Positions 1 through 64,000 of a stretch of 64,000 nt of DNA are shown here, piece after piece. The position numbers were made by a program, and so were the translations under genes. The stretch covers positions 1,984,001-2,048,000 of the forward strand of contig OZ218956.1 in the NCBI GenBank assembly GCA_965112735.1. The letters run 5' to 3'. Numbering within the stretch: position 1 is the first letter of the stretch; every line of letters begins with the position of its first letter. Source of the stretch: Phaeosaccion multiseriatum. Its lineage: Eukaryota; Protista; Ochrophyta, other classes. The notes below the pieces were generated by a model. It was not told where the DNA came from, did not search any database, and was given only the letters and a program-made list of their open reading frames with translations.

Positions 1-544
1 GAAGCAGTTTGCGTTAGTTCTTGCCTATTTGGATGGTGAGTGAGGGAGGGAGGGGAAGGAGGGAAAGGAGGGATTTACGGAGAGAGGGGAGGGAGGGAGG
101 GAGGGAGGGAGGGAGGGAGGGAGGGATCAGTCAGTGACGCACTGACTCACTGACTCACTGACCTCGCATCCAACCAACCAATGCCCCGCTCCCCTGCCCC
201 TTCCCTCAGTGAGCATCAAAAAGATGATAGACACGTTGACGTCCGAAGCAAGCCTTACCAACACGCTCGTGATTGTGACGTCCGACAACGGCGGCTGCCC
301 GCAATACGGAGGAAGCAACTACCCCCTCCGAGGCATCAAACACTCCTACTTCGACGGCGGAAACCGAGTACCCGCCTTTATTTGGTCACCTTCGAACCAC
401 GTCATCCCCTCGGCCTTACGGGGCACCACGTACAACCACTTGATGCACGTCACGGATTGGTTACCCACTCTCGGTCACTTGACCCAAGTCGACTATGCAG
501 GGCACTCGCCCCTTGACGGGGCTAACCACTGGCCGGCCCTGGTC

Positions 545-593
<49 letters not shown>

Positions 594-1354
594 CGAGCGA
601 AGAGTCAAGGTCAGGATCCGGGTCAGGATCACGGTCAGGGCCAAGGTCCGACGAGGACGAGGAGGAAGAAAGCAGGCCTGACAGCAGCAGAACCAGAGTG
701 AGCACCCCCCCCCCACGCACCGAGTTGGTGTACAACTGGGACAACTATCAAAAGGACACCGTAGGGTACGCTAGTAGCACCTCCAGGCACTACGGAGTGG
801 AGGTGCCGCCGAAGGGCGCCATCCGAGTGGGGCGATACAAGCTCATTATTCAGGAGTGGTGCTTCGGCTACTACAGCTTCCTCTCCACCGACCGTTATAA
901 CGAGAACATGTGCACCGACCTGGGCGAGTGCTGGTCGTGTGGCAAGACGTGCATTGATGAGACGGAGTACCTGCCCAACAGTTTCCTTTTCGACCTCGAA
1001 GCCGACCCCACAGAGCAATTCAACTTGCTGGAGACCGAGCCCGTCCTTGCCAGGACCCTCTTTGAGAGGTGGGTGGAGCTGACGGAGTCGCACGTGGAGT
1101 CCGTTCTAGTCGACCAGCTCTCTACCGCCGCGGAATCGATTTGGGAGAATCACGAGGACTGTATGGTGCCCTGGTGGCATGAGTTTTTGGAGCACAATTC
1201 GACGGGCTATCCGGACCCCGCGGGCAATTTCTCGGCCATGCCCACTCCGCCCGAGTCTAGCGGCGAGACGAGTGGGTCCTACGTGTGGAATCCGAGTAAT
1301 GCTGACACGGAGGATAAGCCCACGACCATGCCTGTCACCAGCTCCTTTCCCTAA
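1..1354 (+). CDS. Arylsulfatase (S1 family), 3' part; begins before the window; intron about 36-209
   Basis: Motifs NTLVIVTSDNGG, SNYPLRGIKHSYFDGGNRVP, MHVTDWLPTL, DG, AIRVGRYKLI, LFDLEADPTEQFNL; GTGAGT donor at 36 and CCCTCAG acceptor at 209. Confidence 0.9.
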
Positions 1355-1718
1355 CTCTAGCCAATCTCACTAGCTACTCTGAGGCGAGGGGAGGGGAGGG
1401 TAGTGACAGCGATGGATGGATGGCACTCCATGTTTCAGTTTCAGTTTCTTTGAATGGTTGTGTAACCGCCATGCTCGACGTCACCCTTTCCCTTTCCTGT
1501 GCTTCGCTGTATTGTTGTCTTTTTCTTTCTTTGTTCTGCTCATTTTGATCGTGTTGAGTCTGGGGTAGCAGGAGACTGGGTTGTGGCCTTATGCCTCTCC
1601 CACTTTTGTACCATATTTATTTTTTCTTCAATTTTTGATTGCCTTGCTTATTATTTTAATCAGAAGCATCGGCAGCAGTTTAGTTTAAGCCACTTATAAT
1701 ATTATCGGTGGGTGCAAG

Positions 1719-4700
1719 TCAACCAATCTTTCTCTCTCTCTCTCTCTCTCTCCGCTGTGCCTGTTGGAACTGCTCCTCTGACGCAAGCAGGTTGCTGTCG
1801 TTGGTATTGCGGGGGCAGTGGACCAAATGCCGATGGGCGCCCTCCCCGCAGTTCTCCCCGCACCACACACAGAAGGTTGCTTTGCACCGCGAGCACTCAA
1901 CGGCGCAACAGGCATCAAGTCCACCCAGGCCTGACCGCAAGCAGCAGGGCAGTGGAGGGTGAGGATGTGCTGCACAATGTGCTGTCGATGAAGGCGGACC
2001 TGGGCGCTCACCCCCGCCTGTGCGTGCGTACGTGTCGACAAGGGCACGGGACGGGGGGGGGGGGGGAGGAAGAGGAAGAGGAGGAGGAGGAGGAGGAGGA
2101 GGAGGAGGAGGAGGAGGAGGAGGAGGAGGAGGAGGAGGAGGAGAAGGGGAGGGGAGGGGCAGCACAGTCAGATGCTGCTTGGCTTAGAGGCGAACAAAGG
2201 GGCGATCAAGGGGAGGGTCAGGCAAGTGGTACTTCTCCAGAGCGAAGCGAGGTCGAACGGAGGTGAGGCATGCCGAGTGGTCCTGTCTCTTCCTACCTCG
2301 ATCGACCAACACAGAGACCACTGCACTGGTCCTCCACAGATTTGTTGCACCCGCAGCAGCGCTCATCTCGGAGGTTGAAGCATACCAACTCAGAAACAGC
2401 CTCAGAAGGGGAGCCTTGTTTGCTCACATCGGCGCTGAGCTCTCATCGCGAAGGCCTTGGCAGACGTGCTTGGAACTGCTGCTGAAGCTCTTCGGTCGTG
2501 GCCAGCCAAGGCTCCACCCTACTGGCGAGCATGTCCTCGTACCGGTGCACAGCGGTCCCCTCGGCCGGGCGAAGTCGTGAGCTGTGAAGGGTCGACTGCT
2601 GCAGCCAGCGATTGGGCAGGCCAGGCCACGCATGCCCGCCCCCCTCCCTGCTGCGGCGTCGGCGGCGGCAGCTTCTATGGCGCGAGGGATGCAATCGCCG
2701 CAGACAAAGTGGACAAAGTGCTTGACGACGGCAGCGTGGGGGCCGTCTGTCCCCTCCTCCCGCTCGGGGCTGCACTCCATACCTCTAAGGGCGTTGCAGT
2801 CCTCATCCAAGCACAAGCAGCAGGACCCACCCAGGAGCGAAGCACGCACTTCAACTCAGCGCATTGCACCCATCAGCAGCTCAGCTCGGTCGGCAAAGGG
2901 TGTGGCTATGCTCTGTGGGTCCTCAACGCGCTATTACTCTACTATCCCACCTCCTCTGCTGTTGCTCGAGTAAGGCGTCGCTCGCCACTCTGCCTTTGGC
3001 CCGCCAGCTCTCAGCGTCACGCCATACCTTCTCCATCTCTTCCTCCATGCCCACTAACGCAGAGTGCGTGTGCGCAGCAGAGGCTATGAACAGGGCGGTG
3101 AGACGGCGGAGAGCGGACAGGAGGGAGGGTAGCCGCTGAAGGGACGGGGGGGCACGAGCGAAGCAGCGGGAGACGGAGCAAGGGCGAGGGGTGCAAAGGG
3201 AGAGAGCGTGAAGCAAGCAGCAGGCGAAAGAAAGGAGCGGAGGAGAGACACCACCTCACCCACCCACCCTCCCACCTCGGGCTTCCTGCTGATGCATGCT
3301 CGACCGAGGCTCTATATCTCCTTCACGACGGCTTGAGGCCAGTCCTCCACGCGAGGGTCAGCTGCGAGCAGGCCCTCCTCGTCATCGCCCTCCACGTCGC
3401 TAAAGTCAACGCCCCCCTTTCCCCTGCAGCTTGCCGGTGAGCAGCTCCAGCAGGGTCATGCCGAAGGAGAACATGTCGCTTTTCTCTCCGTACATGTTGT
3501 TCACCACGTACTTGGGACACATTTAAGGGGGCGTGCCGGCGACTTGGCCGGTCATGGTTGCCACAGACAGCCGGCCCTGTTGGACAGCTGTAGTACACAC
3601 ACACGCACACACACACACGCACACACGCACGCACACACGCACGCACGCACAGACACGCACACAGCCACCAACAGGCGGCGAGAGCATGGTGGTGGTTCGC
3701 GACCCTCCCCAGCTCCCGGTCCAGCCCGAGATGCCGTGGTGTCCCTCCCCCTCACCTTGAGCCATTTCTTCGTCGAGCAGGGCAGACAGGCCGCAGTCAA
3801 TGAGTTACGCGGTGGGTAGAGGGCCGAAGAGAACCACATTGGTGGACTTGACGTCTCGGTGGTAGATGACCATACATTGGTGGACTTGACGTCTCGGTGG
3901 TTGATGACCATACATTGGTGGACTTGACGTCTCGGTGGTTGATGACCATACATTGGTGGACTTGACGTCTCGGTGGTTGATGACCATCGGTGTGCCGTCC
4001 TCGCCGCGGCGCGAGCGATGCACGTAGTTGAGGCCGCAAGCGATCCGCACTGCAATGGGCAGGCGGTTGGCCCATACCAGCTCGGAGGCCAGAGCGTCGC
4101 AGAGGAGGACCCGCTGGCCGACCACCCAGCAGCTGAACAATGTTGGGGTGCTTGAGGCTCGACAGCACTTCGATCTCACGCCTCGCACTCTTGAGCCATT
4201 GGTCTGCCGACCGCCTCGTGCCCGCCTGTCCCGAGGCAAAGGCTTCGTCGTGCAGTCGTTTGACGGCGAAGCGGACGTTGAGCTTCACGTCCACCGCGAG
4301 ATGTGCTTTACCGAAGGAGCCCTCCCCCTCCCCCTCCCCCAGCAGCACGGAGAAGTCCGCTGTGACTTGGCTCAGGTAAGGTAAGCCTCGGTTACTTGTG
4401 TCACTTTGCCCAGAGCGAGGGCGCGTGCGTCCAGGTCAACCCCTGATGCACTACCCGCTATCGAGAATGTGGGCGATACTGCATCAGGGGTCGATCCAGG
4501 CCGTACTAGCGGCGGCCTCAGCAGCGGCGGCCTCAGCAGCGGCGGCCTCAGCAGCGGCGGCGCGCTCTTGCTCAAGACGCTCCTCCTATCGTACGGATAC
4601 AGTATGGGAAGGTGATTGTAAGTGAGTATGGGAAGGTGATTCCAACATTTGGACCAAATTAAAGGTGATGTAGCGGCATATTTACGCACCGCATGCAGGA

Positions 4701-4990
4701 CGCGTATAATCTCGAGCTCCTCCTCCGCGGCCTGCCCTGCGGCAGCTTGCCTATCCGTCTCTCTCTGTGCCTCTTGCAGCTCCTCCATCCTTCTCGCAGC
4801 TTCCGCATCGTCTGGCGCCCTCCGGTCTCTCTCTTCTCTGCGCCGTGCGGCCGGCAGCAGCTTGTCTCTCCGCCTCGCTCTGTGCCTCTTGCAGCTCTCT
4901 ATCCTTCTCGCAGCTTCCGCCTCTCGCGCCCTCCGGTCTCTATCTTCTCTGCGCTGATCCTCTCGGACTCACCCTCCCCCTGCCGCAACC
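1719..4990 (-). pseudogene. Degenerate RLK/Pelle (IRAK)-like kinase with N-terminal coiled-coil and C-terminal RING-IBR (RBR-type) domains
   Basis: Kinase motifs spread over shifting frames: LSQVTADFS-LLGEG..GSFGK, AVKRL, REIEVLSSLKHPNIVQLLG, WANRLPIAVRIACGLNYVH, HRDVKSTNVVL, A*LIDCGLS, GTPP*MCPKY, KSDMFSFGMTLLELLTGK. Downstream: CCLCLDED..HFVCGDC..CPIAGC (RING) and HCPAAC..CSRCKATFCVWC..HRHLVHC (IBR-like). Two in-frame TAA stops and several frameshifts. Confidence 0.8.
3836..3987. repeat. 4 x 38-bp tandem repeat spanning the kinase catalytic loop
   Basis: Unit ACATTGGTGGACTTGACGTCTCGGTGGT(A/T)GATGACCAT at 3836, 3874, 3912, 3950. Confidence 0.95.
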
Positions 4991-5771
4991 CAAACGGGGA
5001 GACCCCCAATAGGGAGACCACCCAGCGGGAAGGGGAAAACACGGCGTAGGATTGTACCCAGCGGAAGGCCTTGCCCCACCCCCGTCGGCAGCTCCATGAC
5101 TCGCACCACTTCCGCCTGTTCCACCGCCACCCGCTGATAGAGTACGGCCAGGCAACAGCATTGAATTGGGGGAGTCAGGGGGCGGCCGGGCGAGTAGGAA
5201 GTTAAGAGAAAGCGTAGGAGAGGAAGGAGAAAAAAGAAAGAGGGCCGACTCACCATTGAACGGTCCCGATGACGGGTGTCTGACAGGGAAGGAGGGGGAA
5301 GTGTAAATATATATTACACCCTTAAGTGCCATCTATGGTTGTCTAAAAGTAATGTCTCACCGCCCCGGGGAACTTAGCCCTCGAGGTCGTGTCCCTCTGA
5401 CTCATCAGTTCTTCCCATTGGAACAAAGTTGATACCAGCCAGGATCCTGTGGCGAACCGATCGTTCGTGTCGGGCCCGCTGGAGCGCTACGGCTAATCGT
5501 CGCCGAATGACGCAAACAGCTCTCGCAAGGAAGGAGGGGGAACAGATTTATTTTTAGTTTCAATTTCAAGGCCCGGTCGACCTATACACCTACAAATTGT
5601 GCCCTCTCCTATATACTCCTATCCTTCTTCCCTCCCCTCTTCCACCATAGATATATCCACCTCATAGCTTGCCAATAAGAGGGTGTGTCGTAGAGCATAC
5701 CCTTCATGAGTTGAGGTTGCTTGTGGGGGGGGAGGCACGCGTTATTTTATCAGCAAACGCACGGAAGCAAA

Positions 5772-8700
5772 ATGCCGAACGAGGAGGAGGAGGAGAAAGT
5801 GTTGAAAGTGTTGCAACAGCAAGGGAAGCACGCGATATCGCCCTACTGCTTCGAAGTGGGCGAGTTCAGAGCTAGAACATTCGACCCTACGAGCTTCGTC
5901 CTCACGTATCAGCAGCTCGTGCCGCTGGACAAGCTCAGAAATGACATGCACAAGTTCCTAGCGGCTCTGCAACAGGTAGGCAGTGCTCTCTCACACATGA
6001 CCATGCACTCGCCTTGCCGCCTTCCGCCACATTTGCGAAGTGGTGTTGCTGTGTGGCGGTGGCTCTTGCGCAATGGGCGAGAGGGGACTGGGATATGTGG
6101 TGGCTTGTTGGTTGCTTTCGCCTCTCTGCTGCTTTATTACGTGCAGCTCCTGCCGCTGCTGCTGATGATGCTGCTGGTCCTGGTGGAAGTGAACTTGGCG
6201 GTGGTGAAATAGCGGTGCTAGGTGGGGGAGAGGAGGAGGAAACAAAACAAAGTTTGACCAAAGTTGGGACGGCCCGACCGCGTTGTGGGTGTGCTCCTAA
6301 CTCAGCGCCCCGTTCTCGCCCTACTGCCCTTCCTCCCCTCAGGATTTATACGACCTCATCAATAGAGACTATGCGGACTTCATCCTTGTGTCCTCCAAGC
6401 TCACTGGCGTTGACGTCAAGGTGTGTGTGTGTTAGAGAGAGAGAAGAGATGAGAGAGAGAGGAAGAGTGTGGGAGTGAGCGAGAGAGAGAAAGAGAGAAG
6501 AGAGTGGAGAGAGAGAGAGAGAGTGCTTGAGAGAGAGAGAGATGTGACACTCTCGCTCTGCGGGGCTTGTTTCCTCTGACTTGTATCGCCTCGATGCCGG
6601 AGCGGCGGGAGGGAGGAGGGAGGGGGAGAGAAGAGAGGAGAACAATAGGTCTCGCCTTTGACCGACCTTGCAAAGGATCGAGTCTGCGTGTGAGTATTCA
6701 ATACTCAATTCTCATTCTCATCCTCATTCTTATCCCCGTCCCCATCCTTCTCTTTTATGTGTGTGTCCTAATCCTTCTCTTCGACGGCACGCCGTCTCAT
6801 TCCTTCTCGTCCCCCTACCACCCCGCACTCCTCTGTGTGAACAATTGGCCGTGCCACGCCACACTGTGAACACAACAAACAACCAACACCTATACCGCAA
6901 CGAAAAGGTGTGTGAGTTAGAGGCTCCAGTCGCCGGCTTTGCGTCCCGCATAGAGGGCTTGAGCAGCCAAATCGAGGCCAAGGCAGCAGGCATCCGCAGC
7001 ATTGCACAGCAGCGGACGGCTGTGCAGGACAAGATCAGGACCACAAGAAAGGTGAGGGTCAGGGTGCGGGGTAGGGCCAGGGTCAAGCTCAAGGTCAGGG
7101 GCGAGTGAGGGTAAGCTAACGGTGTTTTGGTTTGTATAGTTTGTGTATGTTAAAGCGGTACATGTACATGTATACGAAGGGAAGCCGCATCCTCTCTTCC
7201 TTTTGGCCTATCCTTTTCGGGTATTTCCCTGTCCCTTCCCTTCCCATCCCTCTGCTCAGCACACCATATGTCTGTTGCTTGTCCCCTCCCTCCCTCCCTC
7301 TTTCCCTCCTCCCCTCCTCTGCTGTCACTTTTGCAATGCACAGAGTTTGCGCTTCATATCTCTCTTGGAGCACGCCGAGCGGCTTTTAGGTATCGCAGAT
7401 AGCAGCAACAGCGAAGGAGAAGAAGAGGAAGAGCAAGAAGGGGAGCCCTCTCTGCGAGGAGGAGGAGGAGGAGGAGGAGGAGGAGGAGAAGATGCAGACG
7501 CAGGCGTCGCAGGAAGAGGAGTAGGGAGGAGTGAGAAGAGAGGGGAGACGTCGGATGTGTACGGAGGAGAAGGAGGAGGAGGAGGAGGAGGAGGAGGAGG
7601 AGGCAGGGTCAACAGCCATACCCACGAGTCGTTAGCTGAGCGTGACTTTGACTCTGGCTATACGGACGATGACATGGGGGCCTTCGAGCTCGCCTTTCCT
7701 GCCCTGTCCACCACCAATTATCCAGACGAGGAGGTACAGCATGAGGAGGAGGCTGGTGCGGGGGCAGGCATCCGCAGCAATGGAGTCGGGGGAGTCCACA
7801 CTGGGGCAGCAGCAGCAGCAGCAGCAGTTGGTGATACAGAGCGCTGCGCGATGCTGGAGCGAGTGGCGCTGTACGCTCTCATGATGGGCGCAGACCTTAA
7901 GGCCCTGTCCTCCCCTCGCCCCCCTCAGCAGGTGGAGTCTTCAGGCCTGGGCTCAGGTCCAGACTCAGGAAGTGCTACCTCTTCTACTGCATCTGCTGCC
8001 ATCCCTGTGGCTCCTATGAAGGACCTCTCTATCCGAGCCACGCGTGTGGAGGCGGAGGTGACGCGAAAGCTTCGTACGGTCTTTGCCGAGCTCGTCGCGC
8101 CTCCTACCGCTCGATCGGGCTCGGCGGCTGTCAGGGCTACTGCTGTACCACCAACTGGTGGTGGTGGTGTTGGTGGTGGCGCTGTTGTTGCTGCTGTTGC
8201 TGGAGAAGCGAGTGGGGGTGTCGGGAGGGAGCCCAACGCAACGGCACTGCTCCATTGTCTCCGGTCCTTCGCCGCCCTAGGCTGCGGCGTGGAGGCAGAG
8301 AGGCAGTTCGCAAGGGTGGTGGTGGAGCCCTTCTTGAGCGCTCACTTTACGCAGGGCCTGTTGGACGGAGGGAGTAGAGGTTCGTACCGGGGTCTGGAGG
8401 CAATTTACAGCGACACACTTGCCTATCTGCAGGAGTCTTGTCACGGGGTGCTGCGGATAGCAGAGGGACTCTTTGGACTTCCACCGGCACTGTCTGAGGG
8501 ACAGGAGCAGGGGCAGAGACAGGGGGGTGGGGAGGAGGTGAAGGGGGCGAAGGAGGGAGGAGGAGGAGGCGCAGCACCAGGAGGAGCAGGAGGAGGAGGA
8601 GGAGGAGGAGGAGGAGGAGGAGGAGGAGGAGGCACGGTTGGCACTTCACCACCCCCGATATGCCCGCTACCCGTGGACCTGTTGTGCAATGGGCTTTGGG

Positions 8701-10613
8701 CTCCCATTTTCCAGGCCTTGACGACTCGGCTAAAGTCAATCTTCGCGACTGGGATGGCCGAGGTGTTGCGGCGTAACTATGTGCACACAAGGCTCTTCAT
8801 TGATCAGTTGGCACTGCTGTGTGGGCCTGAGCTTGCGCCCAATGCGCGAAGGCGGCTAGAGGGACACGCTTTGATGGCGCAGGTGAGGGAGAGGAGGGAG
8901 GGGGGGGGCGGGGGATGATGAAAACCAACTCTGCAGGAATTCCGCTTTTTCTCTCTCCGCAAAGGCAGTCATTTGTCCCAAGGCAAAGTCAATTACCTCA
9001 GCTCCTCAATCCCTCCCCTCCCCTCCTCCTTCTCCTTCTCCATCTCCCCTCCCCTCTTCTCCTGGCCTACGCTCCCTCTCTCCTTCTCAAGCTCCGGAGT
9101 AAGTGGAATCTTCCCATTTACTTCCAGCTCTGTGCTCGTGAAGCCACCTCCAGTCTGGAAGCAGCGTACAAGGCTGTGGGAGAGCACGGCTTACAGCATG
9201 CCATTCCAGCGGACCGTGAAGCCATGAGTAGCAGCAGTGGCAGCAGTGGCAGCAGCAGCAGTGGGGGCAGTGGCATCACGACGAGTAGGGACGAGAGTGA
9301 TGACGAGGACTTTGATTTGCCCATCACTGCCAAGGCGTGGAGTTCTCTGCAGCAGTGCTGGAGCGACAAGTGGTTCCTCGCTCCTCTGGCACATCGCTTC
9401 CTGAGGCTCTGCCTGCAGATGGTGGGGCGTTATCACAGCTGGCTTAGCGAGTCCATACCACCACCAATAGAAGAAGCACGAGGAGGAGGAGGAGGAGGAG
9501 GAGGAGGAGGAGGAGGAGGAGGAGGAGGAGGAGGAGGACGACGACGAGGAGGAGTGAAGCCGAGATCGGGTAGGACGGCGGAGGAATTGGTCTTGCTGGC
9601 GTGGGATGCTTCTCGGCTCTACGAGAAGCTTGTTGGAGGGGGCACAAGTGGTGATGGCAGCAGTACTTCTGCTTCTTCGCTGCTCTCAAGAGAGCGCTCC
9701 CTCGCTGGGCAGATGCAGGCCTGTTTCCTGAGAGCAGACCTGCCTACGGAGGCCTTCGAGGTGGCTCAAGAGGCGCTCCGAGAGGCGGCCTTGCCTCTAG
9801 CCCAAGAAATAACGCAGCTGTGGACCGGGGTGGTGCAGCATCTCACTGGACAGTGTGGTGGAATGCTGCTGGCGGTCAAGGGCATCACAGCGACGTACCG
9901 TATGACCAACAAGCCTTGCCCGCAGCGCCCGAGCCCCTTTGTACCGAACATTCTCCGCCCCCTGCGTGACTTTGAGTCCACGTGGACGAACCGCCTCCCG
10001 AGCTCCGCCAGCCTTGTCGCTGCTACTGCCGCCGCCGCCGCTGCTGCTGCTGCGACTGATGCTGCTGCCGGTGGTACTGCTCCTGTTGGTGGCGGTGGTG
10101 TTGGTGGTGGTGGAGACTCGTCGTCTGTGAACTGGTGGAAGCGGGCCGTATTGGAGGCCGTCACTTCGCAGTACCTCTCTACCGTCAGGGACATGCTCAC
10201 GACAGTGCGGCAGATGGAGGAGGCTCTCAGCAAGCGTAAGACCACCAAGGGGAGGCGGGGCTCCACAGCAACAGGAGGGGGAGGCGGAGGAGGAGGAGGG
10301 GGAGGAGGAGGAGGAGGGGGGGGGGGGGGCGAGTCTCTCGTCGGTGGCTGCTGCGGCTGCGGCGGCCGATGGGGTGGTGCTGAGCGACACGCAAAAGATG
10401 ATGGTGCAGCTGGATTTGGATGTCAAGGCGTACGGGAAGGAGGTACGGGCCCTGGGGTTCGATCCCGACTCGCTGGAGGCCTACGCTCCCTTGGGGCGAG
10501 CCGTGGGCAACACATCCCCACCAGGGGAGGTAGCTGGGGGTGGAGCACCACCACCAGCAGCAGCAGCAGCAGCAGCAGCAGTTGGTGATACATCAGCAGT
10601 TGGGACCTCGTAG
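5772..10613 (+). CDS. COG2: Conserved oligomeric Golgi complex subunit 2 (multi-exon)
   Basis: Exon 1 FDPTSFV..LDKLRNDM; exon 2 DLYDLINRDYADFILVSSKLTGVD; later KWNLPIYFQL, VKGITATYRMTNKPCP, SDTQKMMVQLDLDV. One apparent frameshift in a poly-G run near 10320. Confidence 0.88.
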
Positions 10614-10753
10614 CCGGGCACGCAGGCGCGATTTGTCTTTCCAACGACCGACTTGCGAATTAATTGAAATACATTCATTCATCTTCCGCAAAGCAAAGCA
10701 TTGCGCTACTGTATCGTAACTATGCGCAGTTTTGTGTTTGCTCTATGATTGTT

Positions 10754-11975
10754 TCAGAACGCAAAGCATTCCTCCCCTGCCTTGGTGCGGGGCAGCTGCG
10801 CCCGTCGCAGCGTGGGGCGAGCGGAAAGCCCGGCAAGCGAGAAGGGCGGGAGGGGCTTGCCTGACAAGCACGCCTTGACCACTGTAAGCGCAGGATAGCC
10901 ACGCACCACCTGAGGAGGAGGGGAGGAGGAGGAGGAGGAGGAGGAGGAGGAGGAGGGGGAGGAGGAGGAGGAGGAGGAGGAGGGTTATAGGGGATATTCG
11001 AGGGAGTAAGAAGGTTTCGATTGGGTCTGTACACTTCCCTCCCTCCATGCTCTCCGTCCTCGTCCTTGGCTCCCCATATGCCTCTATACCATAACCTCCC
11101 CTCCCCCCACGCCTCGTATGCCCCTCACACTCACTCACTCGATCACTCAATAACTAACTCAATCACCCACATTCCCTCTCTCTCTCCCCCCCTCTCTCTA
11201 TCTCTCTCACCTGTCGAAGGCAGATGGCATAGGGCTTGAAGAGCTGAAGCACACTCATCTCCGTCCCGCGAAGGCTCATGTACATCACATGAGCCAATGG
11301 CGAGCAGGAGCTTGAGGTTTCCGCCGAGAGATGGTACTCATGGCCTTCCTGATGGCCCTCCTCCTCCCCCCCCCCTCCTCCTCCTCCTCCTCCTGCTGCT
11401 GCTGCTGCTGCTGGTGCTGCTGCTGCTGTAAGCCTTCCGACTCGGCTACGTCTCCCTGGTGGCTGCTGCTCCCCCTCCTGCTGTTGCTGCCACTAGTACT
11501 GTTTGGCCTCGCACTCGGTGTCCCTCCTCCGCCTCCTCGACCCCCATCATGGCGAAGGGAGGGGGAAGGGCCGACGTCCTCTCGAGACAGTCTTCTTCTG
11601 TCGCCCCCGCCCCATATGACTCTATTATTCGCCTCTCCTCTTTCCTCGGAGACATGCTCTAGCACCTGCAGGTGGTCAAGGGCAGCGCATCACAAGACAA
11701 TGATATTGCATGGGTCAAGGGCACGGCAGAAGGCAGCAATATTTTGCATGCTCAAGCATACGTCAGCAACATCGAATGGATCAAAGTAAGTGAGGTCGCA
11801 AGCATTTACCTGAAGCTGGAAGCCCCCCGGGAGCCTCTCCGGATGTGTGAGAAGCACGAGCAAGGCGTACAGGGGAAAGTCGTTGACCACCACGTAGGCC
11901 GTACCAAGAAGGGCCTGCAGCAGGCATACACAGCCTCGAAGGAGGCTGGAGGGGGGGAGACAGGGACACATATAC

Positions 11976-12022
<47 letters not shown>

Positions 12023-13801
12023 GGGTGGAAAAGAAAGGGAGAGGGGGTTGAGGAGAGAAGGAGAGGCCGGCCAGGACAGAGGAAAGAGAGAGAGAGAGAA
12101 GAGAAGGGCTGGTATCAGCGGCGGTGGAGGGAAGGGGAAGAATCGAGGCCTTGAATCAAAATGTAACAAGCCCCCAAACAACCACCCACACCCACCACAC
12201 ATATATACACACACCCCTGTATCACCAACATCCCCACCTGAAGAATGTGTAGTAGGCGGCGATGGTGGGGAAAAGGAAGAAGAGGACGGTGAAGAGGAGA
12301 GTGCCGAGCATGAGCTGCGGAGCGTCGAACTCACACGTGTCCACACGGGAGCGAAGAACGTTCCGCTTCCATCCTCTGGGAGGGAGGGAGGGAGGGAGGG
12401 AGGGAGGGAGGGGAGGGAGGGAGGGAGGGGAGGGAGGGAGGGAGGGAGGGGAGGGAGGGAGGGAGGGAGGGAGGGAGGGAGGGAGGGAGGGAGGGAGGGA
12501 GGGAGGGAGGGAGGGAGGGAGGGAGGGAGGGAGGGAGGGAGGGAGGGAGGGAGGAGGGAGGGAGGGGTGTTAGTTGAGCGTGGCCTCAAGCCCTCGAAGT
12601 TGATGAGGTGCATTAAACTCAAACTCAAACGCCACACACATCGCACATACACACACACACCTGAAGAGCAGCCACAGCGAGTTGAGTAGGCTGACATGCA
12701 CGTGATAGGCGGACGCGAACACGCGATGCAGCAGCGTGACGTGGAAGGTCAGCAGACGGAGGAGGTCGAAGCAAAGGGCGATGAGGCAGCCAAAACCACA
12801 TGTGCCGCCCATCACGGCAACGGCCTAGGGAGAGGTGCGGTAGGTGCGGTGGGTGCGTGCGTGTGTGTGGGTGGGGGGGTGCATGTGGGTGCGTGCGTGT
12901 GTGTGTGGGTGGGTGGGTGCATGTAGGTGTGTGTTTGTGTGTGTGTGTGTGGGTCGGTGTGTTAGTGAGAGACGAGGGGAGTGAGTGGGGTCACGACACA
13001 TTAGAGAGGTGAGTGGGCTTGGCGTCTTGTGGTGAGGAGGTGAGGAATGCTTTTATAGGCCGGACAGAGAGAGGCATCTCTCCGTCACACTTTCTTCTCA
13101 CCGTCAGTCACGGACAGCTCTCCTTACAGACACACACACACACACATAAGTGTGTTATTTCTATACCCACCTTGACAATGGAGTGCTGCCAAGGCAACAG
13201 CTGGCGGCCCAATATCACCAGCATGTCCATCACAGTCAGAGAGAGGATGCCCAGGGAGTTGGTGAGAGGTACATTCAGCTTGAACCCGCCGGGGAAGTAA
13301 TTGAGCCACTCCACATGACCGCTCACCGTCTGTGGTAGGCAGACAGGCAGCCAGAAGGACAGGAGGGAGGGGATAAGGAAAGAAGAAGCGCCGTTGCGTG
13401 CCAAGATATAGGAAGGAAGGAGGCCTTACGTACGTACTTACGTACCTCCATCTCAAGGAACTTGAAGACACTCCACACGGCGCTCATGGCAGAGGCAGGC
13501 CTGTACCAAAGCAGCAGGCCCACCACCTGACCCACAGCCATGTCGAGGAGGAGTAGGCTCATACCGGAGTAGAGGCGAAGCATCTCGGGGACGCGCTGCT
13601 CCGTGGGGGAGTGGCGAGCTCGTCGGTGGCGTTGGAGTTGGAAGGGCCACGTGACTGGTGACACGGGTGGGAGAGGGGAGTGGGGGAGGAGGAGGAGGAG
13701 GAGGAGGAGGAGGAGGAGGAGGAGGAGGAGGAAGAGGAGCAGCAGCAGGAGCAGGAGGTGCAGCAGCAGCAGGAGGAGGAGGAGGAGGAGGAGGAGGAGG
13801 C

Positions 13802-13834
<33 letters not shown>

Positions 13835-14366
13835 GCAAGAGGAGGAGGAGGAGGAGGAGGAGGAGGAGGAGGAGGAGGAGGAAGGGGGGGAGGAAAAGCG
13901 TTGAGATGGGTGAGTGAGATGTGTGAGTGAGTGAGTGGGTGAGACACCAAGAGAATGACGGAGTGAAATTGATTTAGCTCAATCCGTTGCGTCCCAGCCC
14001 CGCAGGACCTCCCACCCCCTCACCCCACATACTACCCCTCACACCCCACCACAAACCACCCGCCCACGCACAAGACACACACCCACCTGTATGACAGAGC
14101 CTCTGATGTAAGTGCATGCACATGAGCGAGGCCTCCATAGGCGGCTGCCACACCGCCTGACCGGAGGAGGAGGAGGAGGAGGAGGAGAGAGGCAGACAGA
14201 GCACCATTGGTGTCTCCAACACGGCCATTGCCAGGTCTAGTACAGCCCGAAGAGCGGTCAGCAGCAGCGCCAAAGCCCGCGCCGCCGCCACCGCCACACC
14301 CTCGGCCTCGTCTTGGTCGTGGTGGAGGGGGTCGAGGGAGGGGGGGAGGGCTTCCAAGGGGACGTG

Positions 14367-14434
<68 letters not shown>

Positions 14435-16599
14435 TTGATGGCGATGAGGGCACGGTGTGTGGTCTAGGTGCCGCTCGCCCACCCTGTTTGCGTCTTTCGT
14501 CCTCTTCCTCCTCTTTCTCCTCCTTCACCTCCTGTTCGTTGTCCCCCGCCTCCGTCTCCTCGTCCTCCTGCTCCTCCTTGTGCTGCTGGCGTACACTGGC
14601 GTCACCTCTCTGAAGTCTCTCCATCAGCAGCTCCTCCATCAAACCCGCGGAGCTCACTTGGCGCATCACGTACTCTAAATCCGTCGCCGGAAACCCCCTC
14701 CCTTGGCCTCTGAGCACCGGATTGATTCGCACCGATGCCTCCACCTCTTCTTCTTGTCCTCCTCCTCCTCCTCCTCCTCCTCCTCCTCCTCCTCCTCCTC
14801 CTCCTCCTCCTCCTCCTCCTCCTCCTCCTCCTCCTCCTCCTCCTCCTCCTCCTCCACCGCCACCACCGCCAGCCCCCTTCACCCGGCCGCCTCCCCACCT
14901 TCCTCTTTTGCCCCCCATGACACTGCCTTTACAACTCTCTCCTCCTGGAACTTTCGCTGGTGCAACACCTGGAACCCTCTGACCTACACGTTCGGTGCTG
15001 CTGCTGCTGCTGCGGAGCCTCTTGCAGCTACTCTCCTTCTTCTCTTCCTCCTCCTCCTCATCCTTCTCCTGCTCCTGCTCCTCCTCCTCCTCCTCCCCCT
15101 CTCCCTCAGCAGCAGCAGCAGCCGCAACGCACTCTCCGCCCCCTCCAAGCTGGCCCTGCTCGAACTCCCACGCCAGCGGAACGGTGGGCAGGTATTGGAG
15201 CTCGTGCGGGTTGCATTGCCTATTCAAGGTCATGATGGTGTGGAGGTGCGGAGGGAAGGATGTGTTGGGGGCATAGACGGACGGCGAAAACTCCACCAAA
15301 GCTCCACAAAAAAAAAAATGAAATTCACGGGGTAGGTAGAAGCAGCGGCAGAAGTAGCAGCAGCAGTAGCAGCGGTATTCGTCTGTAGCCCACCCACCCT
15401 CTCACCTGTATAGGACCATGTAGCTGAAGGTTCGGTAGAGGCCGCCGCAGCAGTGCAGCGAGTCAAGGATGGGCCTCCCGTTGTGTTCTGTAACGGTCAG
15501 CCAGATGTTGGCGGTTTGGCGTTTACGTAGAGTGTCAGGGTTGGGACGACCAAGGAGCCCGATTCCACCACCACCACCACCCCTTCCTCCCCCACCTTCC
15601 CCACCTCCTCCACTGGTTCCTCTGATGCTGCTGTGGTTGTGGGTGCTGTAGTCAGAGCTGTTGCCAGCACAGTTCGATGACTGCCATTCCCCCAGCAGGA
15701 TGGGGGGAGACCGTTGTCGGGAGCAATAGCTGTTCATGGGTGCCAGCCGGTCGTCGTCTTGGAAGAGGGGGGATGATACGCGAGCGCCACAAACGGGGGT
15801 CCGGGGGGGGGGGGGGGGGGGGGGGCGCCAAGGGCAAGCAACACGATACGAGAGAGGAGGAAGGGGAAGGGGGAAAGTATACGAGAGGAGAATCAAGTTG
15901 ATGAGGGAAGGGGAAGAGAATGGACGAGAAGGGACAGCGTACGAGAGGAGGATTAAGTTGATGAGAAGGTGAGAAAGAGAATGGAGCCTGAGAATTTTTC
16001 ATCCTGGCTCTCAAACCCCCCTTTAGCTATCGTCTCTGCCCTGCCTGCCCCCCCCCACCACCCACCCTCCTCCTCCCCTTCTCTCCCTCTCTCTCTCTCC
16101 TCGCCATCTGCAGACCCCCTTCTGTCACTCACTTGCCAGATCGGCGAGAGCTGCTTCTACGCGCTCAATAGACGGGTGGCTGACACTCTGCCCTGTAGCT
16201 TCGTCTACCTCTGTATGCACCATGATCATCGCTCCTACCAGGCACTTGAAGCTGTGTGTGTTCCAGCCCACCAAGTAGCCGCGCCGCTTGCCCTCTTTGG
16301 TGGATAAACCCCGCGCGAGGTGGGTGAGGAAGTTAGAAAAGAAAAGCACATTGCACATGGAGGGTGATGTGTTCTTCTCTACAATAAACAGGAATACGTT
16401 CAGTCAATACAGAGAATGGGAGCGGAATGGAGGGAGACAGAGCAGTGCGCTGCTAACCCAAAATGCCAACCTCAGCTCTGTCACCCTACGAAAATAAGGG
16501 GGGCAACTTACCCCTGGACAAGGAATGCCATGGGATGTGGTCTGGCCAGAAAATCTGACTAATGAAGCGCTGCTGCTGCCGCCTCCTGCCAGACGACAT
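10754..16599 (-). CDS. PIGQ: GPI-GlcNAc transferase subunit Q (Gpi1), multi-exon with low-complexity insertions
   Basis: N-terminal QIFWP and GYLVGWN; Gpi1 core [48 protein letters not shown]|[29 protein letters not shown]; C-terminal [10 protein letters not shown]. Ends are approximate. Confidence 0.85.
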
Positions 16600-16776
16600 G
16601 AGAGGAGAAGGAAGGGAGAAAGGAGAGAAGGAAGGACCGAAGGAAATGGAAAAAAAAAATACTTATTGACTTACGAGCGTGAGGAGGGTTGGGAAAGTTG
16701 TACTCGGCCGTTGCCATCTGTGTACATACCTAAGCTGTATACAATGTAATATACTCCTATACAATAGCTTGCTTGG
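16600..16776. promoter_or_regulatory. Short putative bidirectional promoter (PIG-Q / PPR-SMR)
   Basis: Only 177 bp separate the divergent ATGs at 16599 (-) and 16777 (+); AT-richer than the flanks. Inferred from geometry only. Confidence 0.45.
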
Positions 16777-19770
16777 ATGAAGGGCAACCCGGGAACCGCC
16801 TTGGGCTTCATTCCCGCAGCAGCAGGAGGCGGTGTTTCTTCTGCTGGTGGGTGTGGTACTACAAGCTCATGGGGAAGATGGCTCTCTGCTCCCTTTCCCC
16901 CTCCTTTGGGGCGGCAAGTCCTCCGCTTCCTTGGAGCCAAGGGTGATCTCAATGCGGAAGGGCCGCGTGGTAGCAGCGAGCGAGGACGGCAAATAGCGTT
17001 GAACAAAGAGATACAGAGACTTGGAACTACGCGCGACTGGAGGGGGGTGGCGAGCACCGTCGAGGAGGCGAAAGCAGCGGGGCTGATGAACGTCATGTTG
17101 TACACCTCCTCGATTGCTGCGGTGGGTAAGGCTGGGCGATGGAAGGGCGCGCTTGCTCTATTCAGTGAGATGCGAGAGGGGGGGATTCAGCCCAATGAAT
17201 TCTCGTACAGTTCTACGATAAGTGCTTGTGGCAAGGCAGGGAAGTACGAGGAGGCGCTTGAGTTGCTGGAGGAGATGCGCAGGGAAGGGCTTCGACCCAA
17301 CCAACTCACATACACTTCTACGATTAATGCTTGTGGCAAGACAGGACAGTATGAGAAGGCGCTGTCCTTGCTGAAGGAAATGCGCAGGGACGGGCTACGG
17401 CCCCATGAATTCTCGTACAACGCTGCGATTTCTGCTTGTGGCAAGGCAGGAAAGCACGAGAAGGCGCTGGAATTGCTGAAGGAGATGCGCAGGGAAGGGC
17501 TTCAATCCGACAATTTCTCGTACGGTTCTGCAATTGAAGCTTGTGGCAACGCTGACGAACACGAGATGGCGCTTTTCTTGCTGAAGGACATGCGGAGGGA
17601 AGGGCTTCAACCCACTGAAATCTCGTACAACTCTGCAATTAGTGCTTGTGGCAAGGCAGGAGAGCGCGAGAAGGCGCTTGACTTGCTGAGGGAGATGCGC
17701 AGGGAAGGGCTTCAGCCTGACAAATTCTCGTACACTTGTGCGATTTCTGCTTGTGGCAAGGCAGGGCAGTACGAGAAGGCGCTTGACTTGCTGGAGGAGA
17801 TGCGGAGGGAAGGGCTTCAACCCGGTGTCGTCACGTACAGCTCTGCGATTTCTGCTTGTGGCAATGCAGGGCAGTACGAGAAGGCGCTTGACTTGCTGAA
17901 GGAGATGCGCAGGGAAGGGCTTCAGCCCAATATATTCTCGTACAACTCTGCGATTTCTGCTTGTGGCAATGCGGGACAGCACAAGAAGGCGCTTGCAGTA
18001 CTGAAGGAGATGTGCCGGAAGGGCGTCAAACCCAATGAAATCTCGTACAACTCTGCGATTTCTGCTTGTGGCAAGGCAGGAGAGCACGAAAAGGCACTGG
18101 ACTTGCTGAAGGAGATGCGGAGGGAAGATCTTGAACCCGATCAAATCTCGTACAACTCTGCGATTGATGCTTGTGGCAATGCAGGAGAGCACGAGAAGGC
18201 GCTTGACTTGCTGGAGGAGATGCAGAGGGGCGGACTTCAGCCCAATGAAATCACGTACAACTCTGCGATTTCTGCGTGTGGCAAGGCAGGGCAGTACGAG
18301 AAGGCGCTTGCCTTGCTAAAGGAGGTGCGAAAGGAAGGGCTTCAGCCCGACCTATTCTCGTACAATTCTGCGGTTAGTGCTTGTGCCAAGGCAGGGCAGT
18401 ACGAAAAAGCGCTTAGCTTACTAAAGGAGATGCGAAGGGAAGGCCTTCCACCCAATGAAGTATCATACGGCTCTGCTATTGATGCTTGTGCCCAGGCAGG
18501 AGAGCACGAGAAGGCGCTTGACTTGCTGAAGGAGATGCGGAGAGAAGGGCTTCCACCCAATGACATTTCGTACGGCTCTGCGATTGATGCTTGTGGGAAG
18601 GCAGGAGAGCATGAGAAGGTACTAGCCTTGCTGGAGGAGATGCGGAGAGAAGGACCTCGACCCAATGAATTTTCGTACAGCTCCGCGATTTCTGGGTGTG
18701 GCAGGGCAGGAGAGCCCGAGAAGGCGCTTGACTTGCTGCAGGAGATGCGCAGGGAAGGGCTTCAACCCAATGTCATCACGTACAACTCTGCGATTGGGGC
18801 TTGTGGCAAAGCGGGGCAGTACGAGAAGGCGCTTGACTTGCTCAAGGAGATGCGGAGGGAAAGGCTTCAACCCAATGAAATTTCGTACAGCTCTGCGATT
18901 TCTGCTTGTGCCAAGGCAGGGAAGTATGAGAAGGCGCTTGGGATGCTGGAGGAAATGCGAGAGGAAGGGCTGGAGCCAAACGAATTCTCGTACAGTTCTG
19001 CAATTAGTGCTTGTGGCAAGGCAGGGCAGTACGAGAAGGCACTTGACTTGCTGAAGGAAATGCGAGAGGAAGGGCTGGAACCCGATGACATCACGTACAA
19101 CTCGGCGATTGATGCTTGTGGGAAGGCAGGGCAGTACGAGAAGGCGCTTGACTTGCTCAAGGAGATGCAGAGGGAAGGACTTGAGCCCGATCACATCTCG
19201 TACACTTGTGCGCTTTCTGCTTGCGGCAATGCAGGGCAGTACGAGAAGGCGCTTGACTTGCTGGAGGAGATGCGAGAGGAAGGCCTGCAGCCCAATGAAA
19301 TCACGTACAACTCTGCGATTGATGCTTGTGGCAAGGCGGGGGAGTACGAGAAGGCGCTGGCCTTGCTTAAGGATATGCGGAGGGAAGGCATTAAGCCCAA
19401 TGACGTGACCTACCGGGCCGCTATCGATGTCCTGTCCGTGCACGAGCAATGGAGCTCGGCTGACGGCTTGTACGCAGAGGCCATCGCAGAGAGTGTTTTG
19501 TCACATTGGAAGAAGAGCGATGAAGGGAAGGTGATGGACTTGCACGTGCACTCGGAGTGGACCGCCAAGGCCGCCCTTCGCTACGCTCTCCAAGTGGAGA
19601 GGGTGCAGGGACAGATCACTGTCATCACCGGCCGAGGCCACGGTAGTGTGGACGGCGTCAGCGTGCTCAAGCCTGCGGTACTGGCGTACCTCAACGAAGA
19701 GCTCGGACTCCATGCCACGGAGCAGCCTGAGCACAGCAACGAGGGCCGCGTGATTTTGAAGCTGGCGTAA
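16777..19770 (+). CDS. P-class PPR protein (22 complete 35-aa repeats plus one degenerate) with C-terminal SMR domain; uninterrupted 997-aa ORF
   Basis: Consensus PNEISYNSAISACGKAGQYEKALDLLKEMRREGLQ; SMR motifs MDLH, ITVITGRGHGS, LKPAV, NEGRV at about 19530-19767. Confidence 0.95.
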   Translation: MKGNPGTALGFIPAAAGGGVSSAGGCGTTSSWGRWLSAPFPPPLGRQVLRFLGAKGDLNAEGPRGSSERGRQIALNKEIQRLGTTRDWRGVASTVEEAKAAGLMNVMLYTSSIAAVGKAGRWKGALALFSEMREGGIQPNEFSYSSTISACGKAGKYEEALELLEEMRREGLRPNQLTYTSTINACGKTGQYEKALSLLKEMRRDGLRPHEFSYNAAISACGKAGKHEKALELLKEMRREGLQSDNFSYGSAIEACGNADEHEMALFLLKDMRREGLQPTEISYNSAISACGKAGEREKALDLLREMRREGLQPDKFSYTCAISACGKAGQYEKALDLLEEMRREGLQPGVVTYSSAISACGNAGQYEKALDLLKEMRREGLQPNIFSYNSAISACGNAGQHKKALAVLKEMCRKGVKPNEISYNSAISACGKAGEHEKALDLLKEMRREDLEPDQISYNSAIDACGNAGEHEKALDLLEEMQRGGLQPNEITYNSAISACGKAGQYEKALALLKEVRKEGLQPDLFSYNSAVSACAKAGQYEKALSLLKEMRREGLPPNEVSYGSAIDACAQAGEHEKALDLLKEMRREGLPPNDISYGSAIDACGKAGEHEKVLALLEEMRREGPRPNEFSYSSAISGCGRAGEPEKALDLLQEMRREGLQPNVITYNSAIGACGKAGQYEKALDLLKEMRRERLQPNEISYSSAISACAKAGKYEKALGMLEEMREEGLEPNEFSYSSAISACGKAGQYEKALDLLKEMREEGLEPDDITYNSAIDACGKAGQYEKALDLLKEMQREGLEPDHISYTCALSACGNAGQYEKALDLLEEMREEGLQPNEITYNSAIDACGKAGEYEKALALLKDMRREGIKPNDVTYRAAIDVLSVHEQWSSADGLYAEAIAESVLSHWKKSDEGKVMDLHVHSEWTAKAALRYALQVERVQGQITVITGRGHGSVDGVSVLKPAVLAYLNEELGLHATEQPEHSNEGRVILKLA
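17092..19401 (+). repeat. 105-bp coding tandem repeat array (PPR units)
   Basis: Near-identical nucleotide scaffold (GCTTGTGGCAAGGCAGG...GAGAAGGCGCTTGACTTGCTG..GGAGATGCG.AGGGAAGGGCTTCA.CCC) every 105 bp. Confidence 0.95.
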
Positions 19771-20384
19771 GTAAGCAAAAGCGTCCAGGGCTGATGAGAG
19801 GGGGGCGTGTTGGTAGTACAATAATCACAACGGCTGGCTGGGAGGGAAGGATGGTGGGAGGGAGGGAGGGAGGGAGGGGGGGGAGGGACGCCGAACAAGG
19901 GCATCACAAATGGCTCAGTGCAAGACCCCCTGATGGAGAAGGTAGGGTGTACAGCCTACAGCCTACTTATTCTTCGTTGACGTTTCATTTATATGTACAT
20001 ATATATAGTCCTACTATATGCTTCTTCCCCAGGGAAGAACAACTTTTTGTTTGTTTTTTGAATAAATAATTAAAAAAACAAAAACAAAAAACAACAAAAA
20101 AATTATGAACTACTTCGAAGTAATAAATACGAACCCACAGCGTCCAGTCCAATCCCAAAGTGCCACTCTTTTGTGTCTTTGGATGGCAAAAAGAGGCCAT
20201 CTCTCTCTAAATCTATCCTGTATATTGTACATCACTAACTCATCATATCTTTCTCTCCCCCATCTCCCAAACCTTGCTTAGGGCAGGGCCGGCAGCCGCT
20301 GGGCCGTCAACCGCAGTGAGTCCATTCCGGAGGGGTGTTGTTTGCATCACAACGAAGCAAAAAAGAAGAGAAGCTCGGCTCCGG

Positions 20385-21654
20385 TCACTCGGTCCCGGTG
20401 TTTGTACGTAAGGGAGATAGACAGGGAGGCTCCTCCTCCTCCTCCTCCTCCTCCCCTCCCCTGTCCTGCTCCTCCACCCCTTCAACGTGGGGTTCCCTCC
20501 ACCCCCCATCCTGTTCCTCCTCCTCCTCCTCCTCCTCCTCCTCCACCACCACCACCACCACCACCTCCCCCTCCTCGCTAAGCCTGCCTGGGAGTCCAAG
20601 AGCGGCCTTGTGAACGTCACGGTGGACGTAGGGAGAGGCGGAACCGAATCCAGCCTGGAGGTGGAGACAACAGAGGTAGAGATAGAGGAGAGAGGGAGAG
20701 AAAGAGAGAGATGGGGAGAGACAGGAAGACAGAGGGAGTGAGAACGAAAAGAGGTACAGAATGAGAGGAGAGCGAGAGAGAAAGGGGAGAGAGCGAGGGA
20801 GATGTCAGAGGAGACACACGCCGCGGCAGGCAGTCCGTGGCGGAGGGCAATGGAGCGAGGCGTGGAAGGAAGGAAGGAACGCATTCACTCATTCGTTGAC
20901 CCGAGTGAACAGAAGGAGGAGAGGCTACTTCTGGGGCCGAGTGCAACGCAACACAGCGGTAACAGTACACAAAGAAACACAAAAAGCAGACACGCACAAA
21001 CCATAATACACATACACAAACATGGCGACTACCCACCTCCCCCCCCTTTGCGGATGCGAAGGAAAGTGCGCAGCGCAGGAGGGCGTCAAACGCAAGGAAG
21101 ACGTTGAGGAAGACAATGAGGTTGGCGAAGTGAGCTTGATGGAACTTGTCGTCTCTGGACACGTCGAGCCGGACCAGCATGCTCAGGTACATGACCTGAG
21201 GGGAGGAAGGCAGGGAGGGGAGAAGAGGGAGGGGAGGAGGGAGGGAGGGAGGGAGGGAGGGAGGGAGGGAGGGCGGGAGGGAGGGAGGGAGGTGGCCAAC
21301 ACACGGTTCAACGGTCAGCAAAACGAGCAACGCGACACACAGCATCACATCACGGGGCTCAGGGGGGCAGCGTGAGGCAGATGGAGATACCATCAGACAA
21401 GGGATTGGTAGAGGGAGGAAGACCCTCAGACAGAGGTGGGTAGAGAGAGGGAGGACGGAGACCCTCACCAGGAATATGACGAGGCTGCCCAGCACCTGAC
21501 GAGATTGGAAGGAAGGAAGGAAGGAAGGAAGGAAGGAAGGAAGGAAGGAAGGAAGGAACAAATGGAGGAAAGACATAAAAAGGACAGAAGGAACAAGGCA
21601 GGCGACCGTCAGAATACAGCGCCATACTGAAGCTTCGCTGCTCTATGCAATATG

Positions 21655-21722
<68 letters not shown>

Positions 21723-24700
21723 CAAGACAGACAGAGAGAGAGACAGAGAGAGATACATGACGACATGGCGCCAGGGCCTTTCCCCAGAAGGTAGAGGGCT
21801 CGCTCGGCCAGGGGGGGGAGGGAGTGGCCTTCACGAAACTGGCACTCACAAAGGAATAGAGCTCCCGCGTCTGTCTGAAGGGGTGGGCTGCAAAGTAGAT
21901 GACGATGCTCACACAGCTCATGATGCAGCCAATCTGAGGAAGGCATGGCAGGTACGAGAGAGAGAGAGTGTCACACACACGTGGAGAGAGGGGAGGGGTT
22001 CACAAGGGTTTCAGCTTCAGCTTCTTAGACCCTTGATATACGACATCAGCCAACCCTCCCCTCCCTCTCTCACTCACCGCTGTCTGCAGTGTCGTTCCCG
22101 GGTTGACAAAGACGAGCAAAGGGCCGAGAGAGAGCCTCCGTAGACACTCCACCGCCTCCCAATAGAAGCACGGCTCGCGGTAATGGCCGGAGAGAACGAA
22201 CCATGCGCTGGGCCATAGGGTGCCATCTGGGCCTTCGATTCGGTCACGATTCGACGCGTAGACTGGGATGGGATTGGATAGAAGGGGAAAGGAGCGAGCG
22301 AGCGGTAGAAGCAGGGCAGGGCAGACCAGGGCAAAAGGAGGGGGGGGGGGGGGGGGGGTTAGCGGGGGCGGAGACGGGGAGGTGGTGTTGAAGACGGTGG
22401 TGGTAGTGTAGGGTGGGAGGGGGATGGGCACACAGGTAAGCGGGGCGTTCAGGCGTCGGCTCAGATCCGGGGTAGGACGAACTGAAATGATAAGGGCCGA
22501 CATGACTACTGGAGGAGAGAATTGAGCCCCTCACCAAACCGCCTTCCCTCCCTCTCTCCCTCACTCACCGAACCCGACGGGGATGCCCACGGTGTAGAGC
22601 GCGATCATAAATCCTGCGTACATCTTGTACGCATCGTGCTACCCACGAGCGGTTGGCAGTGATTTAGCAGTTACAGAACACGGGAGTATATGAGTGGACA
22701 ATGGGCAGTCGCAGCCGAGAAGAGATATGTGGAAAAACACATCCAACCAACCAGGCCGCACGCTGCGACCTTCGCCCCTCCTTGACCCTCCCGCCGTCCG
22801 TTCCTCCCCCCCTCCGTCCTCCCCTCTCCTCCCCTCCCCTCCCCTCCTCCCTCTCACCTGAGAAGTACCGCACTCCAGGGAGTAATCAGCACGCAAAAAA
22901 CTGCCCCCCTCAAGCTCCTCGCACACAAACGTGCGAAACAGCGTCGTAGACACAGGTGCGTACACCAAGAAACATAACACGGCCAACACCAGCGTGTGCC
23001 TCTGAGCCGCCACCACTGCACTGACACGGCCCCAGCACCGGGCTACTCCGAGCGTGAAGAGGAGGATAGCACATACGACGAGGGGTCCGAGGGTAGCGAT
23101 GAGCAGGCGGACGTAGAAGGTGACGCGGCCAAGACAGCCGCGGGAGAGCAGGAGGCCAATGTCGAAGTTGACTATCAAGTCGATGTCGAAGATCAAGTTG
23201 TCGAGCACGGACCCGGGGAAGGAGATGGCGGTGACTTGCGCATACTAAGGATAGGGGAACGAAAGGACGGGAGGGAGGGTGGGAGGGAGGGAGGGAGGAA
23301 GGAAGGAAGGAAGGAAGGAAGGAAGGAAGGAAGGAAGGAAGGAAGGAAGGGAGGGAGGGAGGGAGGAAGGGAGGGAGGAAGGGAGTGAGGAAAGGAGGGA
23401 GGGCAGTGGTGCCAGCAGCGTAGACAAGAGAGAAAGGGAAGAGGCGTGGTGTATGGTGCATACGGAGGTGAGTCAGGAAGGGGGCGGATTTGGTGAAGGT
23501 CAGCCCCAGGTGGGACCGAATCATGTACTCCTTCACAGCAGGTTGGCAAGGGCAAGACCACTACACGGAAACTCGAACACCATGTAAAGATCTCCACCTC
23601 AACTCTCACCTGCGTCAGTATCTGCCACGTGATGAGGAGTGCTCTAAAGTTGCTCCAAGGCACGGCCCACAGCGCTGCACCACCGCTCGTGAGCAGAGCC
23701 GACAGCCCCACCCCTTCTCGTTCTTCTTCTCCTCTTCCTTCCCATCTGCCTCCTCCTTCTCTTTCTTCTCTGCCTCCTTTCCTTCCTCCTTCCTCTTCTC
23801 CAGTCCCTCCCTCAAGGAGGCCGACGAGCCACAAACAGATTAGGACGGAGCCAAAAGCAGCCAAGATGACAAACACTCCGAGCCCGCTTTTCACCCCCCT
23901 CTCGTAGCTGCTCGTACACTCTTGGCACTCGTAGCCCGTCTCGGAGGCGTAGCCTGACTCGCACACAGCACAGTAGGGCCCTTCAAAGCCCTCCGCACAG
24001 TAGTCTTGCCCCACACTGCTGCTCAGCTCGACACCATTCGCGTCAGCAGTAGCGACGGTGGTGTCTACTTGGGTCAAGGCCGCGGTTGCTGCTGTAGCAC
24101 CAGGTGATGTACCACCGACTGCTGCTATCTCACCAACTGCTGGTGCCGTATCACCAACTGCTCCTCCTCCTGCTGCTGATGCTGCTGCTGCCGTATCACC
24201 ACTTGCTGCACACGCCTCCTTGTTCCAGCACTCTTTGATGTCGGTGGTGTATATGCTGTCTCTCCAATACCCGTCGGCAACCCTCAGATCTGTGAGCATG
24301 ACTCCAAGCCGTTCCTCATCCACCATGGTTTCCGCGTCGATGAACTCACAAAACGCCCTCCTATTCGCTGCTGTATCACCAACTTGTCCTCCTGACCTTG
24401 ACACCTCTGACCCCTCCTGCCCGGCACCTATCGCGTCCTCGTCCCAGCTGATGAATTGCGACGAACGGCAACACTCTACACCTGGCACGGCATTGTCCAC
24501 ATCGATGCACCGCGACGAAGAGGGTCGAATGGCATTCAACACGGCCGAGCAGCAGACGGCAGACGACCCCGTGAAGGAGCAAGACGGGCAGGAGAAGGTG
24601 GGGGAGAAGACCGTGTCCCTGAGCACAAAGACTGCCCCGCCAGAGAGAACAGCGCTGTTGTCGATGAAGCGGTGGTTCGGCGCCTTGTTGAGCAGGGTAG

Positions 24701-27279
24701 AGGCTTTGCCCGACAGGTAGAGAGCACCCCCTTGGCTGGCGGCGACGTTTCCCTCAAAAACCACCCCTGGCCCCCCATCGGTGTCGGGACCTCCTGGACG
24801 GGGACGTCTCCTCGGCCCTTCTCTCCTCGGCCCTCCTCTTCTGCCGCCGCCGCCGCCGCCGCCGCCGCTGCTGCTGCTGCTGCTTGCGGTGGTGTTATCG
24901 GCCAGAAGGCCTTCGTTCTCGACAAACATTCCTGCGCCGTTGACCGCGGAGTTGAACTGTGGCACATTGAGAGAGAGGGACGGGGTGGGGTGCGGTGGGG
25001 TGGGATCAGTTGTGGTTGGACCTTGCGCGACTACTTGCCCTACCTTGCCTTTCCTTGCCTTGCCACGCCTTCCCCTCTCACTCACTCACCCACTCGCTCA
25101 CTTACTCACCGATATCCGGGGGCTTCCTTCCACTGTCATGACACACCCGGGTCCAATCTTGACGGCTCCTCCCGATCTTCCCGCCTTGTTGTCCACGAGT
25201 TTGCTCCTGTCAGAGAGCAGCAGCGTGGAGAAGGCGCAAAAGATGGCCCCTCCGTCGCTGCGGGCGCTGTTGTTGGCCAGGTACACATGGTCTGTAATTT
25301 CGAGGATTGAGTCGTCATCGACGTCTATCGCTCCTCCCGTATGCTCCGCTGTGTTGAATTTGAATGGGAATGGGAATGGGAATGGGAATGGGAATGGGAA
25401 TGGATGTGTGGATGTGGGTTAAGCCAACGGCCAGTCAGGTCAAGGAAGGGGCAGGCCAGACTCAGGGAAGGGAAGGGGCGTCAATCCATTGCCCCCCTCC
25501 CCTGTTACTGCTACCTCACCCCTCGACCTGCTCTCTGTTTCCCTCACCGCTATTTGCATAGATCGAGGCATCGTCGTGGATATATACGTTTCCCCTCTCT
25601 CCACTGCAGACGCCTCCCTCCCTCGCTCTGTTGGCGGAGATGAGCGGCGCTTCCTCAACCACAAACGTGCCACCCAATTCAACCCGAGCCACTCCACCCC
25701 TTCGACTCGCCACGTTCTCCGTAATGAGTGCGGAGCCTCGTACGTCAACCCGCATGAGCGAAAAGATCTGAAACGCCCCCCCGTCCTCAGCAACATTCCC
25801 CTTGACGACGGCGTTCCCCTCCACCAAAACAGAAGCCCCAGTAACGCCTCCCCCCTTGACGGTGGCGATGTTGTAGGAAAGCTCGGCGTTTCCTCGAATC
25901 GTGAGGTGGCAGAAGCCTTGTTTGTTGAGTTCAAAGCACAAATAGAAGCCTCCTCCTGTGTCGAGCAGTCAGCCAGTCAGTCAGTCAGTCAGTCCAATGA
26001 GGAGAGACGATAACAGAGCGACGGCCGCGAGGGCAGGAGCCAGGGCCGGGCGCGTCGGGAGCGTCGGGCGGGGGGTTGGGGGGGGGGGGGTTACGGATGC
26101 CAATGCCACAGGTGCGAAGGAGTGCTTCATCCCGTAGTAGCCTTCCCTCCCCTCTCCTCTCCTCCTGTCTTTCCTCTCGCCCCATCTCCTCCTGTCTCAC
26201 CTTCGCCAAAAATCGGTTGCTCCGCTGTGTTTGCCGTGACCTTGGCGTTCTCTTCCATGACCGCGAAGCAGTTTTGGGCGGCCACCCCTCCTCCACGCAA
26301 GGCGTAGTTGTGGCCGACGATGCTGTTGCCTGTGAGGGTGAGGTAGCTTATGCCCACGAAGTTTTCTACCCATATCCCCCCACCCGCGTAGCCGGCGCTG
26401 CTATACAGGACTTGGGCATTGTCCGTTAGTGTGAGATTTCCCTGTGTGAAGATCCCACCCCCTACGGCAGAGGCCGTGCAGTTCTGAACGATGGTATCAC
26501 CCTTCAGGAGGATGCGAGAAGTGGGGTTGACGGCAGTGATGCAGCCCCCGACCTGCGCAGAGTAGAGGAGGAGGAGGAGGAGGAGGAGGAAGAGGAAGAG
26601 GAAGAGGAAGAGGAAGAGGAGGGGCACAGACAATATGGGAGTGGAAGGGGGGGGGGTGAAGAGATGGAAGGAGTGGGAGTCGATAACGCAACGCAGGCCG
26701 CACAGTAGCAGAGGAGGACGTCACTCACTTCACTCCATCCATTCTGCAGCGTCACACCCGTGACGGTGAGCAAGTTGTCGTCGGTCTCCGTGTAGAAGAT
26801 CCTCCCGGCGCCTCCTCCATCGAGAACGGAGGGTCCTGCCTCCTCCCCGCCATCCGCACGCAGGTGCAGGTGCACCCCCGCTGCTGGCTGCAGTTGCGTG
26901 GTCAGAGTGACCTCGCCGCGTACGGTGACGACAAACTTGGTGCCTGAAGGAGAAATGAGAGAAGCAGAGGATAAGGGAGGGGAGAGACGGGGGGGGGGGG
27001 GGTAACCGGCCCAGCTCCCTCTACCTGGGCCACACACAGCACCTCTTACCACTGCTGCTGCTCTCGTAGCTGACAGCAGTCCCACTCACCATTGTACACG
27101 TCTAAGCATCGCGCAAGCTCCTCCCCTCTCGCTGTGCTGTTCAGGATGAACTCAAACACCCCGGACGGAGTCAAAGTGGTGTTGCAGGACTGGGCATCGA
27201 CCGGCGAAGGCAGCACGAGTAGCAGTGCTGCCGCTGCTACTGCTGCTGCTACTGCTGCTGCTTTTATTCCTCTCCCCAT
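20385..27279 (-). CDS. Polymorphic-membrane-protein-like receptor: signal peptide, beta-helix GG(A/G)I/FxxN repeats, Cys-rich region, multi-TM domain
   Basis: Signal peptide MGRGIKAAAV..LLLVLPSPVDA; LDGGGAGRIF; many N.A..GGA(I/V) repeats; YWRDS..IKECWNKEAC; CAEGFEGPYCAVCESGY; LLITWQIL; FLRADYSLEC; YWEAVECLRRL. Many introns; 3' end approximate. Confidence 0.8.
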
Positions 27280-27747
27280 GATCCTTGCTCATGAGCTTCC
27301 TTGGCACAGAAGGAGGGAATGCAGGTTAGACTTCTGGAGTTGCAGAGGACCAGCTCTATCTCTCTCTCTCTCTCTCTCAAAGAACTTCTCTATGACAGGA
27401 CAATAGGACTCCAATGAAAGGATAATAGGACTCGTCGGCTGTCCACGGCACAATCATCCCCTGAAGGCAGGTCGGCATGTCGACATCAATTCGTCCCGGA
27501 TAAGAAGCCCAAGGGGACCAAAAAATGAATGTGATTCAGTCAAGATTTGGATTTTGGAATGGAAAAAAAAATTCCAACTGCGGCCTCCCCTGCCTGCGGG
27601 GCGCCAACGCAGTGTATGGACTCAAGCGTTTGCTGATGAGCCGCACGTTTGCTGATACGACTGGAATGGTTTCTCATTGGGAGCGATGAGGGTGTAATAA
27701 GAGTGGAGGTGCAGTTGAGGAAAAGTTAGGCCAGGCGTTAAAACGTG
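27280..27747. promoter_or_regulatory. Putative bidirectional promoter between the two receptor paralogues
   Basis: 468 bp between divergent signal-peptide ATGs at 27279 (-) and 27748 (+). Confidence 0.45.
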
Positions 27748-28326
27748 ATGAAGCTTCTCGGACGGAGGGCCGCTTGCCTGCTTTTGCTGCTCCCCGGACT
27801 GGTTCAAAGCTGCTCCGAGACGCCTACTGCGGACGGCTCCATCTACCTGAAGGTGGACGATGCAGTCAGTGCCCAGGCTTTGGCGGACCAGCTCGTCGTT
27901 TGCCAGGAGGGTAGGTAGTGCCACTGCACAGGGGGTGGAGATAGGGACGGCAATTGGCCTTGCACTGTAGATTCCTCTCTCTCTCTCTCCCCACATGAAG
28001 GGGTTCGCGCTGAATCCCTGGTCCTCCTTCCCCTCCTCCTCGTTCTCCTCGTCCTCCGGCTCACCCTCCCCCTCTAACTCTCTAACTCCGGCTCCCTGTG
28101 CCCCTCCTCCTCCTCATCCCCCCCTCATCCTTTTCTTTGCCCTCGTCCCTTTCTTTATCCTCCTCCTCCTCCTCCTCCTCCTCCTCCTCCTCCTCCTCCT
28201 CGTCGTCGTCGTTCTCCTCGTCCTCCGGCTCACCTTGAGTCTCTAACTCTCTAACTCCGGCTCCCTGTGCCCCTCCTCATCCTTTTCTTTGCCCTCATCC
28301 CTTTCTTTATCCTCCTCCTCCTCCTC

Positions 28327-28366
<40 letters not shown>

Positions 28367-30339
28367 TCTTGCTCCTCCTCCTCCTCCTCTTGCTCCTCCT
28401 CCTCCTCCTCCTGCTGCTCCTCCTCTCCTCCTCCTCCTCCTCCTCCTCCTCTTCACTCTGCCTGTCCCTGCCTCCCGTCCTCCCTCGGCTGTATGCAGAC
28501 TTTGTGGTAACGTGGGTAGGGCAAGTGTCCCTGCCCTCCACGCTAAACTTCACAGCCAAGTCTCTCACCATCACCGGCAACAGCACCGGCAGCAGCATTA
28601 TCGATGGCAACAGCACCATTCGCCCCTTCCTCGGCCTCTCAGGCGCAGGGCAGACCTCATCTCTGCATCTCTCGGACATTACCGTCCAGAAGGGCTTTCA
28701 CTGGGAAGGGGGCGGTCTGCTGCACCTGATGGCCCTGGCCAATGACTCGGTGGCGTCACTAACCACCTCCAGCAACACCCTCTTCCTCTCCAACTCCGCC
28801 CCCAAGGGAGGAGCCATCTTTGCTCACAATGAGGCGGGGCTGCTCGACATATCATTGACGGGCAACACCACCGCCCTTTCCAACGAGGCCACAGTTGGAG
28901 GTGGGGGATTCATGGAGCTCATCAGCGGTCTCGAGGCCCAAACGACCTTCACCATGAAGGACCACAGTGTGTTGGAAGGCAACCGAGCGGGGTGGAGGGG
29001 CGGAGCCATCTATGCGGCTTCCTATGACGATGCGGGCTGCCTTATATCTTTGACCGATCGCTCAAGAGTGCATTCCAATATTGCCCCGAGTGGAGGGGGC
29101 GGTATGCACGTGCTGAGGTGTAATGTGAGCATGAGCGACGAGGCGTCCATCTCCTACAATGAAGCGCCGTGTAAGTAGTCAGGAGGAGGAGGAGGAGGAG
29201 GAGGAGGAGGAGGAGGAGGAGGAGGAGGTGGTGGAGGATGTGGAAGGAAGGAGAGGGAGGAAGAGAGCGAGGCGGGGGAAGGCCCGTATACCAGATCCAT
29301 CCATCTATCCATCCATCCAATCCGTCCTCCCTTCTTCGCACCCCTTCGCTTTTACTTTAACCACATTGGACCGTACTCCCTCTCACACACACTCACACTC
29401 ACACACACTCCATTTACAAATCTCATACGCTGCTCTTGCTGTGTGTCTGACTTGCGACCAGCCGGGCCCGGGGGGGGCGTGGAAATGGGATTTGCGAATA
29501 TCCGCGCCTCGGTAGTCAACATCACGGGCAGCGCCAGCGTACACCACAATAGGGCCGGAGGCGACGGGGGGGGCATCTTCACAACGGTGGGGGATTTGCA
29601 TCTGTCGAACAGGGCCAGTGTAACCGATAATTGGAGCGGGACCAGTGGCGGGGGCATTTACGTGTTTGCACGCATGCAGGCGTACCTCACGGGCAATGCC
29701 AGAGTGTGCGACAACACCGCGGGAAGGTACGCGGGTTCGAAAGGGGGGTGTGCGCGGGGTTTTCAGGGTCGGTTTGTTTTTAATAGGCCCAATGCAGCCT
29801 GCAGTACGTAGTATCGTGACTTCCTTCTCCACTTTTTTTTTTGCCCCGGTCGTTACGATCCCCTGAAGAAATGGAACCGAATATCCCCCATCTACGACGA
29901 CCACACACGAGCAATGCTTCTACCTCTCTACACGGCAAGCCTTGTGACGGTCGCTCGCTCGCTCCTGTGGCTCCCTCCCAACCAACACCCCCCTCTGCCC
30001 TCCCTATCCAACCTCACAGGTACGGAGGCGGCGTGTCTCTGTTCGAAAGCGGAGAGCTGTGGATGGACGACGACGCGGAAATCTCTCGCAACCGGGCCCG
30101 GCGCGGGGGGGGGATATCCGTTAGGGTAAAGTCGTCCACCTTTGTGCGGGGAAGAGCCGTAATTAGGTGAGTGAGTAAAAGTAGAGGAGTTGGTGAGTGG
30201 GTGGGGCATGCAGGTGGGGTGTGGGTTATCGATGGCTTGGGCCGGGGGGGGGCTTGCGATTGTGGGTGGGCAGGGGGATGGAGGGATGAGTGATGCATGT
30301 CTTTGATTTGATGACTTACGGAGCGTTTTTGTTTTGACG

Positions 30340-30387
<48 letters not shown>

Positions 30388-31440
30388 ACTTTTGCAGGGA
30401 CAACACGGGCCTGGACTTGGGCGGAGGCATCTTCGTCAAGGACTCCAGTGAGCTCGAGCTGGGCGACCAGGTGAGTGTAAGTTTCAGGTCCAGTTTCAGT
30501 TTAATAGACCGACCGGAGACGACATGTACCCATTCTGAACTGGAGGACCTTCTTGAGACCAATTGGAAAGCGCTTGCTTGCTTCTGTGCCATCTGTTGGC
30601 CATCTTTACCAACTGTGAACAGGTCAAGGTGGAGAACAACACGGCTGCCAATTCCGGCGGCGGCGTGTTTTGCACCTTCTCCAAAGCGACCCTGGGGGGT
30701 AGGGCCGAGGTGTCGGCCAATGACGCCACCTGCGGGAACGGAGGGGGCTTTAGTGCGGACGCTGGGTGTGAGGCACTCATCACCGACAGCGCTGCGATAC
30801 GGGTACGCAAAGGATGCTTCGCCAAACTCTCCCTTTCTCTCCCTCCTCTCTCTTCCTCTCTCCCCCTCTCTCTCGCTATCCATTCTCTATCTCCCTTACT
30901 CTCTCTCTCTCTCCTTCTCCACCTCTCTCCCCACCTCCCCCCCTCCCCCCTCCCTGTTCTCCGTGTCACGTTACGTGGTTGCTACCCCACCCAACCACCC
31001 CCCGCCACGCCCTTACTCGATCTTCTACACCCCCACTCCACACAGAGCAACACTGCTACCTTCGGCGGAGGCATATACGTGTCCAGCAACACCGACGTCC
31101 GCGCCGCTCCAGGCAGCAACCCGACCTTGAGCCTCAACTCGGCCCTGGACAGCGGAGGGGGGGTCTATCTGGAGGGCGGAGACACCGCCTTGGACGGAGC
31201 AACGTTCTGGGAAAATTCCGCGCAGCTCTCCGGCGGGGCTGTGTACCAGGTGTGTGTGTGTATGTGCGTGTGTGTGTGTGGGTGGGTGCATGGGTGGGGT
31301 GGGTGGGTGGGTGAATGGGTTTGTGGGTTGGTGGTGGTGAGGGGGTGGGGTTAGTGGGGTGGATGAGTGGGTGGGTGGGTGGTTGGGTGGGTGATTGAGG
31401 GGGTGAGTGGATGGTGTGGGTGGTCCGAGTAGATGCACAC

Positions 31441-31476
<36 letters not shown>

Positions 31477-34400
31477 GTTCACACACACACACGCAGAGAG
31501 AGAGAACAGCCACACACATGCACAGAAACGAGCTTCCTCACACTGTTGGCGCCTTTCTCTACCCACACCCCCTTCCGCCCCTTCCCTGCTTCGCCCACAC
31601 GCACACACACGCACACACATACACACACATACACACACTCACAGTCGGCAGACAGCAGCAGCTTCTCTTGCGATGCCTGCTCCTTCTCCTCCAACTCGGC
31701 CGATTGCTGCTCCTCCCTCAGCGCCAGCGGAACCGAGCTGCCCCAGGGCGCCACGTGCATTGACGTGGACGTGGGTCTGGCAGGGCTCCAATGCTGCGGT
31801 GAAGGAGAGTTTATTTCGGAAATTGCTTCGGCGGTTGCAGGGGTTTCCGAGTTTGTGTGTTTGTCGTGTTTAGACACCCCCGGCATTGAGTGCTCGGGGG
31901 TGGGCAACACGCTCCAGACGCTCAAACTTAGTCCGGGCTTTTGGAGACCTTCTGCAGGCACCATGGGCATTCTTGAGTGTTGGAACGCCGAGGCGTGCCA
32001 GGGTGGCACCTTGGCGACGACTGCGAGTACGAGTACGACTAACGTTGTTGCTGCTGCTGCTGCTGCTGCTACTACTACTAAGCCTGGAGCGCGCTCTCTC
32101 CAAGCAAGGGGAAAGTTCGACCCGAACAGCGTGGTGAATGGGTACTGCGCTGAGGGATATGTGGGGCCCTACTGCGCCGTGTGCGACGAGGGCTACGCGC
32201 GGCTGCTGGGGTAAGTGAGTGTGCTTGTGACTGCGTGCGTGCGTGAGCGGGAGAGCGTGTGGGCGTGTGTGCGTGGGTGTGTGCGTGCGCGGCGTTGGGG
32301 TTGTGCTCCTCTACTGTTTACTACCCCCTTCGTTGACTTTGGCGCCTCCTCTCCCTCCCTTCCTCCCCCCCCTCCCTCCACAGCTTCCAATGCACAAAGT
32401 GCGAAGGCAGTCACCGCAACACCTTCTACGCCTTCCTCACCATCATCCTCCTGGTCCTCCTCACCGCCGTCCTCATATTTATCACTGAGCTCTTCTCAAT
32501 GGACGAGACGGACCCGATAGTCGACGCGGCTTATGGATGTTGGGCTGCTCTGCGGGCCCTCAAGAAGGGTACCAAATCTTTTGTAGCTCGTCTCATGACG
32601 GGTGTGTCAAAGGTGCCCTGGAATAAGCTCAAGGTGCCCGTGGTTGTGTTTCAGATTCTCTCGCAGAACCTCTCCATTACCGGCATCAAGATCCCCGGTA
32701 TTTACGGTGAGTAAAGTGAGCCAAGTATATGCGATAAGTTAAATGACGAGATGGGATGAGGCCGTTCGCTTTTAAGGATGGGAGAATGCCAAGCAAGACC
32801 GACTTACTTAGCCTCACCTTCGTCCTTACGTCACCTCCTTCCCCGCTTCCCTCCCTCTCCCCCCCCTCTCTCCCTCCCTCCCTCCCTCCCTCCCTCCCTC
32901 CTACCTGCTGCCCTTTCAACTGAGCGCAGGCAAGTTCATCACCGGGCTGGACATTGTCAACCTCGACTTCAGCTGGCTCGTCAACAGTGGTTGTGTCACT
33001 CGTCTCGATCACTACGATCGCCTGCTCATCGCCACCCTCACCCCTATCGGTATCGGAGTCTTGCTGCTCGGCACACACCTTCTCTCCCTGTATGTGGCCA
33101 AGCACAAGGCCAAGACGAGGAGCTGGGGAGAGAGGGATGTACGGGTCTACACCAGAACGTGGAAGCAACGACATGTGGTGACCGTGCTGTTGGTTACCTT
33201 CCTCATATACTCGGGTACGGAGAGGAGTGCGCTAAGAGATGTATAGGCAGAGGAACGAGGGCTTGCTTGCCAGCATGCACATGCGGGCATGGCCACAGTT
33301 GTGGTGTGGTGTGGAGATAGTTGACCCGTCCCTCCCTCCCTCCCTCCCTCCCCGCCTCCCTCCCTTCCTCCTTCCCTCCCTCCCTCCCTTCCTCCTTCCC
33401 TCCTTCCCTCCCTCCCTCCCTCCCTCCCTTCCATCCCCTCACAGCCGTGAGTACCGCGGTGTTCCAGACCTTCGCCTGCGAAGACGTGCTCGGCACTCGC
33501 TACCTCCGTGCAGATTATTCCGTGGTGTGCGAGGGGCCCAAGTACAAAGGCTTCGTCGCTTACGCCATTTTCATGGCCATCATGTATGTGAGGCTCTCTT
33601 TCTTTTTTTTTGTTTTTTTTGTTCTTTCTTTCTTTTTTTCGTTCGTTCTTTCTTTCTTTCTTTCTTTCTCATCATTCATTCCGACGCGGAACGTGTGCCA
33701 ACACTCAACACCGGGGGGGGGGGGGGGCGAGCGAGCGATATACCGTTACGGCACCTGCTCTCTGTCTCGCTCCCTCTTTTTGCCCTCGTTTAACGGACCA
33801 CGTTGAGCTTTGGCCTCACGCCATGCCCCTGCCCTGCCCATACACCTTTTGCCTTGCTCATATACCTCTTCCCATCCCCTGGCCCTTCCCTTCTTAACTC
33901 TCCACACTCCACGGCCACCACCACCACCACCACCACCACCACCACCACCACCTTCACCACCACCACCACCACCACCACCATCACCACCACCACCACCACC
34001 TTCACCACCCACCTTCCCTCCCTCCCAACTCTCCCCACGCAGCTACCCTTTCGGTATCCCTGCCTACTATGCGTACATGCTGTGGCGGAACCGTTGGAAG
34101 CACCGCGTCCGCTCTACAGAGTCCTTCCGCTCTCAGCACGAAAGGTCCTACCTGTGGTTAACGGGCTCCATCGCCAAGTCAACATCATTCTTGAACGGAA
34201 GCTCGGTGAGTTGGCGCCACACCCTCAGCACGCGCCGCTCGACGTCCTTCATGGGCAACGGGTCCCGTAGGGAGTCTCGTAGCGGGTCACGTACCAGCGG
34301 TGGCGTGGGTGCGCTGAGCTTCCGCTCTCAGCAAAAGGTGCAGGAAGCATTCCACCCCATTCGCTCGCAATGGTCGTCAATGGCACTGGCAAAAGATGGC

Positions 34401-36233
34401 AAAAAGGGCGAGAAGGATAACAAGGCTTTGGTCAGCAGTCCAGGAAGGGAATTTGTGGAGTCGTGGCTCTTTGCGCCTATGCGAGACTCGGAGAATGGAC
34501 GGCAAGTAAGTGGACCGCGAGAAGGCGAAGGTCTTGAACCACCACCGCCTCCGTATACCGAATTCGAGACGGGTGGAGGTGGGGGAGGAGGAGGAGGAGG
34601 AGGCGGAGGAGGCTTTCCCCGGAGTAGCGCTAGAAGCAGCGGTAGCAGCAGCAACTGCACAGAAGCGGTGGCCAAGTGCGCTGCCGAGGCTGATGTCTCC
34701 ATGGAGCGCAGGCGGAGGATGATCTCTTCGAACGTTTCAGATGTGTCAGACGTGGGGACGCACACCGATTCGGATGCCTCCGCCTCTGCCGCTAGCCTCG
34801 GCTCTCGCTCCGACTCCGGCTATTCCTCCTTCACGCCCTGCTCCTCGCCCTTCCTCTGGCCTCCCGACTCCAAGTTAAAGACCGTCGCCGAGAGACAATC
34901 AATTGCCGGACAACCAACGGGTGGCAGGAAAGAGCATGCAGTACGGTGGGGAGGGGAGGGTCAGCTCCCGCGAGAAGGACCTCCGCCAGAGGAGAAGGAG
35001 GAAGAAGAGGGGCAGGAGGAGGAGCAGCAACGGCAGCAGCAGTTGATGATAGAGCAGCAGAGGGGCGCCGATGAGATGCCCGCCCCGCTACTCCAATTCG
35101 CACGGCAGGAGACGCGCCGCAAGCCCAACAACAACAACAACAACAACAACAAGGACAACAAGGACAACGACAGCAGCAGCAACTATCTGAGGGGGAAGGG
35201 CAACGCTACCGATTACACGGAGCCTCCTGCGCGTTTCCTGTGGCAAGGTTACCGCCCCGAGACGTACGGGTGGGAGGTGTTCGAGTGCCTGAGGCGCCTC
35301 TTCCTGACGGGCCTCGTTGTCTTTGTGGCTCCCGGCCTCAGCGCCCAGCCGGCAGCGGCGTGTCTGTTTGCGCTCTTGTCGCTTGTGGTCATCTCGCTCG
35401 TGCGACCCCATGCCAACAGTTACGACCACATGACGTATGCGTTTGGGGCGGTTATTGTCTTCCTCAGCATGTTCCTCTCCCTCCTTGTCAAGGTACGACG
35501 GAGGGAGGAGGAGGGAGGGAGAGTGAGGGAGGGAGGGGTCAGGAGCCTGAATAGTTGGGGGTAAAACCACACACAGCAGTTGGTGCGTGCAGCACGAAGT
35601 ATTGAATGCTTGTATTGTACTCTCGATATCCCGTCTTGACTGCCTCTAATTGGGCTGCATGATACCGAATCCTTCCATCGCGAATTAATTCCATGTCCGT
35701 CCCTCTCCCTCTCCCTTCCTCCCTCCCTCTCTCATGCGCACCTGCCCACCTCACAGGAGGAAGTGAGCGACGAGGAGCAGTTCGACCAATCCGCGTTCGG
35801 CCTGCTTCTCGTGGTGCTCAACGTCATCCTCCTCGGCTGCGCTGTGGCGCAAATCTTGTTTGCCGTCCTGCTTACCAATTCGGCCGTGGGAGCCAGGATG
35901 ACTCGTAGTAGAGGGAAAAGTGGCGGCGGTGGGCAAGATGGCCAAGACGGGCAAGACGGGCAAGACGGGCAAGACTCGTTTGATAACGGCATATTGTCCA
36001 GAGCAGTGGTGGAGGGCGGGGAAGGAGAAGGAGGAGTGGGGGGAGGAGGAGACGAAGAGGGACACGTATCGTCCCCCCAGGGAGAGCAGGAGGAGGAGGA
36101 GAATGAGAGAAGGATGGCTGGGCTGCAAGTGGAGGAGGAGGAGGAGGAGGAGGAGGAGGAGGAGGAGGAGGAGAATGAGAGGTGTGGAGCATTGGTGGGA
36201 CATGGTCAGAATTTGCCCGCCCCCGTGGCTTAA
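27748..36233 (+). CDS. Second PMP-like beta-helix/Cys-rich/multi-TM receptor with a long Ser/Gly-rich loop
   Basis: Exon 1 MKLLGRRAACLLLLLPGLVQS (absent from the ORF track); IIDGNSTIRPF; GGAI repeats; GFWRPS..ILECWNAEAC; CAEGYVGPYCAVCDEGY; KVPVVVFQIL; YLRADYSVVC; YRPETYGWEVFECLRRL. Confidence 0.8.
28042..28330. repeat. About 170-bp imperfect tandem duplication in intron 1
   Basis: CTCGTCCTCCGGCTCACC..CTCTAACTCTCTAACTCCGGCTCCCTGTGCCCCTCCTC..CCTTTTCTTTGCCCTC occurs twice. Confidence 0.8.
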
Positions 36234-36825
36234 TTATTTATGCATTTGTGCAGTCCCCAGCGCCATGGTAGGTGCAGGAGAGCTCCCTTAAGGGAAGAGC
36301 CTACCGTACAGTGACTGAGTGTCGGTGAGTGGGAAACCTTTCCACCACCCTGTGCTCTCGTGAGTGACATGACATACTAAGTACATCTTAGTCACCAAAA
36401 TACACGGCTTCGCCTCTCTTTCTGTCTGCTTCGCTGGTACTTCCTACTGCTCCCCCCATCACGCCATTCCTCAATCAGCTCTAATTGGTGTGGCTCTAGG
36501 TGCTCAGTTCATCGAATTGAATAGTCCTATCTGAAAACTGATCTGCTGTATCTCTCCATCTGCTACTGCTGCTGCTTGTCCTTGTCCAGATGGACCTGTT
36601 TGCCCGAGTGGGGAGGCAGGCGGGACAGGCTTGAGGCTTGAGGCGACAATGACAATGACAAATGACAAGGCTTTGGGGAGATTTTCCCTTGAAGCTCGAG
36701 TTATGTACACTTCACTCGCTGTTACTCAGCACCGTGAGAGAATCCTCAAATGAGCCTAGACATGAAAGACCCTGATGACTTCCATCTATCCTTTTCCTCT
36801 TGGTCATGTGGGGGCTCCTTGCTTG

Positions 36826-37066
36826 TCAAAAGCCGACCCCTTCCTTCTCGTAGAGGTCCTCCTGTTGCCTATAGTTCAGCAGAGCGAGCTTCATGTGACC
36901 AAAAACCTCTCGTGGGATGAACGGCTGTGGCGACGGCAGTGGATGGCGGCCATGGCGGGGAGGAGGAGCGGGGAAGAGAAAGGAAACGCAGGCAAGTGAG
37001 TGAGAGAGTGAGTGCGTGAAGGGTGTTTGTTGAGCAGACGCTGTGCAGGCAACCCCCCCCCCCTCT

Positions 37067-37127
<61 letters not shown>

Positions 37128-37767
37128 TTTGCATGAAGCCATTCATCCCGCAGGAGGCGCACTCCAACACATCCGCGGGGCTGGCGCTGCAGCTGTACCC
37201 CAACACGCACACCTTGCTCTTACGCGCCTCCTTCGCCGCCCGCACGCCCGACTCCTCGCACATCTTCTCATCCTCCTCCTCATCATACTCAACCCCCCCT
37301 TCCTCCGCCTCCGCCTCCTCCTCCTCCTCCTCCTCCTCCTCATCAAGACGTCCGTCGGCGTCATCGTCCCCCCCCAGTGGCGACGGGGCCGCTAACGATC
37401 GTCGTCCACCTCCCGGCCCCCTTTCCGCAGAAACCGACCCCTGAGATGTCTCAAGCTCGCCCGCCATCTTCCGTGACAGCGACTCCCGCTCCTCCATTAG
37501 CGACGCCCGATGCTCCTCGACGGCCAGGTCGTAGGCGTAGTCCTCCTGGTCCTCCTCCCACTCACGCAGGGCCCTCACCACTTCTATTCCGCTCATTCTC
37601 TCCAGGATGAGGTCCATGAAACAAAACCTATGTTGGCCCTTCTTGAGAATCTCCAGCGCTTCCCGACCGTGCGCGCTTTGGTCCACTTCGAAGCCACCCC
37701 CCTCAAGTACTCTCGTCATGAGTCTGCGTGTCGTGCTGGAGTCATCGCATAGCAAAACACGGATACC

Positions 37768-37809
<42 letters not shown>

Positions 37810-38656
37810 AAGCACGCACAAACACAGCGGCAGACAGATAAGAAGGCAGACAGAGACACAGTCACACATAAGAGAGGAAGATCAGAAAGACACATAAACA
37901 GACAGATAGGTAAACAGACGGAGAGATAGAGACAGACACGCAGTGGTTGAAAGCAAACAGCGAGGGGGGGGGGGGGACGGAAGGTAGGGTCAGCTCCGTA
38001 AGCAGCAGTACGGCGCACACACACATGCACACACACACGTACACAAACACACACAATTATCAAAACCTTCAGATCAAACAACCAAATAAAACAAGCCTTC
38101 CCCTCCTCCTTCTCCTGATTGATTGATTGATTTCCAACAAGAAGGAGTACGAGCAAAGGGCAGAAACGACCAAACAAACCAATCGAAGGACGAAGCAACC
38201 AAACCAACGAACCAACGCACCTTGCAAGCCCAACTCCTCCGCTGCGGTGGGCACAACCAACTCCTTGCCCGCGGCACCACCCGCCGAGCCTTTCTTGGAG
38301 GAGGAGCCCAGTGCCGGCCCCTTAGACGCGGGTCCCGATCCGTCGGGATCTCTGAAGAACTCAAGGCGGCTCAGCTCCGGATCGACCGTAATGGCCCCAA
38401 TCCGGTCTGTGTCGTCGTCTGACGTGCATTCCGAGCAATCCACAGAGGTCACCGGAGGCACGTAGCACCCGTCTGCGCTGACATACGAAACTCGCGCTCC
38501 AGATGGTGGTCGGGTGGGCTGCTGCTGCTCGTTGTTGCCATCGCTGTCATCGGCAGACTGCTGACGTGTGAAGGTGCGATTGTCACTATCACTCCTTCCA
38601 CTCGCTCTACCTCCGCCTTCTTGTGCTGCATCTGCTGCATCTTGCCGACAGCCTAC

Positions 38657-38692
<36 letters not shown>

Positions 38693-40338
38693 CATTGCTG
38701 CTTCCACGCGCGTTTCACAATCATCAACAACCTGCGGCGGCACCTCCGGATGGCACTTCTGCAGCTTTGTTGGCCTCTCCTCGAATCTCGACAGCACTTC
38801 TCGAGCAGCGCCACCGGGGCAGAGGTCTGGGAAATCGATGTAGAAGCAGGAGCCCGGCCCACCTCCTGCTAACTCGTGGCTAGCCGGGTGGTACCCACAG
38901 CCCCCCCCGACATGCCTTATGTTGGCACTCACGCTAAACAGACCCAAGCCCATCCCGTACTGCCCCGTTGCACTGCTGCCACTGTCATGAACGAAAGGCA
39001 CCTTAAACATTCTGTCTCGAATATCCTTGGGCACCTCCACTGTACTCGTATCCGTCACTTGCAGTCGAAACATTCGTATCCAGTTCTTGTCCTCCTCCCT
39101 CCCTCCTCCTCCTCCTCCTCCCCCACCCTCCTTCTTCTCCACCACGCGTATGTCAATGGAGCCCTCCGCCGTGTATCGGCAAGCGTTGGTGAGGAAGTCC
39201 AACAGACAGTGCAAAATGGTGGCTCGGTTCGTGTACACACTCACCCCACCCTCTTCTCCCTCCACCTCTGCACTCCCACTCCCCACTTCCTTCTCTTGGT
39301 CCATGCCCGAGCTGCTGCCCACGCCAACACCCGTGGCGGGGACGGTGGTAGTGGTCATGCCAGTGGCAGCTGCAGTGGTGGCACTAGTACCAGCACTGGG
39401 CATGCGCGACGAGGCGATGGGGCCCGAGGTGGTGATGGGCACCCTCTTGGGCACCACTTGCACCATCCTTACCGCCGTTGCCACCACCTCCCCAAGGTCC
39501 ACAAGCTCCACCTCTACCTGCGCACTCCCACTTCCCTCGCTCCCCGTCCCAGGCAGATGGTGCTGAATACGCGTGAGGGCGAGAGAGCGCTGCACTGTCC
39601 ACTCCACGAGGCCTCTCGCTGCCTCTGCCCGCTCCAGGAGGGCCCCTACACTGTCCCTGGCCGCTGCCTTCGTCGGAGAGCAAGTACGTTGATTCTCGTG
39701 CCGCCGGACAGTGCCCAAACACACCTCCAGGCTCTTGAGAGGGATCTGTCGCGAGCGGGGGGGGGTGGGTGTTGGCGGGGGGGGGGAGGGGTGGGGAATG
39801 GGGCCGTCACTTACGGTTACGTGTTTTGGCAGAACAGATACAGTTTTTGAGTTTCAGCAGAGGCTTGCGTCTGAGCTGGGCCCTAATGTTCCCCTTCAAT
39901 CCGTTGCCCTATGCGCTATGTGCCCCTTCAAACCATTCCCCTTTGCGCTGGACTCATCATGGGTGTGTGTACGCATACGCAGGCAGTGGTAGTGGTATCG
40001 AACGCCATTGACATACCACCCCTCAGGTACCACACGCATCATTCCTATAAATACACCATGGCACCTCACGATTTACATAATGCACATCTTCGTAAGGCAT
40101 AAAATACACCATGGCACCCACCTGAAGATCGTGTGCCGTGGTGGTGATGTAGCTGAGCTGCTGGCGCTTGGTCTTGACTCTTATCTTGAGCTCGTCCACT
40201 ACCATCGCTGCCAAGTCCATCTGGGGGCAGCAGGGAAGCGGGTGGCGATGCAGCAGAGGCACAGGGGCAGCGGCAGGCAGTTAAGACCACCAGGAGAGTG
40301 GTGATGGTGGTGGCAGTGGTGGTAGTGGTGGGGGTGGC

Positions 40339-40373
<35 letters not shown>

Positions 40374-41917
40374 AAGCGAGAGAGAGTAGTAGTAGTAGTA
40401 GTAGCAGTAGGATTATGAAAAGAAGAAAGCAATGCAGCGGCTAATACGAGAAGGCATCCCCCCCCCCCCCCACAACATCTAGTGCCATCTCGCCCATTCG
40501 ATTAGTCTGACGCACGCACCAGTTGAATCCTGTCTTGCACCGAGAAGTCTTCCCTGGGAATCTGTATATGTTTTTTGTTGTTTTTCGTTGGAGGGAGGGA
40601 GGTGGAAGAGGAAATAGAGCAAGGTCGTGTAGAGGTCAGAGGCCCAACGAAAGAGCGATGAGGAGGGGGAGGTGGGGGGAGGGTGGGGGGGAGGAGAGAT
40701 TCGGACGCAGGCAGCAGAGACGAGTGAGGCGGATGTGAGGAGACAGAGACAGAGAAAGGAAGAAAGCCTCATGCCTGAGCACGCGCACGCCACGCCGTCC
40801 AATCAGGCCAAGGCAAAGGGTCGGGACACTTTGGTAGAGCTGAGGCAGCAGCAGCACAGCCAACAAAGCAGGCAGGGACCGACAGACCACGTCCACAAGA
40901 GAGGAGAGGGAGGCACACGTAGTAGAGCAAGCCAGCACGCGCAGCATGCCCGCGTCGTGTTGTCGCGTTCCAACGACATCCCTTACATTGTCGATGATGC
41001 AGAACGTCCCTATCTTCACGCCCTCCATCATCAGGGGCACGCCTGCATAGAAGCGAATGTCGGGCGGGCCCGTGACCAAGGGGCTGAGCCGAAAGCGATC
41101 GTCCTCCAGGGCATTCTTTACCAAAAAAATATCCGGGGCGTCTGAATCGAGTTGAATCGAGCGTGAAATCGAGGGGGAAGCAAGCAGGGAGGAAATGGCA
41201 GCAGCGGTAGCAGCAGATCCGTATCAGCATCAGTAGCAGCAAGCAGCAGGACAGCGCTGTCCAACTCTCCCGCCGCACATGAAACTAGAGGCGACACTAG
41301 AGGGTGCCCCCAAACCAGAACTCTTTGGGCCCGCCGCCCCTCCCTGACTATCCCGCCCCCCCGCTCACTGCACTGCGATGTACGCACCAGGCATGATGGC
41401 GTGCGCACAGAAGGCCAGGTTCCTGGGCGTGCCTTTGACCCCTTCCAATCCCACTTGGCTCTTCCACCACTGCCGACTCGAGTCCACCAGGGACACCAGC
41501 ACAATGGGCACATCGAAGAGGCGCGCCGCCAGCTCGGTAATCCTGTCGTAGCATTCTTCCGGGGGCGTATCTAGCACCTGTGGCAGGGGAAGTCGCCGGT
41601 AGGTGGGGCGCGACGGGGGGGTGGGAGGCAGCCGTCAAGACGGTGCGAAAAGAGCCATCCAATCCAATCCAACGTAAATGAGAAAGAGAAGCAACATCTT
41701 CAAGCTGCGGGTGGTGTGTGCGGCTCTTAGAGCAACACAGGGGTGACGGGTTGCCACAGAGGGCCGCCCTAGACGTGGAAGAAGACTGGGCAGATCAACC
41801 AAAGAGCCCAGCTGCCTGAGACTTACAGCCAACCTCCTCTCCCCGTACCTGGAGCGAATGCAGCACTTCCAGCCTCTCCAGCTCCTCCGCTGGGACGGGA
41901 AACGGAGGATCTAGCAT
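36826..41917 (-). CDS. Soluble hybrid histidine kinase: GAF - HisKA - HATPase - receiver
   Basis: GAF (LDTPPEECYDRITELAARLFDVPIVLVSLVD, FCAHAI, DDRF..PLVTGPPDIRFYAGVPL); H-box TAHDL; N-box FLTNACRYT; G2 GMGLGL; GSCFYI; receiver VLLCDDS, FMDLIL, GMNGFMQK|P. Confidence 0.88.
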
Positions 41918-42092
41918 TTTCCTTCGTCGTCCTCCATCGTGCTCTGTGGGATGCCCTCCGGCAAAGTGTTGTGTATTTTTTTTCCTCTTTGTCACGGTCC
42001 GCTCGCTGGTTTGAAGACTTGGGCAGACCCCAAGAAAACTTTATTGACATAGGAAAACTTTCCAAACCCCCCCCCTCCGTCGGTCTCCGTCG

Positions 42093-42312
42093 TCGACCCC
42101 TGACACACTATCCGCTATCCGCTATCGCCGGCGCCAGCCGGCGCGCTATCCGCTATCGCCGGCGCAGCCGGCACGCTATCCGCTATCGCCGGCGCCAGCC
42201 GGCGCGCTATCCGCTATCGGCCGGCGCCAGCCGGCGCGCTATCCGCTATCGGCCCCCGGGGGGGGCGATAGCGCGCTATCGAGAATTTGGGCGATAGTGT
42301 GTCAGGGGTCGA
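42093..42312. mobile_element. MITE with TIR TCGACCCCTGACACACTATC and 6-bp TSD CCGTCG
   Basis: Terminal inverted repeats; CCGTCG at 42087-42092 and 42313-42318; internal GCTATCC/GCCGGC subrepeats. Confidence 0.88.
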
Positions 42313-42321
42313 CCGTCGGTC

Positions 42322-42584
42322 TCGACCCCTGATACACTAGCTATCGCCACATTCTCGATAGCGCGCTATCGGGCCCCGGCGATAGCGGATAGCGTGCCGG
42401 CTGGCGCCGGCCGATAGCGGATAGCGCGCCGGCTGGCGGATAGCACGCCCCAACCCCCCCCCCCCCCCCAAAGCCGGCTGGCGCCGGCGATAGCGGATAG
42501 CGCGCCGGCTGACGCCGGCGATAGCGGATAGCGTGCCGGCTGGCGCCGGCGATAGCGGATAGCGGATAGTGTATCAGGGGTCGA
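42322..42584. mobile_element. MITE of the same family with 6-bp TSD TCGGTC
   Basis: TCGACCCCTGATACACTA...TAGTGTATCAGGGGTCGA; TCGGTC at 42316-42321 and 42585-42590. Confidence 0.88.
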
Positions 42585-42590
42585 TCGGTC

Positions 42591-42788
42591 GGGTCGATCG
42601 GCGATAGCGGATAGCGGATAGTGTATCAGGGGTCGATCGGTCGGCGCCAGCTGGCGCGCTATCCGCTATCCCGGCGCCAGCCAGCGCGCTATCCGCTATC
42701 GCCGGCGCCAGCCGGCACGCTATCCGCTATCGGCCGGCGCCACCCGGCGCGCTATCGAGAAAGTGGGCCATAGCGTGTCAGGGGTCGA
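42591..42788. mobile_element. Additional partial ends of the same MITE family
   Basis: A duplicated right end plus TCGGTC, then a further half element ending GTGTCAGGGGTCGA at 42788. Confidence 0.75.
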
Positions 42789-43644
42789 CCCCAGGGAGAA
42801 CCAACTAGAACATAGAGAATGATATCCACCGCAGTCTCCTTCCAAAGCCGAGCTTCTTGCCAAGAGCGGGGCAGGTTTAGACCGCCCGTCCCTCCCCGAG
42901 GGGGGCAAAGGGAACTAAAACTGAAACTGAAACTGAAGAAACTGAAAGCGTGTGTGTGCGTGTGTGTGTGTGCGTGTGTGTGCGTCACAAGGGGAGGGGG
43001 CATTTATTATTTATTGGCTTACAGGAATCAACCTTAACTGAATTACGCGGGGAGAGGAAGTACCCCGAGCTCTCGTGCCCGACACTGAGGACGAAGTTCT
43101 TCTTGTTAGCCTCCGGGCCAAGGGCAGTGACGACCCTTCCCGGAACAGCTCTCAGTAGCGTCCTAGAGGCCTACCGCTCACTCCAAGATCGATGAGATGT
43201 GCGTACGGACTGATCAAGTGGATTTTTGTATTTAATAGACGTTGCTCATGTCTAATACTACCCCCTCGATGATGTCCTGTCCTTACGCTTACCCCAATGT
43301 CCTTTGTGTCCTTGTCCTGATACTCCTTTGCCTACTACACGGCCTTGTCACTGACCTGATAACCTCCCGCCCACAATCCCGAATTAGACCAAAATAGACC
43401 TTCTCGATATCATACGTCGATGTCCTGCCCATACACCTACATTCTTGGGCATTCCTCGATGGAGGGCAGCATGCCGGTGTGGTAGGTGGTCGATTGGTTG
43501 TGGCACTGACTGCATGGCGTGGAAGGAGTCGGCGCGGGTGTTGCAGCGGGAGCAGACGAGTGCGTCGGGCCCGCCTGGTCCGTACAGGCGAGGGAGCGTC
43601 GTAGGGCCCCAACCATGTCTGGGACCGGCATGGAGACCTGTCCG

Positions 43645-44138
43645 TCGGCTCCCCGCAGGGCTTCTCTGGTCGGCCCCTGACAAGGTTCTGAGGCGACCCT
43701 GGCCAGAACCTGGAACCTGGCCGGCTGACGCCGGCCAGAACCTGGAACCCAGGTTCTACCCAGGTTCAGGGGACTTATCATTGCCTTATTACACGGCTTT
43801 TTCCGGGGAACATGGAACCTACTGTACGTTTTTTATCAGAACCTGGAACCTGGCCGGCTGGCGCCGGCCAGAACCTGGAACCCAGAACCTTGTCAGGGGC
43901 CGACTCTGGCCCCCCGATAAGCTGAAGCCTGAGGCGGCCTGCGGCCGAAAGCAAGAAGCCCGGGGCTGGCTGGGGCTGGCCTGCGGCCAGAAGCCTGCAT
44001 GATCTCTCTCCCCCCCCCCCTGAGCCCCCCTGAGCCCCCCTGAGAAGCCTGAAGCCCAGACCGCTGGCCTGCGGCGCAGAAGCCCGCGCTGGTCCGCGGC
44101 CAGAAGCCCGGAGCCCGAGAAGCCCTGCGGGGAGCCGA
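43645..44138. mobile_element. MITE with 22-bp TIR TCGGCTCCCCGCAGGGCTTCTC and 6-bp TSD TGTCCG
   Basis: TGTCCG at 43639-43644 and 44139-44144; removing the element restores the retrotransposon remnant. Confidence 0.88.
43670..43903. mobile_element. Nested MITE with TIR TCGGCCCCTGACAAGGTTCTG and 6-bp TSD CTCTGG
   Basis: CTCTGG at 43664-43669 and 43904-43909; internal AGAACCTGGAACC subrepeats. Confidence 0.88.
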
Positions 44139-44435
44139 TGTCCGGCGGAGGTGGCAATGAGGTCGACCCCTGACGTGATTCTGAGGGAGGGCGCCGAGAA
44201 GCACGAATCACGCCTGTAGCGGTGCACACGAATCAACGCTTCGGCGGCCCCAGAATATTTTTTTCCCTGACTTATTCCTTCCCTTTAACGTCAGGGTGTT
44301 GGTGCTCCAGGTCACAGGAATTGGGTGTGTGACGGATAGCACGTGGAGCATTGTAAACGAGGGACCAGAAGTAGATAGAGACTTCAGAGGCAGCGCAATA
44401 GGAACAGATAGGGAGTGGTGTGAGAAGAGAAACCA

Positions 44436-46847
44436 ATGGAGAGGGCCACGGCGGACAAGGGCGGAAGCAGCACGTCCTGCAACAGTGGGGAAGGACCCTC
44501 CTCCTCCCGCGCCAGAACACTCCTTGCAATCAAACTCATCGTCTTTGTGGATTTTCTTGGTGTGGCAGTGGTAGTCCCGCTCCTGAGCAGCTACTTTCGC
44601 GACCTCAACATTACCACGGAGCTTTATGGGCTCGTCACGAGTTTTTACTCGGCGTCGCAGATTATCGGTGGCTTGGTATTAGGTAGCTTGTCAGATGGGT
44701 TTCTTTCTCGCCGCCAGACGCTCCTCATCTCCTTTGTTGGTAGCGCAATCTCGTACGGGCTCGTCGGAGTGTCCAACTCGCTGTGGATGCTTCTCATGGG
44801 TAGAGTCCTGGTGAGTGAAGGCACGAGAGCAGGGTACAGATCGGAGTTGTGAGCATTGGCAGTGGCAGCTGCGACAGCGACGTATGGCACCGCTCTTCCT
44901 CCTCCTCCGCATCGAGCGCCTCGGTCCTCCGCCGAAGATGGCGTCTCCCCCCGTCACCCTCTCTCTCCCTGCCTTGCTTGCTCCCTCACTCTTCTTCCTT
45001 GCCCCCGCCTCCCGCCCGAACTCAGGTTGGTCTTGTCAAGCAAACCATGACGGTGTCGACAGCTCTCATAGCAGAGCACAGCGCAGGGGGGCCCGAGGGG
45101 GGGCGAGCGAAGGAGCTGAGCCACCTCACGGCGGCAGCCACCATCTCGTTCATATTGGGCCCCGCGATGGGATCTTACCTATACACGTACAGCAAGATGC
45201 TCCCACCCTTGGTCAGCTGTGGCATGTTTGCTCTCAACTCCTTCCTTGTAATCCTGCTGCTACCATCCGAGCGAGGAGCAGCAGCGACAGGGGGAGGAGG
45301 GCAAGGGGGCGGGGAAGAGGCGGATAAGGAGCACAAGAACCGCAGCAGTAGTACAGAAGCTACCGCGGGGATGATGGGTGAGGTGGGAGGCGGGGAGGAG
45401 GAAGACCGACAACCGCTGCTGTCCAGTGAGTGCTGCTTCGAGGGGGAGCGGGGGGAGGAGGCCAGCCTTATGGTGCGCATGAGGAGACAGAGCAGCAGCG
45501 GAACTAACGTATCACCAACTGCTGATGCTACTGCTGCTAGTGCTACTCGTCGTGGTGGTGGTTGTGATGCCGCTGCCAAGGGGAAGAAGGGGGCAACGAA
45601 TCGGTTTGTTGAGAACCTAAAATTCACGTGCACGCGAGGGCCCTGCATCCGCATCGTGCTGGCCAAGCTCTTCAGCGGCCTAATGTTCAGGGCCTTGAGG
45701 TGCGAGAGGAGAGAGCGACGGGGCATCTGTTGATGAGTCTTGATGAGCTGTCTCTACGTGTGCAAGTATCACTTGATTTATTTAGCACCACCCTGCATGC
45801 ACCATGGCACCCAGACATCCGGGTGTTCATTTTCTATTATTTACAATGCTTGCCATGAATTCGTTTTACGAAACGCCAACCCCCTGCTCCTGCTCCTGCT
45901 CCTGCTCGTGCTCCTGCTCCTGCTCCTGCTCCTGCTACTGCTACTGCTACTGCTCCTGCTCCTCCTCAACAACTCAAACGTACTCTGTCACACGCCACGA
46001 AACACCAACCCCGCCCACCCACCTATCTACCCACTCACCACCATCCATCAGCCCTGCTTCCTTCGTGGGCTACTTTGAGGAGCGTTTCAACGTCGAGAGC
46101 CACATTCTGGGCTATATATCCTCTTACAGGGCTACCCTGAGCCTACTGGTGCAGATCTACGTGGTGGGGAGACTGGCGGGGAAGGTGAAGGAGAGTACCC
46201 TGGTGGCGTGGGCGTTGGCGGGGCTGGTGGTGTCGAACATGGTTGAGGCCACGCAGATTACGCTGTGGGGCTTCCTCGTGCTGGTGGTGCCTGTATCAGG
46301 TACGAATGTGAGAAGGGGGCGGGGAGAGGAGGAGAAAGAGGAGAGGAGAGCGACGAGAGCGACGAGAGGGGGAGGGGAGGAGCGGGGGCGAGGGGAGAGG
46401 AGGGGAGGAGGAGGGAGGGAGGGAGGGAGGGAAGGAAGGAGGGAAGGTAGGGCAAGCAGGGGGTAATGCAAAACAAGGGCGAGGAGTATTCCTCGAAGCT
46501 TGTGGGGGAAGAGATGCTTCAGAAGTCCTGAACAAGGAAGGGAAGGGGATGATTCTTTCCGCCCCCGTCTCTAAAGCTACCATACGTGGCTCTAACTCGT
46601 CTATTTCCTCCCTGCACGGCGTGGGTTCGTTTGCACCTCGTCTTATCGTCTATTTTTCTTCGTGGCACTGGACAGTCCTGGGCGGGGCCCTCTTGATGAC
46701 GTGCTTGAGCAGCCTCTTCACGCAGCGCATTCGGCAGGAGGACATGGGCGCCGCCCTGGGCACCCTAAGTGAGTGCACTTGGGAGGTGGTGGGGATGGGA
46801 TAGTGTGCTTCGACATATCCCAAGGGGAATACTGTGCCTCTCTCTCC

Positions 46848-46884
<37 letters not shown>

Positions 46885-47226
46885 TATGTACGTACATGTA
46901 ATGTTACATATATAATCTTCGCCGCTCACAATACTGCCATGTCGTTCCATTGTTCCCTCATACTCCCCCGCACCCACCCCCACACACACACCTCAGACGT
47001 GCTGCAGAGCGGAGTGGGGGTGGTTGCTCCCATCTACGGGGGCCTTCTCTTTCAACACATGGGGGTGGCGATGCGACCCGCAGTGGCGGGCTTGCACTAC
47101 CTCGTCTTCTTCGCGGCGTGGATGGTGTGGGAGGTTGGGCCGTCGGAGCCCAAAGCCAAACAGGAGGGGAGTGGGGGTGAGGGTACAGACCCTGCTGCTC
47201 GGAAGGACGGCGTCAAAGAGGAGTGA
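44436..47226 (+). CDS. MFS transporter (DHA1/TetA-like; resembles MFSD9/SLC22A18), multi-exon
   Basis: VFVDFLGVAVVVPLL; motif A variant GSLSDGFLSRR; GRVL|VGLVKQT; FILGPAMGS; DMGAALG; APIYGG; many hydrophobic helices. Confidence 0.88.
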
Positions 47227-47325
47227 CTCACATCATGGACTCACATCAACGTTTAAATTAAAATTAAAAACAAACAAAAAAACGTAGGCATCGCGTCTTT
47301 CGAGCAGGTGGTGCCTTCTCCCCCC

Positions 47326-47398
47326 TCGACCCCTGACGTTCGACCCCTGATACACTATCCGCTCCAGCCGGCTTTGGGGGGGGGGGGGGTTGTTGGGG
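47326..47398. mobile_element. Truncated TCGACCCCTGA MITE ends
   Basis: Two TCGACCCCTGA termini, then CAGCCGGCTTT(G)n, the reverse complement of the MITE interior at about 42445-42480. Confidence 0.75.
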
Positions 47399-47400
47399 AT

Positions 47401-47445
47401 ACTTTATTGACTTAATAGGAATCACCTAAGAAACTGAAAGTGTGA

Positions 47446-47483
<38 letters not shown>

Positions 47484-49871
47484 GTGTCGCTGTGTCTCCG
47501 GGGCCCTCGAGGGGCCGGTTACTCCCCCTCTAGGGCGGGGAGGGGGAGTGCGGGACCGGCTCCGCGGTTGAGCCGACCCAGGAAGGCGCGCTCCCGCTCC
47601 GAGAGCCACATCTGGTGGCTGCAGCTGACGAGGCGGCGTAGCCTTGTCAGGACGTGGCCCTTGGTGGTGGAGGAGCCCGTGCGGCCAGTGCGGGTGACCA
47701 CGTGCTCGGCGAGTGCGTGCAGGAGCGATTGCGCCTGTGCGCCGAGTCGGCCGTGGGTCTCGATGGCGAAGGTGGAGAGGCGAACACGCTCTCGGTCGTA
47801 GGTGCCCCTGTAGTGGCGCTCCTTGCGGGTCTCGCTGTTGGCGGCTGCCGCTCCCGGTCTGATGTCCGTGCGGAGCACATTCAAGGCCGTCCTGCAGAGG
47901 TTGTTACTCAGGGTTAGGTCAAGCATGTGCGCCGGGTGGGCAAAGGTTGGGTCGCGGGCTCCGGAGAGGGCGCCTCGGGGGAGGGTGGCGTCCATGCGGA
48001 AGGTCCGGGCGATGTTGTGCGGGGGGTTGAAGTACTCCGAGCTCTCGTGTCCGACGCGGGAAACGTAGTTCTGCTTGAACATGTCCTCGACGGAGGAGAG
48101 CATCCCGGTGTGATAGAGAGTGCTCTGGTTGGGGCACTGGATGGCGTGAGAGGAGTCGGCGCGTGTGTTGCAGCGGGTGCAGACTAGTGCGTCGGGTTCC
48201 CCAGGGCTGTACAGGCAGTTGATGCCGAGGGAGCGTCGTAGGGCCCCTACCATGTCTTGGGCCGGCATGGAGACCTGTCCAGGTGAGGTGGCGATGAAGC
48301 CCATGGCCCCGTCGCTGCTCTGGCTCAGGTGCCGAGACTTGGCCTGTCGGCGAGACTCCATGCCGGTATCGGCAGCAGCAGCGTCGTCGGGGAGTCGGTC
48401 CAGTGAGGCGCGGTACTTGTCCCGGCGTTGCGGCGCTAGGCATCTCTGCAGGGCGCGCTGCGTCTGCTGCTGCGGGGCCCAGTTGCCCTGGGCGAGGCTG
48501 GTGTCGAAGGCGTCCTCGGCTCGTTGGCGGTCCGCTGCTGAGGTGAGCGCGAGGTTGACCAGGGGGAGGGGGAGATTCATCTCCAGGTCTTGTCGGGAGA
48601 GGGTCCCGTCTTCGGCGGCGGCCTGGATGGTGGTGAGGATGTTTTGGACGGAGCTACTCTGGCGGAGGGCTGGGGCGAGGTCGCGTAGGTCCGCCTCTGG
48701 CCAGATGGCTCCCGGTGTGAGCACTGACTGGAGGGTGTCGGCAGCTGCGCCCAGGTAGGCTGGTATGGCGGTGTTGGTGAGGGAGAGGGAGCCCCAACCT
48801 CCTTGGGACTGGGGAAGGAACATCTGTTGGTGCTGGTGTGAGGCGAGCTGAAGGTGCGACAGTCGGTCCGAGGGTGCGCTGGCGATGATGTCTCCGATGG
48901 TGTCCGCTCCTGGGAGTTGGAGTAGGGCCTCTCCGACGGCGAGGCTGAGGGCGTCGCCGGGGGAGGCAATGGTGTTGGTCGTCTGGCCGGGGGCGGCACC
49001 GCGCAGATAGTGCTGGAGTTTTGGCGAGAGTGACTTCGTGAGCAGGAGGAGGGCGGGTTGTGTCTCCTGCATGAGGGCGATCTGCTCGGCGAGGTTTAGG
49101 AAGGCGTGTCTGTCGGGTCCGTCCACCATGAGTTGGGAGAGGTAACCTCTGATGAAGTCGTCTTGGCCGACTGGGAGGCCGACAATGCTCAAGCCGCCGT
49201 CCTCGATGATGGTGCCGCCGGTGCGGTCCACAAAGGCGCGCTCTTCCATGGTGACGTGGTGGCCAGGGGGGGGGAGGTATCGTTGCTTGTCCGTGCGGCG
49301 GGTGAGGCCGATGGAGGCGAGGTCGGTGGTGAAGGTGTCGAGAGTGGGCTCGAAGTCGGCGAGGTTGCCGCGCCAGGGGTGGACGAAGTCGTCCTGGTAG
49401 GCCCGGGGTGCGGGGATGCCCTCCTGACGGGCCTCGTTGGTCCACTTCTGTTGGAGGGGGTAGAGTGCGCAGCAGAAGTTCTTGCTGGCCTCGGGGTCGC
49501 CTTGTCCGCCGCTGCCGCGGTTGGTGCGTAGCAGCTGGTTGCCGTCGTCAGACAGGTAGATGAGGTCGCGGTCCTTCCCAAGGGCGGCGATGTTGTGCTC
49601 GATGCCACGGGGGTCGACGAGGGCGGTTCCTGTGAGCGTGGCCGCGGTTGTGACTTCGTTATGGGCGTTGCGGAGGTCGCTGGTAGCGACCCAGTAGCCC
49701 ATGTCGTGGAGCAGTTGGGCGGATTTGGCGACTTTCTCCGTGCCGTTCTTCGTCGCGACGCCAAGCTGGCCGACGCTCTCGAATGCCTCCTGGTAGGCGG
49801 GCTTGTAGTGGATGCCGTGGGTGGAGTGAAAGAGGCGGGTGAGCGTCTCCTTTACGGCGATGGGGCGTCGT
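47401..49871 (-). mobile_element. 5'-truncated CRE-like non-LTR retrotransposon (partial RT plus RLE endonuclease)
   Basis: DLRNAHN, GGQGDP, YQDD, LP..QGGWG..AIPAYL, CTRC..HAIQC, RMD..LDLT, KERHY, FAIETHGRLG; probable TSD TTGTTGGGG at 47390-47398 and 49876-49884; near-identical to the copy at 55093. Confidence 0.9.
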
Positions 49872-49996
49872 GGGTTTGTTGGGGCGTAATTACCTGGCGA
49901 CGATTTTGTATTCTACGCCCCCGGGGTTTGGCCGGGGTCAGTGGCTTATGGGAACAAGACAGAGATCGTAAGATAGGGAGGAGAGGAAGATTAATT

Positions 49997-51505
49997 ATGA
50001 ATAGCGGGGGTAGAGGAGGGGGGAGGGGTGGAGGAGGGAGGGGAGGGGGGAGGGGTAGAGGCCGAGGAGGAGAAAGCAGAGCGGCAAGGGGGAGAGGAGG
50101 AGGAGCGGGACGGGGCAGAGGAGGGGGATCCCCCTACAATTATGGGCCCAAGCTGGAGATCCACTACGATGAGGACGCCCGGAAAGAGTATCTCACGGGG
50201 TTTCACAAGAGGAAGCAGGAGAGGAGGAGGTTTGGGCTGGCTATGCAAAAGGTGGGTGAGGTATGGGTGTGTCGCAGAGGCGAGAGGAGCTGAGCGCTGG
50301 GGGGATGGGAAGCAGTGGGACGTGGAGGAAGGAATACAAACCACAGAAGGTGACTGCGTCAAGAGACGAAAGTGCAGAGGACAAAGGGGCCTCCGAGAGT
50401 ACGGGAAGGGAGCGCGCTGGACAAAAATCGATCTGATGGTGGGTTGTACCTCACGGCTCTGTTCTATCCATTCGCCCCGTTCTTCTTCAGATCAAGGATC
50501 GGAAGGAGCGATTGCAGGAGCGCAAGGATAGGAGGGACGTAAATGTAGACCGGCTTAAGGACCTGGGGCTAGACCTAGATGTAGACGCCTACGACCTGAA
50601 AAAGAAGAGGAAGGAGGAGACCAAAGCCTCCAACACGAAAGAGGTGAGCAAGCCAAAGGGTGCGGAGGGAGAACAAAGAGGATGGGACGGGTGTATCCGA
50701 GCCTCAGTTGCTCGATCCCCCCCTCCATTGGCGAAGCGCACAACCTTTGCACACACACTCTCTTACTGTCTTTTTTTTGTTTTGTGTCCTATCCTTCATT
50801 TCTCTGCCCCTGGTGTCCTTTGGGCTTTGTGCTCTTTGCTTATTGTTGGCTGTTGCTGTTGCTGCTGCTTTAGGTGGAATTCAACGACTTGCACACGCAA
50901 AGCATGTTCGGCCATCAGGTGACAGTCACCACTTCGGAGGGAATCATGGACGACAGCGACGGGGAGGAGGACGAAGAGGAGCTCAGGGAGCTGCGGGAGT
51001 ACAAGCGCGAGACCACTCGACCAGAGACGTGCGTTAGTCTGCTTGCCAATGGCCAGCTGTGCTGCTGTGATTCGGGACGGGGTCATGTTTTCGCTTTTGG
51101 GGAAAACAGTCCCCAGCTCTCAAAGGCTTTTCCCATCCCGGCATTGTGTTTTGTTTTGTCCCTGTCTGATCTTTCTCTCCCTCTCTCTCTCTCTATCTAT
51201 CTTTCGCTTCTCTCTGTCTCTCCACCCTTTTCCTTTCTTTCTCCTCTCAATTTGGCCCTTTCAGCAATAACTGGAGTCTCAAGGCCGTAACCGCCAAACT
51301 CGCCTCCAACATGCCCGCTTTGCACAAGAAGAAGGGCGAGGGAGAGCGCAGCACCAAGGCGAAGGGAGAGGCCCTACTTGCCAAGGCTCAGTTCAAGGTG
51401 GGAGGCTCCACCAAGGGCTTTCAGAAAGGCGCTGGCGTCAAAGGCGCCAAGGCGAGGAAGGAGAAAGGCAAAAAGGCACAATCAGCGGCCGCCAGGAAGA
51501 GATGA
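49997..51505 (+). CDS. NOL12: Nucleolar protein 12 / Nop25 / Rrp17 family with N-terminal RGG tract
   Basis: LEIHYDEDARKEYLTGFHKRKQERRR; second exon IKDRKERLQERKDRR; acidic VTVTT..DDSD segment; Lys-rich C-terminus. Confidence 0.85.
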
Positions 51506-52125
51506 AAAAGGCATGCGGGAGAGAGGGAGGGGAGAGGGAGAGAGAGTCCAGACTGGCACAGGAGAGAGACAGGGGGGCGAGAAAACAGGAGAAGGGCGCC
51601 CCGTTCGTCCGAGTGGTAGAGGCACTCAGATGACGGACTAACCGAGTGGGTGTCGCTGACTGGCGAGTGATGAGTGACCGCGAGACGAGGGCCCTCCCTC
51701 CCAAGACCACGCGATGGGAGTGCTCCCCTCCCCCGTCGTGGAGACGGGTGTGTGTGGCAGGCGATGGTGGCAGGGGGAGGTGGAGGGGACCTGACCTGTC
51801 ACCAGCCGTGGCCCCGCTAGCGTCGCCGTCTTTTGCGAGATGTTCCAAGGGAGGAAGCCACAGGCACTCTCTACGTGGCTGCTCTCCTTCCACGACGAGT
51901 CACGGGCCCAAGGTGCAGCACTATCCCATGGAGACCCTTGCAACAAGAACAACGACAACAGCCACTACTACGTGTACAAGGACCATCTCCCTCGGCCGAG
52001 GGGGGACACCTGCAATCAGTGTTGGGTATGTCTTGTTCTTCGAGCAGTCGTGTGTGAGCAACGATTTTGGGGCTCTCTGCCCTTCACAACGGGTGGGTAT
52101 TGGAGACACCACTAGCAGCACCACC

Positions 52126-52181
<56 letters not shown>

Positions 52182-52860
52182 TAGCACCACCACCAGCAGT
52201 CGTCGCAACAGCGGCATGCGCATTAGCATGAGATGGCCACCTTTGCGCCAGCTCCGCCCCGGTGTAGCTAAGGCATTTGTTTTGGACGCAGTGAGCACGC
52301 CGCCGCCCCGTGCTTTGCTGAGGAGGGTGGGCACGAGAGGGTGGGGCAAAGCTCAAAGACAGGCAAGACACATTGTACACCTTGTCCGGGAGGTATGGAA
52401 GAGGAGGAAGAGGAGCAGGAGGGCGAGGAGGAGGAGGAGGAGGAGGAGGAGGAGGAGGAGGAGGAGGCGGAGGAGGAGGAGGCGGAGGAGGAGGAGGAGG
52501 AGGAGGAGGAGGAGGAGGAGGAGGCGGAGGAGGAGGAGGAGGAGGAGGAGGAGGAGGAGGAGGCGGAGGAGGAGGAGGCGGCATCGGGGGGTGCATTAAC
52601 TGCTTTGCCTGATGGAAAGCTGAAGCGATGATTGTTTAGACGCCATGGGTCGTCCACACATTCATCGGCACACACCACAACTCGTGCTGACTGAGTTCTA
52701 CATGAGAGTTGGGCACCTGAATTTCAAGTAAACCGTCCGTCCGTTGGATGCTGTAAGGTCTCTCTCTCTCTCCGGCCCTCTCCACTCCTGAGCTGTACAG
52801 GTATCTATCTGACAACCTACCTACGGCCTGCATACCTATCTGTCTATCCGTCCATCCTAT

Positions 52861-54981
52861 CTATGTTCGGAAGGCCAGGCCTCTGCTCTGTAGTGTCTTG
52901 AATAGCTTGGCCAAGTCGTCAGGTGCGAGGTGTGAGGGCCTCACCCCCGCCACCTCAAGCTCTTCTAACACCTCCAGCACCAGCGCCTTCGCCCCACCTC
53001 CGTCGCCCTCCTCCTCCTCCTCGTCGTCGTCGTCATCGTCGTCGGCATCCTCCTCTTCGTCCTTGTCTGCCCTTCCTCCTGCCCCCCTCTGCGCCGCATC
53101 ATCCCGGCCCATCAGCTGCTGTATCATCAATTTCTGCAGCTGCTCCTCCTGCGCATGTTCCCCGTCCTGTATGTGCTTGCTGGTGTACCTCTGCACCTCC
53201 TCCTCCTCCTCCTCCTCTTCGCCCTCCTCTCCCTCACACGGTGACATGCCCCAAGCTCCCTCCGGTACGTCCTCTCTGAACAGAGCCCTTCGTCCCAGCA
53301 CGCCTCTGAGTTTCTTGTGCCTTGTGACAGAGTGGGAAGAATTGAAGAAACACGGTGGCACGGCAGGCAAGTCTTTGCATCAGTAGGTGGGTGTATGTAG
53401 GGTAGGCAAGAGAGAAGCAAGAGGGGAGGAAGCTGGCATAAACAGTTTCAGGCAACATGTTCTAAGATCCGCGGTGGACACGCCGTCTCTCCCCACACAA
53501 GGAAAAAGCCCTTCGCCCGTCTCCACCTCCCAACTCCCGTGGCTGACACACTCACACACACATATACACACTGACACACAGACACACACATACACACAAA
53601 TACACACACACACTCACACACAAGGACAGACAGACCTGCTTCTGAAGCACGTGCGCAGAAACGCCGAGAACTCCTTCGCCTCGGAAGGCGGGAGAATGGC
53701 GTCCGTCCTCGGCACAAAGCGCACAATCACAGAGCTGACTTTGGGCGGGGGCACGAAGGAGCCGGGCTTGACCTCTCGCACGAGCGTCATGGTCGTATAG
53801 CACTGGGACAGGACAGAGAGAGCCCCGTAGCGGCGCTTCCGGGGCACACTCACGAGCTTTTGGGCAAAGTCCAGTTGCAGCATCATCACTGCTCTCTTGT
53901 ACGCCGCGGCTGCTGCTGGCGTCGCCCTTGCTGCTTTTGCTACCGTCGTCCCAGTGTTTGCTATTGTAAGCCCAATGAGCCTCTCCAGGAGCTTGGTGCT
54001 GATGTGGTACGGAGTGTTGGACAGCCAAATGTCAAAGGCCGGCAGAGGCTGCATCTTGAGGGCATTGGCGTGTACCACCCGCACCTCCGTTCGCCTGCTC
54101 GACTCCTGGTGCTGCTGCTGCTCCTCCTCCTGTTGGTGCGGTTCAACGTTCCTCGCCACCGCTTTGTCCTTCTTCTTCATCTTCTCCTCCTCTTCGTCCC
54201 GGTGATCTTTCAGCCTCTTGTTGAGACAGTCCACCATCTCGATGTCAATCTCTACCGCTACGATTTCGCGAGCCTTGTTCCTCTTGAGAGCCTCAATGGT
54301 CAGATTCCCCGTCCCTGGCCCGACCTCCAGCACGGTCTGGCCCTCCTCCACCCCCGCAGCATCAATCATGGCGTTGAGAATGAAAGGATTAGGGAGAAGG
54401 TGCTGGCTCAGGTTGTTCTTCAGTCGGACCCCCCGAGCGAAGTGCCGAAGGGCTGCTCGAGAATCCATCCCTCCTGGACTCAGAGGCGTGGATTTTTTCT
54501 TGTTGGCCTTAGCACCCCCCTTCCCATTCGCCGCCTTCCCCTTTCCCTTTGGTGGGACTTGAGGTGCGGCCTGGGACGTGGGTGTTCTTTGAGGCCTTTT
54601 CATGGACTTTGGGGCCTTGCTCTTTGCTGCCGTCCATGTATTTCCGGCCCACTCCCCTCTACTGCTGCTGCTATTATCGCTTCTACTGCTACTTCCCTTC
54701 TGTCCCCTACTTCTACGAGCGCCGGAGCCAGAGCTCCAAGAGCCTCCTCCGGCTGCTGCAGCTGGCGCTGATGCTATCGCACTACTACTAGTGAACCCCC
54801 TCCCCCCTCTCCCCAGAGAATCATTGCAGTAGCAGTGACAGTTACTCCGGGGCCGGAGCCGGCGCCGACAAGGGGAGAAGCGAACAGAGGAAGGAGTGTG
54901 ACGATGTAGAGCGCTCGTTGTGGAACGCTGGCTGCATCCCCTCCTCAAAGCTCTCAGCACCACTAACGCACCCACATTCAT
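52861..54981 (-). CDS. KsgA/Dim1 family rRNA adenine dimethyltransferase, probably mitochondrial; one intron about 53635-53326
   Basis: LSQHLL, VLEVGPGTGNLT, VEID, SNTPYHIST, MLQ.DFA, YGALSV, SFVPPPKVSS, CF.SR|HKKLR; Arg/Ser-rich, acid-poor N-terminal extension. Confidence 0.88.
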
Positions 54982-55137
54982 TATTCCAGGGCTAGTGCTT
55001 CTGCTGCTGCCTGCTGCTGATTGCAATTTTCGAACCTTGGGTATTTTTGGGGGAGGGCAAGGGTACTTAAAAAAAACAACTAATTGTGGGGGACTTTATT
55101 GACTTAATAGGAATCACCTAAGAAACTGAAAGTGTGA

Positions 55138-55177
<40 letters not shown>

Positions 55178-57042
55178 GTGTCGCTGTGTCTCCGGGGCCC
55201 TCGAGGGGCCGGTTACTCCCCCTCAAGGGCGGGGAGGGGGAGTGCGGGACCGGCTCCGCGGTTGAGCCGACCCAGGAAGGCGCGCTCCCGCTCCGAGAGC
55301 CACATCTGGTGGCTGCAGCTGACGAGGCGGCGTAGCCTTGTCAGGACGTGGCCCTTGGTGGTGGAGGAGCCCGTGCGGCCAGTGCGGGTGACCACGTGCT
55401 CGGCGAGTGCGTGCAGGAGCGATTGCGCCTGTGCGCCGAGTCGGCCGTGGGTCTCGATGGCGAAGGTGGAGAGGCGAACACGCTCTCGGTCGTAGGTGCC
55501 CCTGTAATGTCGCTCCTTGCGGGTCTCGCTGTTGGCGGCTGCCGCTCCCGGTCTAATGTCCGTGCGGAGCACATTCAAGGCCGTCCTGCAGAGGTTGTTA
55601 CTCAGGGTTAGGTCAAGCATGTGCGCCGGGTGGGCAAAGGTTGGGTCGCGGGCTCCGGAGAGGGCGCCTCGGGGGAGGGTGGCGTCCATGCGGAAGGTCC
55701 GGGCGATGTTGTGCGGGGGGTTGAAGTACTCCGAGCTCTCGTGTCCGACGCGGGAAACGTAGTTCTGCTTGAACATGTCCTCGACGGAGGAGAGCATCCC
55801 GGTGTGATAGAGAGTGCTCTGGTTGGGGCACTGGATGGCGTGAGAGGAGTCGGCGCGTGTGTTGCAGCGGGTGCAGACAAGTGCGTCGGGTTCCCCAGGG
55901 CTGTACAGGCAGTTGATGCCGAGGGAGCGTCGTAGGGCCCCTACCATGTCTTGGGCCGGCATGGAGACCTGTCCAGGTGAGGTGGCGATGAAGCCCATGG
56001 CCCCGTCGCTGCTCTGGCTCAGGTGCCGAGACTTGGCCTGTCGGCGAGACTCCATGCCGGTATCGGCAGCAGCAGCGTCGTCGGGGAGTCGGTCCAGTGA
56101 GGCGCGGTACTTGTCCCGGCGTTGCGGCGCTAGGCATCTCTGCAGGGCGCGCTGCGTCTGCTGCTGCGGGGCCCAGTTGCCCTGGGCGAGGCTGGTGTCG
56201 AAGGCGTCCTCGGCTCGTTGGCGGTCCGCTGCTGAGGTGAGCGCGAGGTTGACCAGGGGGAGGGGGAGATTCATCTCCAGGTCTTGTCGGGAGAGGGTCC
56301 CGTCTTCGGCGGCGGCCTGGATGGTGGTGAGGATGTTTTGGACGGAGCTACTCTGGCGGAGGGCTGGGGCGAGGTCGCGTAGGTCCGCCTCTGGCCAGAT
56401 GGCTCCCGGTGTGAGCACTGACTGGAGGGTGTCGGCAGCTGCGCCCAGGTAGGCTGGTATGGCGGTGTTGGTGAGGGAGAGGGAGCCCCAACCTCCTTGG
56501 GACTGGGGAAGGAACATCTGTTGGTGCTGGTGTGAGGCGAGCTGAAGGTGCGACAGTCGGTCCGAGGGTGCGCTGGCGATGATGTCTCCGATGGTGTCCG
56601 CTCCTGGGAGTTGGAGTAGGGCCTCTCCGACGGCGAGGCTGAGGGCGTCGCCGGGGGAGGCAATGGTGTTGGTCGTCTGGCCGGGGGCGGCACCGCGCAG
56701 ATAGTGCTGGAGTTTTGGCGAGAGTGACTTCGTGAGCAGGAGGAGGGCGGGTTGTGTCTCCTGCATGAGGGCGATCTGCTCGGCGAGGTTTAGGAAGGCG
56801 TGTCTGTCGGGTCCGTCCACCATGAGTTGGGAGAGGTAACCTCTGATGAAGTCGTCTTGGCCGACTGGGAGGCCGACAATGCTCAAGCCGCCGTCCTCGA
56901 TGATGGTGCCGCCGGTGCGGTCCACAAAGGCGCGCTCTTCCATGGTGACGTGGTGGCCAGGGGGGGGGAGGTATCGTTGCTTGTCCGTGCGGCGGGTGAG
57001 GCCGATGGAGGCGAGGTCGGTGGTGACGGTGTCGAGAGTGGG

Positions 57043-58754
57043 TGTTGAAAGTCAGTATTATGTCAATGGCCCAGGCCCAGGCAAATACGGTGAGAAACGG
57101 TGCGTGGCCCGTTTCTCACTCACCTCCCAGCAGGTTGGTCGTTTAGGATGGCTCACGGATAAAGCTAATAGAGACAAGGCTGGCTGCCAGGCTGGCTTTG
57201 GGGTTGCTATTACCTTGTCCATGCGGCTACTCCTATCCTAGGTGGAGAGCAACGTGACTCTTTACAACCCCAAAGAATCCCGAAGGCAGCTGACCTTGGC
57301 CAAGAGGCTCAGGCAGCAGCTCGGTAGCTTTGAGTTTGCCGGGAGCGGTGCCTTACAGCGGGCATGGCTTTCGAGTGTGGCAGCAGTACGGATGTTGCTG
57401 TTACACGGAAATTGCTGCTGGAGCTTGGTGGGCAGTGGAGATGGAGAATTGCCGGGAGCGGTGCCTTACAGCGGGCATGGCTTTCGAGTGTGGCAGCAGC
57501 ACGGATGTTGCTGTTACACGGAAATTGCTGCTGGAGCTTGGTGGGCCGTGGAGATAGAGAATTGCCGGGAGCGGTGCCTTACAGCGGGCACGGCTTTCGA
57601 GTGTGGCAGCAGCACGGATGTTGCTGTTACACGGAAATTGCTGCTGGAGCTTGGTGGGCAGTGGAGATGGAGAATTGCCGGGAGCGGTGCCTTACAGCGG
57701 GCATGGCTTTCGAGTGTGGCAGCAGCACGGATGTTGCTGTTACACGGAAATTGCTGCTGGAGCTTGGTGGGCCGTGGAGATAGAGAATTGCCGGGAGCGG
57801 TGCCTTACAGCGGGCACGGCTTTCGAGTGTGGCAGCAGCACGGATGTTGCTGTTGCACGGAAATTGCTGCTGGAGCTTGATGGGCCGTGGAGATAGAGAA
57901 TTGCCGGGAGTGGTGCCTTAGTCAGCGGGCATGGCTTTCGAGTGTGGCAGCAGCACGGATGTTGCTGTTGCACGGAAATTGCTGCTGGAGCTTGGTGGGC
58001 CGTGGAGATAGAGAATTGCCGAGAGCGGTGCCCTACAGCGGGCACGGCTTTCGAGTGTGGCAGCAGCGCGGCTGTTGCTGTTGCACGGAGCTTGGCGGGA
58101 GACAGAGAAGGATACTCGCAAGGCTGCTTTAGGGACTGTCTGGGTGCCTTGTAGGCACACCAGTAAACACTTGAGCAGTCAGCATTAGTGGTGCGCAACG
58201 AGGCTTTGGCAACGCTGGTGGCGAGTAGGAGTGGAGATAGAGAATTGCGCGGGTGAGTTTGAGTCATGGGATGTTCTCATCCGTGAGCCTGTGTGGGTGA
58301 GTTTGAGTCGTGGGGTTTTCTCACCAATACAGGAGGGTGTGTGTTGGAGGAGCGGTCGCACACACCTGGGTGAGTTTTGCATATTTCTCATCCGTTTTTA
58401 TTGGAAGCAACATGGAGGCTTTTGCTACAAGTCGAGCTTTAGTAGGCGAACCCGCTTTGAGTTGCGTGGGGACACGCAATAGTTTAGTTCAGGGGGATGT
58501 TAGAAGTGCAGGGATGGCTGACGGGGATGTTGAAAGTCAGTATTATGTCAATGGCCCAGGCCCAGGCAAATACGGTGAGAAACGGTGCGTGGCCCGTTTC
58601 TCACTCACCTCCCAGCAGGTTGGTCGTTTAGGATGGCTCACGGATAAAGCTAATAGAGACAAGGCTGGCTGCCAGGCTGGCTTTGGGGTTGCTAATACCT
58701 TATCCATGCGGCTACTCCTATCCTAGGTGGAGAGCAACGTGACTCTTTACAACC
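57043..58754 (+). mobile_element. Non-autonomous LTR element (TRIM/LARD-like): 227-bp LTRs at 57043-57269 and 58528-58754, 4-bp TSD TGGG
   Basis: LTRs differ at 2 positions seen by eye; TGGG at 57039-57042 and 58755-58758, with a single TGGG in the empty site of copy 1 (about 49345); purine tract GACGGGGA before the 3' LTR; no gag/pol. Confidence 0.9.
57336..58090. repeat. About 6.6 x 113-bp tandem array inside the LTR element
   Basis: Units start at 57338, 57451, 57564, 57677, 57790, 57903, 58018; GGCAGTGGAGATGG and GGCCGTGGAGATAG variants in order A-B-A-B-B-B. Confidence 0.95.
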
Positions 58755-61541
58755 TGGGCTCGAAGTCGGCGAGGTTGCCGCGCCAGGGGTGGACGAAGTC
58801 GTCCTGGTAGGCCCGGGGTGCGGGGATGCCCTCCTGACGGGCCTCGTTGGTCCACTTCTGTTGGAGGGGGTAGAGTGCGCAGCAGAAGTTCTTGCTGGCC
58901 TCGGGGTCGCCTTGTCCGCCGCTGCCGCGGTTGGTGCGTAGCAGCTGGTTGCCGTCGTCAGACAGGTAGATGAGGTCGCGGTCCTTCCCAAGGGCGGCGA
59001 TGTTGTGCTCGATGCCACGGGGGTCGACGAGGGCGGTTCCCGTGAGCGTGGCCGCGGTTGTGACTTCGTTATGGGCGTTGCGGAGGTCGCTGGTAGCGAC
59101 CCAGTAGCCCATGTCGTGGAGCAGTTGGGCGGATTTGGCGACTTTCTCCGTGCCGTTCTTCGTCGCGACGCCAAGCTGGCCGACGCTCTCGAATGCCTCC
59201 TGGTAGGCGGGCTTGTAGTGGATGCCGTGGGTGGAGTGAAAGAGGCGGGTGAGCGTCTCCTTTACGGCGATGGGGCGTCGTTTCTCGCCGAGAGCGTCGA
59301 GGCAGGCATGGGTGAAGAGGCCGTGGAAGTACTCCGGGAGTTTGCCCAAGGACTCGTGGGCAAGGGGGAACTCGTTGACAAGGAGGAGGAGGAGGTCGGT
59401 GCTGTGGGCGGGGTCTTGAAGCATGTCCTTCAGGTGGGAGTAGCGGAGGCCTGAGGGGCCTGGTCCCGAGTGCCAGTTGGCGTTGATGAGTGCCTGCCGG
59501 ATGACTCTGCGGTGGTCGGCGTTGTTGGGCTTAGCGTAGCGGCCGGGGTGTGCGGCGATGGTCCGTTGTGCGGTGGCGCGTGCGGAGGTGATGACCTCTT
59601 GCAGGGTTTCCGGGGCTGGCTCGCGTGGGTGCTTGGCGGCGAGGATGTCGAAGGTGGCCTGGTTGCGGGGGGGTTGATGCTCTGTCGAGGAGAGCGCGCT
59701 GGCTGCCTTGCTGATGCCTCCGGGTCGTGCGGTGAGTCCGGCAGCCCACGATCGTTTGGCTGCATCCGAGCGCACGGGGTCTTGTCGGGGGCGGCGGGCT
59801 TGGGCGTTTGCGATGAGCCTGCGAACGTGCTCCTCAATGACGAGGTTGTAGACGTCGTTGGCCATTTGGGCGCGTGAGTACTTGGGGGCGTGGCCGAGGA
59901 TGAGGGCGGGGAGGAGTTGCCGAAAGTTGAGCCAGGCCCGAGCGGTGTTCCATGCGTCCTCTGGGGCAGCCGGTTCCAGGGCGGCGCGGATGGAGGTGAT
60001 GAGTTGCCGGCCGATGTGGAGGTAGAAGGTGGCGAAGTGGAGGTTCTTGTGGAGGTGTTTGACAGTGGGGAAGACGAGTCCTTTGAGGTCGTATTGTGCC
60101 AATCCTTGGATCGTTGGGTGCTCCGAGGTCCAGTGTGGGAGGGGTAGGGGGGGGGGGTCTGCGCCGGGGTCCGGCGCGGGGTCCCTTGCGTCCTCACCAG
60201 GAGGTGGCGCCGGTCCGCCTCCTGCGCCGGGTAGCTGTCGTCGGTGGTGGTCGATGACGCCGGTGGTGATGGCGTCCAGTTCCCGTGCGAGTTGGGCGTG
60301 CTGTTCCGGTGTGAAGCCGTGAGTGGCGAGCCGGTTGGCGTAGTGGGTCCTGATGTTGTCGACGGTGGTGAGCGGCGGGAAGCGAGTGGGGCAGGGCTCG
60401 TTTCCGGCGCGTTGTTCAAGGATGCTGATGCAGCGGAGTCGGCCGTGGGCGTCAAGGTGAAGGTCTTGCAGGGCGGGGGTGGCCACCCTGTCGGCCATGC
60501 TGCCCGCCTGACAGCGGGGGTGAAAGGTGTGGCCGCAGGGGTAGGAGATCGCCTCTCCTGCAGGGATGGCTTCGGCACAGATGTGGCAGATCTGGCGTGC
60601 CGGGTCGCGCGGGGGGCCAGGTGGTGGGGCCGCAAGGCGGTTGGTAAGGCGGTTGGCCAGGCGTGTAGCAGTGTCCTCCGGGAGGCGGGAGATGAGGGCC
60701 TCGTGGGTTTCCGAGCTGCGGCAGTAGGCGCAGTCGGAGCTGGTGGGGAAGTGCGGTGGATCCGTAGCGTTGTGGAAGATGGCGTCGGAGATGCAGTCCG
60801 CGTGAGCTGGATGGGGGTGCTGTGCGCAAGCGTGGAAGGGAGCGGTGGGCGCGCTGTTGAGTGGCTCTAGGCAGTACAGGCAGCGGTCCTGGCCATCGTC
60901 CTCAGGGGGGTCTTGGTCGTCGTTGTCGTCCGGGTCCTCATGGGGTGGGGTTCCGGGGGGGCTACCGGGGGGCGAGGCGGGGGGGCTGGGGGGTGGGCTG
61001 GCTGGCGGCCCTCCTGGAGGGGGTCCTCCCCCTGGCCCATGGGGGGGGGAGGGTGGGGGGCTGTCCGTGGGGTCGTTGCGTGGGGATGTGGTTGTTCCGT
61101 CCGGTGGTGATTGTCGGGGGGGCTCTGGGGGCGATGGTGGGGCCATGGGTGGTGCTGGGGGGTCGGGGTCGTCCTCCTTGCTCTCGTGGGGGTGTGTATC
61201 CTCTTGCTTGGACTCCTCCTCCTCTGCCTCGTCTCTCTGGCTCGTGGCACAGGTGCTGCACGTGCCTGGTTGGTTGGAGACGGTGGCGCTGTAGTTGTTG
61301 CAGGTGGAGCATGCGTAGGTGGGGCGGGGTGAGGCGCGGGAGCGTTGGGAGCGGAGGGCCTGCGCGGTCTCTAGGGCGCTGAGGACGGCCGGCTCCTGTG
61401 TCTGGAGGTAGACCTCGTAGGCGCGGGCTTGGTTGGGGTGCCAGTGGCGTTGGTGGTCGTTGACGTTGCGGCGTGCGTGAAATCCGAGGGGCACCGGTAG
61501 GTGACGGGGGCAGTTTTGGAAGCGGCAGTGGAACACCGTGG

Positions 61542-62176
61542 TGTAAGAAGGCATCCTTTTGCTAGGCTGGCAGCTATCCACTGAATATTCACGGGGGTAG
61601 CTGCCAGCCTAGCAAAAGGATGCCTTCTTACATGCCTGTCAGTTAAGGTCGATCCTTCCCCCCCCTCCGAAAACTCCTCCGAAAACCTTGGGGGGGTAAC
61701 TACCTAGGATTTCTCCCACACCGAGCCCGTGAATTTCAGTGTCATGCCCAACTTTCGCCCTCGGAAATTTTCTCACCATCCTCAGAATCGAACCCCGTCT
61801 GGGATGTAAGAAGGCATCCTTTTGCTAGGTTGACAGCTATCCACTGAAATTTCACGCACGGATTCAGTGGATAGCTGCCAGCCTAGCAAAAGGATGCTTT
61901 CTTACATGCCCAGACGGGGTTCGATTCTGTGGATGGTGAGAAAATTTCCGAGGGCGAAAGTTGGGCATGACACTGAAATTCGAGGTAACGGGCTCGGTGT
62001 GGGAGAAATCCTAGGTAGTTACCCCCCCAAGGTTTTCGGAGGAGTTTTCGGAGGGGGGGGAAGGATCGACCTTAACTGACAGGCATGTAAGAAGGCATCC
62101 TTTTGCTAGGCTGGCAGCTACCCCCGTGAATATTCAGTGGATAGCTGCCAGCCTAGCAAAAGGATGCCTTCTTACA
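61542..62176. mobile_element. 635-bp palindromic non-coding element with TGT...ACA ends, 4-bp TSD GTGG and three internal hairpins
   Basis: GTGG at 61538-61541 and 62177-62180; the 35-bp motif TGTAAGAAGGCATCCTTTTGCTAGGCTGGCAGCTA occurs 6 times in alternating orientation; removal restores the host ORF. Confidence 0.92.
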
Positions 62177-62377
62177 GTGGCCGTGGAGAGAGCGTGGCCG
62201 AAGGGGAGCACTATGGGCTGGGGCCTGGGCAGGGGGGGGGTGGAACTGAGTGATCGGCGTTGATGGGCTCGGTCCAGAGGGGTTGGGGGTGGCCCGTGCC
62301 GTCGGCGTGGGCGAGGGCTGCTGTTGCCGGTGGAGGTGGGCGTGGTTGCGTCTGAGTCTTGTTGTCGGGGTGCGTGG

Positions 62378-62625
62378 TGTGCTAAGCTAAGATAGTAGAA
62401 ACGTTAAGGGGTTTGGACTAAGTATATGCTGCGCCTATGGTGGGGCGTCAGTGTCCGTATTGATAATATATCTCTACTACTTGCTGATGCAAAGCTTGTG
62501 CCCACAAAGAGGAGGGTGCAACGCCAGAGCCGTTGATCCCCCTCGGGGCGTGCCTAGGAAACCGACATTCTTATTATACCCCAGAATGTGTGATCGGAAA
62601 CCCTCAGGCAGGACAATCTACCACA
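62378..62625 (-). repeat. Probable 3' LTR of the Ty3/gypsy element
   Basis: On the minus strand it starts TGTGGTA right after GGGGGTAG (PPT-like) and ends TAGCACA, where the GC-rich CRE sequence resumes. The partner LTR is outside the window. Confidence 0.65.
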
Positions 62626-64000
62626 CTACCCCCAAGCGACAGTTCGAGCCGACTGGGAAGTAAGTGTGTCTATCTAGTTTGTGTCCGCTTTCGTGTGCGC
62701 GCGGAGCGCGGCGGCTTAGTAGCCGATCGCGTCGTAGTCTTGCGCAGATAGGCTCGGACTGCGCTGATCAACTGCTTGTCCTGGCTGATGGTGCTGCAGG
62801 TAGGTCTCCAGTAAACGTGGAGTATCTTCGTGCAGCGCCTCGATGGGCTCCTCGCTATTCTCGAGGGCGTCAAAGCCACGCCACTTAACAATGACGTGCC
62901 ATGAATCATCTGCGTGCTTAACGAGGCCTTCAAAGGCCGCCACCACAAAGTCTTGGGTGTTATACGAAATCTGTTGAAGTACGTCGGTAGTGACGTTAAC
63001 GTGAGCACCGCAGTAGTAGCGGAGCCGGCTGATGTGTACCTCATAGGTACGCTTCTTGCCCACAAGCTCCTCCACCTTGTACACGTGTTGCTCAAGGGCT
63101 TCAAGCACTCGGCAGGGCCCATGCCACTTGCCTAGTATCTTGCTTGTAGGCCCTACTGTTGCAACGAGTACGTAGACTCCGACCTGAAACAGCGTCTCGC
63201 TGTTGAGCTGCTTAGCTCTGGCCAAGTCCTGACGATGCTCTGCACCACGTCTGCCACTCATCAACCTCTGGTTGATGCCATCGCGCTTGTGATCGCGGAG
63301 GGTAGTCAGTTGGCGCGCCGCCTCGGCACGCTGCCCCTCCTTCCTCTGATGGAGTTGTGTCGCAAGGGTGTCTCTCTGCGCCGGGGTCAGCTGCAGTAGC
63401 CGAACCTTTTGCATTCGATCCGCGTCGTGGATCAAAATCGTGTCGAGAGGCCGCTGTGGTACGTGACCACTGTGCAGCTGGATGGGAGACAAGTTAGACC
63501 GACTGCTCTTGTTGGAGCTGTTCTCAACAGCCTCCATCACTGGCAGTAGCTGCGGCCATGTCTCGGGCGGCTGCCGTAGTTCAGACATCATTGATCTCAT
63601 GATCTTCTGCAGTGTCTGTACACCACGCTCGCCCAATCCTCGACTGTATGGGTTGTGTGCCACCACAAAGTGGTGGTTGCACCGCAAGAGCTGACTTAAC
63701 TCACGTATCACCTCATTTAGGAAATGACTGCCTCGGTCACTCTGCCACCTGGGCACTACGCCATGCTGTGCGAACCAGCGCAACAGACCGCGTGCACACA
63801 CTCGTGCAGTAGCTTCCAAACATGGCTCATACATTGACAATGATGAAAAATCATCAAAGATGCACAGCACTTGCTTGACCTGAAGCTTCATGAACCCTTC
63901 TGGGGACTCTGCCCATATGACTCCATCGCCAATCTTGACGAAGTCAAACCAGATGAGTTGCTGGGGTCCAGTGGCGTGCCATTGAGCTAGCAGGGGGCGA
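62378..64000 (-). mobile_element. Ty3/gypsy LTR retrotransposon, 3' part: integrase plus chromodomain (ORF ends at 62716)
   Basis: IWFDFV, IFDDFS, SDRGSHF, P.SRGLGER (DDE), KWHGPCRV (GPY/F), VHISRL, chromodomain VIVKWRGFDALENSEEP. Confidence 0.92.

Follow-up and report, generated by a model that had tools for sequence, protein, structure and literature searches.

A single-exon PPR-SMR gene of Phaeosaccion multiseriatum resembles a gene for chloroplast RNA processing more than one for a self-reprogramming defence nuclease

Gene organization

The window, a stretch of 64,000 nucleotides of contig OZ218956.1 of Phaeosaccion multiseriatum, was found to contain an open reading frame for a P-class PPR protein carrying an Smr domain at its C-terminus, a PPR-SMR of the kind already known (Table 1). 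The frame of 997 amino acids was uninterrupted, as the first-pass annotation had stated, and free of N, and was found to contain Pfam PPR_2 (PF13041; E=2.6e-245) in 22 stretches and PF01535 (E=1.3e-207) in 21 stretches. An assembly artefact was rejected, the repeats diverging by 11-47% and staying in frame without N and without indels. A hidden upstream exon or signal peptide was rejected as well, the conservation of the class-A paralogues starting exactly at the ATG of the gene and the DNA 5′ of the ATG being unalignable in 11 class-A paralogues. Of the neighbouring genes, described in the first-pass annotation as intron-rich, the one identified, COG2 (7143-10588), was found to lie in two long, abutting ORFs.

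Table 1. Features of the PPR-SMR gene (positions in the window) and its cluster (positions on the contig)
Feature	Position	Strand	Basis or remark
PPR-SMR ORF	16777..19770	+	single exon, complete, 997 codons + TAA; ORF list
N-terminal extension, aa 1-70	16777..16986	+	conserved blocks across 13 aligned class-A paralogues
Degenerate PPR-like motif 0, aa 71-105	16987..17091	+	35-aa block, in array register, conserved among paralogues
PPR motifs 1-22 (canonical P-type), aa 106-875, each of 105 bp	17092..19401	+	TRF, Pfam, motif alignment
Degenerate terminal PPR motif 23, aa 876-910	19402..19506	+	positional orthologues in paralogues
Smr domain, aa 921-996	19537..19764	+	Pfam PF01713, 28.1 bits vs cut-off 25.7
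DLH, aa 921-923	19537-19545	+	MDLH at aa 920-923
TGRG, aa 951-954	19627-19638	+	Smr motif
Paralogue cluster, contig C7	1978432-1981341; 2000777-2003767 (PPR-SMR gene); 2052593-2054944; 2056095-2060132

N-terminal extension

The N-terminal extension of the class-A paralogues contained the conserved blocks MxGN..(A)GFI(S/P)AAAGGG and SSWGRW..SAP, and a Pfam search of aa 1-70 returned zero domains. The first 60 residues were Arg-containing with a net charge of +4, and the maximum Kyte-Doolittle(11) value was 1.41; a strong signal-peptide core was therefore absent. Most paralogues were found to contain 'AAF' preceding TSSWGRW, and this block was missing in the PPR-SMR gene. Because no clear signal-peptide core was found and 'AAF' was missing, canonical complex-plastid import was not evident. 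The earlier reading of TALGF as an ASAF-type cleavage site fails, as its GF is part of a family-conserved block that starts about 8 residues after the conserved start codon, too near the N-terminus for signal-peptide cleavage. The segment of aa 1-70 is presumed to be an organelle-targeting presequence. Its positive charge and Arg content without a strong signal-peptide core, together with the classical-looking, Arg-rich presequences found in other N-terminal classes of the family, would also suit a mitochondrial protein, a reading taken up below with the target scans.

Repeat array and code

The array was found by TRF to have a period of 105 bp with 21.3 copies, 79% matches and 0% indels at 17167-19403, and the spacing between PPR motifs was exactly 35 aa in 21 of 21 cases. 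It was preceded by motif 0, which contained the sequence IAL(T/N)KEIQRLG..RDWRGVA conserved in the paralogues and may form a helical hairpin, and was followed by motif 23, which shared 88% nucleotide identity with the neighbouring paralogue L025.

The residues at positions 5 and 35 were TN, SN, TH, ND, GT, ND, TG, SN, NN, ND and NN in motifs 1-11, followed by ND, NN, GN, GN, SN, NN, SN, SD, ND, TN and NN in motifs 12-22; all 22 pairs had been read correctly in the first-pass annotation. Standard-code pairs (TN, SN, GN, ND, NN, SD) were present in 19 of the 22 motifs, and the RNA target of the protein is therefore predictable, whereas TH, GT and TG are non-standard pairs without an established reading. 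The 5/35 PPR code is established in land plants, and the reading applied here is borrowed from published plant work.

The repeats had been described as near-clonal. Their pairwise nucleotide identity was found to be 77% on average (range 53-89.5%), with a mean amino acid identity of 67% and a mean dS of 0.52, and the description does not hold. Codon pairs for the same amino acid were identical in 73% of cases against 47% expected from pooled codon usage, and the repeats are of common descent at the DNA level, exceeding protein constraint.

Motif scaffold positions were strongly conserved. The highest entropy was found at position 1 (2.55 bits), followed by positions 22 (2.02), 33 (1.97), 5 (1.84), 2 (1.77), 9 (1.75), 16 (1.64), 17 (1.61), and 25 and 35 (both 1.57). 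Ten positions thus reached at least 1.5 bits, with positions 5 and 35 ranking 4th and about 10th; variation had been placed mainly at residues 35-1-2-3-5, whereas positions 22 and 33 outrank position 5. Of the junction cassettes said to recur, NEFSYS was present three times and NEITYN twice; recurrence of the cassettes exceeded chance only marginally, with 5 recurrences against 1.9±1.6 expected from column shuffles (P=0.049).

TAL effectors are likewise modular and read one base per repeat, but TALE repeats are near-identical save for the RVD and their ligand is DNA. The TALE-like architecture proposed earlier was rejected, the present repeats being 67% identical at the amino acid level, with variation distributed among many positions and with RNA as the presumed ligand.

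Smr domain and predicted fold

The Smr domain scored above the Pfam cut-off and was found to contain both the DxH and the TGxG motif, as DLH and TGRG, in agreement with the earlier annotation. MDLH and TGRG correspond to the subfamily-2 Smr motifs of the LDxH/TGxG type defined in PMC3858433. Among 29 aligned family tails, the D was invariant, and LH and ITGRG..S were invariant or at least 90% conserved. The residues beside both motifs were unusual in the PPR-SMR gene (DLHV and TGRGH).

A PDB sequence search returned matches to the Smr domain of N4BP2. The AlphaFold model of aa 841-997 (pLDDT 87.6) showed the Smr topology with the elements (numbered within the fragment) E78-81, H87-100, E105-110, H124-135, E140-142 and E151-156, preceded by two helix pairs, those of motif 23 being H36-48 and H52-64; the alpha-solenoid check covers the last two PPR motifs only. 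In Foldseek, the best structural match of this model was to pTAC2/PAP2 within structures of plastid RNA polymerase; the model also matched the N4BP2/B3BP Smr domain (2vkc, 2d9i, 3fau), PPR10, and the cPPR and dPPR crystal structures (4pjr, 5i9d and others), the last with an rmsd of 1.0-1.2 Å over 65 residues, or two motifs, at 35% sequence identity. The Smr tail alone, compared by shared 5-mers with proteins of 548-1745 aa in a collection of 5.8 billion proteins, gave no match at E<=1e-5. An Smr domain need not cut RNA but can instead bind DNA or ribosomes.

Paralogue family

The PPR family was found to contain at least 59 loci in the 67-Mb genome of this ochrophyte near brown algae. The gene is thus multi-copy, in keeping with the first-pass expectation, and the family is clustered with differing code strings; four PPR genes, the PPR-SMR gene included, were found inside 82 kb on C7. 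Each paralogue contained a unique code string, with the motif number ranging from 5 to 24. The pairs ND, SN, NN and SD made up 84% of the 572 motifs in the family, and among these TH, GT and TG were found in the PPR-SMR gene only. Some paralogues were found to carry repeats of 90-100% identity, and some family copies were broken. The array showed no colinearity with the neighbouring paralogue L025, all diagonals lying at 0.77-0.81. No relevant paper on an expansion of PPR-SMRs in stramenopiles or brown algae was found in the literature searched. The PPR-SMR gene is among the least homogenised family members sampled, and is one older, diverged copy of a lineage-specific family whose expansion is unusual.

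Several of these features would be expected if the family encoded diversifying, recombination-reprogrammed RNA-surveillance endonucleases, Rf-like with an added nuclease, in an arms race with TEs, viruses or selfish transcripts of the organelles; the PPR-SMR gene would then be one current specificity. The family is both clustered and large, its members differ in motif number and code, the 99-100% identical repeats of several paralogues mark recent intragenic turnover, the interior repeats are without positional orthology to the neighbouring paralogue at a flank dS of only about 0.3, and broken copies occur as in birth-and-death families. A precedent for specificity change driven by recombination is given by the RFL genes (PMC5075784).

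Selection and repeat turnover

The single repeats speak against the surveillance reading. Only one of the 22 repeats was found to have its nearest relative inside the PPR-SMR gene itself, and no pair exceeded 89.5% identity; with the repeat dS given above, no recent turnover is seen in this gene, and the recent re-pairing by unequal crossover proposed earlier is not supported. By a crude counting method, which is not a codon-model test, the pN/pS of positions 5 and 35 in the PPR-SMR gene was 1.09 and 0.78, respectively, and did not exceed that of several surface positions outside the code. When the same crude counting was applied to 173 disjoint close unit pairs of the family, it gave 1.04 for positions 5 and 35 together, with higher values at the non-code positions 1 (2.06), 22 (1.41) and 9 (1.37). 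The code positions thus evolve at about the neutral rate, diversifying selection was not found to be concentrated at the RNA-contact residues, and the excess variation claimed for positions 5 and 35 was not borne out.

The dN/dS was 0.24-0.33 in motif 23 and the Smr domain, 0.46 in the N-terminus and 0.37 between repeats, which shows that purifying selection acts on the PPR-SMR gene. These values bear on another reading, in which the gene would be a drifting, functionally redundant paralogue that is nearing loss and lacks any specific target. Such drift would fit its low homogenisation, its three private code pairs, the loss of the 'AAF' block from the presequence and the unusual residues flanking both Smr motifs; it is nevertheless very unlikely, given a 997-codon frame that is intact despite about 20% repeat divergence, dN/dS of 0.24-0.46 in every part and strongly conserved scaffold positions.

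Predicted RNA target

The motif scanned was the 22-nt prediction of the first-pass annotation itself, AARUNURAYUYUYAAAYAGUAY, fixed beforehand. At <=2 mismatches, a single locus was found genome-wide, matching at 21 of 22 positions in the plastid (C18:35351-35372, +), on the sense strand between rps2 (34663-35304, +) and tsf (35573-36004, +). The reversed-pattern control at <=2 mismatches also gave 2 matches, and an exact iid calculation gave a chance expectation of 0.006-0.05 per 125-kb plastome (assumed composition) and 0.03 for the nuclear genome. AT-rich spacers inflate chance motif matches. The rps2-tsf match, which comes from pattern searches together with coordinate-only family searches, is suggestive but statistically weak.

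No multi-copy nuclear target was found; with up to 3 mismatches allowed, the motif had 7 matches and the reversed control 8, which speaks against the TE or viral target proposed earlier. The sole near-perfect match lay in the plastid rps2-tsf spacer, an outcome that had been listed beforehand as counting against the diversifying-nuclease reading, and this match points to a putative fixed housekeeping target rather than to TEs or viruses. With neither recent turnover nor excess change at the code positions, and with a housekeeping plastid spacer as the best match, the surveillance-nuclease explanation is unlikely, and an arms-race reading is not supported for the PPR-SMR gene.

A protein of the mitochondrion serving a mitochondrial transcript, for which the N-terminal features would speak, is distinctly unlikely from the scans of that genome. 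When one complete mitochondrial unit of 55.9 kb was scanned with the PWM, the best score reached 11.4 bits, compared with 13.3±1.7 for permuted code orders (p=0.90). The median p over 34 paralogues was 0.53, and a family-wide mitochondrial signal is therefore absent; the code strings of these paralogues are possibly out of register because the motif regex missed some units, whereas the string of the PPR-SMR gene is complete.

Comparison with known systems

Plant PPR-SMRs act in organelle RNA metabolism, and heterokonts are also known to have PPR-SMRs (PMC3858433). GUN1, SOT1/PPR53, pTAC2/PAP2 and SVR7/ATP4 resemble the present protein in having a P-class PPR tract and, C-terminal to it, an Smr domain of subfamily 2 with motifs of the LDxH and TGxG type. 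The number of PPR-SMRs is 8 in Arabidopsis and usually 1-5 in dinoflagellates (PMC3858433, PMC12787238), whereas at least 59 related loci were found in the algal genome. The repeats were also more regular, with 67% amino acid identity against 36% in an Ectocarpus PPR.

PMC12787238, citing Safonov & Berdieva 2025, describes SACEK-type P-class PPRs in dinoflagellates and other CASH-lineage algae. The best database matches of the protein were SACEK-type proteins of Chrysophaeum, Aureoumbra, Polarella and metagenomes, with which it shares the x-A-C-x-K block at positions 9-13 and long regular motif runs; some SACEK-type members also contain Smr. Over the 22 motifs, A10 and C11 were each present in 21, S9 in 13 and K13 in 15. 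Unlike in SACEK, position 12 was occupied by G (19 motifs) or A (3) and never by E, the downstream Trp (position 17) was found in motif 1 only, with Tyr or His in the others, and the repeats were more uniform (0.67 against 0.53-0.60 amino acid identity). By their sequence, the repeats are best described as an xACGK variant of the SACEK-type motif that heterokonts and dinoflagellates are known to have, not SACEK itself.

In flowering plants, the restorer-of-fertility-like (RFL) clusters (PMC5075784, PMC7380019) are alike in their clustered P-class paralogues with 15-20 or more motifs and differing code strings, and RFL motifs are gained, lost and transposed by recombination (PMC5075784, PMC7380019). 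RFLs are mitochondrial and without a nuclease domain, unlike the Smr-bearing algal protein, and show diversifying selection at the code residues, whereas pN/pS in the algal family was about 1. To our knowledge, no cytoplasmic conflict has been described in the alga.

The designer PPRs (cPPR and dPPR) share the regular scaffold and a four-pair code, to which the predominance of ND, SN, NN and SD in the family corresponds. Their scaffolds are identical, whereas the PPR-SMR gene varies at ten or more positions per motif and contains three non-standard pairs.

Discussion

The PPR-SMR protein is probably an organelle-imported, likely plastid, fixed-site RNA-processing or RNA-stabilising factor, encoded by one older, diverged member among the family's loci, which number at least 59. 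We infer that an alpha-solenoid of roughly 24 hairpins would recognise single-stranded RNA over about 22 nt, each motif reading one base by its residues 5 and 35; a small MutS-related, nuclease-type Smr domain follows the solenoid. The destination of the protein would be an organelle, probably the plastid, where it may process or stabilise a specific transcript at a fixed A/U-rich site. As the candidate site we propose the intercistronic spacer between rps2 and tsf in the plastid rpoB-rpoC1-rpoC2-rps2-tsf cluster, and the Smr domain may cut near the bound site.

For the family as a whole, it is quite unlikely that the approximately 60 genes encode programmable RNA endonucleases that gain their specificities by repeat shuffling, in part policing selfish or plasmid-derived organellar transcripts as an Rf-like analogue. 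Neither an arms race nor 'reprogramming' is shown by the PPR-SMR gene alone, which bears a closer resemblance to a gene for chloroplast RNA processing.

Plant PPR-SMRs are few and poorly understood, and the role of the Smr tail as a sequence-specific RNA cutter is still debated. In the algal family, about 60 natural variants share a very regular scaffold and use mostly four code pairs, and the PPR-SMR gene offers 22 contiguous motifs with one candidate site. The validity of the plant code and the cutting by Smr beside the bound site are therefore testable outside land plants. If the plant code holds and Smr cuts, the family would also supply scaffolds validated in nature from which RNA-binding proteins could be engineered.

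Integrity and class membership of the gene

The open reading frame of the PPR-SMR gene was found to be intact, as the first-pass annotation had described, with 997 codons, a TAA stop and no N, and all of the 22 residue pairs read at the base-specifying positions 5 and 35 of its 35-residue motifs were exactly correct. Tandem Repeats Finder detected a period of 105 bp with 21.3 copies, 79% matches and no indels, and Pfam detected 22 PPR stretches in the protein (PPR_2, E=2.6e-245). The Smr domain was above the curated Pfam cut-off (28.1 vs 25.7 bits) when the last 116 residues were scanned alone, and it was found to retain the DxH and TGxG motifs noted earlier, as DLH and TGRG. In 29 aligned family tails, DLH was invariant at its D, and ITGRG..S at its I, both G residues and its S; conservation was at least 90% at the other two residues of DLH (L and H), at T and R of ITGRG and over most of SVLKPAVLA. 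The AlphaFold model of aa 841-997 had a pLDDT of 87.6 and a pTM of 0.82; its best Foldseek match was chain G of plastid-encoded RNA polymerase structures, the PPR-SMR protein pTAC2/PAP2, and its further best matches were designer PPRs and the Smr domains of N4BP2/B3BP. The gene therefore agreed with the PPR-SMR class on every computable feature. No close relative of the tail (motif 23 plus Smr) was detected in a collection of 5.8 billion proteins at word-search sensitivity.

The open frames of 107-275 aa found in other frames or antisense over the array were periodic too, and most likely arise incidentally from a repeat unit without stops in several frames instead of being genes. A GGGA microsatellite of 12 copies was found 70 bp downstream of the stop codon, with a CTC repeat farther downstream, and the 60 bp upstream of the ATG were unusually AT-rich for a genome of 58% GC. 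The sole neighbour identified in the window was COG2, a Golgi complex subunit (COG2_C, E=1.6e-58), composed of two abutting long open frames of 591 and 557 aa in different frames; the split at ~8915 points to either a single short intron or a frameshift. The intron richness described earlier for the neighbouring genes was not confirmed.

Coordinates of the features described in the text (C7, contig of the window, which corresponds to C7:1984001-2048000; C17, mitochondrial contig; C18, plastid contig)
Feature	Coordinates	Strand	Remark
COG2	window 7143-10588	+	
PPR-SMR gene	window 16777-19770	+	
105-bp repeat	window 17167-19403		
Other-frame or antisense ORF	window 17395-18192	-	
Other-frame or antisense ORF	window 18622-19449	-	
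Other-frame or antisense ORF	window 18665-19054	+	
Other-frame or antisense ORF	window 19085-19408	+	
GGGA microsatellite	window 19840-19888		
CTC repeat	window 20430-20475		
Degenerate motif	aa 71-105		N-terminal of canonical array
22 canonical PPR motifs	aa 106-875		base-specifying residues numbered 5 and 35
Degenerate motif	aa 876-910		C-terminal of canonical array
DLH	aa 921-923		
TGRG	aa 951-954		
L025	C7:1978432-1981341		nearest paralogue, 19 kb upstream of gene
L020	C7:2052593-2054944		family member beyond window
L029	C7:2056095-2060132		family member beyond window
rpoC1	C18:28589-29691	+	Pfam match
rpoC2	C18:31047-34148	+	Pfam match
rps2	C18:34663-35304	+	Pfam match
Candidate site	C18:35351-35372	+	predicted motif
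tsf	C18:35573-36004	+	Pfam match, open frame 207 aa
cox1	C17:13877, 69823, 181672	+	
cox1	C17:122739	-	inverted copy

Divergence and selection among the repeats

The repeats had been described as near-clonal and as varying mainly at residues 35-1-2-3-5. Their pairwise DNA identity was found to be 77% on average (range 53-89.5%), with a mean protein identity of 67% and a mean synonymous divergence (dS) of 0.52, and the highest entropy was found at motif position 1 (2.55 bits), followed by positions 22 (2.02), 33 (1.97), 5 (1.84), 2 (1.77), 9 (1.75), 16 (1.64), 17 (1.61) and both 25 and 35 (1.57 each); neither description was upheld. The repeats share descent at the DNA level; same-amino-acid codon pairs were identical in 73% of cases vs 47% expected from pooled codon usage. 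The recurrent junction cassettes were present, their excess over column shuffles being marginal (5 vs 1.9±1.6, P=0.049).

Purifying selection maintains the gene, with a dN/dS of 0.24-0.33 in motif 23 plus Smr, 0.41-0.46 in the N-terminus and 0.37 between repeats. When codons were counted star-like against the consensus, pN/pS in the gene was 1.09 and 0.78 at positions 5 and 35, respectively, values resembling those of positions 1, 22, 2, 16, 17 and 33. Among 173 disjoint nearest-neighbour motif pairs of the family (at least 90% identical), pN/pS was 1.04 at positions 5 and 35 vs 0.51 at all other positions, and was higher at positions 1 (2.06), 22 (1.41) and 9 (1.37, inflated in part by TCT/AGT serine codons). 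Between close motifs, 14-19% of the amino-acid differences fell at positions 5 and 35, roughly three times what a uniform distribution would give, and positions 22, 13, 1 and 9 were comparable. The pattern resembles a relaxation of constraint at several surface positions, the code residues among them, and does not bear out code-specific positive selection. Position 1, the highest in both the entropy and the family-wide pN/pS, lies beside residues 35 and 2 where motifs join; it is not among the known code residues, and it might help to determine specificity in this lineage.

Paralogue family

At least 59 distinct loci of the family were found in the 67-Mb, 22-contig assembly; this lower bound counts non-overlapping places from a six-frame search with the protein and a Pfam Smr search. 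No PPR-SMR expansion of this size was found described in the literature searched. The host is an ochrophyte near the brown algae, since its mitochondrial cox1 was 82-83% identical to those of Schizocladia, Discosporangium and brown algae, with nothing named closer. The family was divided into N-terminal classes, that of the gene (class A) beginning with MxGN..AGFISAAAGGG and three others with Arg-rich, presequence-like starts. Across 572 motifs of 42 ORFs, the pairs ND, SN, NN or SD were found in 84% of the motifs, the ordered 5/35 pairs differed among all paralogues, and TH, GT and TG were each found in this gene alone, which contained just one G-type motif and is atypical of the family. In many paralogues the repeats were nearly identical (DNA identity within a gene 0.85-0.94, some pairs reaching 99-100%); the gene, at 0.77, was among the least homogenised of those sampled, and just one of its 22 repeats had its nearest relative within the same gene.

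Three more members (L025, L020 and L029) were found on C7 within 82 kb around the window, one of them in a 1653-aa open frame. The Smr segment of the loci L001, L025 and L020 was almost identical, QVERVQGQITVITG, despite the different, Arg-rich N-terminal class of L020. The open frame of L025 equalled that of the gene in overall length with one canonical motif fewer, and the first and last motifs were positionally orthologous (81% and 88% nucleotide identity), with no colinearity in the array interior (all diagonals 0.77-0.81). The flanks were closer to each other (dS 0.31 in the tail, 0.38 in the head) than the repeats (0.52). This leaves two histories, rearrangement of the arrays once the duplication had occurred or later homogenisation of the flanks; under either alternative the events were not recent for this copy. 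Broken paralogues were also found (L004, L011, L015, C1:3405528 and C7:1291677), L004 having lost its Smr domain through a frameshift just ahead of the DLH position and several others containing in-frame stops, consistent with birth-and-death turnover.

Candidate RNA targets

The a-priori motif AARUNURAYUYUYAAAYAGUAY, written as DNA, was found at a single locus of the whole genome with up to 2 mismatches, AAATTTAAATTTTAAACAGTAT in the plastid contig C18, duplicated in the redundant contig C19. Its one mismatch was at motif 9, where NN predicts a pyrimidine and the base is A. The gene positions, from coordinate-only family searches, place this candidate, on the sense strand, in the rps2-tsf intercistronic spacer or at the extreme 3' end of rps2. 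P-class PPRs classically act at sites of this kind, setting the ends of transcripts or activating their translation. The number of such matches expected by chance (iid) was 0.03 for the nuclear genome and, at an assumed GC content of 20-35%, 0.006-0.05 for a plastome of 125 kb. The reversed-pattern control gave two matches too at the same threshold, AT-rich spacers favour chance matches, and the statistical support for the plastid match was weak.

The mitochondrial and transposable-element targets envisaged earlier were not recovered. No multi-copy match was found with the GT motif read as purine and up to 3 mismatches (7 matches vs 8 for the control), which makes a TE-type nuclear target unlikely. 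When one complete mitochondrial unit (55.9 kb) was scanned with a weight matrix, nothing was found for the gene (11.4 bits vs 13.3±1.7 for permuted code orders, p=0.90) or for 34 paralogues considered as a set (median p 0.53).

The 224-kb mitochondrial contig was a concatemer of ~55.9-kb units, which may have arisen in assembly or may exist as a genuine multimer. The plastid genome was present in several redundant contigs (C18-C22); rps2 was intact in C18 and contained three in-frame stops in C19, and psbA was frameshifted in C22, the defects being probably consensus errors in minor contigs.

N-terminus and targeting

The DNA upstream of class-A paralogues did not align, and conservation among these genes was found to begin precisely at the ATG, which indicates that the annotated start is probably correct and rules out a hidden signal-peptide exon. 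TALGF, earlier likened to a plastid cleavage site, was located within the conserved AGFI(S/P)AAAGGG block, some 8 residues into the protein, which is nearer to the N-terminus than such a site could lie. A second block, (A)AAF-TSSWGRW-SAP, was found 25-40 residues in in most paralogues and looks more like an ASAF-type site; the gene has lost its AAF and kept SSWGRW alone. The first block was of modest hydrophobicity (Kyte-Doolittle 1.4). Localization is the main weakness of the plastid reading.

Relation to known PPR proteins

PPR-SMR proteins are known in plants, green algae and heterokonts, with 8 in Arabidopsis, and a possible action of PPR plus Smr as a sequence-specific RNA endonuclease has been raised before (PMC3858433); dinoflagellates contain 1-5 (PMC12787238). 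The SACEK variant of motif positions 9-13 is common to dinoflagellates and heterokonts, sometimes in long consecutive runs (PMC12787238), and the motifs of the gene were of an xACGK variant of this type. Its best database matches were SACEK-type proteins of Chrysophaeum, Aureoumbra, Polarella and metagenomes (30-52% identity). At the protein level the repeats of these matches were 53-60% identical, compared with 67% for the gene and 36% for an ordinary Ectocarpus PPR, so the difference in regularity is one of degree. Plant Rf-like PPR clusters evolve by recombination, motif transposition and diversifying selection (PMC5075784), in essence the model proposed earlier for this gene; the proteins they encode have no nuclease domain.

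The gene thus encodes a genuine, selected PPR-SMR protein of an already known class, for which we infer RNA binding, cleavage, localization and expression, within an unusually expanded, partly homogenised algal PPR-SMR family. For this copy, a TALE-like, near-clonal and reprogrammable surveillance nuclease was not supported; a fixed-target organellar RNA factor is the better-supported reading, for which the plastid rps2-tsf spacer offers a candidate site that can be tested.
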